Origin: a virus | Taxonomy: Duplodnaviria; Caudoviricetes | Virus record (IMG/VR): IMGVR_UViG_3300035148_000179 | Location: 1 to 48,527 of that record | Strand: one strand, 5' to 3' | Length of the DNA: 48,527 nt | Shown: piece after piece, positions 1 to 48,527 of the stretch | Layout of the letters: the number at the start of each line of letters is the position of its first letter | How positions within the stretch are numbered: the stretch's first letter is position 1 | Program-made: the position numbers and the translations under genes | The notes under the pieces: model-generated | The model's database searches: none | The model's input: the letters and a program-made list of their open reading frames with translations, nothing else | Told to the model about the DNA's origin: nothing

Positions 1-832
1 CCGGCAGCGATACGAGGAGACCTATCTCCCGATCGAGCAGAACCTCATTCAGGAGTTCCAGAACTACGGCTCCGAATCGCGGATGAACAAGGAGCGCAGT
101 CGGGCCATCGCCGACGTCAGCACCCAGTTCGACGCGCAGCGTAGGAACGCGGTATCGCGGCTCGAGTCGTACGGCATCGACCCGTCGCAGACCCGCAACC
201 AGGCGCTCGATCTCAACATGCGTATCGCCCAGGCGGCCACGTCGGCCGGCGCGGCGGACGCAGCAACCCAGCGTGTGGAGAACACGGGCCGAGCGCTTCG
301 AGCCGAGGCCATCAATATCGGTCGCGGCCTCCCGTCTCAGGTGGCAGGCAGCTACGGCCAGTCGATCGCCGCCGGCCAGGCCGGCGTCGGTGGCGCGAAC
401 CAGACCACGGGGACCAGCACCGGCGCGCTGACCTCGGGCACCGCGTTCACGGGCCAAGCGATCCAGGCTGCGGGCCAAGCTGGCAACTTCATGAACTCCC
501 AGTTCAACAACGGTATGGCGATCGCCAACTTCAACCAGGCGGGCATGGGCCAGTGGATGGACCTCGCCGGCACGGTCGCGGGCGGCGCCATGGCGATGCA
601 GGAAGGCGGCATCGTTCCCGAAGCGGGCGCGTTGCCCGCATCTCCGATCCCGGGTTCGACTGACCGCAAGCCCATCTTGGCTACGCCGGGAGAAGCTATC
701 GTCGACCTCGACACCACGCGTTGGTACGGCGAGAAGTTCTTCGCTGACCTCAAGAAGAAGGCAGGCGAGCAGCGCATGGCCCTCGAAATCCAGAAGCGGC
801 AGCCGCAGGGCGCCATCCCGGTCGGAGCATAA
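1..832 (+). CDS. Putative ejection/internal virion protein (5'-partial)
   Basis: Frame is open from base 2, upstream of the listed ATG at 83. Ala/Gly/Gln-rich, with C-terminal GSTDRKPILATPGEAIV...YGEKFFADL resembling the GxxDxIPAxLxxGE motif of phage ejection proteins. Lies directly before two larger virion genes. Confidence 0.65.
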   Translation, partial: RQRYEETYLPIEQNLIQEFQNYGSESRMNKERSRAIADVSTQFDAQRRNAVSRLESYGIDPSQTRNQALDLNMRIAQAATSAGAADAATQRVENTGRALRAEAINIGRGLPSQVAGSYGQSIAAGQAGVGGANQTTGTSTGALTSGTAFTGQAIQAAGQAGNFMNSQFNNGMAIANFNQAGMGQWMDLAGTVAGGAMAMQEGGIVPEAGALPASPIPGSTDRKPILATPGEAIVDLDTTRWYGEKFFADLKKKAGEQRMALEIQKRQPQGAIPVGA

Positions 833-834
833 CC

Positions 835-2409
835 ATGGCATTCAGTGACGCATTCGCACGCGGCTACGCTGTCGGCGACTCGATCAGGAAGAAGCGGGCT
901 ACCTCGAAGTTCTTCGAGAAGTTCAAGGAGCTGACCGCCGAAGACGAGGAGGAGATGGTTGCTGAGGATGGGTCTGCCATTCCTCTTGACTCGCCTGCTG
1001 GTGAGGAAGTTGCTGCGGCTATTCCTGCTGCAACGGCAAAGCCTGGCGAAGCTGCTATCCCTGCCGCCACTGCGGGCGTAACCCCTGAGCAGCCTCCGGC
1101 TCCAGCTCCGGCTGCGATCCCCATCGCACCCGAGAAGCCTCCGGCTCCTGCTGCGGAAGCAGCGGCTCCTGCTACTCCCGAGAAACCTGCGACTCCGGCT
1201 GCTGAGGCTGCGATTCCAGTCGAGCCGGAGAAGACGCCGGAGGAGAAGAAGCTCGAGAAAGATATCCAGAAGCAGGCTGAAAAGAAGGCCAAGAAGTCAC
1301 TCGATCAGAACGACATCAAGGACCTTGACCGGCTTGCATTGGAAGCCGCACGTGCGTCCGGTGACGTGCAGGTTTACACCGCGCTGAAGCAGACGACCGA
1401 CTCGTTCCTGCAGGGCAAAGTCTTATCCAATCTGGGTCTAGCCCAGCGAGCCGCACAGAACGACGATATCGACTCAGTCGAGAAGTATCTGAGGAAAGCC
1501 TACCGCTTCGTTCCTGACGGCCAAGGGGTCAAGTTCGAACGGAAAGACGGAAAGCTCTGGGTCAACAGTCCGTGGGAAGACGGCCAGAAGATCCCGCTCG
1601 GGGCCGAGCAGATCGGGTACATCGGCACCATGCTGACCAACCCTGAGAAGTGGTCCGATATCATGCGCGAAGGGCGCAAGGACCGCGCCAAGGCGAAGCT
1701 CGACGAGCGCGGCGTGGCGGTGCAAGAGGGGAACCTCGACGTCAACAAGCGGCGTGCCGACATCGAGGCGCAGCGGCTCAAGGATCAGCGTGCCGAGTTC
1801 GTAAAGACCCATGCACTCGCGCAATCGAAGGAAGCCCGCGAGGCGGCTGGGCAGAAGTACGACAACCTGGTCAAGATGGCGCAGGCGGCGAACTACTACG
1901 CCGAGGCCGAGTACACGCGCGCGGGCAAGAGCGGCGCAGCTGGCGGCATGAAGCCGGACGATATGCGCCAGTACGGCATCGCGGTGAGCAACGAGCTCGA
2001 TGGATTCCTGGCACCGACTATGCCTCCTGATCCGAACAACCCAGTTGCGAAGCCGACCGTTGGGGCTCCGCCGCGTGGATACGAGATGTTCGTTAACACC
2101 GAGGGTGAGGGTAAGGACAGGCGGCCGATTGGTGGGCTGAGCGTGCTCGGCCTGCAGGCGAAGGATCTCGGCGGTGCCATCGGTATCGCTAATCCTGAAC
2201 TGGGTGCGGCCGGCGCAGCCCGTGCAGGCCTGGAGATTACGCGAGCCCTCGTGGATCCGAAGGGGCCAAACCTTGCGGTATCGCCGTCGCGCGGTACTGT
2301 CACGATCCCGATCGGCGGTCGGCTCGTAGCAGTGAGGGTCCCGCCTGCCATCATGGAATCATTCATCGCTGCGGCCAAGCAACAGCAGCCGAAGCCTGAG
2401 AGCAAGTAA
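835..2409 (+). CDS. Putative ejection/internal virion protein, 524 aa
   Basis: Long ORF beginning MAFSDAFARGY, with a Pro/Ala/Glu-rich linker and coiled-coil C-half. Stop overlaps the next start (TAATG). Confidence 0.65.
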   Translation: MAFSDAFARGYAVGDSIRKKRATSKFFEKFKELTAEDEEEMVAEDGSAIPLDSPAGEEVAAAIPAATAKPGEAAIPAATAGVTPEQPPAPAPAAIPIAPEKPPAPAAEAAAPATPEKPATPAAEAAIPVEPEKTPEEKKLEKDIQKQAEKKAKKSLDQNDIKDLDRLALEAARASGDVQVYTALKQTTDSFLQGKVLSNLGLAQRAAQNDDIDSVEKYLRKAYRFVPDGQGVKFERKDGKLWVNSPWEDGQKIPLGAEQIGYIGTMLTNPEKWSDIMREGRKDRAKAKLDERGVAVQEGNLDVNKRRADIEAQRLKDQRAEFVKTHALAQSKEAREAAGQKYDNLVKMAQAANYYAEAEYTRAGKSGAAGGMKPDDMRQYGIAVSNELDGFLAPTMPPDPNNPVAKPTVGAPPRGYEMFVNTEGEGKDRRPIGGLSVLGLQAKDLGGAIGIANPELGAAGAARAGLEITRALVDPKGPNLAVSPSRGTVTIPIGGRLVAVRVPPAIMESFIAAAKQQQPKPESK

Positions 2410-5400
2410 TGCCCATCGTCATCGACGAGGAAGCGGGCGTCCAGGTAACAGGCTCCGGCGGGCTCTCGATCCCCGGGCCGGTGCCTGCGAGCATGCGCGA
2501 AGAAACCGACCGCCTCTACAAGGAAGCGGCCGCTGGTATCAAGAAGGACTTCCCGGGTATTGAGTTCGGTATCCCGATGCGGCGCGGCGCGGCGGCCGCC
2601 GGCGGAGAGGCTGCGGCTGCACCGGCCGTATCAGACGAACCGGACTTCCTGCTTGGCCCCACGGAAGAAGCCCCGCCTGAGCCAGAAGCGCCTGCGCCTC
2701 CGAAGGAACCGCCGATTGGGTGGTTCAACGCGATGACGCGCGGCCTGGCCGAGCGCACTGCAAACATGGTGGGGTTCATCCCTGATACTGCCAACACGAT
2801 CGCTGACCTCCTGCCTGACTGGATGGATCAGGGGTTGGTGGTGGATCAAGACGGCATCCGTCTGGCCAGCGGCAAGGAGTACACCGACGTCTCAGTTGCC
2901 AAGTCGGCAAGCGAGGGGTTGGGCAACGCCAACTTCGGTTCGAACCGTGGCACCTTGGCCACGCCAGAGGAGATCAAGGCGCAGTGGGCCAGCGGCGACA
3001 AGATGTCCGCCACCGGCAACGCGGTCCAGTTCGGTATCGAGCAGGGGCTCCTGTCTCTGCCGGACATGATTGCCATCATGGCGAACGCGCCGCTCTACTA
3101 CATCGGTCTGTCCAGTGACTATGCGCAGCAGCGTGCACAGAACGATGGGCGCGACAAAGCCAATGCGGCCGACGCGCTGATCGCAGCAACCACTGGTGCC
3201 GTCGTCGCCAAGCTCGAGAAGATCGGTGCTGAGAAGGTCTTCGATAAGTTGGGCGCTGCGACGAAAGGCAAGGTACGTGATTGGCTCGAGAAGATAGTCA
3301 CCGAGGGAATCACCGAAGCCGTACAGAACCCTGTCGAATACGTCGGCACGCGGCTCGCTACTGAGAAGGCTGGCGAAGTCACGGCTGGCGCTGTCGGGGA
3401 ACAGGCCCTGTTCGGCGCACTGGGCGGCCTGGGCGGCGGTGCTGCCATTGGTGGCGCTACCACGTTGCTCAGTCCGAGCCGCGAACAGCCGGCCCCGCCG
3501 GCCCCGGGCGTTCGAACGCCTGTTACAACGCCGCCAGCTGGTGGCGCACCGGTGGCGGGTGCCGCACCGCCCCCTGCCGGCCCAGGTGGGCCCGGCGGTC
3601 CCGCCCAGCCTGCGGCCCCAGCCGCGAGCCAGATGCCGAAGCCGGGCGACGCGGTCATTTTCAAGCCGTTGCCGAACCAGGATGGTGTCGTAGTCGAAGT
3701 CCAGCAGGTGGACCCCAAGACGCAGACCGCCATGGTGGCGCGCGTCGACCCCGAGTCTGGCGAGGCCATCATGGACGAGGACGGCAAGCCCGTCACGTTC
3801 ATCGCCACGTTTGGCGACCTAGGGCTGAATGCTCCGGCGGCCGCACCCGTCGCGGCCGCGCAGCCCGCCGTGCCGGTCAAGCCGTCGGCTGTTCCGCCAG
3901 CGGCAACCAGTGTTGAGCCGACGTCGGACGTCGCCGGCCAGCTCAAGGATATGTGGCGCGCGGATACTGGGCGGCGAGGCGTATACATCTCCGCTCCCAC
4001 CGTAGCGAAGATGAAGCAGGAAGGGACGTTCGACGCCCTGAAGAAGTCCGGCCAGATCGAGGAGAACTTCGACGGCCAGGGTGGCACGCTGATCGTCAAG
4101 TCCAAGAAGGATCTCGACGAGGCCCGCGCGGCCCGCGACGGCGGCCAGACTGACATGCAGGCGATCGTCGGTTCCTTGACCGGGGCCGGGGTGGCCAAGC
4201 CCAACGTGCCCGCGCCGGCCGTTGTGCAGCGCAAAGACGAGACCGGGGCTGTCGTGCAGCAGACCGCCGTGCCGCCGGGCGCGGCCGCAGCCACGGCTGC
4301 CGCAGTGGCGACTCAGCCTGGCACGGTGGAAGTCGTCACTCCAGAAGTGGCCCTGGCCGAGCGCGCGGCAAAGGTTGAGGCGGAACAGGCCGCTCCGCCT
4401 ACGCTGGAGCCCGTGGCGCCGACCACAGAAGTGCCCGTTGAATCGCCCAAGCCCAAGGCGAGGACCGCCCTGGCGCAGCTGGACGACGCTCTGAGCTTCG
4501 CTATCCGGGCGATGAACACCACGAAAGGCGCGAACAGCGTCAAGGTCGACGTCCGCGAGGCGGCCGTGGCCGTCGGGACTCTGGCCCAGGCCTTGCGGCC
4601 GGCGATCGCCGAGGCCCAGCGCCGGGGCGCGACGGACGAGGACGTAGCCCAGGCGGCTGAGGCGGCCGCGCTGGCTGAGAGGCTGACCGAAAAGCAGGAA
4701 GGTGACTTCAAGAAGGGCCGGGGTGTCAGCGAGCCGAAGCTGCGCGTACACCTGGCCAGGCTGAGCGACGCCGTGGCCTCGCTCGAGCAGTGGGCAGACA
4801 AGCCCCTGGTTGGCGAGACCCCGCCCGCCAAGCAGACCAAGGCCGAGAAGGCCAAGACGGTGTCCAAGAAGAAGGAAGCCAAGATCCAGGAACCGGCTAA
4901 GGAGCCGACCAAGGAAGACCGTCGCACCGCCGAGGGCGCAGCCCTGCGTGCCCGCATCGAGGCGATGTCGCCCGAGGAACGGGAAGCCGCCATCATGCGG
5001 CACGACCTGACTGGCCTGCCGAACCGCCGCGCGCTGGATACCGCGCCGGTGTCGCCTGCGTATGCAGAGGTGGATGCCGATTCGCTGAAGTGGGTGAACG
5101 ACAACATGGGTGAGGAAGCTGGCAACCAGCTCCTCAAGAACGTGGCCAAGGCGCTGTCCAACCAGGACGGCGTCACTGCCTACCATGTGTCAGGCGACGA
5201 GTTCTACATCACGGGTGAATCCGAGGCGGTGATCGAAGCCGCGCTGAAGGCGGCCGCCCGGGAATTGGTGAGCCTGCCGGTGAAGTCCGGTGAGACTCTC
5301 GTCACGCCCCAGATCACGTGGGGCACGGGCACGACCCGCGAAGCGGCGTCGGCCAAGATGAAGGAACAGAAGGTAGCGCGCGAGGCCAAGGGCAAGCGCG

Positions 5401-8400
5401 CCGGCCGGGGCAAGACGCCCGGCAGCTACAAGAACACGAAGCAGGCTGAGCTTCCGCTGAGCCAGGGCACTACGGTCAAGGTCTCCAAGACCAAGACCAA
5501 GTATGTCCCGCCGAAGAAGCGCGAACCAACGTCGGATCAGGTGGCGGATCAGGTGGCTGAGCAGACGGCTGCACCGCAACTCGAGACCGTCAGCCTGGCG
5601 CCGAGCAACGTGGCAGGACAGGAAGCCCAGTTCATGGCCGAGCTGCTGCGGGCCGATCCGCAGGAACTCGCCAACGAAGCGCAGATGGACAAGAGCGGTC
5701 GGCTGACCGCCATCCTGCGCAACGTGATCAGCGCCATGAACAACCGTGGCAACTGGACTGGGTGGTTTGCCGCTGTCACGCGCAGCGAAGTACTCACTCG
5801 TGAGCAGCGCACTCAGCTGTTCACCTTGATCCGTGAATACTCTGAGGTCAGTGATCGAGATATCGGCCCTGTACGCGAGCAGATCCTCGGCCTCGTCACC
5901 AACCTTGACGGCAAGACCCTGCCTCCTGACGCCATCGCTGCTGTATTCGAAGCGGCCAATGTCGCTCGCGCGTACCTGACGATCCGCGAGAACATGCTCA
6001 CCGAGGAAGACGTACTCGAGATCGAGGCAGAGACCAAGCGTACCGAATTCGATACGGGCTCGATCAACAAGACGACCGGCCAACTGTCGACCCGCAAGAA
6101 CGACGAGATCGCTCGTGCCAAGACCCTGGACGAGATCGGCAACGCGGTCGAAGCGCTGCCTAATTCGATCGACGTGCTCAACGAGTTGATACAGCTGGAG
6201 CCTACCGCCTTGAAGAAGGCGCTTGTTGGGTTGTGGAACGCGGCCGCACAGAACCGCTGGATCAACGGCGTGATGGCGAAGGCGATGCAGGATCAGGCTA
6301 CTGGCAAGCCGATGCTCAGCTCGCACGCTTTGATGGATGGATTTCTGAACCGTCTATCCATGGTACAGGACGATACTGGACTGCGACGAATCCTCACGTC
6401 GATCCGCCGCGTCATGCCGAATGTGCCTGTCGAATTCTATGACTCGGGAACCCTGCCGATCGGCCTCGAAGGGCAGGTGCTCGATCCGGCCGGCGGCCGA
6501 TATTTCCCGCAGGGGTTCCTCCAGCTGGCGGTGGCGACGGACGAAAACGGCCTACCGATGTGGGACCTACACACGCTGCGCACGTTTATCCACGAGTCAG
6601 TCCACTCGGCGACGATCTATGAGCTTGAGCGGAATCCGAATGGACCGCTGGCTGTGAAGCTAGAAGCCCTGCGCAAAGAGATCGAGGTGAAGGCGCGTAA
6701 GAAATACGGGCGGCTGATAGTCGATCCAATCCTGGCGTACTACCAGAACAAGCGCAGAGGACCGAAGCCTCCGGGTACCGACAAGATCGGCAGATACCTG
6801 TACGGTCTTACCAATGTGCATGAACTGGCCGCCGAGACCATGTCGAATCCTGGGTTCCAGGCGTTCGTAAACTCGCTTGATCAGACCCCGACAAAGTCGT
6901 GGGCACGCCAGAAGTTCTCTGAGTTCATGCGAGCGGTGAAGGATCTGCTTGGGATCAAGAACCCGAAGGATGGTCGCATCCTTAACGATCTAGTGGTAAC
7001 GACGCTACGCACCATGAATGCTCAGCGCGGCCGACAGAACCGCCGCGAAACGCATTTCCGTCAGGGTGTCGACACACTGATGAAGTATCTGAAGCTGTCT
7101 CGTCTTGACGCTGAGAACGTCATGCGTGGCAGCGCAGCCGGCTTCGATCCGGGAGTGAAGGGCGTCACTGTGCCCGCGCCGCCGCGCGGCGTGGATCCAG
7201 ATTCAGCTGCGTGGCTCGTTGACACGTACTCTGAACAAGCCTACGGCATGGGTGTCGAAGGCCTGACGAAGACGGTGAACGCTGGCCGCATGGCGCCCGC
7301 CGACGCACTCCCGCGTCTGAAGAACCATGAGGCTCTGGCCAATCTGTCTGGTCCGCGTACTGCCGACGCGCTTGGGTGGGTACGCCAGGCGATGCGGTCT
7401 GGCTTTGTAGACAAGGTACGAGACACTGGCCTTGGGTTCGTGACCACAGACTTTCTGGTACGGCGCAGTGCCCGGGTGTTTGGGTCGAGCACCGACTCGA
7501 GCAACCCGCTCGTGAACTGGAAGAACATCCGCGACACCCGTCGATCCTTCTCGAACCAGCTAGCTGAGCTGGCTGAGAAGACGGTCAACTCCAAGTGGAT
7601 GAAGCTCACCCTGACTGAAAGCGAACAGGTCGGCGATGTCCTGCAAGAGACCACCCTCTGGCAGATCGATCCCGAATTGGGTACGAACCAGCCCAAGTTG
7701 CTCCCGCACGTCTCGAAGAAGCGTTGGGACGCGAAGGTTGCCGAGCTCGAAGCCAAGTGGAACGAGCTGAATGAACCGCAGAAGGAGCTGTACCGTTCGG
7801 TGCAGCGGTACTTCAAGACTGAGTACGCCCGTATCCGTAAGGCGAGCATAGATCTCGCCATTGATTTGTACGGTGTAGGCCTCACGCCGCAGCAGAAGAC
7901 CCTGCTGTACGCGCTGAAGAATGCAGACGGCGCCGACCGAATCATTGGGTCGGGGCTAGCCATCGACCTTGGCGATCAGAACGATACGTTCCGCAAGGTC
8001 GTCAAGGATCTGGTCAAGGTGTCGGCGATCAGGGGGCCGTACTTCCCGCTGATGCGGAAAGGCGACCTGGTTGTGGAAGCTGCTCGCGAGGGGGTGATCC
8101 AGACCGATGGCGGCGAAGCGGTTGAGTTCTCTACTAAGGAGGATGCCCAGGAAGCTGCTGATGGGATTCGCAGCCTGGCGCCGAAGAATACGGCGAAGGT
8201 GAAGGCGGTGGGGGATAAGTTCGTGGTGCACTACAAGATGCGTCACGTATCTTTCCATACGAACCAGACCGATGCATTCGACGCGATTGCACAGTTGAAG
8301 CAGAAAGGGTTTGCCGTTGAAGGTGACGTCTTCACTCGCAAGCTCGAGTCAGTCGAGAGCGCCAGCCTCACCGAAGGGCTGAAGGAACTGATGGCGAAGG

Positions 8401-10385
8401 CTGAGTCAGTGGCCGGCACGAAGGGGCCGAACGCTGCAGCCGAGCAACTGGCCGTGGTGCAGAATCTGCAGTCAGCATTCACTCAGATATTGGCGGAGCG
8501 TGCGGCATCGGCCAGCTCGCAGCTCAAGCGGCAAGGCGTCGCAGGGTTCAAGGGGAAAGAAGCGCACGAGATCTTCACTCGCCGCGTCCGCGCCTCGTCA
8601 TGGCACTACGCAAACCTGAAGACCTCGCTGGCGCAGTCGAAGGCACTCTCGCGCCTCCGCAAGTTCTCGCGCAGCTGGGAGGAGGGCGGCCTTACCCCCG
8701 GGATGGACGCGCAGCAGACAGTACTGGCACGTGGCCGAGTGATGAACGAAATAACCCGGCGGCTCCAGGTAGAAGCCGGCGAGCTTGACTCGCTGGACAA
8801 GTCGAACGTGGATTACTACCTCGGTCAGCTCGGGTTCATCAACTTCCTGGCTACGCCATCGTATGCGTTCGTGAACTCGATGCAGAACTTCAACGTGGCA
8901 CTGCCTGTGATCGCCGGCAAGTACGGTCCGCGCGGCGCCCGTGCCCTCATGCGCGGCATGCGCGTGGTGGCGGGGCCGGCGTTTGCCAAGGCGATGCGTG
9001 GCCTGGCCTCCCGGCCGGGCGACGTCACGTCCTATGATGTGTACTCCGCTATCGCTGAAGCCGTAAAGGAAGATCCGCGCTTCGGACGTTTCACTCAGCC
9101 GAACGGCAACGAGCCATCAGCGCTCCAGCAGTTGGTGGATCGTGGAGTAATCAACGCCACGTACGTGCAGGAACTGACGTCGATCGCCAATAACCAGAAC
9201 CTGATGCTCACTCGTGGGCTCGAGTACCTGCGCCTCCTGCCACAGGGAGCGGAGTTGTGGAACCGTATCAGCACCGCCTTGGCTGTGCTCGACGTCACGA
9301 ACGGGAATGTGGACAAGGCCGCAGACATGGTGGACCAGGTCCACTTCCAGTACACGCAGGAGAACCGACCGCGCTTCTTCCGGAAGATCGGCGGCACCCG
9401 ACTTCCGCAAGCACTGACGATGTTCAAGATGTACTCAGTTGCCATGTACCAGTTGACTGGTTCGCTGATGGCAGACGCCTTCACGCGGCGCGGGCAGACG
9501 CTCCAGGAACGGCAGCAGGGCGCCATGGCACTGGCCGGCATAATCGCCGCGCATACGCTGTCTGCTGGCATCATCGGCGGACTGATGATCGAGCCGCTCC
9601 GCATCCTGCGACAGCTGTGGGATGCCCTTGGCTTCGATGACGACGACGAATTCGACGACCTGGATACTATGGTTCAGCGCTGGGCTATGCAGGTAACAGG
9701 CAGCGAAGACGCAGCCAGGCTGCTGTCCAAAGGCGCGTGGAACGCGCTCGGGTTCGACCTGAGTGACCGTATGGGGCTCGACAAGATCCTCATGTACAAC
9801 CCGCCCGAAGGCATGGACGAGGATTCGCTAGCCAAGTTCATGTTCCAGACGATCGGCGGACCAATCCCTTCGATGGTGCTGCAACGTGGCAGTCGCGCGT
9901 ACGAAAAGGCTGTGATCCAAGGCAAGCCGCTTGATGCGATCATGGAGATGGTCACGGTCAAGCTGTTCCAGGATGCACGCAAAGCGTGGGAGATCCTGCA
10001 TAAGGGCGTAACGACTAGGGCTGGGGAGACAGTGGTCCCGGCAGAGAAGTTCGGCTATCTAGATGCCGTTGGCCGGGTGGCGGGATTCCGCACCACTGAA
10101 GAAGTGAAGGCCCAGGATAAGGCCTCCACTGAATTCCGCTACAAGAAGTGGCGGCAGATCCGTGGGCAGCAGCTCACGAATCGATTCTGGAATGCTTACG
10201 ACTCAGATGATAAGGCGGCTACAGCCGAAGCCGTAGCCGCCATCAAGGAGTTCAACCGGAAGAATCCGGGTGCCCCTATTACGGGGGACTCACTGCGGAC
10301 TTCGAAGCAGCAGAAGATGGCAAGTGCAAGGTCTCGCGTTGGGCAAGGTCGGAACCCTGACCTGAACGAACTTCTGGCGTATTGA
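2409..10385 (+). CDS. Giant polyvalent ejection protein (2658 aa): GGDEF-like domain, zincin metallopeptidase, PLxRFG-like region
   Basis: DLTGLPNRR...DADSLKWVND...SGDEF (aa ~865-932); HESVH (aa 1395-1399) plus downstream HELAAE; YFPLMRKG (aa ~1878-1885); hydrophobic helices near the C-terminus; last gene of the virion block. Confidence 0.85.
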   Translation: MPIVIDEEAGVQVTGSGGLSIPGPVPASMREETDRLYKEAAAGIKKDFPGIEFGIPMRRGAAAAGGEAAAAPAVSDEPDFLLGPTEEAPPEPEAPAPPKEPPIGWFNAMTRGLAERTANMVGFIPDTANTIADLLPDWMDQGLVVDQDGIRLASGKEYTDVSVAKSASEGLGNANFGSNRGTLATPEEIKAQWASGDKMSATGNAVQFGIEQGLLSLPDMIAIMANAPLYYIGLSSDYAQQRAQNDGRDKANAADALIAATTGAVVAKLEKIGAEKVFDKLGAATKGKVRDWLEKIVTEGITEAVQNPVEYVGTRLATEKAGEVTAGAVGEQALFGALGGLGGGAAIGGATTLLSPSREQPAPPAPGVRTPVTTPPAGGAPVAGAAPPPAGPGGPGGPAQPAAPAASQMPKPGDAVIFKPLPNQDGVVVEVQQVDPKTQTAMVARVDPESGEAIMDEDGKPVTFIATFGDLGLNAPAAAPVAAAQPAVPVKPSAVPPAATSVEPTSDVAGQLKDMWRADTGRRGVYISAPTVAKMKQEGTFDALKKSGQIEENFDGQGGTLIVKSKKDLDEARAARDGGQTDMQAIVGSLTGAGVAKPNVPAPAVVQRKDETGAVVQQTAVPPGAAAATAAAVATQPGTVEVVTPEVALAERAAKVEAEQAAPPTLEPVAPTTEVPVESPKPKARTALAQLDDALSFAIRAMNTTKGANSVKVDVREAAVAVGTLAQALRPAIAEAQRRGATDEDVAQAAEAAALAERLTEKQEGDFKKGRGVSEPKLRVHLARLSDAVASLEQWADKPLVGETPPAKQTKAEKAKTVSKKKEAKIQEPAKEPTKEDRRTAEGAALRARIEAMSPEEREAAIMRHDLTGLPNRRALDTAPVSPAYAEVDADSLKWVNDNMGEEAGNQLLKNVAKALSNQDGVTAYHVSGDEFYITGESEAVIEAALKAAARELVSLPVKSGETLVTPQITWGTGTTREAASAKMKEQKVAREAKGKRAGRGKTPGSYKNTKQAELPLSQGTTVKVSKTKTKYVPPKKREPTSDQVADQVAEQTAAPQLETVSLAPSNVAGQEAQFMAELLRADPQELANEAQMDKSGRLTAILRNVISAMNNRGNWTGWFAAVTRSEVLTREQRTQLFTLIREYSEVSDRDIGPVREQILGLVTNLDGKTLPPDAIAAVFEAANVARAYLTIRENMLTEEDVLEIEAETKRTEFDTGSINKTTGQLSTRKNDEIARAKTLDEIGNAVEALPNSIDVLNELIQLEPTALKKALVGLWNAAAQNRWINGVMAKAMQDQATGKPMLSSHALMDGFLNRLSMVQDDTGLRRILTSIRRVMPNVPVEFYDSGTLPIGLEGQVLDPAGGRYFPQGFLQLAVATDENGLPMWDLHTLRTFIHESVHSATIYELERNPNGPLAVKLEALRKEIEVKARKKYGRLIVDPILAYYQNKRRGPKPPGTDKIGRYLYGLTNVHELAAETMSNPGFQAFVNSLDQTPTKSWARQKFSEFMRAVKDLLGIKNPKDGRILNDLVVTTLRTMNAQRGRQNRRETHFRQGVDTLMKYLKLSRLDAENVMRGSAAGFDPGVKGVTVPAPPRGVDPDSAAWLVDTYSEQAYGMGVEGLTKTVNAGRMAPADALPRLKNHEALANLSGPRTADALGWVRQAMRSGFVDKVRDTGLGFVTTDFLVRRSARVFGSSTDSSNPLVNWKNIRDTRRSFSNQLAELAEKTVNSKWMKLTLTESEQVGDVLQETTLWQIDPELGTNQPKLLPHVSKKRWDAKVAELEAKWNELNEPQKELYRSVQRYFKTEYARIRKASIDLAIDLYGVGLTPQQKTLLYALKNADGADRIIGSGLAIDLGDQNDTFRKVVKDLVKVSAIRGPYFPLMRKGDLVVEAAREGVIQTDGGEAVEFSTKEDAQEAADGIRSLAPKNTAKVKAVGDKFVVHYKMRHVSFHTNQTDAFDAIAQLKQKGFAVEGDVFTRKLESVESASLTEGLKELMAKAESVAGTKGPNAAAEQLAVVQNLQSAFTQILAERAASASSQLKRQGVAGFKGKEAHEIFTRRVRASSWHYANLKTSLAQSKALSRLRKFSRSWEEGGLTPGMDAQQTVLARGRVMNEITRRLQVEAGELDSLDKSNVDYYLGQLGFINFLATPSYAFVNSMQNFNVALPVIAGKYGPRGARALMRGMRVVAGPAFAKAMRGLASRPGDVTSYDVYSAIAEAVKEDPRFGRFTQPNGNEPSALQQLVDRGVINATYVQELTSIANNQNLMLTRGLEYLRLLPQGAELWNRISTALAVLDVTNGNVDKAADMVDQVHFQYTQENRPRFFRKIGGTRLPQALTMFKMYSVAMYQLTGSLMADAFTRRGQTLQERQQGAMALAGIIAAHTLSAGIIGGLMIEPLRILRQLWDALGFDDDDEFDDLDTMVQRWAMQVTGSEDAARLLSKGAWNALGFDLSDRMGLDKILMYNPPEGMDEDSLAKFMFQTIGGPIPSMVLQRGSRAYEKAVIQGKPLDAIMEMVTVKLFQDARKAWEILHKGVTTRAGETVVPAEKFGYLDAVGRVAGFRTTEEVKAQDKASTEFRYKKWRQIRGQQLTNRFWNAYDSDDKAATAEAVAAIKEFNRKNPGAPITGDSLRTSKQQKMASARSRVGQGRNPDLNELLAY

Positions 10386-10908
10386 ACACGGCCCGCAGTA
10401 CGCGGGCCATGGCCTTAGCCTGAGCGGTGGCATCGTCGAGAGGGGAGTGAGCAGTCATCCCCTCCCAGCATCCCTCGAAGTCCACGTTGAGGTCCTTGCC
10501 GACTGCCTTCATGGTGCGGAAGTCACGCTCGTCCCGGAAGTGGAACGGGAACTTCAGCTTCAGCTGATCAGCCAGGTGGCGACAGATCACGCAGTCGAAC
10601 GACGGTGAGTTCGCCCATACCGTGTCCGGCTTGTGCTCGTTCACGAACATCACGAACTTGTGCCAGGCGTCGGCCGGCTGCATCTTGCCGCCGAACACCA
10701 GGTCCTTGGCCGGCTGCTTGTTCCACCAGTTCATCGTGTCCGGGCTGACCGTGCCAAGAGTGGCAGCAACAGCTGGATCGATGAACGCTTCGAACCCCTT
10801 CGAGGGGCCGTTGATCGTGAACAGGCGGGCGCCGATGGCGACCACAGCAGAGGTAGGTCCGCTGTCCATGGTCTCGATATCAAGCATCAGATGGAGTTGG
10901 TTCTTCAT
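10279..10908 (-). CDS. DEDDh 3'-5' exonuclease (Rv2179c-like)
   Basis: Motifs MLDIET, WANSPSFD, RDFRT, HSPLDDA. Confidence 0.85.
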   Translation of the reverse strand: MKNQLHLMLDIETMDSGPTSAVVAIGARLFTINGPSKGFEAFIDPAVAATLGTVSPDTMNWWNKQPAKDLVFGGKMQPADAWHKFVMFVNEHKPDTVWANSPSFDCVICRHLADQLKLKFPFHFRDERDFRTMKAVGKDLNVDFEGCWEGMTAHSPLDDATAQAKAMARVLRAVFNTPEVRSGQGSDLAQRETLHLPSSAASKSAVSPP

Positions 10909-13652
10909 GTCTCGTAGTCCTCTAGGACTGGTGCGAACGCTACGTGCGAGAGGTCAATGTCCAACACCGTCACTCGCGCATTGATGGTGTTGGCGATGCC
11001 GGCCGAGACACTTGCCTTGTGCTCATGGGCACCGAGCTCCAGCAGCTTATCTATCACCTCACTGGGCGACTCACGCTGGGTCTCATATAGCCAGTTGCGG
11101 AACGACGCCTTCTTCACCCGGAGGACCTTATCCTTCAGGGCGAGGAGCCCGAGGAACTCCTTGATCGGCGGCTGAATGTGGATCTGCCCTACGTTCTTCT
11201 GGGCACGGGTGGTTGCGTGGTCGACTACGAGGAACTGATCGCGCACCTTGTCGGCATAGTCGATCACGCTATCGATGGCACGCTGCTCGAGCGGCACGTA
11301 CTGCGCTCCTGCTTCCTGCCGCTGTCCCCGGAACTGTTGGTACAGCCAGGTCTCGAACACCTGTACGTCGATCTTCAGGTAGCCACGCTTCACAGCTATG
11401 TGTGCTGCGGCAAGTAGCACCGCAGCGAGTGCGACCCAGAACCGTTCATCGTTCGTGGCCTTGAGATCTCGCACTACCTTGGCCTGCAGATTCTGCACCA
11501 GCTTGTCTACTGCTGCATGGTTACGGGCCAGCCACGATGCGTAGTCTTCACCGACGTGTCCGAAGTTGTTGGCTAGGTCGCGCAGTTTGAACGGAACGCT
11601 GGGGTCCTTCAGCTTGCGTGCGGGAACCGTAACCTCGAAGACGCGCAGCCGCCCTGCATTCGTGTTGTTCGCGATCGCATCCACGTGGTCGAGCACTGGC
11701 TCGTTGGTGGCGATGGTGGTTATGGTGGACCAGGTCCCCATCTCCTGCATCTTCGAACTCGACGTCAGGCGTTGCTTCTCCTTGCCCTGCCCCAGCTGGA
11801 ACACCATGCGCACGAAGTTCCTGACCTCGTCGCGCATGCGGACCTCGTCCCAATACGCAGGCAGGTTGTTCAGGAAGCCGAACTTCTTGGCCATGGAGTT
11901 GGCCGTGTCGTTCAGCGCATTGACCCCGCGCACCGGATCGCCCCACACAGACTGAGCCACACGCAGGGCAGAGGACTTGCCGGTTCCAGACTCACGACTA
12001 TGGAGTGAGAGCATCACGCCCTGCACGCCAGTGAAGTTGATCAATGGCGCAGCGAAGGCCGAGAGTATGGCGGCCTGTATGGACGGGCAGCTGTCTGCCG
12101 TAATGGCATCAGCCGCTTCGTGCCAAGGCTGCCGCTCGCCCTTCGGTGAATACTCCTTCGCTAGAGTCCGATCGACTCCGGATACCGGCGACGTCGTGCC
12201 GTCCTCCATGAAGATCTGGTGGCCGTTGGCGAAGCCTATCTTGTCGCCCGTGGTCATCCACCCCAGGCCGGTCAACGGCGCAGGCTTGGCGTCCCGCACC
12301 ATCTCCATCTTTCGCATCCATGGGATCATGATCCTCTTGAACTCCTGGATCTCAGTATCGGTGAGCATGATGCGATCCATCATCAGGTTCTTCCCAAGTT
12401 CGCGGGAGTCACCTGCTAGATCGACACCAAGCACCAGCGCCACGTGGCGCCTTGGCCCGTTGTGGGCTGCGAACTGTAGACCATTGCCGAAGGCTGTACT
12501 GTACAGCTCGACGTCGGTCAGCATGTACGGAAGCGCCCGCGCCCACTCTATGGCCTGGCCCTTGTCGTCGAACTTGATAGGCTTGAACACGCCTTCCTTG
12601 TTCATCTTCCATCCGCCGGGCAGGAACGAATCCTGCGCCTTGCCCAGCACCAACGGTGTCTTGATGTGCCCACGGAAGGGGCATCCTTCACACTTCGAAG
12701 GGAGGAAGCCTTCGATCGTGCGACACAGCGTAGGTCCCACCTGGCCCTTGCGTTGCTGCGAGTACTGGAACCGCGACTCAGTGTGCGCCTTGCTATAGGC
12801 GTCATGCTGATTGGACATCGCGTGGATGTACTCTTTGCCATCCTCGGTGAATGCCAAGAGGTGGATGATCTTGTGCCAGAGCATACCGGCCTGGCCCTTA
12901 CCGCCAGTGTCACGTGTGTGCCTAAGTGCTGCACACTGCTCGATCATGTCTCCTGCGTGGTACGTGCGTTCGCCGTACATCTGACCAGCACCGAGGTCGT
13001 CGTTATCGACCCCGCCAGCGAGTGCTTCCGGCACGGTGCTAGCCATAACGTGGAGGCTCGAAGCTAAGGTCTCAGCTTCGAAGTCTTCAGGGTCGGCCTT
13101 GATGATGCGGCACGGGATAGGGTGGCTCGGGTCCTTGTAGTTGTACGTTCCCGGCACGCGCAGGATGCGCGCACTGTCTGCGGTAATTGCAGCATCTGCC
13201 GGGAAATTGTGCGTAACGCACGCCTCCTTGAGTGCAGCGGCCATCGGCTGCCACTGCGTAATGGGGATGGGCGTTGTGAACGTCCAATAGGAATGAATGC
13301 CGTGGCCAGAGTCCACGACGATGTTCGGAAACGGGAAGCCTGAGACTTTGCAGAACTCGGCGAGCCGCTTGACTGCGACCGCCTTGCTCTCGAATCCCTT
13401 GCCCTCTCCACAGTCCAGATCTAGATACAGCGCTTTCTTGTCACGAGCCGCTTCAGATGTGCGGCTGTTTTCATATACGCCGACAGCGTAGTACACGTTC
13501 TCCTTCCGCTTGCTGCGCTCTGCGATCCTGGTAACCAGGTCGTCGATCGTGGCAAGTGGTGCAGACTGGTGTAGCTTCGACGTCCCGTAGTTGCTGTAGT
13601 AGGACCCGCCTGACGGAGGAAGCACCCGTTCGAGGAATGCTCTTGTGTCCAT
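10905..13652 (-). CDS. Primase-helicase (AEP/RepB-like primase + Cys cluster + DUF927-type helicase)
   Basis: YLDLDC, DSGHGIHSYW, RILRVPGTYN; CxxxxxxxPxxCxxC; Walker A SGTGKS, Walker B YWDE, GQGKEKQR. Confidence 0.85.
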   Translation of the reverse strand: MDTRAFLERVLPPSGGSYYSNYGTSKLHQSAPLATIDDLVTRIAERSKRKENVYYAVGVYENSRTSEAARDKKALYLDLDCGEGKGFESKAVAVKRLAEFCKVSGFPFPNIVVDSGHGIHSYWTFTTPIPITQWQPMAAALKEACVTHNFPADAAITADSARILRVPGTYNYKDPSHPIPCRIIKADPEDFEAETLASSLHVMASTVPEALAGGVDNDDLGAGQMYGERTYHAGDMIEQCAALRHTRDTGGKGQAGMLWHKIIHLLAFTEDGKEYIHAMSNQHDAYSKAHTESRFQYSQQRKGQVGPTLCRTIEGFLPSKCEGCPFRGHIKTPLVLGKAQDSFLPGGWKMNKEGVFKPIKFDDKGQAIEWARALPYMLTDVELYSTAFGNGLQFAAHNGPRRHVALVLGVDLAGDSRELGKNLMMDRIMLTDTEIQEFKRIMIPWMRKMEMVRDAKPAPLTGLGWMTTGDKIGFANGHQIFMEDGTTSPVSGVDRTLAKEYSPKGERQPWHEAADAITADSCPSIQAAILSAFAAPLINFTGVQGVMLSLHSRESGTGKSSALRVAQSVWGDPVRGVNALNDTANSMAKKFGFLNNLPAYWDEVRMRDEVRNFVRMVFQLGQGKEKQRLTSSSKMQEMGTWSTITTIATNEPVLDHVDAIANNTNAGRLRVFEVTVPARKLKDPSVPFKLRDLANNFGHVGEDYASWLARNHAAVDKLVQNLQAKVVRDLKATNDERFWVALAAVLLAAAHIAVKRGYLKIDVQVFETWLYQQFRGQRQEAGAQYVPLEQRAIDSVIDYADKVRDQFLVVDHATTRAQKNVGQIHIQPPIKEFLGLLALKDKVLRVKKASFRNWLYETQRESPSEVIDKLLELGAHEHKASVSAGIANTINARVTVLDIDLSHVAFAPVLEDYET

Positions 13653-13661
13653 CCGTACCTC

Positions 13662-13697
13662 TCAGAAGAAATCCCCGGCGACTCACAATCGCCGGGG
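13662..13697 (-). terminator. Intrinsic terminator-like hairpin after ssb
   Basis: CCCCGGCGA/TCGCCGGGG stem (13673-13697) followed on the minus strand by AUUUCUUCU. Confidence 0.6.
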
Positions 13698-13715
13698 TAG
13701 TTCAGGATGCCACGA

Positions 13716-14693
13716 TCAGGACAGGTCGCCAAGCTCGCTTAGGATCCCCTTGATGTCATCGTCGAGCGACGCGTCCCCTGAGAGATCCCCGTCTCCCGCC
13801 ACCGCTGCAGGTTTTGCAGCAGGTTTCGCGGCTGCGGGCTTGGCGGCTGCGGGCTTGGCAGCAGCTTTGGGCGCGGCCGCCTTGGGCGCTGCAGCCGTAG
13901 GCTTAGCTGCTGCCACGGGTTGCTCGAACAGGTCATCCTTCTTCTCCTCGGGCTCTGCCGGTGCGTCCCGCAGTTCGACTGCCTCGGCCAGGATGCGCTC
14001 GAGTTTGTCGTCGTGCAGCAGTTCGCGCACCTGTACCGCTTCCTCGTCCGTGAGCGGACGGATCGGACGGAACGTCAGCTTCGGGTAGCTGGCATCGATG
14101 TCGAAGCCGATACGCACGGTGACGGCGTTGTACGGGAAGCCCCTCGCCTTGAGGTTCTTGCCCATCATAGCCAGCTCAGCCAACGACGCAGCCGGGATGC
14201 GCAGCAGCATCGGCCCGCCGAAGGTCTCGTTCGTCAGGTCAGCCGCCGGCACGATCGCGAGGCGTCGGTTGTCCTGACACGCCTTGGCCTTCTTGCCGGC
14301 CGGCGTAATGCGGGAACCGAACACGTTCTTCGGGCAACGTGCGCAGGTATCTGCCTGCGGTTCTTCGACGCTCGGATCAGGCCGCAGCCCGTCGAGCGAG
14401 AAGCAATCCGGTGCTTCAGCCGCGCCCTCGGTATAGCCGGTGGCGTAGTAGTTCTTCGTGATGTGTGGGTTGGCCTTGAGGATCACCGCCTCCAGGCTGG
14501 CCACCGGATCACCGTCGCTGTTGAGGATCGGATGTTCCTCACCCTGGTACTTGATCTTCCATCGTGAGCCCTTGAAGCTCATGACGGCGAAGCCACCAGT
14601 TACGCCTGCGCTCAGGTCGTCGGCTTCGGTCATCACGTCGCGCAACGCCGCAGGCACCTTGCCGCCTGCGAATGGCACTACTTGATTACTCAT
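13716..14693 (-). CDS. Putative single-stranded DNA-binding protein
   Basis: Start at 14693 with AGGAG RBS. Conserved phage core (PDCFSLDG, CARCPKN, KACQDNRRLA), AAKP linker and acidic C-tail; lies in the replication module. Confidence 0.65.
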   Translation of the reverse strand: MSNQVVPFAGGKVPAALRDVMTEADDLSAGVTGGFAVMSFKGSRWKIKYQGEEHPILNSDGDPVASLEAVILKANPHITKNYYATGYTEGAAEAPDCFSLDGLRPDPSVEEPQADTCARCPKNVFGSRITPAGKKAKACQDNRRLAIVPAADLTNETFGGPMLLRIPAASLAELAMMGKNLKARGFPYNAVTVRIGFDIDASYPKLTFRPIRPLTDEEAVQVRELLHDDKLERILAEAVELRDAPAEPEEKKDDLFEQPVAAAKPTAAAPKAAAPKAAAKPAAAKPAAAKPAAKPAAVAGDGDLSGDASLDDDIKGILSELGDLS

Positions 14694-14717
14694 ACACTCT
14701 CTCCTGTACAAACGAAA

Positions 14718-15098
14718 TCATCCACGGCGCACCTGCACTACTGTCTCGCGCTTTAACTCCACGCCGGGTGGAATCTCTCCGGTCGACTCAACGTAGTCCT
14801 CGACTACAGTCTTGGCGACACGGCGCTCGAGCAGTTCCCAACGATCTTGTTCCTTGATGAACGCAAGGGTAGCGTCCCAATCCTGCACGGTCGCCGACGT
14901 CACTTCCTTCAGGAAGGCTGTGCCTGACGCGCCCTTGAAGTTCTTGAGACCCTGTGATTGCAGTTGATTTTGCAACCACGCTTCGATCTTGTCCATCTTT
15001 TCCCGGAGCGGAGCGAGCTCCATCGCTTGCTCCTTCTTGCGGGCATCGAGCTCGTCACGGAGCTTCACGTAGCCCTTGATCACGTCGTCGATATTCAT
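14718..15098 (-). CDS. Conserved phage replication-region protein (coiled-coil N-terminus)
   Basis: Start MNIDDVIK at 15098 overlaps the upstream stop (ATGA); GAGG RBS. Confidence 0.7.
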   Translation of the reverse strand: MNIDDVIKGYVKLRDELDARKKEQAMELAPLREKMDKIEAWLQNQLQSQGLKNFKGASGTAFLKEVTSATVQDWDATLAFIKEQDRWELLERRVAKTVVEDYVESTGEIPPGVELKRETVVQVRRG

Positions 15099-15433
15099 AG
15101 TCCTCTCTCCAATATCTGCACGCGCTCTTGGAGTGAAAGTATTCGTAGTACTTTCATCACCTTGGCGATGTACCACAGGCCACCCTGATTCCAGGGACGT
15201 TCGAATGAGTCTGCGTTCGTCACCTCGACTTCACACCAGACGCGGTCCTTGTCAGACAGGTGCGGTGCATGCGGGAGGTGGGAACAGTGCCAGCCTGGGC
15301 GAACAGCGAACCCCTTCGTGGGGTGCGACTCGGCGGGCAACCACTCGCCAAGCGTTATGCGCTGACGACGGTTGATGAACAGCGGTCCTAGCGTTCCGTC
15401 CTTGCGAAGGCGGAATAGTTTGTATGCCTTCAT
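15095..15433 (-). CDS. Hypothetical protein, 112 aa
   Basis: GAGGAGAGG RBS; RPGWHC...PH motif; coupled to the next gene. Confidence 0.7.
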   Translation of the reverse strand: MKAYKLFRLRKDGTLGPLFINRRQRITLGEWLPAESHPTKGFAVRPGWHCSHLPHAPHLSDKDRVWCEVEVTNADSFERPWNQGGLWYIAKVMKVLRILSLQERVQILERGL

Positions 15434-15589
15434 GTCCTCTCCTCTGAATGGATGCGGGAGTCACGGCGGAAGGAGGTAGCCGTAGCTAACCGCCGCCTCC
15501 CAGCTGCCGGGGTTTTTGTAACCGAGGCACTCACCGGCTGATCCTCGCCTACGCTATCCGCGATGCGGTCCCCGTAGGTGGGTGGTCGA

Positions 15590-17128
15590 TCATTCACTGA
15601 ACATCTCCAGCAGTGCACCCTGCATCTTTGCTTTGCGTTGCAGGCGCCCGTAGACCTGTGCCTCTGCCTTGGTTGACATTATATGGATAATGTGCGCACA
15701 AGACAACTGGCCTGGCCTAGTAATTCGCGCATTCGCTTGCTCGTAAATCTCGAGCGACGTAGTTGGCGCGGCCCAGATAATCGTGTCTGCTCTCGTGAGT
15801 GTGAGTCCATGCGCCATCGTTGCAGGGTGCGCAACGATCACGCGTGGAGTGCTGCCATGCTGGAAGCCGGTGAAGACCTCGTCGCGTTTCCCCTTCGGCA
15901 CTTCGCCGTGTATCACTGCAGTGTCCCATCGTTTGGCCAGCGCGGCACCCAACATCTCCGTGAGGTATCGGAACGGTGCGAATACGATCACCTTTCCACT
16001 CGCTTCTTCAACGATGTCGAACACTTCCTTGATACGAGCTACGCCACCGACGTAGTTGCCATGACTGTCGCCGTCGTATGCGAAGCCGGCGGACAGCTGC
16101 AGCAACTTCGATAGCTTCACGCCCTCGTTTGCAGCAGTGATTTCTTTCGTGCGCACCTGTGTAGCCAGCTGCGCAAGCATCTCCTTGTACGCCTTCATCG
16201 CCCTGGGGTCGAGTGGTATATCCCGAGTGGAGTACATCACGGGCGGAAGGTCCATGCAGTCCTTGCGCATCACGCGGATGCTCGGCTGCATGATCTTGAA
16301 CACAAGGTCGTTAGCATCTTCGCGAGGCACCCACTTGAACTGGGATACCTGCTTCATCGTACTGTCCTTGAATGCCTTGAACGAGTAGCTGACGTTGTTC
16401 GGTATCAGCAACTTCACCTGACCGTATGCATCCGTTGGCTCGTTCGGAGTCGGCGCACCCGTCAGACCCCATGCGTAGTTCACTCGCTGCACGTGTGGCT
16501 TCAGTGACTTCCAACGCTCAGACCGGCTGTTGCGATACACCGCCAACTCGTCGATGATCAGGCAGTCGATGTCCAGCTTCTCGAGCTCCTTGTCGATCAC
16601 GCCTATGCCGTCATGGTTGATGATGTACACATCAGCCGGCTGAGCTAAAAGCTTTAGCCGCTTGGCCCTGCTGCCGTGCAGCACCACTGTGCGCAGATGG
16701 TGGAAGTTGCGGAAGATCTCGTCTTCCCATACAGCCACCAGCGTAGATAGTGGAGCCACGATCAGGAGTTTCTGCACCTTGCCTATGTGCCTGAGATAGT
16801 CGTAGGCAAAGAGTGCCGCTCGCGTCTTGCCTGTGCCCATCTCGTTCAGCACGAACGCACGACGGTGCGTTGTCAGCAGCGACGCAGTATCTATCTGCGA
16901 TTGGAATGGCTTGGTCCCCATCCAGTCGTAGTAGTAGCGGATCGGTGCCGGCGCCTTGATGCCCAGGTTGTATAGCAGACGCACAGTCTCAGGTACGTGA
17001 GGCAGCGCCATCATCGGGCGACCATGCAGATCGAACGGTGTTGCCGTAGGTAGCAACCGCAGCACGTCGCCGCGCGCTGGCATCACGATGCGCTTGTGTT
17101 CGGGGAATACCCGTACCTGTCCAGCCAT
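15590..17128 (-). CDS. SNF2-family (SF2) helicase
   Basis: EMGTGKT, IIDEL, LTGAP, HGLTLT, QANARITRPGQ motifs. Confidence 0.9.
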   Translation of the reverse strand: MAGQVRVFPEHKRIVMPARGDVLRLLPTATPFDLHGRPMMALPHVPETVRLLYNLGIKAPAPIRYYYDWMGTKPFQSQIDTASLLTTHRRAFVLNEMGTGKTRAALFAYDYLRHIGKVQKLLIVAPLSTLVAVWEDEIFRNFHHLRTVVLHGSRAKRLKLLAQPADVYIINHDGIGVIDKELEKLDIDCLIIDELAVYRNSRSERWKSLKPHVQRVNYAWGLTGAPTPNEPTDAYGQVKLLIPNNVSYSFKAFKDSTMKQVSQFKWVPREDANDLVFKIMQPSIRVMRKDCMDLPPVMYSTRDIPLDPRAMKAYKEMLAQLATQVRTKEITAANEGVKLSKLLQLSAGFAYDGDSHGNYVGGVARIKEVFDIVEEASGKVIVFAPFRYLTEMLGAALAKRWDTAVIHGEVPKGKRDEVFTGFQHGSTPRVIVAHPATMAHGLTLTRADTIIWAAPTTSLEIYEQANARITRPGQLSCAHIIHIMSTKAEAQVYGRLQRKAKMQGALLEMFSE

Positions 17129-17394
17129 GTAGTGAGTTCCTGTAGATCGCCATCAATAACGAAGACAGTACCGCCCGCTGCACGTATCGAATCGATCGTG
17201 CGCTGCTGTCTTACCGTTGGTTTCTCCCCTGGCGCCTTTGTCTCGATGGCGAATACCGGTACGCCGGGGATCTGAATGTGCATGAAGTCGAGCGCAGGTG
17301 CGCCCATGCCGTTCTGTACTGGGCAGTGCCAGTACGCCTTACGGCCGGCGAGTAGCTTTTTTACCTTGTCTTTTACTCGGCCTTCCGGCGTCAT
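17083..17394 (-). CDS. VRR-NUC domain nuclease
   Basis: MTPEGRVK...GAPALDF...AIETKAPGEKPTVRQ pattern. Confidence 0.85.
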   Translation of the reverse strand: MTPEGRVKDKVKKLLAGRKAYWHCPVQNGMGAPALDFMHIQIPGVPVFAIETKAPGEKPTVRQQRTIDSIRAAGGTVFVIDGDLQELTTWLDRYGYSPNTSAS

Positions 17395-17623
17395 ACTCCC
17401 ACTCCAGCAATAGCTCGAGGCAGTGAATTGCCTTCTGCAAATCCACTGCGCCTGCTTTCCGTTTGTGCCGACAGATGTACTTTATCGCAAGTCCTTCCAT
17501 CGTGCCTAGTCCATTCTGATGACAGAAGAACCCTGGCTGGATAGCCATCTCGCGATAGTGGGAGCCGGCTACTTGCTTACTTGACGCCTTTGGCTTTCGC
17601 CTTGGGGTATGCTTTGGTCCCAT
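17339..17623 (-). CDS. DUF3310 (SaV-like) protein
   Basis: QVAGSHY...IQP...AIKYICR...K...DLQKAIHCLELL. Confidence 0.8.
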   Translation of the reverse strand: MGPKHTPRRKPKASSKQVAGSHYREMAIQPGFFCHQNGLGTMEGLAIKYICRHKRKAGAVDLQKAIHCLELLLEWEYDAGRPSKRQGKKATRRP

Positions 17624-18782
17624 ACATTCTCTCCAGTGTTTTTACGTCGACTCGGTGCCGCTCCACCTCGCCGTCTTCTATGTCCAGCACGATAGCGGTC
17701 ATGTCCCTGCCTGACCTGTAGCCCTTGCCTGCGTGCCATGCGTCACGTGCAGCCAGGGTCCTGAATGATTCAGCTGTGCAGCCTGGGAACTCCAGCATCT
17801 TGCGGTGGTGGATGTGTCCCGTGTACCAGTAGCGATGCTCGGTCTGTCCCCAGTCAATGGGACGATCGGTCGCCATGATGGGGCCTAGCGCCTCAAGCTT
17901 GGTGTTGTCGCCGTGCGTCACACCAATCAGGTTCTTGCCGAAGCGGAAGTAATGGAACCGCGCCGGGCTCTCGTCGAATACAACCCTGGGGTTGTTCTCG
18001 TAGAACATAGCCAGGGCGATAGTGAGCATCTGCGAACTGTGGTCATCGTGATTGCCGATCTCGTTGATCACGTGGACCGTCTCGTACTTGGCAAGGCACA
18101 GCTCGATGCATGTGCGCATGGCCCTTATGCCAACGCGCAGCACCTTTGCCCAGCGTGTGTCGACGTCAAGTGCGTTGCCAGAACGCATCGTCTGGTTGTC
18201 CATGTTGTCAGCATGGAAGAAGTCACCAACGTTCACGATCAGTGCGTTCTTAGCTGGAGGGCAGCAGTTCACGAGATGGCCAACTGCTGCTGTCAGGTGC
18301 TTCTCTGCAATGTCGAGGTCGAAGTCCTGACCTGTCTCGTCTGCCCACGCATACATACCGATATGCGGGTCGCCCATCGGGAACGCTACGAGTAGTTCCC
18401 CGGGGGCTGCGGCTGGCGGCTGCACGGTTCTGAGTATAGGGATCTCGCCGAGCGCCAGTCTGATCGCTGCGGCTAACTCCTCGGGCGTAGGTACGCCCGC
18501 CTTCTCCTTCACCCATTGCAGCTTGGGGTTGCCGTCCGCATCGAACAGCGTCGAGGTACCGTGGATACGCGCCTGGTCAGGACGGTAGTACGGCGCCATG
18601 TTATGCGGAGCACTAGGCACGGGCTGCCCCGTATCGCGCATGACCTTGATGATCATCTGGATACGGCGCTTGCTGATACCCATCAGCTTGGCCGCTTGGC
18701 CTTGGTGTCCGTTCGTCTTTTCGAGTGCGTCTAAGAGACGCTTAGCTGTATCGGGATGGATCTTATTTTGCTTGTGCGCCAC
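17577..18782 (-). CDS. Calcineurin-like metallophosphoesterase with N-terminal HTH
   Basis: GDPH, GDFFH, GNHD, THGD, GHIHH motifs; N-terminal AAKLMGISKR helix-turn-helix. Confidence 0.8.
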   Translation of the reverse strand: MAHKQNKIHPDTAKRLLDALEKTNGHQGQAAKLMGISKRRIQMIIKVMRDTGQPVPSAPHNMAPYYRPDQARIHGTSTLFDADGNPKLQWVKEKAGVPTPEELAAAIRLALGEIPILRTVQPPAAAPGELLVAFPMGDPHIGMYAWADETGQDFDLDIAEKHLTAAVGHLVNCCPPAKNALIVNVGDFFHADNMDNQTMRSGNALDVDTRWAKVLRVGIRAMRTCIELCLAKYETVHVINEIGNHDDHSSQMLTIALAMFYENNPRVVFDESPARFHYFRFGKNLIGVTHGDNTKLEALGPIMATDRPIDWGQTEHRYWYTGHIHHRKMLEFPGCTAESFRTLAARDAWHAGKGYRSGRDMTAIVLDIEDGEVERHRVDVKTLERMYGTKAYPKAKAKGVK

Positions 18783-19257
18783 GCCTCACCTCGGTCTTGC
18801 TTATGGACTCGGTAATGATGCGGCCGCCCGTGAATGGGTCGATGCGCGCCGCGATCCTTACCGCTTCGAGCGCAGACTTACCGCAATGCATAGCTGCCAG
18901 TGCTGCCATTGACCCGCTGCCAACGGCGTAGAATTCTTCCTCGATCAGCTCACCCCTGCAGTACACGTCGAACTCGTACAGCCCCTTGGGGGTGAGCACG
19001 AGGCACGTGAAGTCACCCCCGATATGGAGGAACATATCGGGGATAGGCTTGCCACTACCGTACCAGTCGTAGAACACCATGCCGGGCGAACTCTCGCCGG
19101 CCGTGGCAATGACGACGTCGTATGACTTCTTGCCCTCAGTGATGCGCTTGCGGTACAGCTTGCGGCACGTGTGCTTGCGCGCACCGCTGCCGTAGTCGAC
19201 CGTGAGCCTGGAGTCTGCAGCCAGAATCCCATCCCTGAAGGCAATCGTTGTCATCAT
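18763..19257 (-). CDS. Ntn-hydrolase peptidase (HslV/proteasome beta-like)
   Basis: N-terminal TTIAFRDGILAADSR, AVGSGS, AVRIAARIDPFTGG. Confidence 0.75.
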   Translation of the reverse strand: MMTTIAFRDGILAADSRLTVDYGSGARKHTCRKLYRKRITEGKKSYDVVIATAGESSPGMVFYDWYGSGKPIPDMFLHIGGDFTCLVLTPKGLYEFDVYCRGELIEEEFYAVGSGSMAALAAMHCGKSALEAVRIAARIDPFTGGRIITESISKTEVRRGAQAK

Positions 19258-19913
19258 GTACCCCAGTTAGGACACGACTTCACCGGGCACCACTTGCAGT
19301 GCCGGCCAGGGCGTGGCGGGAAGTCCATCGACCTGAAGGCCGTCTGGTACCGCTCGACACGGGGCGATAGGTCGGACCACAGCTCGCCCATATCCTCTCG
19401 CTTGATCGCGCACTTCGTCACGGACTTGTCTTTCGTCCAGACAAAGGCGCAAGTTATTGTCTCAACCTCCGGAGCATGCTGGAAAAACAGGCTGCCGGTC
19501 AACTTCAACTGCGTGAAGTCATCGGACTTCTTACCTGTCTTGTAGTCAAGAAGTACTGCCTTTGTACCCACATCGATAGTCAGGTCGGCGATCGCCCGAC
19601 AGTAGACGTCCTTCTCGAACCACCCTGTGGGCTCCATGGAGGCGTTTATGGCCATCTGGAACTCGGCCCGCTTCGTACCAGGGCTAGCAGCCAGCGGCCC
19701 TACGATGCCCTCCAGGTGCGTCAGGTGGGCAGGGAGTGGCAGGTTCCTGGTGACACGCAACTCGAGCGCCTTGTGTACGGCCTTGCCGTAGTTCATGGCC
19801 TCGGTCTCTGGTTCCTTGAACGACTTGGCTATCGACGTGGCATAGAACTTCTTCGGGCACTGCTCGAAGTTGCTCAGCCTGGAGTAGCTGAAGGCGGTGT
19901 ATGGAACCTGCAT
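19254..19913 (-). CDS. Cas4/RecB-like PD-(D/E)xK exonuclease with 4-Cys cluster
   Basis: SYSRL..FEQCPKK, GKAVH, IADL, DYKTGK, C-terminal CKWCPVKSC. Confidence 0.85.
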   Translation of the reverse strand: MQVPYTAFSYSRLSNFEQCPKKFYATSIAKSFKEPETEAMNYGKAVHKALELRVTRNLPLPAHLTHLEGIVGPLAASPGTKRAEFQMAINASMEPTGWFEKDVYCRAIADLTIDVGTKAVLLDYKTGKKSDDFTQLKLTGSLFFQHAPEVETITCAFVWTKDKSVTKCAIKREDMGELWSDLSPRVERYQTAFRSMDFPPRPGRHCKWCPVKSCPNWGT

Positions 19914-20098
19914 TACTCCACCTCGATGGTGAGCGGACAGAACTGCATCAACGGAACAGTGATGGCGTACTCCGTACCGAGGTACTCGTAGTAGCAGATG
20001 CGGGTCGTTGCCGACGCATGCTCACGTAGGAAGAACGCTGTGCCTGCATGGGCAGCGGTTGCCACCAAGAGCAGGAGAAAAATTGAAATGCGGGTCAC
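19913..20098 (-). CDS. Small secreted protein with signal peptide
   Basis: MTRISIFLLLLVATAAHA (AxA cleavage site), two Cys; overlaps both neighbours. Confidence 0.65.
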   Translation of the reverse strand: MTRISIFLLLLVATAAHAGTAFFLREHASATTRICYYEYLGTEYAITVPLMQFCPLTIEVE

Positions 20099-21963
20099 TT
20101 AGTTTCTCCGTATGAATCACCAACGCCGACCTTGCATGCGAGCGGGAGCTCCGGCATCCACGGTACGGGATCTGTCAGCACACGCTTCACAACATCGACC
20201 ACTCGTGGCGCTGCCGCTTCGGGAACTACGTACACCAGTTCGTCGTGAACTTGGAGCGCAGCCTCCAGCCCGGCCCGTGCAAGGCGTAGCTCAGCGCGTG
20301 AGATGATGATGCGGGCCAGAGCCTGCACCACGTTCTCTGTCAGCGAGCCGCCCCAGATGGGCTTCATGTAGACCTTCGACGCAGTCTCATGCATCTCGAA
20401 CTGGGTGTGGTTGAGGTTGTCACGTGACAACTTGGGGTAGAAGATCGGCATGCCGTTCGGCAGGATTACCTGCTTCTGCTTGAACGTGAGCAGCGGTTGG
20501 GATTCAGGGAATCCGTACCACGACAGCCCGTTCTGCAGCTCGATCATCTTGGCAACACAAGCGTCCATCTTACGCCACAACGTGGGTATGCAGCGATACT
20601 TGCTGCGGTAGAACTTGACCGTACGCTCGGCTTCCTCGTCGGACATCGGGATACCCAGCCCTGCCATCGTGGCGCAGTACTTGCCAGGACCCATGCCAAA
20701 CCCCAGCCCGAGGATGCACATCTTGCCGACGAACCGCTCGGTGAATGTCGACGGGTCATCCGATACGGGGTATCCGTACAGCTCAGTGGCGAACTCCGAG
20801 TACACGTCGATGCCCTGTGCGAACCGCTCTACCAGATCCCATTGCCCGGCCAGTACCGCAGTAATGCGTGCCTCGATCGCACTCAAGTCGGCAGAGATCA
20901 CCTTGTAGCCTGGCGGCGCAACCACTGACTTGCGCAGTGCGCTGCCACGGGGGAGGTTCTGCAGGTTGATGCCCATCATCCCGCTGAAGCGGCCGGTGTG
21001 CGCACCGTAGTACAACAACGGTACTGGTAGGCGGGAGGTCAGCTCCTCCAGCTCGATGAACTGCTGCACCCTGGTCCGCTCGATAGTGCTCTTGAGCAGG
21101 AGCCTGGCCTCTACGAGCTGCTGCACCTTCGGGTTCGGGTGCGCTCGCAATGCGAGGAAGCCGGGGTCCTTCTTAGAGAACGCGAACGCCACACGCCCCG
21201 GCACAGTCGGGCTCATCTTTTCGGGTGGGTCCACCCCGTAAGACCTGAGCAGCGTAGCGAACTGAGGGTTCGATGTTACCTGCGTACGTGACACACCCAA
21301 GGCAGACAGCACGAGCAGGGCCTTGGCCTCAGTGTCAGCGCATTCCTCCTGTGCAGCGAGCAGCTTGTCCCGGTCCAGGACGAGCTTGCCACGAACAAAC
21401 TTCTTGATCGTGAGGTCTACGATATCCACCTCGTCATCCGGCATGCGCGCCATGATGAACTGGTACATGGAATAGCAGATGCCCACGTCGTTGACGCAGT
21501 ACTTGCCGTACTCCTCCAGCTCTCTCACAGTGAAGTCGAGCCGATGCTTGTCGATAACCTTGGCCACCTCGTTACCCTTCGCAGGGAGCTCGAGGTACTC
21601 GGCGCCCTTCGCAAGGGACATAGAGCCTGTGAATGGAGTGATGAATGGGCGGCTGCCCATCATGGTGCAGAAGTACTTGAGCGGACGGAGACCGAACTGC
21701 CACTCCAGGATGGAGCCGTCGAACATTGCGTTGTGCGCAATGACAGTCCGCTGATCTAGCTGCAGCGTCTCCAGCTTGGCCTTGCATTCGTCGTGCGTGC
21801 CAGAGAACCAGTTCGGCCGACCGTCACCGATGGCGTATGCGAACCCGATCACTTCGAATCTCGGGTCGAATACGTAGTGGACAGGCGACATCTTAGTGAG
21901 CGAGTACTCCTTCGTGTAGAACGTCTCGAAGTCGAGGGTCACTGGGGGCAGTTGCGCCGTCAT
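20095..21963 (-). CDS. polA: Family A DNA polymerase with 3'-5' exonuclease
   Basis: LDFET, AHNAMFD, YCVND exonuclease motifs; HTGRFS, NLQN; motif A ADLSAIEAR; motif B RFVGKMCILGLGFG; motif C VHDELV. Confidence 0.95.
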   Translation of the reverse strand: MTAQLPPVTLDFETFYTKEYSLTKMSPVHYVFDPRFEVIGFAYAIGDGRPNWFSGTHDECKAKLETLQLDQRTVIAHNAMFDGSILEWQFGLRPLKYFCTMMGSRPFITPFTGSMSLAKGAEYLELPAKGNEVAKVIDKHRLDFTVRELEEYGKYCVNDVGICYSMYQFIMARMPDDEVDIVDLTIKKFVRGKLVLDRDKLLAAQEECADTEAKALLVLSALGVSRTQVTSNPQFATLLRSYGVDPPEKMSPTVPGRVAFAFSKKDPGFLALRAHPNPKVQQLVEARLLLKSTIERTRVQQFIELEELTSRLPVPLLYYGAHTGRFSGMMGINLQNLPRGSALRKSVVAPPGYKVISADLSAIEARITAVLAGQWDLVERFAQGIDVYSEFATELYGYPVSDDPSTFTERFVGKMCILGLGFGMGPGKYCATMAGLGIPMSDEEAERTVKFYRSKYRCIPTLWRKMDACVAKMIELQNGLSWYGFPESQPLLTFKQKQVILPNGMPIFYPKLSRDNLNHTQFEMHETASKVYMKPIWGGSLTENVVQALARIIISRAELRLARAGLEAALQVHDELVYVVPEAAAPRVVDVVKRVLTDPVPWMPELPLACKVGVGDSYGETK

Positions 21964-22014
21964 GTTCTGTCCTCTATCATCATGTCTGTCCTGTCCTCTC
22001 CCCTGTAGTCGCTC

Positions 22015-22045
22015 GGCCCCCGTAACTGGGGGCCTCTTTTTATTT
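22015..22045 (+). terminator. Hairpin with U-tract on the plus strand (antisense to local genes)
   Basis: GGCCCCC-gtaact-GGGGGCC followed by TCTTTTTATTT. Confidence 0.5.
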
Positions 22046-22855
22046 GATAGTGAAGTTGTCAGAGCCTATGTCATACACGCTCAGCAACTTCCGGGTCGGT
22101 GCCTCGGGCGCACTCTGATAGTTGGCGCAACCAGAGGTGGAGTAGTCGAACATCCACTGCGTCACGTTCACATGGTGCTTGAATGACTCAAGCCCCGGCA
22201 CCTCTGGCAGCAAGTGACAGAGTGCTAGATGATCCAGCATGTCGTGGATGTTGCGCCTGTCTACTCGCATCCAGTCGTGTGGCAGCGGAGATCTTCGCTC
22301 CTGCTTCGCCAACGCTTCCTGTGTCATGTCGTACGTGTAGCGTACCAGATCAGGGCACATGCGGTGAAGCTGGCCGACAGTGCTAGCCATGTTTATCAGC
22401 GCATCGAAGGTGTGCTGGGTGCGCAGCGATCGAGCTGTGATCTTGACCGCCATGTACGCCCAGTCCAGGAAGTCTGAGCGTTCCTCTCCCCACAATACCT
22501 GGTTGATATCTAGCGGCTCGCTCACCTTGTCCATGCGAAACAGGGGGTACTTGTTTTCTTCAAGCGCCTCCTTGTTGATCTGCATGTGCATCACGTGACC
22601 GAGCGGCATGATGGTGGGGATGCCGATGAATTCCTGCGACTTGAACGGAGGTGGCTCATCGACGGAGAGCCACCAGTTACGCATGGCATGCCACGCACGC
22701 CGAGGCATGTCAGCCAGGGTCGCCTCGACGTAGCGACCGTATGCGTCGGCGTTCAACGGGCAAGGGTGAGTCACCACGTGGCGGGCGAGCATACGATTCA
22801 GGATCATGAGCATCCTGTTCTTCTCGTCCACCGATAGCACACGGTAGTTGCTCAT
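22040..22855 (-). CDS. Hypothetical protein, 271 aa
   Basis: Coupled ORF in the operon. TVGQLHRMCPDL weakly recalls Nmad5-type proteins (unverified). Confidence 0.7.
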   Translation of the reverse strand: MSNYRVLSVDEKNRMLMILNRMLARHVVTHPCPLNADAYGRYVEATLADMPRRAWHAMRNWWLSVDEPPPFKSQEFIGIPTIMPLGHVMHMQINKEALEENKYPLFRMDKVSEPLDINQVLWGEERSDFLDWAYMAVKITARSLRTQHTFDALINMASTVGQLHRMCPDLVRYTYDMTQEALAKQERRSPLPHDWMRVDRRNIHDMLDHLALCHLLPEVPGLESFKHHVNVTQWMFDYSTSGCANYQSAPEAPTRKLLSVYDIGSDNFTIK

Positions 22856-23076
22856 TCTGCTTCTTCCCTCGCTTCCATGATCTGTACTTCGAGGGCAGTG
22901 ACCTCGTTCTCCAGTTCTTGGATGCGTTCAAGATCTTCCTCTCGTGCCTTGGCCGCCCGGTGTGCGAGCACACGCACTTGCTTGACGGACACTGCGTAGT
23001 TGTCGTCACACGCATAGGCAATCCGCTCAACCTCGTCGAACGGTAGGTGTTCGACCTGATAGAGAGTGATGCTCAT
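22852..23076 (-). CDS. Hypothetical coiled-coil protein
   Basis: ATG 23076 overlaps the upstream TGA; GAGGAG RBS. Confidence 0.7.
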   Translation of the reverse strand: MSITLYQVEHLPFDEVERIAYACDDNYAVSVKQVRVLAHRAAKAREEDLERIQELENEVTALEVQIMEAREEAE

Positions 23077-23651
23077 CGCTTTCTCCTCAGCCATGGTGAT
23101 ATGTCGATTGTCTCGCCGGTCTCGATCGCACGAGTAGCAGCCAAGATGCTGTCCTTCGGTACGATCTGGAACAGGTTGTCGATCTCGAGCGTGTTACACA
23201 CGGCACGCACGTCGAGGATCTGGGGACGAGTGCAGTACAGTTGCCGCCACTCGGGGCGGTGTCCTTCCTCGTCATAGGTATGGAAGCGCCAGCGCCAGGC
23301 GTTCTGGTCCTTCGTCATCTCGGGGTTCGCCAGCTTCCACAGCACCTGAAGGTCGGACAGGATCTTCTGCTTACGTTCCTCGCCCTCAGATACACGGTAG
23401 CTGATGATGCATTTCTCAGCCCGTCCGACACTGAATACTGGGAAGTCGAACCTGGTTGCGAGTATCTGGTAGATAGTGAACGCCCGCCCGCTGATCGAGC
23501 TGGTCCATCCGCGCTTCAGGTAGGTGACTGTCTGCGACTTGACGTTCTCTGGTAGCAGAGAGAGATCCACCTCTGCACCACAGCGGATGCGCAGTATGTC
23601 TGAGATATCGCTGGCAACTTCGATGTCAACGAGCCGTGCTATGAAGCTCAT
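23073..23651 (-). CDS. Hypothetical protein, 192 aa
   Basis: ATGA-coupled at both ends. Confidence 0.7.
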   Translation of the reverse strand: MSFIARLVDIEVASDISDILRIRCGAEVDLSLLPENVKSQTVTYLKRGWTSSISGRAFTIYQILATRFDFPVFSVGRAEKCIISYRVSEGEERKQKILSDLQVLWKLANPEMTKDQNAWRWRFHTYDEEGHRPEWRQLYCTRPQILDVRAVCNTLEIDNLFQIVPKDSILAATRAIETGETIDISPWLRRKR

Positions 23652-23884
23652 TCGTCACCTCCGACACGGGCGCGGCCGATCTCGTAGCCGGCGTCCTTCA
23701 ACGCCTTGCTTACTTTCTCCTCCAGCCCGTGCTCTGTGTGAATGGTGTTCATGATGCTCTGCACGCTGCTCACCACCATCATGTAGTGGACGAGCCGCGT
23801 CTTCATGAACTCCATGCCTATGTGTCTACCGACAAGCAGGCCGGCGACGAACGACAGCCCGCCCAGCAGGATGTATTCACTCAT
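23648..23884 (-). CDS. Small membrane-anchored protein
   Basis: N-terminal hydrophobic helix YILLGGLSFVAGLLVG; ATGA coupling. Confidence 0.65.
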   Translation of the reverse strand: MSEYILLGGLSFVAGLLVGRHIGMEFMKTRLVHYMMVVSSVQSIMNTIHTEHGLEEKVSKALKDAGYEIGRARVGGDE

Positions 23885-24549
23885 CTCGATACCCTCGTGA
23901 TTGTCCGATGCCTGAAGTTCCTTGGCTTCACTTCTGCGTACTCGTCGGTTACGGTTACGTTCAGAGTGAGCGGGGACTTGATCGACTCCTTGAACTGAGC
24001 TGCGTACTCAGGCGACAGGGGAGGTCCGATCTCCCCGATCAACGCCTCAAGCTCGTCACGAACACTACAGCCCCAGCCGTTGCGCCGTATCGTTACCATG
24101 GAGGACGAGCGTAATCCAGTGCCGGTCAGCTTGAACACGTCGTACTGGCTGATACCGTCAGGCCCGGTCATGTAGACCCGTGAGTCATCCCTATCCCTGG
24201 CAGCTGCGATCAGCTTGAGCTTGGCCTCATAGATCATGAGGGTCTCAGTGTTCTTCAGTAGCTTCACCCGCTCTGGGTTGAGGAAGATGATCTCGGCGAA
24301 CGTGGAGTACAGCTTGGCAATGTAGTCCGCACGTGCGGTCCACATATGCATCTGCCAGTAGGCAGCCTGTTCACCAGTCGGTCGATCGCAGTAACCCTTG
24401 TTGGCCCAGCGCCTGAGCGACGTGCCACCACTGGAACCGAGGCGGACAGGATCGTAGACCAGCTTGTGCTTGATCTCCGTATCCGATACTGCTCGCCACC
24501 ATCCCTTCTGTGCACGCGCGTGCACCATGTTCGTGTTTACATACATCAC
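23881..24549 (-). CDS. Hypothetical protein, 222 aa
   Basis: ORF fills the operon gap; AAGGTG RBS. Confidence 0.7.
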   Translation of the reverse strand: MMYVNTNMVHARAQKGWWRAVSDTEIKHKLVYDPVRLGSSGGTSLRRWANKGYCDRPTGEQAAYWQMHMWTARADYIAKLYSTFAEIIFLNPERVKLLKNTETLMIYEAKLKLIAAARDRDDSRVYMTGPDGISQYDVFKLTGTGLRSSSMVTIRRNGWGCSVRDELEALIGEIGPPLSPEYAAQFKESIKSPLTLNVTVTDEYAEVKPRNFRHRTITRVSR

Positions 24550-24558
24550 GGCTGCACC

Positions 24559-25704
24559 TTAGTGGTTGACTTTGACGTGGACCGTCGTGCCCCAGGGTGC
24601 GGTCACGTCTGAGGTGATGCACCAGATGGTGGGGATACCAGTGTCTGCACCGAAGGGTGTGTACCCGTCGGTGAACACGATGACAGTAGACGGGCGCACT
24701 GCCAGCCGGTCGATCTCCTTGAAACCAACGGTCATGTCAGTGCCACCGCCGCCCTTCACCTGTGACTTCAACCCTATCAAGTCGTTGGCGTCGTGCAATT
24801 CGTGGATACCGTGAACCTGTGCATCCACGAACATGACGTACAACATCTCGGGCTGAAGGTCAGACAGGATTCCATGCAGCTCGCCGAAGAACGAAGCCTG
24901 CTCCTTGTCGGACACTGAGCCTGACGTGTCGTTGATGGACAGTACGCAGCCAGCGTGCATGCCCATGCGACCAGGCCAGTACACATGCGGAGCAACGGCA
25001 AGGCGCCTACGGTTCGGTCGAGCCCACGTCTGGGTGTCTCGGCCAGACATGGTGGCCACGGCCTTGCGAAGGTGGTCTTGCCACGGTACCTGCGGGTTGC
25101 AGATCTCATCGACGAGACGCTGCATCGAGCCGGGCATCTTGCCTTGCGACTTGGCCGCTGACGCTGCGGACTGTACTGCCCGCTGAATCTGCGCCTTGCT
25201 TGGTGCGGTGCCAGGATCGCCGGGCATGTGCTCGTCCATGCCATCGTCGTTGTCGTCCTCGTCGGGCAGCTGCTCGTACACCTCGTCCCAGATCATGGTC
25301 CGGTCGAACTGAGGATTGATCAGCGCTCCGATGGGCGGCTTGCCCACGTTGTCGTGGATCAGGGTGTCGTTGATGATGTAGTCCATGGCGTGGTTCGCCT
25401 TGCCCTTGCTGAAGGTTTTCAGGTCGGGGCCGACGCCCAAATCCATGTAGTACTTGAGTCGAGTGGGGTGGTGCATGATCACGTGCAGGATCTCGTGCGC
25501 CAGCACGAACACGCGTTCATCCACCGACCGACACTTCTCCTTGAACCACTTCGGGTTCACGAACAGGTACTTCGCGTCCGTCCCTGCTGTCGCCACAGAT
25601 TCCGTTTCCTCGATCTGTAACAGGTCCAACAGGAGCACCGCAAAGAACGGGTGCTTGTGGATCAGGGTCGCAATCGCTTCAGTCAACTCGTATGAACGAG
25701 CCAT
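24559..25704 (-). CDS. DUF2201-type metallopeptidase + VWA domain protein
   Basis: LAHEILH (HExxH), NHAMDYIIN, MIDAS DTSGS, GGGGTD, FTDGY. Confidence 0.85.
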   Translation of the reverse strand: MARSYELTEAIATLIHKHPFFAVLLLDLLQIEETESVATAGTDAKYLFVNPKWFKEKCRSVDERVFVLAHEILHVIMHHPTRLKYYMDLGVGPDLKTFSKGKANHAMDYIINDTLIHDNVGKPPIGALINPQFDRTMIWDEVYEQLPDEDDNDDGMDEHMPGDPGTAPSKAQIQRAVQSAASAAKSQGKMPGSMQRLVDEICNPQVPWQDHLRKAVATMSGRDTQTWARPNRRRLAVAPHVYWPGRMGMHAGCVLSINDTSGSVSDKEQASFFGELHGILSDLQPEMLYVMFVDAQVHGIHELHDANDLIGLKSQVKGGGGTDMTVGFKEIDRLAVRPSTVIVFTDGYTPFGADTGIPTIWCITSDVTAPWGTTVHVKVNH

Positions 25705-25716
25705 CAGCGTTCTCCT

Positions 25717-26634
25717 TTAGAACCAATCGACGTTGCCCATATCTGCGAGTACCTGCTTGGCGTTGCCCGCCACCAGTGCCGCAGTGCCCTTGTCCTCACG
25801 CAGAGTCTCGATCGGATAGCGCAGGAGGTCCTGCTCGATCTTGTCGATCAGCTGTCCGAAGCGCTCGCTGCCGGTGAGGTTCATGCTCCGTGCGAGGGAG
25901 CACAGTGACTGCGTGTTGGTGAGCATGGACTCGTAGAGCTTGGTCTTTTCACCAGCCCCCGCCTTGCCCAGCTGCTCAGCCATGCGCTGCACTTCCTCGG
26001 TGAGCCTGTCTCTGAGATCCGACATTGCGTTGTTCACCTGCGTTCGGGTCTGGTCGGCGAGCCGTTCGCCCAGCGCCTCGGCCAGCGCAGCCGGGACTGA
26101 CAGTCGAGTGAAGTCACCCACTGTCGGCATCGGGCGCAGCTCGATTACCACACTGAACAGGTTGGGAACATCGGCCGCCTTGGGATAGGCGTTCGGGTCT
26201 GCCATGTCGCTGAGGTTGGCGATGGCCTGCGCCACACGCTCGTCCCATACGGACTGGAGGTTGAGCACGGTGTCATCGTAGCCGCGCTTCATCTTGGCCG
26301 TGTCAGCTAGGAACTGCATGGCATCGGACGTTGCGATCAGGCGTGACCCCTTCTTCGCACCCTCGGAGTTGAGGGACCAGGGCAGGGTCCGTGAGTACAC
26401 GAACGTGCGCAGCGCCACGATCTGTGCCTTCACTGCCTTCAGCTCGGTGTCCGCTGAAGCCAGCAGCTTCATGCGGAACTTGCCTGCGTCCGCAGTGGCG
26501 TGCTTCGCAGCTACCACCTCGTCGCTCACCTGATGGTTGATCCGCTCGCCGCCCCATGCACGGAACGAAATGTCCACGAGCATGTAGTTGGAGGCGAGTG
26601 CGTCGTTGAGTTGGATGTTGTCGTGCATCTGCAT
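25717..26634 (-). CDS. Helical protein between the AAA and VWA genes (DUF3150-like, tentative)
   Basis: 305-aa ORF, RTLPWS...GSRLI, YP motif; operon position. Confidence 0.6.
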   Translation of the reverse strand: MQMHDNIQLNDALASNYMLVDISFRAWGGERINHQVSDEVVAAKHATADAGKFRMKLLASADTELKAVKAQIVALRTFVYSRTLPWSLNSEGAKKGSRLIATSDAMQFLADTAKMKRGYDDTVLNLQSVWDERVAQAIANLSDMADPNAYPKAADVPNLFSVVIELRPMPTVGDFTRLSVPAALAEALGERLADQTRTQVNNAMSDLRDRLTEEVQRMAEQLGKAGAGEKTKLYESMLTNTQSLCSLARSMNLTGSERFGQLIDKIEQDLLRYPIETLREDKGTAALVAGNAKQVLADMGNVDWF

Positions 26635-27737
26635 TACTCCAGAACGTTGGTGACGAGCGCACGGTTCTTGCCGATCCAGGCACCGAGTGCCTTGCTGTTG
26701 ATCAGCGTGCCGCCCGACCGCTTGATGAGCGATACAGCAGCGGACACCTGGATCTCACGCGGCAGCCGCTCGATGTACTGCCACAGCTTGTCGACGTTGG
26801 TGGGCTTGGCGTAGTGGATGCACAGCTGGACCGCTGCATACGCTGCGTCCAGTGCGTCCGGGCACTTCGCCTTGCTCGGGTCCTTCTCGATGTCCTCGAT
26901 GTCGGGCAGCTTGTCGTGCAGCTTGAAGAACGCGAACATCTGCGCCGACGTGCCGTCGCCCACGTGGCCAGCCACCACCTGTTGGGTGAGCGGGTCGTTG
27001 GGGAGGTCCATCTTCACCTTGCCCTTGGCGTCCTTGCCCGCCTTGATAGCGAGGAACTTGACAGCCTCGGTGTACGACCGGGCCGTGCTGAAGGGACCGT
27101 CGGATGTGGGCACGGAGTCAGCGAACACTGCGCCGGGGAACTTCTTGGCGAAGGCCACGCCCATCGGGTGCAGTTCCTTGCGCTCGGCCCACACCGACCA
27201 GCTGATCACGTCGTTGTCCATGTTGATCACGCACTCACGGTTCGTGAGATGCATCGGCGGACGGATCACACCGGCACGGTCAGCGACACGGTTCGATGCC
27301 GACACCACCATCCACCCCTCGGGCAGCCGGCGTGTACCGAACAGCTTGCTCAGGATGATTGGCGCTGTCGCCTTCTGGGTGAGCAGGTCTGCTGCGTTGC
27401 GCTCGTCCAACACGAAGATGCCCCTCGGGTACTTCTTCAAGTACTCGTCAGACGGGAACATCGGCGAGCGTGTGAAGTACGACGCCGCCTCGCCGTTGGC
27501 ATCCTTGGTGGGGACCAAGAAGCCACGGATATCTGGTGCGTCCAGCGTTGGCAGCAGCCAGGCTTCCTCTGCGTCACCGCAGAACCCAAATTCCTCGCCG
27601 TACCGATCGCTCAGTAGCTTGCGAATGTCGAACTTCAGCACGTCCGACTTGCCGCAGCCCGGCGGGCCGACGAGATGAACGGCAGTGCGGGCTTCGTACA
27701 GGTCAGGAAAGACCTTGATCAGGTCCAGCATTCTCAT
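26634..27737 (-). CDS. MoxR-like AAA+ ATPase
   Basis: Walker A GPPGCGKS, Walker B FVLDE, sensor ASN, LTNR. Confidence 0.85.
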   Translation of the reverse strand: MRMLDLIKVFPDLYEARTAVHLVGPPGCGKSDVLKFDIRKLLSDRYGEEFGFCGDAEEAWLLPTLDAPDIRGFLVPTKDANGEAASYFTRSPMFPSDEYLKKYPRGIFVLDERNAADLLTQKATAPIILSKLFGTRRLPEGWMVVSASNRVADRAGVIRPPMHLTNRECVINMDNDVISWSVWAERKELHPMGVAFAKKFPGAVFADSVPTSDGPFSTARSYTEAVKFLAIKAGKDAKGKVKMDLPNDPLTQQVVAGHVGDGTSAQMFAFFKLHDKLPDIEDIEKDPSKAKCPDALDAAYAAVQLCIHYAKPTNVDKLWQYIERLPREIQVSAAVSLIKRSGGTLINSKALGAWIGKNRALVTNVLE

Positions 27738-27788
27738 TGATGCATCTCCATTTGATACACGCAGGACGGGCTGCGTGCGCCCCGTTAC

Positions 27789-28190
27789 TCAGGATATTGA
27801 GTTGGCCAGCTTCAGCATCAGCTTGCCGGTCTCGAGCGCCTTGACCCAGTCCTCCGGGGTCATGCGCTTGATGTGTTCTTCGAACTCAACGCGAGTCCAG
27901 ATAGCAGTCGAAGTGACAGCGACGAACGGTCCACTATCACGGCGCGCATACTCGGGTGTCGGGGTACAGCTGTGCACTGCACGCAGGGCATCGAACACCC
28001 TGCCGCTTAGTCCGTGCGGCGCCCCGCCCTGTGCCTCGCGCGCCAGTATCACCAGCGTCTTGAGTAGTTCCTGGTCCATATACAGCTCGTAGGCTTCATC
28101 CCACGGGATGCAGATGTGACTGCGGAACTGTGCTTGTGTGTCTCCAAGGTGACTCGACTCGGCCATCGAGAACACGTGCATCACACTCAC
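27789..28190 (-). CDS. Hypothetical protein
   Basis: ORF coupled to the upstream gene (GTGA overlap). Confidence 0.6.
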   Translation of the reverse strand: MSVMHVFSMAESSHLGDTQAQFRSHICIPWDEAYELYMDQELLKTLVILAREAQGGAPHGLSGRVFDALRAVHSCTPTPEYARRDSGPFVAVTSTAIWTRVEFEEHIKRMTPEDWVKALETGKLMLKLANSIS

Positions 28191-28525
28191 TGGTCGAAGC
28201 CATCCTTCTGTGGTTCCGGTGCCACCTCGTCGATGTTGGACACCAACGAGTGGGCCATAGCCTTCATGCCTAGCACCGTCTCCGGCTTGACCTTGCGGAA
28301 GTCGATGCTGTTGGGGGTGACAGTGAACAGCGAGAACGTATCGGATGCGTCCGCTGACTTGGGCACAGCTCGTCGCACCTCCATGCTGTAGCCACGGTGT
28401 AGTGCTACAGCCGCAGCGAAGAACACCGCTTCGCCTAGGTCAACGCACTCATGCGTAGCACCGGAGGAATAAGGCTTGCCGATCTGGAAGTGAGGGACGG
28501 GGTTGCCGTCGTTGTCCACCACCAT
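28187..28525 (-). CDS. Hypothetical protein
   Basis: Likely start MVVDND at 28525, just after the upstream stop. Confidence 0.6.
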   Translation of the reverse strand: MVVDNDGNPVPHFQIGKPYSSGATHECVDLGEAVFFAAAVALHRGYSMEVRRAVPKSADASDTFSLFTVTPNSIDFRKVKPETVLGMKAMAHSLVSNIDEVAPEPQKDGFDQ

Positions 28526-28526
28526 G

Positions 28527-28736
28527 TCACGCCTTCGATCCCTTGCGGGTGCGGCTGCCTTCCCGCTTCCACCAATCCAGGCGGGTAGCCAGCTCGTGGT
28601 TGTCGGGAAACATGCGCAGCGTCCTCGCCATGCGGCGCATCTTGTTCTTGATGCTGCGCGCAAAGTTGCCTGCGAACTGCGTCTTGTTCGACGCCTTGCC
28701 CTTCTGCCGCTGCTGGGCCTTGCTGATTTCAGCCAT
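28527..28736 (-). CDS. Small highly basic protein
   Basis: GAGGTG RBS; K/R-rich 69 aa. Confidence 0.65.
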   Translation of the reverse strand: MAEISKAQQRQKGKASNKTQFAGNFARSIKNKMRRMARTLRMFPDNHELATRLDWWKREGSRTRKGSKA

Positions 28737-28737
28737 T

Positions 28738-28947
28738 TCAGTTCACCTCGTTCTTGGATGGAAGGTCCACACCGTAGCGGACGCGGTAGAGATCACGGTA
28801 CAGGACGTCAGTGCGACTGATCAGGCGAGCGTACACATCGACGCCTCGCTTCTTGTTCGCAGCTCGCAGTGTCTGCGCGTAGTTAGCCAGCGCACCCATG
28901 ACGAGATCGATGTCATGCTCGTCGATGAATCCTTCATTTTCTTGCAT
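28738..28947 (-). CDS. Hypothetical protein, 69 aa
   Basis: AGGAG RBS; fills the operon gap. Confidence 0.6.
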   Translation of the reverse strand: MQENEGFIDEHDIDLVMGALANYAQTLRAANKKRGVDVYARLISRTDVLYRDLYRVRYGVDLPSKNEVN

Positions 28948-29275
28948 CGCCGTAGCTCCTGTTCATCCAGCTTTCAATCGGGATACGGCTGAGCCAGTCG
29001 GATACGGTCGGGATGATGCCGCCGCAGTCCTCGCGGACGTGCTGCTCACCGATGTAGCGGACGGGCACAGTCTTGCCTGCGCTGTTCACGATGGACTTGC
29101 CGAACACGCGTTCGCATTCGAAGATCCCGTGCGAGTGATGCCGCAACGCACGGTGGCGGCAGTCAGCCCACAGTTCCTTCGTCGCATCGAACCAGTCGTG
29201 TATGGCCTGGTAGTCCTCGGCCTTGCCGCCGAACTTACGAGCCGAACTCTCGGCGTGGTACACGGTGCTTGTCAT
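28934..29275 (-). CDS. DUF6915-like His-rich protein
   Basis: HAESSARKFGG..EDY..IHDWFD..K....D.RHRALRHH...EQHVREDC pattern recognised from memory. Confidence 0.75.
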   Translation of the reverse strand: MTSTVYHAESSARKFGGKAEDYQAIHDWFDATKELWADCRHRALRHHSHGIFECERVFGKSIVNSAGKTVPVRYIGEQHVREDCGGIIPTVSDWLSRIPIESWMNRSYGDARK

Positions 29276-29442
29276 CGCCGCACCATGGTCTGACAGTCAG
29301 CCGAGCCAGGCACGTACTCGACACAGCGCCAGACTTCGTGGTCGTAGTCAGCATTGGCCTGTCCTAGCACGTAGCCAACAGCCACGCCGCTGCATCCTGC
29401 TATGGCCAGCATCAGCCACAGCGCGAGAATCAAGTACCTCAT
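29272..29442 (-). CDS. Small putative lipoprotein
   Basis: MRYLILALWLMLAIAG|C lipobox; ATGA overlaps at both ends. Confidence 0.55.
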   Translation of the reverse strand: MRYLILALWLMLAIAGCSGVAVGYVLGQANADYDHEVWRCVEYVPGSADCQTMVRR

Positions 29443-29690
29443 CCACGTATCCTCCCGATCTTCGGGTTGTGGTCGTGGCAGGACCAGCGATACACACCGT
29501 CCGGCCACTTGTTGCCCGACGTTGCTTCGTTCTTGCAGCCAGCAGCGAAGCATGCAGCTACCAGCTCCATGCAACGGCATTGCGGACACGCTTGGATTGT
29601 CTCGCCCGGATCGAACGGATTCGGTGCCGTGAGTGGGTCGACGCCCACCCATCCGCAGCGATGGTTGTCACACTTCAACTTGTCGGTCAT
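29439..29690 (-). CDS. Cys-rich putative zinc-binding protein
   Basis: CxxxxC, CPQC, CxxxxC, CHDH motifs. Confidence 0.65.
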   Translation of the reverse strand: MTDKLKCDNHRCGWVGVDPLTAPNPFDPGETIQACPQCRCMELVAACFAAGCKNEATSGNKWPDGVYRWSCHDHNPKIGRIRG

Positions 29691-29943
29691 TGTCGTACCC
29701 TTCGATGAACTTCAGTGCGCTCACGATAAGGCAATCGGTGCGCAGGCATCCAGCGTGACAACTATGGACTTGGCCAGGGTCGATTGAATCCCTGTATCGG
29801 CGGAGTCGATGAAGCAGCGCGTGCCTTGGCGCCCTTCGCCGCTCAGCACGTATCTCCTCGTACTCCACACGAGCCTCGGCCAATGCGAGTCGGCACTCAA
29901 GGCACTCGACTTGCACGTTGTTGTGCACACACCACTTGTCCAT
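29668..29943 (-). CDS. Hypothetical Cys/His-containing protein
   Basis: GAGGTG RBS; CVH...CLEC. Confidence 0.6.
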   Translation of the reverse strand: MDKWCVHNNVQVECLECRLALAEARVEYEEIRAERRRAPRHALLHRLRRYRDSIDPGQVHSCHAGCLRTDCLIVSALKFIEGYDNDRQVEV

Positions 29944-29946
29944 ACG

Positions 29947-30390
29947 TCACCTCGGATTATCGGGGTCGATGCTGCGCATCAGGTCCTCGATATCATCGTA
30001 ATCGGTATCCTCGGTCGATACGACGTTTTGTTCGTGGTGATGGGTCATGCTGTCATCAGCGAGATCCCATTCGAACCAGCCCTGGCTGCCTTCGTTGTTC
30101 ACGTCCCAGCCACGCACATCGAGGATGCTGTAGCACAGTTCTTCGAAGGACTTGGCCATGACGTGACTGCCGAACGGGTTGTCCACCCGATCGCCCTTCG
30201 CGTCGTAGTACGTGATTTCGTCTATCTGGCCGGAGTCACCCGACCCTGCGTACTCGACGCGGACTTTCTTCACGCCATCAGCGGTCAGCACTAGCGCCCA
30301 CTTGGCAAGCCAAGCGTTCACGCTGTTGCGTTGTTCCTCCTGATAGGCGGCAAGCTCGGGGCTGGATGTGGGTCCTTTCTTCTTGGCCAC
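29947..30390 (-). CDS. DUF6878-like acidic protein
   Basis: VEYAGSGDSGQI and GWDVNNEGSQG motifs recognised from memory. Confidence 0.7.
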   Translation of the reverse strand: MAKKKGPTSSPELAAYQEEQRNSVNAWLAKWALVLTADGVKKVRVEYAGSGDSGQIDEITYYDAKGDRVDNPFGSHVMAKSFEELCYSILDVRGWDVNNEGSQGWFEWDLADDSMTHHHEQNVVSTEDTDYDDIEDLMRSIDPDNPR

Positions 30391-30392
30391 GG

Positions 30393-30581
30393 TCAGTCCT
30401 TCGGCTTGCGGTACGTGCGGCCGGTGGCGATGTTGGGCACGCTGCCGTGGTTACGCGCGGAGCGAGCCAGGTGGGCCTGCGGCGTGCTCACGTGCAGGTA
30501 GCGAGCGAAGCCGTGGTTACGCGGCGTCGCCTTCATCTGCTGCCACTTGGCCTTCTGAGTCGTCGAACTGGGGGTCCCCAT
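30393..30581 (-). CDS. Small basic hypothetical protein
   Basis: AGGAG RBS; 62 aa. Confidence 0.55.
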   Translation of the reverse strand: MGTPSSTTQKAKWQQMKATPRNHGFARYLHVSTPQAHLARSARNHGSVPNIATGRTYRKPKD

Positions 30582-30834
30582 TGCCTTCTCCTTTCGCCCA
30601 TAGGCGAATCAGTTCTGATGCAGGCTTGATGTTTGGGCTGCGGTGGTCGGTGAAGAACGCGTCCATCTCAGCCAGGGTTGGGTGCCGACACTCAGCCACC
30701 CAGTTCTGCCAGCCGGCGCGGGCGGCAGCCAGCATGACGGATTCGACGCTAGGGAAGAACCCCAGCACCTCGCCCGTCTCTGGATTACGAACCGTGTGGA
30801 CCATCGCCGCACGATGCTTCGGTGTTGTCGTCAT
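30517..30834 (-). CDS. Hypothetical protein (start 30834 or 30804)
   Basis: ORF bridging its neighbours; start uncertain. Confidence 0.5.
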   Translation of the reverse strand: MTTTPKHRAAMVHTVRNPETGEVLGFFPSVESVMLAAARAGWQNWVAECRHPTLAEMDAFFTDHRSPNIKPASELIRLWAKGEGNGDPQFDDSEGQVAADEGDAA

Positions 30835-31063
30835 TGGGCACCAGGAAGCCCCGCACGTCGATGTTCTCGACGTGATCGAGACATGCGCTCCACTGTCCCT
30901 CGCGCCGGCGCATGTAGATAGCATGGAGCACCTCGTGTAACTCCAGCTGGGCACTGAGATGCGCCTCGCGGGCGATGCGGACACGCCGCTCGACCTGCTC
31001 GCGGAGCATCTCGAGCTTCCACATGGGCAGCCGAGGGGTGATCTTGGGTTTCAACGCAGGCAT
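30785..31063 (-). CDS. Hypothetical protein, first gene after the structured leader
   Basis: GAGGA RBS; 92 aa. Confidence 0.65.
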   Translation of the reverse strand: MPALKPKITPRLPMWKLEMLREQVERRVRIAREAHLSAQLELHEVLHAIYMRRREGQWSACLDHVENIDVRGFLVPNDDNTEASCGDGPHGS

Positions 31064-31069
31064 GGTGTC

Positions 31070-31545
31070 CTCGTAGTGAAAGAAGGGGCTGGGTGGGGAG
31101 TCGGGGCCTCATTGGGATAACCGCCATCCACCCAGCCGTGTCCCCACTGCATGTTAGCCTCAGAGCGCCCCAATGGGGACCGAAGACGCTCCGATTGGTG
31201 CTGCGATTAACCCGTACCCCGCAGCTCAGGCCGCCACACATGGCTTGCACTTGGGCGGGTCAGCCTGTTGGGGTGCCCGCTTGCCGCCATGCCTCAACGG
31301 ATCGAAAGGGGAGAGTGGGGGCGGAACGTGGACCGCTTGCGTCGTTGGACGCACCTCTACACCCACCCAGCGACGCAGCCACCATAGGGCACGCTGCAAC
31401 CTTGCGCTGTTCTCCCGAAACTTGGCCGTGCCCTTGCGAGGCTGACGGGACGGCGGCTCCGAACGACCTTTCATGCCGGTGGTCGATCTTCCGCGCCACT
31501 GTTTCGGCGTGGCCGCCCTACTCCGCTGCAAGTCAGCGGTAACTG
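31070..31545 (-). ncRNA. Candidate structured leader/ncRNA (~480 nt)
   Basis: No credible ORF. Many 8-11 bp stems, a 10-bp pseudoknot pairing, and a terminal hairpin plus pyrimidine tract. Confidence 0.5.
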
Positions 31546-31615
31546 TGCGCACACTGTAACTGCGTACGCAGCGATGATTGGTGCCGCCAGTCAGAGCCGG
31601 GCGGCGCGGCTAAGA

Positions 31616-31981
31616 GGACAAGTGTAGGGGAGATCACTTGTCCCGGAATCGTGGCCACTTGGCGGGCCTTGTCCAGTCACTTGTCTAGTGGACCGGAGGT
31701 GAAAACGCTTGGCCGCTCAGCCACTTGGCGCACTTGTCCCACTTGTCCAGTACTTCAAAACAGAAGGGCTTTATATACTCTCTCACCCGCTAGGTCGCAT
31801 TGACCCAGGGTATACCCCCCTTTTATAGGGTGTATAGATAGTAGTAGACAAGTAGGACAAGTAATATATATATAGAGAAATCTATATTGGGGATCAATGA
31901 CTTAGCATCGATCTACTTGTCCACTGCCCCGCGAAAACGCTAGACAAGTGGCCGGACAAGTCCATTTTACTGGACAAGTGG
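31616..31981. repeat. Iteron-like GACAAG/CTTGTC repeat cluster around an AT-rich core: candidate replication origin
   Basis: 12 copies of the (G/A)GACAAG(T) core in both orientations; AT-rich stretch ~31755-31890; IHF-like GATCAATGACTTA at 31892-31904. Confidence 0.7.
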
Positions 31982-32027
31982 CGAGGTGGCGAAGCCTCTT
32001 GGATACGTACTCAGGGGAGAATACGCA

Positions 32028-32066
32028 TCAAAGAGGCTTGGCGGCTGAGTATTCAGCCGCCAAGCC
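32028..32066 (-). terminator. Intrinsic terminator after the 171-aa early gene
   Basis: Perfect 14-bp stem GGCTTGGCGGCTGA/TCAGCCGCCAAGCC (32035-32066) followed by UCUUU on the minus strand. Confidence 0.65.
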
Positions 32067-32080
32067 GCGTCGCGGTGCTG

Positions 32081-32596
32081 TTACGCGGCGGCCTGAAGCT
32101 TGGAGGCTTCGACCCACAGCGTCGCCAGCAACTCACGGGCTTCGGGGGCGACCTTGGCGGTGCCGTCCGGATTCAGCCCGTCCTCGTTCGCCTTACGCTT
32201 CAGGTACGCGACGACCTGAGCGACGTTCAGCGTGGAGTAGCCCTTCTCCGCCACGAGGTCGGCGAAGGAGGTCTCGTAGGCTCCGTCGATGTCGAACATC
32301 TCCGGGGTCCGGGACTTCAGCAACTTCGCGCCCCAGCCGCCCGACTTGTCGAACGTGAAGGTGGCAGCACCCGCGCTGAAGTGACCGTACCAGTGCGCCA
32401 GGGCCTTGACTCGCTGTCCGTTCGGCAGCGCGTCGAGCAACTTCACCGCGAGGGTGTAGTCACCGTGGTCCCTGATGTGAGCGAGAGTCGAAACCGCGAC
32501 GACGTGGATCTCGTTCTGGAGAGCCTTGCCGATCTTCTTGATGCGGTCGATCTTCTTGCCGCACGTGGCCTGATCGAGAATGGTAAAGGTAGTCAT
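32081..32596 (-). CDS. Conserved phage early protein, 171 aa
   Basis: Start MTTFTIL at 32596 with CAGGAG RBS; HGDYTLA..L..ALP.G.R..AL..W motif recalls early proteins of other podoviruses. Confidence 0.8.
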   Translation of the reverse strand: MTTFTILDQATCGKKIDRIKKIGKALQNEIHVVAVSTLAHIRDHGDYTLAVKLLDALPNGQRVKALAHWYGHFSAGAATFTFDKSGGWGAKLLKSRTPEMFDIDGAYETSFADLVAEKGYSTLNVAQVVAYLKRKANEDGLNPDGTAKVAPEARELLATLWVEASKLQAAA

Positions 32597-32702
32597 AGAA
32601 TTGAACTCCTGTGGCGCTTTCGGATGGGGCTCACAACCCCGGACCTTGGTGGACGATTCCACCCCGCTGCACCCCCGCGAGGAGGTGCAGAAGGCTAGAG
32701 CA

Positions 32703-32876
32703 TCAGCCCCAACTGGCGATAACCCGCTTCATCTCGGCACGGTCGAGGCACTTGTGCACCCCAGTCGGAGGCTTGCGCTTGTAGCCGCCGCCCCACCCCG
32801 TCGGTTTGACCACGCGAACGAAGGACACGCGCGGTGCACCTTGCGAGCGCAGGATCATGGACCAATTCGTTTTCAT
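32703..32876 (-). CDS. Small basic early protein, 57 aa (absent from the ORF track)
   Basis: Hand-translated MKTNWSMILRSQGAPRVSFVRVVKPTGWGGGYKRKPPTGVHKCLDRAEMKRVIASWG*; AGGGGT RBS-like sequence upstream. Confidence 0.55.
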   Translation of the reverse strand: MKTNWSMILRSQGAPRVSFVRVVKPTGWGGGYKRKPPTGVHKCLDRAEMKRVIASWG

Positions 32877-32929
32877 GGCTCGGACCCCTAGTGCAGCCGC
32901 CGCGTGATTGCTGCGGCTGTAGTAGGGAT

Positions 32930-33318
32930 TCCCGGTGCGGTCGCGCGTGGTGCTCTTTGGGTCGCACCCCGTCCCCGCTCACGCGGCCGGGAGCCGCGAG
33001 AAACTTTTACTTGTTGCCAGAGAGTTACGAGGCTCTCCGACCGACCGGGCGCACGACGCCACTCGCGCGGGACCGACCCAAGTGTGAGGACTCTGCCTCG
33101 TAGCCTCAGTATCCCCGCGACTTGATTTCGCGTGACGGAGGGGTAATCACCCCGCTCCGGGGAGGGCTCGCTATCCACCGTTCCGGGCTCAGTCGGGCGT
33201 GCATACTCGGGGCGAACACCTTTGGGGTGCAGGCTGCCGTGCGCGCGGACCTTGCGAGGTCTAGCTTCGGTGCGGGTTAGACTTACGGGGTGCTCGCAAC
33301 ACGCTTGCGCTCGTCCTT
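32930..33318 (-). ncRNA. Candidate large structured ncRNA (~390 nt)
   Basis: Lies downstream of a leftward TTGACA promoter candidate. GNRA hairpins, a 9-bp end-to-end helix and complementary hairpin loops. Confidence 0.55.
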
Positions 33319-33321
33319 CCA

Positions 33322-33348
33322 ACCATAGGGAAAACCGCGTTATGTCAA
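33322..33348 (-). promoter_or_regulatory. Leftward sigma70-like promoter candidate
   Basis: TTGACA (33348-33343) and TATGGT (33327-33322); the spacer is only 15 nt. Confidence 0.45.
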
Positions 33349-33424
33349 ACCCCTCCCCCACTGGCCACGGGGGGTGGGGGTGGCCCCCTTTCCTATCTCA
33401 CTCAGGCATATCAGATCGAAAAAT

Positions 33425-33453
33425 TTGACATACCCACGTTCTACCCCTATCCT
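33425..33453 (+). promoter_or_regulatory. Rightward sigma70-like promoter
   Basis: TTGACA-17 nt-TATCCT, preceded by an A-tract. Confidence 0.7.
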
Positions 33454-33459
33454 GCCCGC

Positions 33460-33843
33460 ATGAGCTCACTCCTCCCAGACATATGGTCCAAGACCTTCCT
33501 CTCGAAGATGAAAGACCGTAGCCGGTTCGAGGACCTGGTCTCCCCCGCGCACCTGGAGCCCCGGGACACATGGGCGCCAAGCGGCGAAACCTTCGAGGAA
33601 GCCGTGGCCTGGGCCCGCCTCCTCAACATCACAGTCACCAAGCCACGTCAGGGCGCCATGGCCGAGAACTTCGTCCTTACCGCGCCTGGCGCCATCCCAC
33701 GAATGATTCCCATCTGCTCACCCACGGAGCTGATTGATGTCCTACGCCGCCTTGCAAGCAGCACCTCCAACACCTTCATCCACGAAGCGCCGAGTCCGGC
33801 ACAACCAAAGGTATGCCATGGCCGTATCACCGTTCGCCGCTGA
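33460..33843 (+). CDS. Hypothetical protein, 127 aa (possibly leaderless)
   Basis: ATG lies 7 nt after the -10 box; no SD. Confidence 0.55.
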   Translation: MSSLLPDIWSKTFLSKMKDRSRFEDLVSPAHLEPRDTWAPSGETFEEAVAWARLLNITVTKPRQGAMAENFVLTAPGAIPRMIPICSPTELIDVLRRLASSTSNTFIHEAPSPAQPKVCHGRITVRR

Positions 33844-34039
33844 GCTCGAGACGTACGCTAAGATGATCGGCGGCAATATGATCTACATCGCCGAGCATCA
33901 GTCGTGGACCATCACGTTCCCGACGCCAGACGGCAAGGCGGCAATGATTCGAATCGACGAAGGCACTCCGCTAGACGACGCGGTGGCAGCCTTGGCTACC
34001 GCGTACCAGGAAACCCACCGGAGAACGACTGATGTCTGA
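33818..34039 (+). CDS. Hypothetical protein
   Basis: Start MAVSPF at 33818 with AAGG RBS. Confidence 0.6.
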   Translation: MAVSPFAAELETYAKMIGGNMIYIAEHQSWTITFPTPDGKAAMIRIDEGTPLDDAVAALATAYQETHRRTTDV

Positions 34040-34220
34040 GAAAGTGAAAGTGAACATCTACATGAGCCCTGACATGCTCACGGCTCTGAAACGCCTCGCG
34101 CGCCTCACCGACCGGCCATATGCCGAAGTCGTGCGGCTCGCGTGCAAGCAGTACATCCTGGCGAACGCCGAGAGCATCGCGGCGGAACGCAAGGCCATGG
34201 ACAAGGTGAGCAATCCGTGA
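34032..34220 (+). CDS. Ribbon-helix-helix DNA-binding protein
   Basis: KVKVNIYMSPDMLTALKRLARLTDRPYAEVVRLACKQYI fits the CopG/Arc-like pattern. Confidence 0.75.
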   Translation: MSEKVKVNIYMSPDMLTALKRLARLTDRPYAEVVRLACKQYILANAESIAAERKAMDKVSNP

Positions 34221-34687
34221 CCAACCCCATGCCGGTCCCCGCTGGCGTATCCCAGGCCGACGCGCGTCTGGCATGGGAACTCGTGGCCGGGATCTCGTCG
34301 ATCGGCGACATCATGCGCCGGCACAACCTTGGCTTCGACGAACTCGATGCCAAGAAACGTGACCCTGTGTTTGCCACCATGCTCGAGCAGTACAAGAAGC
34401 ACTGGAACTCTGAGCTGTCGGTGAACCAGCGCGTCACGCTCAAGGCGGCGCTGCTGACCGAAGACTCCCTGCTGGACGTGTACGCGATCATCAAGGACGT
34501 CGAGGCCAGCCCGGGGCAGAAGCTCGAGGCGTTCGGCGCGCTTGCGAAGGCAGGCGAGGTCGGCGCCCAGCGCAAGGACACTGGGGGGCCAGGCTCCCCG
34601 GTACACATCACGATCAACGTGCCGGGCAAGTCGGGAGTTACAATAGACGCTACTCCGATAGAGGAGATCAGCGATGACAACGCCTAG
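34217..34687 (+). CDS. Putative terminase small subunit
   Basis: GTG start overlaps the upstream stop. N-terminal HTH-like segment, helical core, C-terminal VHITINV strand; lies upstream of terL. Confidence 0.55.
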   Translation: MTNPMPVPAGVSQADARLAWELVAGISSIGDIMRRHNLGFDELDAKKRDPVFATMLEQYKKHWNSELSVNQRVTLKAALLTEDSLLDVYAIIKDVEASPGQKLEAFGALAKAGEVGAQRKDTGGPGSPVHITINVPGKSGVTIDATPIEEISDDNA

Positions 34688-34886
34688 CTGTTCAGGCTGT
34701 AAGTACGCGTCTGGCCCTCTCCCTCCTCCTGGACATGAGGCCGGGCAGTACTTCTGCCATCGATACCCGCCAAGCCGCCACGTACCTGAGTGGCATGGCG
34801 TCTTCCCGCTCGTACGCGACTGCTGCTGGTGCGGCGAGCATAAACCGGGCACACCTACGCCGCCCGACATTGGAGATATTCCGTGA
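34674..34886 (+). CDS. Small Cys-rich protein
   Basis: CSGCKY...CHRYPP...FPLV...WCGEH. Confidence 0.65.
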   Translation: MTTPSCSGCKYASGPLPPPGHEAGQYFCHRYPPSRHVPEWHGVFPLVRDCCWCGEHKPGTPTPPDIGDIP

Positions 34887-35182
34887 CCGATGAAATCCCT
34901 CAGACTGGTGAAGTCCTGCAGGCCGCGCCGGCGGATCCCGCCAAGGTTTGGCCGCAAGAGCCCCCTGCTCACACGCACGTGTACGGGTTCATCGACCCGG
35001 CGTGGAACGTGCAGATGGTGGCTATGACCGTCGATACCTGGCAGGACATCATCAGGGACGTGAAGATCATGAAGGCCAGGCTCGATCAGCTTTCGGCCGA
35101 GAACATCGAATTCAGGCAGGGTCGCAATCCTGCCGGCGAGGGTGGTAGGATCCTCACCCTCGATAAGCTCCGCAACAACTGA
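34883..35182 (+). CDS. Hypothetical protein
   Basis: GGAG RBS, GTGA overlap. Confidence 0.65.
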   Translation: MTDEIPQTGEVLQAAPADPAKVWPQEPPAHTHVYGFIDPAWNVQMVAMTVDTWQDIIRDVKIMKARLDQLSAENIEFRQGRNPAGEGGRILTLDKLRNN

Positions 35183-35191
35183 GGCAGCATC

Positions 35192-35803
35192 ATGCGCACG
35201 GACACGTTTTCGAAATGGGCGCTGGGCGCCCTGGTTCTTCTCACCGTTCTGGTGTTCGTCCTCCTGGGTCGCTCGGTGCACGCTGCCGACGCCACGCTGA
35301 CGTGGACGCACCCGACGCAGCGCGTGGACAATACGCCCATCACGCTCGCTGACATCCGTGAAACCCAGCTCGACTGGGGTGTGTGCGGAGTTGGCAATAC
35401 GTTCCCCGCCACGCCTGCCGGCACGAAGGCTGTGCCAGCGCCGGGTACTACGACCGTGGTGACTGGGCTTGCGTATGGGACCTGGTGCTTCCGCGCGCGG
35501 AGCGTCGACACTGGCGGTCTGGTATCGGACAACACCGGCACTGTGTGGAAGCAGTTCATTGCTCCTCCGAAGCCGCCGGTGCTGAGCGCCACGATTACCG
35601 TCGCCTACGAGATCAACATGAACTCGTGGGGCGAGATCAAGTTGGGCGCGCGGGTCGGTACGGTTGAACAGGGAGCTCCCTGCGTCGACAACCCGATTAT
35701 GACCAACAAGGGTGAGTACTTCGAAATCGACCGTGCCAACGTGGTGCTGTCGAAGGAACCGAAGTCCTCGATCATCGTCACCCAGTGCAGCTGGCAGGGA
35801 TGA
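35192..35803 (+). CDS. Signal-peptide protein with fibronectin type III-like domain
   Basis: Hydrophobic signal ending VHA|A; ATLTWTHP...VTGLAYGTWCFRARSVD. Confidence 0.7.
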   Translation: MRTDTFSKWALGALVLLTVLVFVLLGRSVHAADATLTWTHPTQRVDNTPITLADIRETQLDWGVCGVGNTFPATPAGTKAVPAPGTTTVVTGLAYGTWCFRARSVDTGGLVSDNTGTVWKQFIAPPKPPVLSATITVAYEINMNSWGEIKLGARVGTVEQGAPCVDNPIMTNKGEYFEIDRANVVLSKEPKSSIIVTQCSWQG

Positions 35804-35919
35804 AGCCGATCGACTATTTCAACCTGGCCAGGCTGCTAGTGATAGCAGCCTTGGTCTATCTCCTCGTCACTGTCTGCGCGGGCTCTGACGGCGCGTGGCT
35901 GTGGCCTTCAAAGGTGTAA
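35800..35919 (+). CDS. 39-aa membrane peptide (absent from the ORF track)
   Basis: ATGA overlap; MKPIDYFNLARLLVIAALVYLLVTVCAGSDGAWLWPSKV*. Confidence 0.5.
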   Translation: MKPIDYFNLARLLVIAALVYLLVTVCAGSDGAWLWPSKV

Positions 35920-35923
35920 TCCA

Positions 35924-36136
35924 ATGAATCCTACTGCACAAGGCGCAGTCCGATCGAAGGCGATCTGGCTCGGTTTCCTGATCATGCTGATGGGCTACCT
36001 GCAAGCCAACATCGCGACACTGGCTCCGTGGGTGGATCAAAAGTACATCGGCCTGGGCAACATGCTTCTCGGCCTGTTCGTGATGATCGTGCGGTTCTAC
36101 ACGGATCAGTCGCTGGCCGATAAGGGCCGCGCGTAA
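35924..36136 (+). CDS. Putative holin (2 TM)
   Basis: 70 aa, two hydrophobic helices, charged C-terminus RFYTDQSLADK. Confidence 0.55.
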   Translation: MNPTAQGAVRSKAIWLGFLIMLMGYLQANIATLAPWVDQKYIGLGNMLLGLFVMIVRFYTDQSLADKGRA

Positions 36137-36139
36137 CGC

Positions 36140-37525
36140 GTGGACCTGAACTACACTCCGCCGCCCACCCTTGGGCGGTTCATGGCTTCGGATGCCCGGG
36201 TCCGCATCGTTCGCGGACCCGTTGGTTCGGGTAAATCTACCGTCATGGTAGTAGAGATGCTGCGCCGCGCATGCGAGCAAGCTCCCGGGCCTGATGGCAT
36301 CCGACGCACCCGGGGTGTGATTGTCCGAAACACTCTCGGCCAATTGCTCACGACCTCGCTCGAGACCATCAAGACAGTGATCCCGCCGGAGATCATGTCG
36401 TACAAGGTCAGCACCCACACGGTGCACATCCGGTTCAACGACGTCGACTCAGAGTGGATCCTCCTCCCACTCGATACGCCAGAGAACGTCCGGCGCCTGC
36501 TGTCGTTGGAGATCACATTCGCCTGGCTGTCTGAGCTGCGCGAGATCCCCGTGAAGATCCTCGAAGACGTGTTCGGCCGTTGCGGCCGCTACCCGTCGAA
36601 GATGCGCGGAGGCCCCACGTGGTATGGCGTCTTCGGTGAGACGAACTCGTTCAGCGAGGACGACGCGTGGTTCACCAGGCTCGAGCTCGAGCGGAATCCC
36701 AGCTGGGGCTACTTCATACAGCCGGGCGCGCGGGACCCGGGGGCCGAGAACCTCGAGAACCTGCAGCCCAACTACTACGCTGACCTGGTAGAGAACAACA
36801 CGTTCGAGTGGACCGAGCAGTACATCGACAACAAGGTGACGCCTTCGCTGTCAGGCGAGGCTGTCTTTCGTGCGTCGTTCCGTCCGGACTTCCATATCGC
36901 GAGCCAGATCCTCCAACCGGTGCCGCACACCATGCTGATTACCGGCATGGACTTCGGACGGTCGCCGGCGGCGGTCATCACCCAGATGGATCCGCGCGGC
37001 CGCATCCTCGTACTTGCGGAGAGCATCAGTGAAAACATGGGAATCGAGCAGTTCTGCGCTACGCAGTTCCGCCCAATCATTGCTGAGACACAGTTTGCTC
37101 GCCTACCTATCGGTGTCGTTGGCGATCCTGCTGGCCGCATCCGTTCTCAGATTGGCGAAGAAAGCATATTCGACGCGCTCAAGAGACTCGGGCTGAGCGC
37201 GCAGCCGGCGCAGACCAATGCCATCGACCCCAGGCTCCGCGCCGTCGAGAAATGGTTCCTACAACAGCGGGATGGTGGCCCCGCGATCGTGATCAGTCCT
37301 CGCTGCGAGAACCTGATACGTGCGCTACGGGCGAAGTATCGGTATGCTAAGCGCAAGGATGGCCAGCTGCACCCCGAACCGGTCAAGGACCACCCCTGGT
37401 CCGACATCGCGGACGCCCTGCAGTACGCTGTCCTTGGACATTCGACCCGAGTCACGGCAAGATTCATGCGCCCGAGGCGTGATGAGTCCCGAACTCAGGT
37501 CCCGAGACCCTCCGGGTGGACCTAA
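36140..37525 (+). CDS. terL: Terminase large subunit
   Basis: Walker A GPVGSGKS, IVRNT, WLSE, nuclease GMDFG, GDPAG, HPWSDIADALQY. Confidence 0.92.
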   Translation: MDLNYTPPPTLGRFMASDARVRIVRGPVGSGKSTVMVVEMLRRACEQAPGPDGIRRTRGVIVRNTLGQLLTTSLETIKTVIPPEIMSYKVSTHTVHIRFNDVDSEWILLPLDTPENVRRLLSLEITFAWLSELREIPVKILEDVFGRCGRYPSKMRGGPTWYGVFGETNSFSEDDAWFTRLELERNPSWGYFIQPGARDPGAENLENLQPNYYADLVENNTFEWTEQYIDNKVTPSLSGEAVFRASFRPDFHIASQILQPVPHTMLITGMDFGRSPAAVITQMDPRGRILVLAESISENMGIEQFCATQFRPIIAETQFARLPIGVVGDPAGRIRSQIGEESIFDALKRLGLSAQPAQTNAIDPRLRAVEKWFLQQRDGGPAIVISPRCENLIRALRAKYRYAKRKDGQLHPEPVKDHPWSDIADALQYAVLGHSTRVTARFMRPRRDESRTQVPRPSGWT

Positions 37526-37546
37526 AACAGCGAGTGAATCCCGAAA

Positions 37547-39619
37547 ATGGCTGCAATTCCGATGCCCCAAGGCCGTGGAACCCTCCGGGTAGTGAGCCCG
37601 AAGGGCCTGCAGGACGCTGAGAAGGTCGCAAAAGCGATCGATACGGCCAAGGAGCCGGTTCTTGACGACCTCGCAGCCCACGTCAGGCGGAAATTTGACG
37701 CCGCGAAGCGCCATCGGACGAGTTCCCTGGTCGATTTGAAGCTCATCACTGCCATGCGCGCCTTCAACGGGGAGTACAGCCCCGAAAAGAAGGCCGAAAT
37801 CTCGAAATTTGGGGGTTCAGAGGTCTACGCTAGGGTCACAGCGACCAAGTGCAGGGCCGCGACGGCGCTTTTGCGCGACATTTACCTGTCAGCGGAGCGT
37901 CCGTGGAGCATCGAGCCCACCCCGGTGCCGAAACTGCCCGGTTCCGTCGAGCAGGACATCGCAACCGTGGTCGGAGGCGAGGCCCTGAACCTGATCATGA
38001 ACGGCCAGCCGGTCGACAAGACCGCCGTGGCCAAGCGGAAGCAGGAATTGACCATTGCCGCCCTCCTGGAGGAGCGGAAGAAGGCCGCGATCCAGGCTAC
38101 GGCGGCCGAACGCAAGATGGACGACATTCTGATCGAAGGCAGCTTCTGGAACGCCTTCTCTGAGTTCCTGGCTGACCTCCCCGTGTACCAGTGCGCCATC
38201 ATCAAGGGCCCGACCGTGCGAAACACGGAGCGGCTCGAGTGGTCGGAGACCGGGGAACCGAAGATCAGCCAGCGGCCGCAGTTCTTCTGGGACCGCGTCT
38301 CGCCGTTCGACCTCTGGTTCACTCCCGGCGCGACGAGCATGCTCCGCACCGATACATTCGAGCGGCAGCGCTTCACGATCTCTGACCTGTACGACCTGAT
38401 CGGCCTTCCCGGCTACCGCGAGGAGGCGATCCGCGACGTGATCAACCGCTTCGAGACGGGTGGGCTCCGCGAGTGGGGCCTGACGTTCGAGGAGGAGCGT
38501 CGACAGATGGAGAATCGCGGCGACTCCAGTTCCGCCGACGATCAGCTCATCGACTGCATCGAATTCCAGGGCTTCGTGCTCGGCAAGCACCTCACGGACT
38601 ACGGCATCAAGTCCGTGAACGATCCGCAGAAGCCGTACTTCATTACGTGCTGGCTGATTGACCGCCATGTGATCAAGGCCATGCTCAACCCGAACCTGCG
38701 CAAGCGGCCGAACTACTACCTCACGAGTTTCGACAAGATGCCTGGCACCATCTACGGTTCCGGCATCGCGGAGCTGATGGGCGACGTCCAGGACGTCATG
38801 AACGCGACGCTGCGTTCGCTCGTGAACAATATGTCGATCGCCTCCGGCCCGCAGGTGTTCTACAACGAGGAGCTGGTCAACCCCAACCAGGACGACTCGC
38901 TATACCCGTGGAAGCGATGGAAGTTCACGACTGATCCGGCCAACCCTGGCGGCCAGCCGGTAGGCTTCTTCCAGCCGAGCTCGAACGCGCAGGAACTTCT
39001 GTCCGTGTTCGGCTCGTTCAACATTCTGGCCGACGAGGTGTCGGCGATCCCGCGCTACATGACCGGCGATAACCGCGTTGGCGGTGCTGGCCGGACTGCG
39101 TCGGGCCTGGCCATGCTCATTTCGAACGCCAACAAGGCGCTCCAGAACGTGGCCGAGAATATCGACCGCGACGTGTTTGGTCCGCTGCTGCAAGCGCTGT
39201 ACGATCTCGTGATGCTGACAGACGACAGCGGTCTCCTGCGAGGAGACGAGTCGATCAAGGTCAACGGCGTACGCAACGTGCTGAAGCAGGAGCAGGACCG
39301 GGTCAGGCAGCTCGAGTTCCTCCAGCTCACGGCGAACCCGATCGATGCACCGATCGTCGGACCGAAGCGAGCGGAGATCCTGCAGCAAGTCGCAAACCGG
39401 ATCGGGCTCGAAGTGGACATCCCAGATCCGGGCGATCAGAATGCCGCGCAGGTTGGGAACCCTGCGGTTCCTCCGGGCATCGAAGGCGGTGCGGCAGTGC
39501 AGGCTGGGTTCAACCCCGCCGGCACCGCGACGCCCACGCCGGCGGTCTCGGACAACTCGCAGCCCAGGCTCCAGACCATGTCGACAAACAACGTGTCAGC
39601 TCGCAACAACATCGGGTAA
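37547..39619 (+). CDS. Portal protein
   Basis: 690 aa immediately after terL; RVSPFDL, NNMSIASGPQ, GRTASGLAML. Confidence 0.85.
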   Translation: MAAIPMPQGRGTLRVVSPKGLQDAEKVAKAIDTAKEPVLDDLAAHVRRKFDAAKRHRTSSLVDLKLITAMRAFNGEYSPEKKAEISKFGGSEVYARVTATKCRAATALLRDIYLSAERPWSIEPTPVPKLPGSVEQDIATVVGGEALNLIMNGQPVDKTAVAKRKQELTIAALLEERKKAAIQATAAERKMDDILIEGSFWNAFSEFLADLPVYQCAIIKGPTVRNTERLEWSETGEPKISQRPQFFWDRVSPFDLWFTPGATSMLRTDTFERQRFTISDLYDLIGLPGYREEAIRDVINRFETGGLREWGLTFEEERRQMENRGDSSSADDQLIDCIEFQGFVLGKHLTDYGIKSVNDPQKPYFITCWLIDRHVIKAMLNPNLRKRPNYYLTSFDKMPGTIYGSGIAELMGDVQDVMNATLRSLVNNMSIASGPQVFYNEELVNPNQDDSLYPWKRWKFTTDPANPGGQPVGFFQPSSNAQELLSVFGSFNILADEVSAIPRYMTGDNRVGGAGRTASGLAMLISNANKALQNVAENIDRDVFGPLLQALYDLVMLTDDSGLLRGDESIKVNGVRNVLKQEQDRVRQLEFLQLTANPIDAPIVGPKRAEILQQVANRIGLEVDIPDPGDQNAAQVGNPAVPPGIEGGAAVQAGFNPAGTATPTPAVSDNSQPRLQTMSTNNVSARNNIG

Positions 39620-39623
39620 CATC

Positions 39624-39767
39624 ATGGCTAGCAAGAAAGGTTTCATGGAAGGCATGCGTGAGAAGCGCATGGGCAAGTCAGGATCCAAGCGCCACGAGGC
39701 GATGGAGTCGAAGTCGTACAAGGCCGCAGAGCGCAAGGGCGAGAAGAAGTCCAAGCGCGGCTGCTGA
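39624..39767 (+). CDS. Small Lys/Arg-rich protein
   Basis: MASKKGF...KSKRGC, starting just after the portal stop. Confidence 0.55.
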   Translation: MASKKGFMEGMREKRMGKSGSKRHEAMESKSYKAAERKGEKKSKRGC

Positions 39768-39780
39768 TCAGGAGAATCGC

Positions 39781-39969
39781 ATGTCCAGCTCGTACCAGGC
39801 GTCGAAGACGCACGTGAAGTTCCCGGTGTCGAAGGGCTCGCCGAAGCCGACGAAAGTCGTCTCGAGCGGCAAGGGCGCCTTCGTTCCGACGTCGGCTGAC
39901 TGTTCGAAGGCGGGCGAGTCCATGGCCGGCAAGCCGGGCAAGGGCTTCACCGCGAAGGGGACTGGCTGA
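39781..39969 (+). CDS. Small basic protein
   Basis: AGGAG RBS before ATG 39781. Confidence 0.6.
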   Translation: MSSSYQASKTHVKFPVSKGSPKPTKVVSSGKGAFVPTSADCSKAGESMAGKPGKGFTAKGTG

Positions 39970-40190
39970 TGGCTAGCACCCCCGGCAAGCCGTACCCGAA
40001 GAACGGGCAGTTCGGCAAGCGCGAGATGGCTCCGGGCAAGAGCGTGAGCGAGCAATCGCTCATGTTCGGCGAGACTGTGCAGCTTCCGGGCGGAGTCGAT
40101 CCGCTCCGGAAGTACACGCGCAACTACACCCCGGGCGACCCGGAATCCGCTGGTCAGATCATCCCGCCGTCGAGCCTTAGCGACCGATGA
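39969..40190 (+). CDS. Hypothetical protein
   Basis: TGATG coupling. Confidence 0.6.
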   Translation: MASTPGKPYPKNGQFGKREMAPGKSVSEQSLMFGETVQLPGGVDPLRKYTRNYTPGDPESAGQIIPPSSLSDR

Positions 40191-40405
40191 TCAAGGGTAT
40201 GTTCCGAGCCACGGCGGACCAACAGGTCCTCGCCGAGCTGAGGACTTCCTCGCAATTCCGATTTTGTATTGATAAGATCCGTAAGGCTCAGGTCGATGCG
40301 ATGGCGGATCTAATGTACGCAACCCCACAAGATCTACCTGCGAAGCAGGGTTACGCCCGCGCGCTGACCGAGCTCGTCAACGAACTCACAAATTCCGGAG
40401 AATGA
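40187..40405 (+). CDS. Small head-module protein
   Basis: ATGA coupling; QGYARAL motif; precedes the scaffold gene. Confidence 0.65.
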   Translation: MIKGMFRATADQQVLAELRTSSQFRFCIDKIRKAQVDAMADLMYATPQDLPAKQGYARALTELVNELTNSGE

Positions 40406-41409
40406 CCATGTCGGCGACCCCGCGCGCAGTGAAACGTCAGGTTGAAGAAGCGAATCGACTCCTCGCCACTCTCTCGGCCAAGCCTGGCGAGACGCCGCCG
40501 GCCCCCGCCGCCGACGCACCGCCGCCGCCGACGGACAATACGCCGGCTCCGACGGACAATACGCCGGCCGCCGCTGCTCCTGCGCCTGCGCCTGCGCCTA
40601 CTACGACAGTCAGCGACGCCCCTCCTCCGCCGGCCCCCGAGCCGACTCCGGACTTCCAGCAGAAGTACAGTGTCCTGAAGGGCAAGTACGACAAGGAGAT
40701 TCCGGAGCTCAAGGCTACGGTCTCAGAGTTGGTAGAACGCAACCGTCAGCTCGAGAACATGATCGCGCAGCTGGCTGATCGCGCTGTGCCTGTCCCGCCG
40801 ACCGCAACTTCGTCGAAGCTGATCAAGCCGGAAGAACAGGAGGAGTATGGCGCGGAGTTCTTCGATGTCGTCGGTCGCCGCGCGAAAGAGATCGTCGAAG
40901 CAGAGCTCGCTCCCTTACGGCAGCGGGTGGAACAGCAGAACGCCCACACTGGCCGTGTGAGCGAGGAACAGCGCAAGCAAGCAATTGCGGAAGCCCTGAC
41001 TGATAGCGTCCCCGGGTGGGAGGCGATCAACACGAGCCAGGACTTTCTTGCATGGCTGGGGAATCGTGATGTATTCTCTGGCAAGGTGAAGCGTGAGCTT
41101 CTAACTGAGGCCTTCCAGGACGGCGACGCGGCCCGCGTTGTCGGTTTCTTCAAGGCCTTTCAGGAAGACTCGGCCTCGGCACCAGCTCCGACAGCACGGA
41201 CCCCGTCCGTAGACGCCGGAACACTGGTTGCCCCAGGGACTCCCCGCAGCGGTAGTCCGGCTGAAGCTCCTGGTGGTGGCCGCATGTGGACGCAGGCTGA
41301 AGTGAGCCAGTTCTATGCGGATGCGCGTCGCGGGCGGATCCCTGCTGAGCGGAAAGCTCAGATTGAAAAAGAGATCATCCGTGCGGCGGCAGAAGGGCGT
41401 GTGACGTAA
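40402..41409 (+). CDS. Capsid scaffolding protein
   Basis: Pro/Ala-rich N-terminus, YSVLKGKY, coiled coils; directly upstream of the capsid gene. Confidence 0.75.
   Translation: MTMSATPRAVKRQVEEANRLLATLSAKPGETPPAPAADAPPPPTDNTPAPTDNTPAAAAPAPAPAPTTTVSDAPPPPAPEPTPDFQQKYSVLKGKYDKEIPELKATVSELVERNRQLENMIAQLADRAVPVPPTATSSKLIKPEEQEEYGAEFFDVVGRRAKEIVEAELAPLRQRVEQQNAHTGRVSEEQRKQAIAEALTDSVPGWEAINTSQDFLAWLGNRDVFSGKVKRELLTEAFQDGDAARVVGFFKAFQEDSASAPAPTARTPSVDAGTLVAPGTPRSGSPAEAPGGGRMWTQAEVSQFYADARRGRIPAERKAQIEKEIIRAAAEGRVT
40528..40568 (+). repeat. 21-bp tandem duplication (PTDNTPA x2)
   Basis: CCGACGGACAATACGCCGGC repeated with period 21. Confidence 0.9.
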
Positions 41410-41436
41410 CCATCATGAGCACGGAGTCTTTCAATC

Positions 41437-42432
41437 ATGGCATATCCAATTTCTGGCAGTCCGTATAGCGGTTCTGCTGCAAGTCCGGCCTACGCCGGCG
41501 TCTTCATCCCGACCATCTGGGCGGGCAAGTTCGTCGAGAAGTTCTACGACGCGACGGTCCTGGCTGCGATCGCCAACACGGATTACGAAGGCGAAATCCG
41601 CAACATGGGCGACACGGTCAAGATCCGGACCCGTCCGACGATCTCGATCGCCAACTACGAGGCCACGCAGGCCCTCGTGGTCACCCGTCCGAGCGCGCCT
41701 TCTGTTGACCTGAACATCAACAAGGGCAAGTACTTCAACACGGTCCTCGACGACGTGATGGAAGTGCAGGCTGACGCCGACCTTCTGAGCCTGTGGGCGG
41801 ACGACGCCTCCGAGCAGATGAAGATCGCGGTCGACACCGACGCGCTGGCCTACAGCGTGTGGAACACCGGCACCGTCGCGGCCAACAAGGGCCAGACCGC
41901 CGGCCGTCTCAGCGGTGACATCCGCCTCGGCATCACGACCGCCCCGGCGTACGTGAACGTGGCTGCCCAGGGCACCGGCGCTGGCGACACGAACGCGAAC
42001 GATCGTTCGGTCATCGACCACCTGGTCGACATGGGCCAGGTTCTGGACGAGCAGAACATCCCGGAAAACGGCCGCTTCGTGATCGTCCCGGCGTGGTACG
42101 CCTCGATGATCAAGCGTTCGGAACTCCGTGATGCGTCGATCGCCGGTGACGGCGTGTCGATGCTGCGCAACGGCCGACTCGGCATGGTGGATCGCTTCAC
42201 GATCTACGTGTCGAACCTGCTGCCGTCGGGCGTCGCGGGTGGAATCGCTGCTGGTGAGTTCGCGATCTACGCGGGCCACAAGCAGGGCCTCACCTTCGCG
42301 TCGCAGATGACCAAGGTCGAGACGCTCCGTTCCGAGAGCACGTTCGGCACCCTGCTCCGTGGCCTCCAGGTCTACGGTCTGGGCGTGGTCGACGGCACGT
42401 GTCTCGTGACGAGCATCGTCGCCAAGGGCTAA
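41437..42432 (+). CDS. Major capsid protein (HK97 fold, P22-coat-like)
   Basis: FIPTIW, NTDYEGEI..GDTVKI, RGLQVYG; strong codon bias; followed by a terminator. Confidence 0.88.
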   Translation: MAYPISGSPYSGSAASPAYAGVFIPTIWAGKFVEKFYDATVLAAIANTDYEGEIRNMGDTVKIRTRPTISIANYEATQALVVTRPSAPSVDLNINKGKYFNTVLDDVMEVQADADLLSLWADDASEQMKIAVDTDALAYSVWNTGTVAANKGQTAGRLSGDIRLGITTAPAYVNVAAQGTGAGDTNANDRSVIDHLVDMGQVLDEQNIPENGRFVIVPAWYASMIKRSELRDASIAGDGVSMLRNGRLGMVDRFTIYVSNLLPSGVAGGIAAGEFAIYAGHKQGLTFASQMTKVETLRSESTFGTLLRGLQVYGLGVVDGTCLVTSIVAKG

Positions 42433-42461
42433 TCTCTCACCCCCTCATGGGGACTGGCCCT

Positions 42462-42500
42462 AGGGGGGTCACTCTGAAAAGGGTGACCCCCCTTCTTCTT
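42462..42500 (+). terminator. Intrinsic terminator after the capsid gene
   Basis: AGGGGGGTCACTCT-GAAA-AGGGTGACCCCCCT followed by TCTTCTT. Confidence 0.85.
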
Positions 42501-42510
42501 GGAGATACCC

Positions 42511-42891
42511 GTGGCCAAGACGCTAGATGACCTGGTAGCTGAAATCCGGCTCATGCTGAAAGACCGGCGTGAGCCCTATCGCTACTCTCAAGCTGACGTA
42601 CTCGAGGGGATCAACACGGCGTTTCGCGAAGTGAAGCGGCTACGGCCCGACGCGTTCGTGGAATACGTGACCGTGACTGAACCCGCGTTCCTGCCGATCG
42701 CCATGCCGGACTACACGGAGGCCGATCTGGCGCAGGATCCACCCACTCCGCTCCCCATAGAGGAGATGTTCTACAACGCGATCGTGTATCACGTGGTAGG
42801 CAAGATCCAGCTTGGAGACGACGAGTTCGCCGTGGATAATCGTGCCATGACCCTGCTCGCGGCATGTCGCCAGATGTTGATGGGGAGCTGA
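42511..42891 (+). CDS. Putative head-tail adaptor
   Basis: GTG start with GGAG RBS; IRLMLKD...YS...IN....V..LRPD pattern; position after the capsid gene. Confidence 0.6.
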   Translation: MAKTLDDLVAEIRLMLKDRREPYRYSQADVLEGINTAFREVKRLRPDAFVEYVTVTEPAFLPIAMPDYTEADLAQDPPTPLPIEEMFYNAIVYHVVGKIQLGDDEFAVDNRAMTLLAACRQMLMGS

Positions 42892-42893
42892 GC

Positions 42894-43574
42894 ATGAGCA
42901 AACTGTTTGCTGACATCGCTGGTGCCACTACCGCGAACGATGGCGTAACGCTAGAGGTATGGATGCAACCTCTGCGGTCGCGCCTGGCTGGCGCCACCGA
43001 AGCTCTGATCCTGAGCGAGCTGATGGCTACCGTCCGCGAGTTCTACCTGCAGTCGAATGCATGGCGAGAACAGATTGGCCCGTACTCCATCTACGCCGAC
43101 CGTGACCTGGTGTTCCTGAACCCGGTCGACAACTACTCCAATGTGAACTACATCTGGGGCGTGTGGATGCAGTTGGCGGACGACAACCGGATCGACCTGA
43201 AGCCCCAGACGGTCCGTGTGACGAACAACCAGACTGGCCAGCCGACGCACTACCAGTGCGCTGACCCGTACGTAGTGCGCCTCTGGCCGATGCCCGAGGT
43301 GAATATGGGCATGGTCCTGTATGTGGACTGTTCCCTGGTTCCGCTGCCGGACGCTACCAGGCTCCCGAATCTTGCCGCGTCTCACCACTATGACGCTATC
43401 CTCGACGGCACCATGGCACGAATGCTGATGATGCCGAACAAGCCATGGACCAATCCGATCCTGGGCTTGCGGCTGTCACAGACCTTCCGGCGCAACTGCA
43501 TCCAGTTCCGCGCGCAGGCAGCGCAGGGGTATGCGAAGCATGACCCCGCCTGGAAGTTCCCGAGTTTCGCGTGA
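42894..43574 (+). CDS. Putative adaptor/tail tubular protein
   Basis: AILDGTMARMLMMPNKPWTNP motif; operon position. Confidence 0.6.
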   Translation: MSKLFADIAGATTANDGVTLEVWMQPLRSRLAGATEALILSELMATVREFYLQSNAWREQIGPYSIYADRDLVFLNPVDNYSNVNYIWGVWMQLADDNRIDLKPQTVRVTNNQTGQPTHYQCADPYVVRLWPMPEVNMGMVLYVDCSLVPLPDATRLPNLAASHHYDAILDGTMARMLMMPNKPWTNPILGLRLSQTFRRNCIQFRAQAAQGYAKHDPAWKFPSFA

Positions 43575-43577
43575 CGC

Positions 43578-43979
43578 ATGAACATCGTCTACAACAGCCT
43601 GAGAGAACGGATGCTCAACGCGCAGTTCAACTGGATGACTGCTACGGTGAAGCTCGCGTTCGTCTCTGAGGCCTATGTAGCGAACCCTGCAGACGTGACC
43701 CTGGCCGACCTCCCGCCAGACTCGATTCTGGTGCGCAGTGGTGCGCTTACCAGCAAGACTACGACGGACGGGTATGCCCGAGGGAATCCCCCTGAGATCA
43801 GATCGTTCCGCAACGGTACCCCCGTGGGGGGCATCCTGCTGTACGAGGATAGCGGGTCAGATCTGACCTCTACCCTGATCTGCTACAGTAATGACGGCCC
43901 CGCCATCCCATTCACAGGAATCGGGTTCAACTACACAGTCGGATTCAACTCGTCGTTAGGGGGGTTCTTCCGCTCATGA
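43578..43979 (+). CDS. Virion structural protein (hypothetical)
   Basis: ORF in the tail operon. Confidence 0.65.
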   Translation: MNIVYNSLRERMLNAQFNWMTATVKLAFVSEAYVANPADVTLADLPPDSILVRSGALTSKTTTDGYARGNPPEIRSFRNGTPVGGILLYEDSGSDLTSTLICYSNDGPAIPFTGIGFNYTVGFNSSLGGFFRS

Positions 43980-44191
43980 TCACCCTAGAGATCATCGATT
44001 ACTGGGGTGAGGTAGACTCTGTAGTCCACAACTTCCTGGAGGTGGACGGAGTTGGTGGATTGATTCACCTCACCATCGACTCGATCGATGAAGGTGAGGG
44101 GTTCACTCCGATCGTGACTCGCAGTATTCCGAACGTCATTCCGCGCATTAGCGTGGCCCGAGAGACCAAAACCATCAAAGTAGGTGGCTGA
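43976..44191 (+). CDS. Hypothetical protein
   Basis: ATGA coupling. Confidence 0.55.
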   Translation: MITLEIIDYWGEVDSVVHNFLEVDGVGGLIHLTIDSIDEGEGFTPIVTRSIPNVIPRISVARETKTIKVGG

Positions 44192-44504
44192 TATGCTGGT
44201 CGATGCAGAACGCGTAGTTGCCCGATTTGAGCAACAGCCGTACGAGCGCAAGCGCTATCGCGGCGACTATAGGCAGTTCCTCGCCGAAGGGGAAACGATC
44301 ACGATGCCGACGTTCGTGGTATCGCCGGTCACTGATCCGCCTCTCGTGGTGGGGGATGCCCTGATCCTCCCGAGCGAGCAGGAGACAGTCTTCTTCGTCG
44401 AGAACGGACTGGTAGATACCGTCTACCGGGTGTCGATGCGCACTATTACCAACGACACCCAACGTCTCGAAGACGAGTTCGAGATCACGATTCGGGAGTT
44501 CTGA
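44184..44504 (+). CDS. Putative tail-fibre adaptor
   Basis: QQPYERKRY..DY..FL..GETI pattern; precedes the fibre genes. Confidence 0.55.
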   Translation: MADMLVDAERVVARFEQQPYERKRYRGDYRQFLAEGETITMPTFVVSPVTDPPLVVGDALILPSEQETVFFVENGLVDTVYRVSMRTITNDTQRLEDEFEITIREF

Positions 44505-44505
44505 T

Positions 44506-45489
44506 ATGGGCAACATTCGGTTTACGAACAACGCCTCGGCCACGCTGGCAGCCGGCATCCTGTCTGGTGACACGAGCCTTACGCTGGGCGCGGGCCAGGG
44601 CAGCAGATTCCCGAGCCCTGCCATTGGGCAGTACGCCAAGTGCACGCTAGAGGACATCGCGGGGAACCTCGAGATCGTGCATATGACGGCCCGAGGCGGC
44701 GACGTAGTCACCGTGACTCGAGCACAGGAGGGCACTCTCGCGTTGGCATTCGCCTCCGGATCACGGTTCGAACTGCGAATCACGGCAGGTGTGGCCCAGG
44801 AGTTCCTGCAGCGGACCGCCGATACCATGTCTGGTGCATACAACTGCGCTGACGGCGTCTTTACTGGTGGATCGTTCCGCGATGCGGAAACCGTGAATAC
44901 CCCTATGCGAGGGGATACGGGCGTCGCGACGAACCAGATCCTGGTTCCGCCAGGCGGCGGACCTCCGACGATCGGCGGGTCTGTAATCTTCCACGCGGGC
45001 AACTTGACGCAGGCTACGGTCAACGCGCTAGCGTTCCCTGTCGGCGTCGTGCTCATGTTCAACGGCCTGATTGGGAACATCCCAGCAGGATTCCAGCTGT
45101 GCGACGGAACCAACGGCACACAGGATCTGCGCGGGAAGTTCGTCATTGGCGCCGGCGGTGCCTACTCTGTCGGAGTGGGGGGCGGATCAGCGAGCACTAC
45201 AACGGCTGCTGGCGGCTCGCACACTCACGTCATCCAGGGGACCGCGCTCACCATCGCGCAGTTGCCGTCGCACACCCACTTGGTTGGCGCTCGAGGATCG
45301 AACGCATCTTCGAACAGCGAGCCGAAGGACTTCATCGACGACTACCCGGGCTCGGGCAGCAATGTCGAGTCGGGTCCCACCGGCAGCGGTGCGACGCACA
45401 CCCACGTGGCTGATGCCTCGGTAGATCACACTCACACGGTTGCGACGCTTCCGCCGTACGTCGGGCTGTTCTTCATCCAGAAGGTGTGA
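44506..45489 (+). CDS. Short tail fibre with tail-collar domain and HxH metal-binding tip
   Basis: PVGVVLMF...IPAGFQLCDGTNGTQDLRGKFVIG collar; four HTH (HxH) motifs; LPPY C-terminus. Confidence 0.8.
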   Translation: MGNIRFTNNASATLAAGILSGDTSLTLGAGQGSRFPSPAIGQYAKCTLEDIAGNLEIVHMTARGGDVVTVTRAQEGTLALAFASGSRFELRITAGVAQEFLQRTADTMSGAYNCADGVFTGGSFRDAETVNTPMRGDTGVATNQILVPPGGGPPTIGGSVIFHAGNLTQATVNALAFPVGVVLMFNGLIGNIPAGFQLCDGTNGTQDLRGKFVIGAGGAYSVGVGGGSASTTTAAGGSHTHVIQGTALTIAQLPSHTHLVGARGSNASSNSEPKDFIDDYPGSGSNVESGPTGSGATHTHVADASVDHTHTVATLPPYVGLFFIQKV

Positions 45490-48400
45490 CCGTGGTTGAT
45501 ATCACTGACATCCTGCTACCGGCCAATAACAAGTCAGCCACGCTGAACAATGACCTATTGGCTGGGGATAGCTCGATCGTCCTGACTACGGGAGAAGGCG
45601 CAACGTGGCCTTCTCCTAGTCCGACTGAGTTCTTCATCCTCACGGTACAGGACCTGACCACAGGTCTGTTCGAGATCTGTTACTGCACAGCGCGCAGTGG
45701 CGATCTCCTGACCGTCGATCGGGCACAGGAAGGTACGACTGCGCTCACCTTCTCTGCGGCTACGTCTGTCGTACAGATGCGCCTCACGAAGGGCCTGATC
45801 GAGAAGCACATTCAGAAGCGGTTCGACGGTACGTCAGCCGGCAAGTACCTCAGAGTCCAGAGCGACGGGCAGGTGCTGCCAGACATCGTGTCTGGTTCCG
45901 TACCGTTCGCAGTGGAGAACGTCGGCGTAGGTGCGCCAGTCCACCGGGATACGGTTGTAGACACGGCGTATCTACGTAGTGTGCTCGCAGGACCCGGCAT
46001 CAAAGTCGAGCAGCTCGCAGACGAGATCAAGATCTCGGCTACAAGCGGCAGCCTCGGCGTGTTCGATCTGAGCAGTGTGTCTTCTGCTGACTTGCCTTGC
46101 GGCTCCTCGCAGACTCTGTTCCCGTTCGCCAACCTGGCTAATCTGGCTGTCGGCGATCTTATGGTCTGGGTAATGCACGTATGGGCCGGCAACTGGGTCG
46201 GCACGAATGATTGCATGCAACTGCCCGTTGGCTGGATGCCGTATGTAACGCCTAAATATCAGGCGAATGACTACTACGAGATGCTCACTGCAGTCGCGTA
46301 CAAGTTTGCTACCGAAGCTGACTTGCTCCCAGCGACGTCATATACCGTCACCATGACTCGTAACGGACGAGTCTGCGGACGTGTCATGGCTTATCGTGGG
46401 GCGAATGAGAACTACCCGCTTGGCTCGTTCGTATCGCAGTATTCAGAGGTACGTAACGACGACGGTATAACCGCCGCTCCGGTACCGGGTGAAGCGGTTG
46501 GCCAACCGATAATTACTCAGCATGCCATCTTTGATCAGACTCATTCGCAGGCCACCTTTCCGGTCGTAAGCGATGCTGTTGGACCTACTATCGACTCGTC
46601 GCTCGATGTTGCGCACGATCTCGTTGGGTTTGCGTATTCAGTCGCCAGGATCTCCACTTCGACGGCAACGGTAAGAGACGACGAGAACTGGATTCCTGGC
46701 GAGAACTACTTAGCGTCACTGGGTGGAGCTGGGTGGGTACCAAACGCGATCACTCCTAGGACGCGCTCCGGTATATGGACCGTCTTCAGTGCGTCTGTAG
46801 CTAACACTCGTCACTACATCGAGCGATCAGTCGATCTAATCGCAGGCGAGAAGTACACCTTCAGCTTCCTACACATTCGTGGCGGTTGGAACTCCTCTGT
46901 TCCGAACATGAATATGGGCGCGTCATACATAGACCCGTCTAACAACGAACGCGGGTTCAAGAATCTTGACACTGGGGTGGGCGCAAAGCTCGACCCGTTA
47001 GGAGACCACGGAACAGTCTGGGAGGCGCGGATATTCCCGGGTTCGCCTAGTGGCGTGCCGTCGTCGCTGGCCTCTATCTCGACGATCTTCTTCATCGCCC
47101 AGGCATCTGGTGTCCACAAGATACGCATTAGCGCCCTCAATTCTGCGGGTGACTGGACGTTTGTCGGCTCAGAGGCTGAGGGATACAGCGTCATGGGAGC
47201 CCAGTTCCGCAGCAAGTGGCGCTTCCCAACGCCGGTATATACGGACAACGTAGGTGTCAGCGCGGGATCCGCCATGCGGATGCTGCACGCCCCTGGATGG
47301 CTCACGGCGAATACCGCTGTAACGGGCCGCATCGCCAAGTCGTTCCCTGTAATGCCGGCTGGAACACTTTCCGCGATCAAGGCGTTCCCCTATTCACAAC
47401 GGTCAGGAGCAACTCAGTTTTTCTCTGGGTTGCTGAAGGCAGATCGCGCGACAGTAGCTACCGGACTAGTGCTCGGCGAAACTCCTCAGCCGACGTACGG
47501 ACCCACGCTCCCTATATATCCGATATATGGCGGGATCCGCCGAAAGTATTATTTCGAACTGGTCGCGACGACGGCTGGCTCCGACTACGCTCTGTGGGTT
47601 GGTCCAGTAGGCGCCCCATGGAATAGTATTGGATACGCGGCATCTGGATTCCAGTTGCAAGCGGGACAAGAGCTGGTCATGGGCCCTACTGGCGGAACAG
47701 CCGTCCCTCCAGGATCCAGCACGCTGGCAGTCAATGACGTACTTGGAGTGTCGATAGACTTCAGTACCGGAAACAGCGTCACGGTCAAGATATACAAAAA
47801 CGGCGTGAGTATCTTCACGCAGAGCATCGCGCAGAACGCAGCTACGACGCAGTGGCACCCTGATGAACCGTGGACGATGTGGGCGACCACTAGATACTGG
47901 TCTGGCGCCGGATTAACCACATCGTTCAGACTCAATTTCGGCGGTGACGCAACGTTTGCCTATCTGCCTGTGGGGTTCGAGCCCTGGGACATCGGGTTCA
48001 TCCCATCCACACCGACACCGTCTGCCAAGGGCGACTTGATCGTCGGCACTGGTACCGGATCGTCTGAGATATTGGCGGTTGGCACAGATGGACAGATGAT
48101 CGTTGCTAACTCGGAGACCGCTACTGGGTTGCAGTGGATCGATCGTCCGACTGTCATGCGCGGCGCAGCATTCGTCTCTGAAGACGGACTAACTCCTGTC
48201 GTCCCACACGTCGCGATACACGTGCCGCAGGCATGCAGCATCAAGCGCGTAGTCGCAGTCGCGGACGTCGCCGGTAACGCAGTAGTCGCTATCGGCAAGG
48301 TGGCTGCGGCGAGCTATACCGGGGCGGCTGGAGCGAATATCTGCGGGTCAGATCCGGTAACGCTCACGAGTGACGCGTACCTGAGCAAGACGACCTTCAC

Positions 48401-48506
48401 TGGCTGGGGGCTGAGCGTAGCCGCAGACGAGATCATAACGATCGGTCTTGACTCAGTCTCTGGGATCAATCGCCTGAGCGTCTCTATCATTTTTGGTGAC
48501 CCATGA
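45486..48506 (+). CDS. Long tail fibre/receptor-binding protein, 1006 aa
   Basis: N-terminus paralogous to the preceding fibre; beta-rich modules; SPRY-like segment; KGDLIVGTG repeat unit. Confidence 0.8.
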   Translation: MTVVDITDILLPANNKSATLNNDLLAGDSSIVLTTGEGATWPSPSPTEFFILTVQDLTTGLFEICYCTARSGDLLTVDRAQEGTTALTFSAATSVVQMRLTKGLIEKHIQKRFDGTSAGKYLRVQSDGQVLPDIVSGSVPFAVENVGVGAPVHRDTVVDTAYLRSVLAGPGIKVEQLADEIKISATSGSLGVFDLSSVSSADLPCGSSQTLFPFANLANLAVGDLMVWVMHVWAGNWVGTNDCMQLPVGWMPYVTPKYQANDYYEMLTAVAYKFATEADLLPATSYTVTMTRNGRVCGRVMAYRGANENYPLGSFVSQYSEVRNDDGITAAPVPGEAVGQPIITQHAIFDQTHSQATFPVVSDAVGPTIDSSLDVAHDLVGFAYSVARISTSTATVRDDENWIPGENYLASLGGAGWVPNAITPRTRSGIWTVFSASVANTRHYIERSVDLIAGEKYTFSFLHIRGGWNSSVPNMNMGASYIDPSNNERGFKNLDTGVGAKLDPLGDHGTVWEARIFPGSPSGVPSSLASISTIFFIAQASGVHKIRISALNSAGDWTFVGSEAEGYSVMGAQFRSKWRFPTPVYTDNVGVSAGSAMRMLHAPGWLTANTAVTGRIAKSFPVMPAGTLSAIKAFPYSQRSGATQFFSGLLKADRATVATGLVLGETPQPTYGPTLPIYPIYGGIRRKYYFELVATTAGSDYALWVGPVGAPWNSIGYAASGFQLQAGQELVMGPTGGTAVPPGSSTLAVNDVLGVSIDFSTGNSVTVKIYKNGVSIFTQSIAQNAATTQWHPDEPWTMWATTRYWSGAGLTTSFRLNFGGDATFAYLPVGFEPWDIGFIPSTPTPSAKGDLIVGTGTGSSEILAVGTDGQMIVANSETATGLQWIDRPTVMRGAAFVSEDGLTPVVPHVAIHVPQACSIKRVVAVADVAGNAVVAIGKVAAASYTGAAGANICGSDPVTLTSDAYLSKTTFTGWGLSVAADEIITIGLDSVSGINRLSVSIIFGDP

Positions 48507-48527
48507 CGACTACTACTTGGTCAACTA
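48503..48527 (+). CDS. Start of the next gene (3'-partial)
   Basis: ATGA overlap; MTTTTWST runs off the window. Confidence 0.4.

Follow-up and report, generated by a model that had tools for sequence, protein, structure and literature searches.

The early region of bacteriophage T7 opens with the host promoters A1-A3, an untranslated leader and the RNase III site R0.3, and gene-free, processed early leaders are known from this phage; we know of no conserved multi-helix fold for the T7 leader. In the HK022 put and lambda nut-N systems, a structured RNA lies right after the early promoter and a small basic protein is encoded adjacent to it. Phage hammerheads flanking genes have been proposed to self-cleave long transcripts into units, and an intergenic hammerhead of phage PaP3 was active in vitro (PMC3088659, accessible text). 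Large structured non-coding RNAs, some of them phage-associated, include ROOL, GOLLD and OLE (PMC12286853, accessible text). Gene-less transcription units have been mapped by ONT-cappable-seq in LUZ19 (Phikmvvirus; 1284-1704, 420 nt) and LUZ24 (Bruynoghevirus; 657-998, 341 nt), and further 3' ends were placed just after the phrog_1448 homologue, at positions 2851 and 1872, respectively. In the accessible part of that report no terminator type is predicted for the 3' ends of the two gene-less units, and the ncRNA table, limited to RNAs shorter than 250 nt, has LUZ19 and LUZ24 rows that are other loci (PMC10914365).

The candidate RNA analyzed in this study lies in a virus record of 48,527 bases, referred to below as the window, which is linear, shows no end repeats that could be found and is about 80% complete by estimate. 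Encoded in the window are a portal, a family A DNA polymerase, an SNF2 helicase, an ATPase, the large subunit of the terminase (at 36140) and a major head protein (at 41437), whereas a scan of 18 of its proteins identified no RNA polymerase, the record being 80% complete. The best-matching sequencing runs were soil metagenomes from one study; the matching runs listed were of DNA, with no RNA data set among them, and 8 of the 19 were used. A contig of a related phage (L038, 60.8 kb) is filed in an Acidobacteriaceae metagenome bin, which is a weak host hint only. Far from the locus, the window also carries a Proteo-phage-1 RNA (RF03044) at 15502-15583 on the minus strand (64.6 bits) and, at 2409-10385, a gene for a 2658-aa protein that gave a GGDEF-like match (E 2e-06) and an LPD39 match narrowly below its cut-off.

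The candidate is flanked by a rightward promoter-like site (33425-33453) and a leftward run of small genes. Its transcription unit consists, in order, of the leader, a long hairpin, the gene for a 57-aa basic protein, another hairpin, the gene for a 171-aa protein and a terminator-like stem, and the features are as follows:

33322..33348, minus strand: predicted leftward early promoter (TTGACA, 15 nt, TATGGT), within the clade-wide motif GTCCA...ACATAA...CCCTAT
32920..33316, minus strand: structured leader RNA without ORF, about 400 nt, both ends predicted; homologous to loci L007, L008/L009 and L010
32881..32934, minus strand: long hairpin with internal loop before the first RBS, a predicted RNase III-type site (-30.6 kcal/mol for 32875-32945)
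32703..32876, minus strand: 57-aa basic protein (12 R+K, 2 D+E) of no known family; 7 homologues besides itself, 57-81% identity
32081..32596, minus strand: 171-aa phrog_1448 protein (PHROG E 2e-25), homologue of LUZ19 gp3 and LUZ24 gp2
32035..32066, minus strand: terminator-like 14-bp hairpin closing the unit

The leader is a gene-free stretch that follows a host-type promoter and heads the early genes, as a T7-type leader does, the activity of the promoter being predicted from its sequence. That a leftward promoter lies here had been part of the original prediction; the site is plausible and its motif is kept in relatives, whereas its short 15-nt spacer is the reason why it is missing from our consensus-scan list. 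Taken as its reverse complement, the ACATAA conserved beside the promoter (33340-33370, in relatives) gives the core of the phiKMV phage-specific promoter; that promoter has a leftward copy near the left end, and no RNA polymerase was identified in the window. Like that of T7, the window's leader would be the first transcript made by the host polymerase, with a long untranslated start and with long hairpins between early genes, but the window has no identified RNA polymerase of its own and the downstream genes differ. A stable hairpin 3' of the 171-aa gene was called at 28 of 29 loci, a count that is unreliable because GC-rich RNA passes the threshold easily. Beyond the unit, 31600-32030 forms a second ORF-poor stretch in which an AT-rich core is surrounded by a GGACAAGT-like motif in many copies, both direct and inverted, an origin-like arrangement; similar tracts with other repeat units are found in L035, L036 and L068, sited there between the leader and the small ORF. 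Further on, about 530 GC-rich bases without a convincing gene (31080-31610, minus strand) precede an RBS at 31075; they are hairpin-rich, although the folding z is only -0.5, and gave no significant match to the group covariance model.

Homologues of the 171-aa protein numbered 79 among 193 candidates. Locus scans with 171-aa alignments and with the terminase returned 5, 24, 7, 3 and 18 loci, duplicates included, while the first locus scan, made with a single protein, found no locus; a promoter pattern scan gave three further distinct loci. Several contigs ended too soon upstream, two weak Streptosporangium hits were not used, and L037 has no such promoter. The promoter motif was located at 23 loci including the window, to which L007 (cut at its 5' end) and then six more distant loci were added. 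The commonest layout in the relatives comprises the promoter, a leader of about 270-450 nt without ORF, a long hairpin, a small basic gene and the phrog_1448 gene; where measured, at 12 loci, the first start codon lies 274-453 nt beyond the -10 box. Because the loci were selected through phrog_1448, the association of RNA and gene is partly built in.

The leaders split into groups that match each other poorly, and the group of the window is formed by L007, L008/L009 and L010, with nhmmer E values of 3.5e-30, 2e-21, 6e-22 and 6e-06 for a query that included the promoter and the small ORF. The 5' part of the window's leader also gave a borderline 57-nt match to L019 (E 8e-4 in an all-against-all comparison of 40 sequences). 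Pattern scans for motifs of the 3' domain (at least 119 loci each) added no new homologue by nhmmer, a second promoter scan (at least 120 loci) no new leader, and blastn of the leader against cultured phages only one 30-nt chance match. Rfam 15 returned no leader hit in the window, at 19 related loci or at 17 further loci, and the limited sensitivity of the last of these scans can be seen from visible hammerhead motifs that it also missed; in the original prediction, too, no known family was recognised. Neither a tRNA nor a tmRNA was found by ARAGORN in L001 or in any leader of the 23 loci, and 3 tRNAs were found elsewhere. Possible likenesses to HDV-like, twister and T-box elements, RNase P and group I/II cores, judged by eye, were dropped, and Rfam found none of them. 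The hexamer AGCCCG occurs in 19 of the 23 leaders scanned, often in hairpin stems, and is not enriched in the window's genome.

Within this group, the following elements of the leader could be compared, all on the minus strand:

33134..33179: helix GGUGGA/UCCGUC enclosing a hairpin, middle domain; 6/6 pairs in L007, one via a one-sided change
33086..33099: hairpin GAGG-CAGAGU-CCUC, with GUGG/CCAC in L010; its 5' arm is part of a loop proposed earlier to kiss another
33051..33068: hairpin with an invariant GUGGCG loop closed by A-U; covariation in 5 sequences (4 lineages)
32931..33049: 3' domain closed by CCCGGU/ACCGGG, with hairpins 33041-33016, 32998-32982 and 32969-32947
32992-32988 with 32977-32973: predicted pseudoknot, with a single one-sided change as support

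In the GUGGCG hairpin, all 20 of 20 cells are paired across the 5 sequences (4 lineages), 3 of the 4 pairs show double changes, none of 500 shuffles reached its covariation score and slid controls paired at 6-50%. Between the 3' half of the window's leader and that of L007, the closest relative, all 31 of 31 hand-assigned pairs are kept, 8 of them by double change (the GUGGCG hairpin and the predicted pseudoknot included); these pairs were assigned after the sequences had been seen, so that the counts lean towards the model, and only 2-5 sequences underlie the covariation. Four other relatives form a second group, with a multibranch fold of its own in which 17 of 43 predicted pairs are doubly changed (0/500 shuffles). 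The 29 leaders hold 48 GNRA-capped hairpins, where shuffles have a mean of 27.6 and a maximum of 40, and GUAA-containing loops are found in 11, against about 2; both patterns were picked after inspection and the 29 leaders are related. When a covariance model of the 3' domain was used, L010 was the top non-training match (E 0.017), also at the expected place, and L008/L009 matched weakly there (E 0.6-0.7); leaders from the other groups and from cultured phages went undetected with this model, which has two training sequences and barely finds its own group.

These comparisons show where the stretch lies and in which order the genes follow, that none of its ORFs is conserved, that helices covary and that the GUGGCG loop is invariant, and we are confident that the stretch is a conserved folded RNA. 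It was predicted originally as a folded non-coding RNA of about 390 nt directly after the leftward early promoter, and this is supported for an RNA of about 390-400 nt without ORF, with helices that covary in relatives. Very improbable is a reading without any RNA element, whether a 157-codon ORF is taken for a gene or the stretch is given a role as DNA (a genome end, or a signal for entry or packaging). An open frame at 33361-32888 does exist, and conservation at the DNA level is seen for the motif that lies upstream of the promoter; however, the frame opens before the predicted promoter, is put out of register by a deletion of 1 nt at 33347 (three runs) and is not kept in L007-L010 apart from a 14-residue match in L007, which largely refutes it as a gene. 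No overlapping ORF is conserved in the relatives, and changes compatible with G-U pairing together with the GNRA loops point to RNA.

The fold supported by covariation is not the one first put forward, in which a large RNA is closed by a 9-bp helix, organized by a kissing pair of loops (UACGAGG/CCUCGUA) and possibly catalytic or targeted at an RBS. All hairpins and complementarities quoted for that model were found on the minus strand where they had been placed, including the 9-bp complement 33293-33285/32972-32964. They occur at chance level: of 1000 dinucleotide shuffles, 172 produced a Watson-Crick match of at least 7 bp from one hairpin loop to another, 71 of 300 shuffles contained a perfect long-range helix of at least 9 bp, and the region folds with a z-score of +0.51 (68 of 100 shuffles fold as well). 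In a strain about 99% identical over 448 nt, one of the 5 differences, C33031A, falls in the CCUCGUA loop while its partner is unchanged (runs X1 and X2, one study); by our reading of the fold, 4 of the 5 substitutions lie in linkers or bulges and the fifth in a loop, in keeping with the fold described above. Since L010 has GUGG/CCAC around an identical loop, the GAGG of the supposed kissing partner pairs locally with CCUC around CAGAGU, as one strand of a covarying stem; a relative's contig end in run X1 has GCCG/CGGC around a similar loop (one contig). At the comparable positions of L007, which is cut at its 5' end and aligns poorly at the loops, 3 of 7 kissing positions and 1 of 4 closing-helix positions pair. 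The 3' strand of the 9-bp helix is part of a local hairpin in L007, with double changes, and differs at 5/9 and 2/9 positions in two other contigs in which only this strand was readable. The loop-loop pair is thus neither kept nor covarying in homologues and the 9-bp helix is not a conserved element. L007 could form another loop-loop pair of 4-5 bp at roughly corresponding hairpins (by reading). The match of the CCUCGUA loop to the RBS at 31069-31075 is unremarkable, because the 48.5 kb hold 5 copies of the heptamer on one strand and 4 on the other, and no ribozyme motif was found in the leader RNA. We therefore regard the model as a whole as highly unlikely. One further element of it survived: the alternative pairing 32931-32943/33038-33049 is present, and L007 keeps it (33049-33044 with 32936-32931, 6/6 pairs unchanged). 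ROOL, GOLLD and OLE are likewise large, structured and non-coding, but the window's leader has no Rfam match, its loop-loop pair is unconserved and it is far more variable between relatives.

This variability also bears on the possibility that the leader is an ordinary T7-type untranslated early leader, that is, a spacer at the end that enters first, whose hairpins are selected only in general, to ward off Rho and nucleases, whose cutting serves the downstream mRNA and whose released piece is inert. Such a spacer might well diverge as fast as these leaders have done, into groups without detectable mutual homology. Identity to L007 is 56% in the 5' half, where contigs of other relatives cease to match; it is 68% in the 3' domain (chosen as the best-matching part) against 55% in the neighbouring 57-aa gene, which favours a functional RNA. 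The folding energy of the whole leader is ordinary as well (z +0.5 to +0.8 in the window; z < -2 in 4 of 24 leaders). Against a spacer, an 8-nt loop segment is invariant in four lineages while the stems around it are replaced, and long-range helices are kept.

The 3' end of the leader is marked by a hairpin of about 19 bp with an internal loop (z -1.7). For the last 72 nt, z < -2 was obtained in 13 of 24 leaders and in 2 of 24 inner controls, although in the window's own group the values are -1.7, -0.7, -0.1 and -4.8, the hairpin being weak in L007 and L008. A hammerhead motif (CUGANGA ... GAAA core, three stems) was not found on either strand of window positions 30501-34000, whereas in LKA1 and DL54 a pattern check revealed hammerhead-type motifs at the leader 3' end (L449:706-760 and L448:700-752), unreported by Rfam. 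Second motifs of this type, likewise unreported by Rfam, lie further into the early region of DL54 (L448:2057) and LUZ24 (L457:2415). LUZ19 has a long hairpin at its leader end, with the mapped 3' end in the 5' arm, and the mapped end of LUZ24 falls in a weaker hairpin. The occurrence of two different cutting devices at one place suggests that separation of the leader from the mRNA is selected, and we consider it probable that the leader is released as a discrete species.

In 11 cultured-phage records the phrog_1448 gene is among the first few genes at the left end, and distances of 1.2-2.3 kb from that end were read in cultured phages with this gene. A host-type promoter precedes the first gene by 341-630 nt in 8 of the 9 records scanned, 7 of these at 341-466 nt; in RSB1 a short annotated ORF lies inside this span. 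Left ends without genes and with several host promoters are general in these phages, which favours a spacer, but leader length is about 340-470 nt in 7 of the 8 cultured phages measured, and the LUZ19 leader is 64% identical to that of DL54 over a 181-nt domain although the two belong to different taxonomic groups. Taking both sides together, we consider the spacer reading possible but rather doubtful. The annotated LUZ19 gp0.1 (L456:1616-1744) overlaps the mapped 3' end (1704) as well as the domain common to the LUZ19 and DL54 leaders, and may not be a gene. The leaders of LUZ19 and LUZ24 resemble that of the window in having a host promoter, a gene-less unit, small basic genes, a phrog_1448 homologue and a 3' end, in that order (PMC10914365, accessible text); they differ in having several tandem promoters, against one found here, and show no sequence or model match. 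Homology of phiKMV-like or LUZ24-like leaders to the window's RNA was not detected by blastn or by the two-sequence covariance model, and the link between them is one of position, size and neighbours only. Discrete gene-less RNAs at the corresponding place have been shown in other phages by published end-mapping, and that of the window is predicted by analogy.

The RNA, the basic peptide and the early protein appear to form one short unit, since 3' ends follow the phrog_1448 homologue in LUZ19 and LUZ24 and a terminator does so here. A basic ORF of 49-87 aa was detected at 24 of 35 loci, some of the misses being due to the RBS filter; it is absent at L027, L432 and L437 and precedes the RNA at L433 and L438. 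The 57-aa protein of the window has no PHROG, Pfam or Atlas match, and a possible likeness of some of its homologues to ribosomal protein bL36 was set aside for want of Pfam support. The 171-aa gene begins 280 nt downstream of the first start codon; HMM hits of its product to LUZ19 gp3 and LUZ24 gp2 have E values of 3.6e-15 and 4.8e-07 (Z=1000), and 413 phage records match it, including Friunavirus, phiKMV-like and LUZ24-like phages. Its structural model (pLDDT 91) matches uncharacterised phage proteins only, and its Atlas matches are unnamed clusters. Among solved structures Foldseek gave no match with E < 0.001 and VIA a best Z of 5.6, from which a new fold does not follow. In LUZ24, a 34-nt piece is removed from about 4% of gp2 reads (L457:1659-1692) by a mechanism that is unknown according to the accessible text of the report (PMC10914365).

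An adjacent small basic protein would also suit a cis-acting antitermination RNA like HK022 put or lambda nut, with or without that protein as an N-like adaptor, whose nascent fold would modify the host RNA polymerase and so let it read through early terminators. N and Nun bind nut RNA via an arginine-rich motif (PMC4496710, accessible text). The leader does follow the early promoter directly, a terminator-like hairpin lies two genes downstream, and an RNA polymerase was not among the 18 proteins scanned in this 80% complete record, all of which agree with antitermination. An antitermination RNA needs a tether to the polymerase, however, which a cut at the leader 3' end would sever. Moreover, transcripts do stop behind the phrog_1448 homologue in LUZ19 and LUZ24, at L433 and L438 the RNA comes after the basic ORF, and the leader is without an Rfam match and several times longer than put or nut, with a likely 3' cut. 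We consider antitermination unlikely.

The reading we prefer, tentatively, is that of a structured leader whose transcription probably comes first, which is probably freed by a cut at its 3' hairpin and which probably acts together with the proteins of its own unit. Transcribed from a predicted start site, the leader would be the first RNA made on infection, and host RNase III would cut it off at the long hairpin. The freed RNA of about 400 nt would then persist, bind the small basic protein, the phrog_1448 protein or both, and serve in trans as a scaffold or decoy while the host is taken over. Against this reading stand the fast divergence of the 5' half, the ordinary energy of the whole leader, the weak terminal hairpin within the window's own group and the 11 of 35 loci at which no basic ORF was found; furthermore, LUZ24 gp2 was reported not to inhibit host growth (PMC10914365, accessible text).

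A more speculative extension, to which we give a low probability, is that many unrelated podoviruses open infection with a three-part module composed of a 300-450-nt RNA, a basic protein and a phrog_1448 protein. The RNA, released by either RNase III or a hammerhead, would join the two proteins in a ribonucleoprotein not yet described, active in trans during the first minutes as a decoy or in host take-over, and would diverge fast through conflict with the host. Our literature search, whose coverage took in few subscription journals, yielded no paper that names this leader RNA, and neither it nor Rfam contained a covarying fold linked to phrog_1448.

The gene-free left end of podoviruses is usually taken as promoters plus spacer, and here it carries a covarying RNA fold. 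This fold is tied to phrog_1448, which is among the commonest unexplained early genes. If the first RNA is itself the working molecule, phrog_1448 would gain a partner and a further class would be added to the non-coding RNAs of phages.
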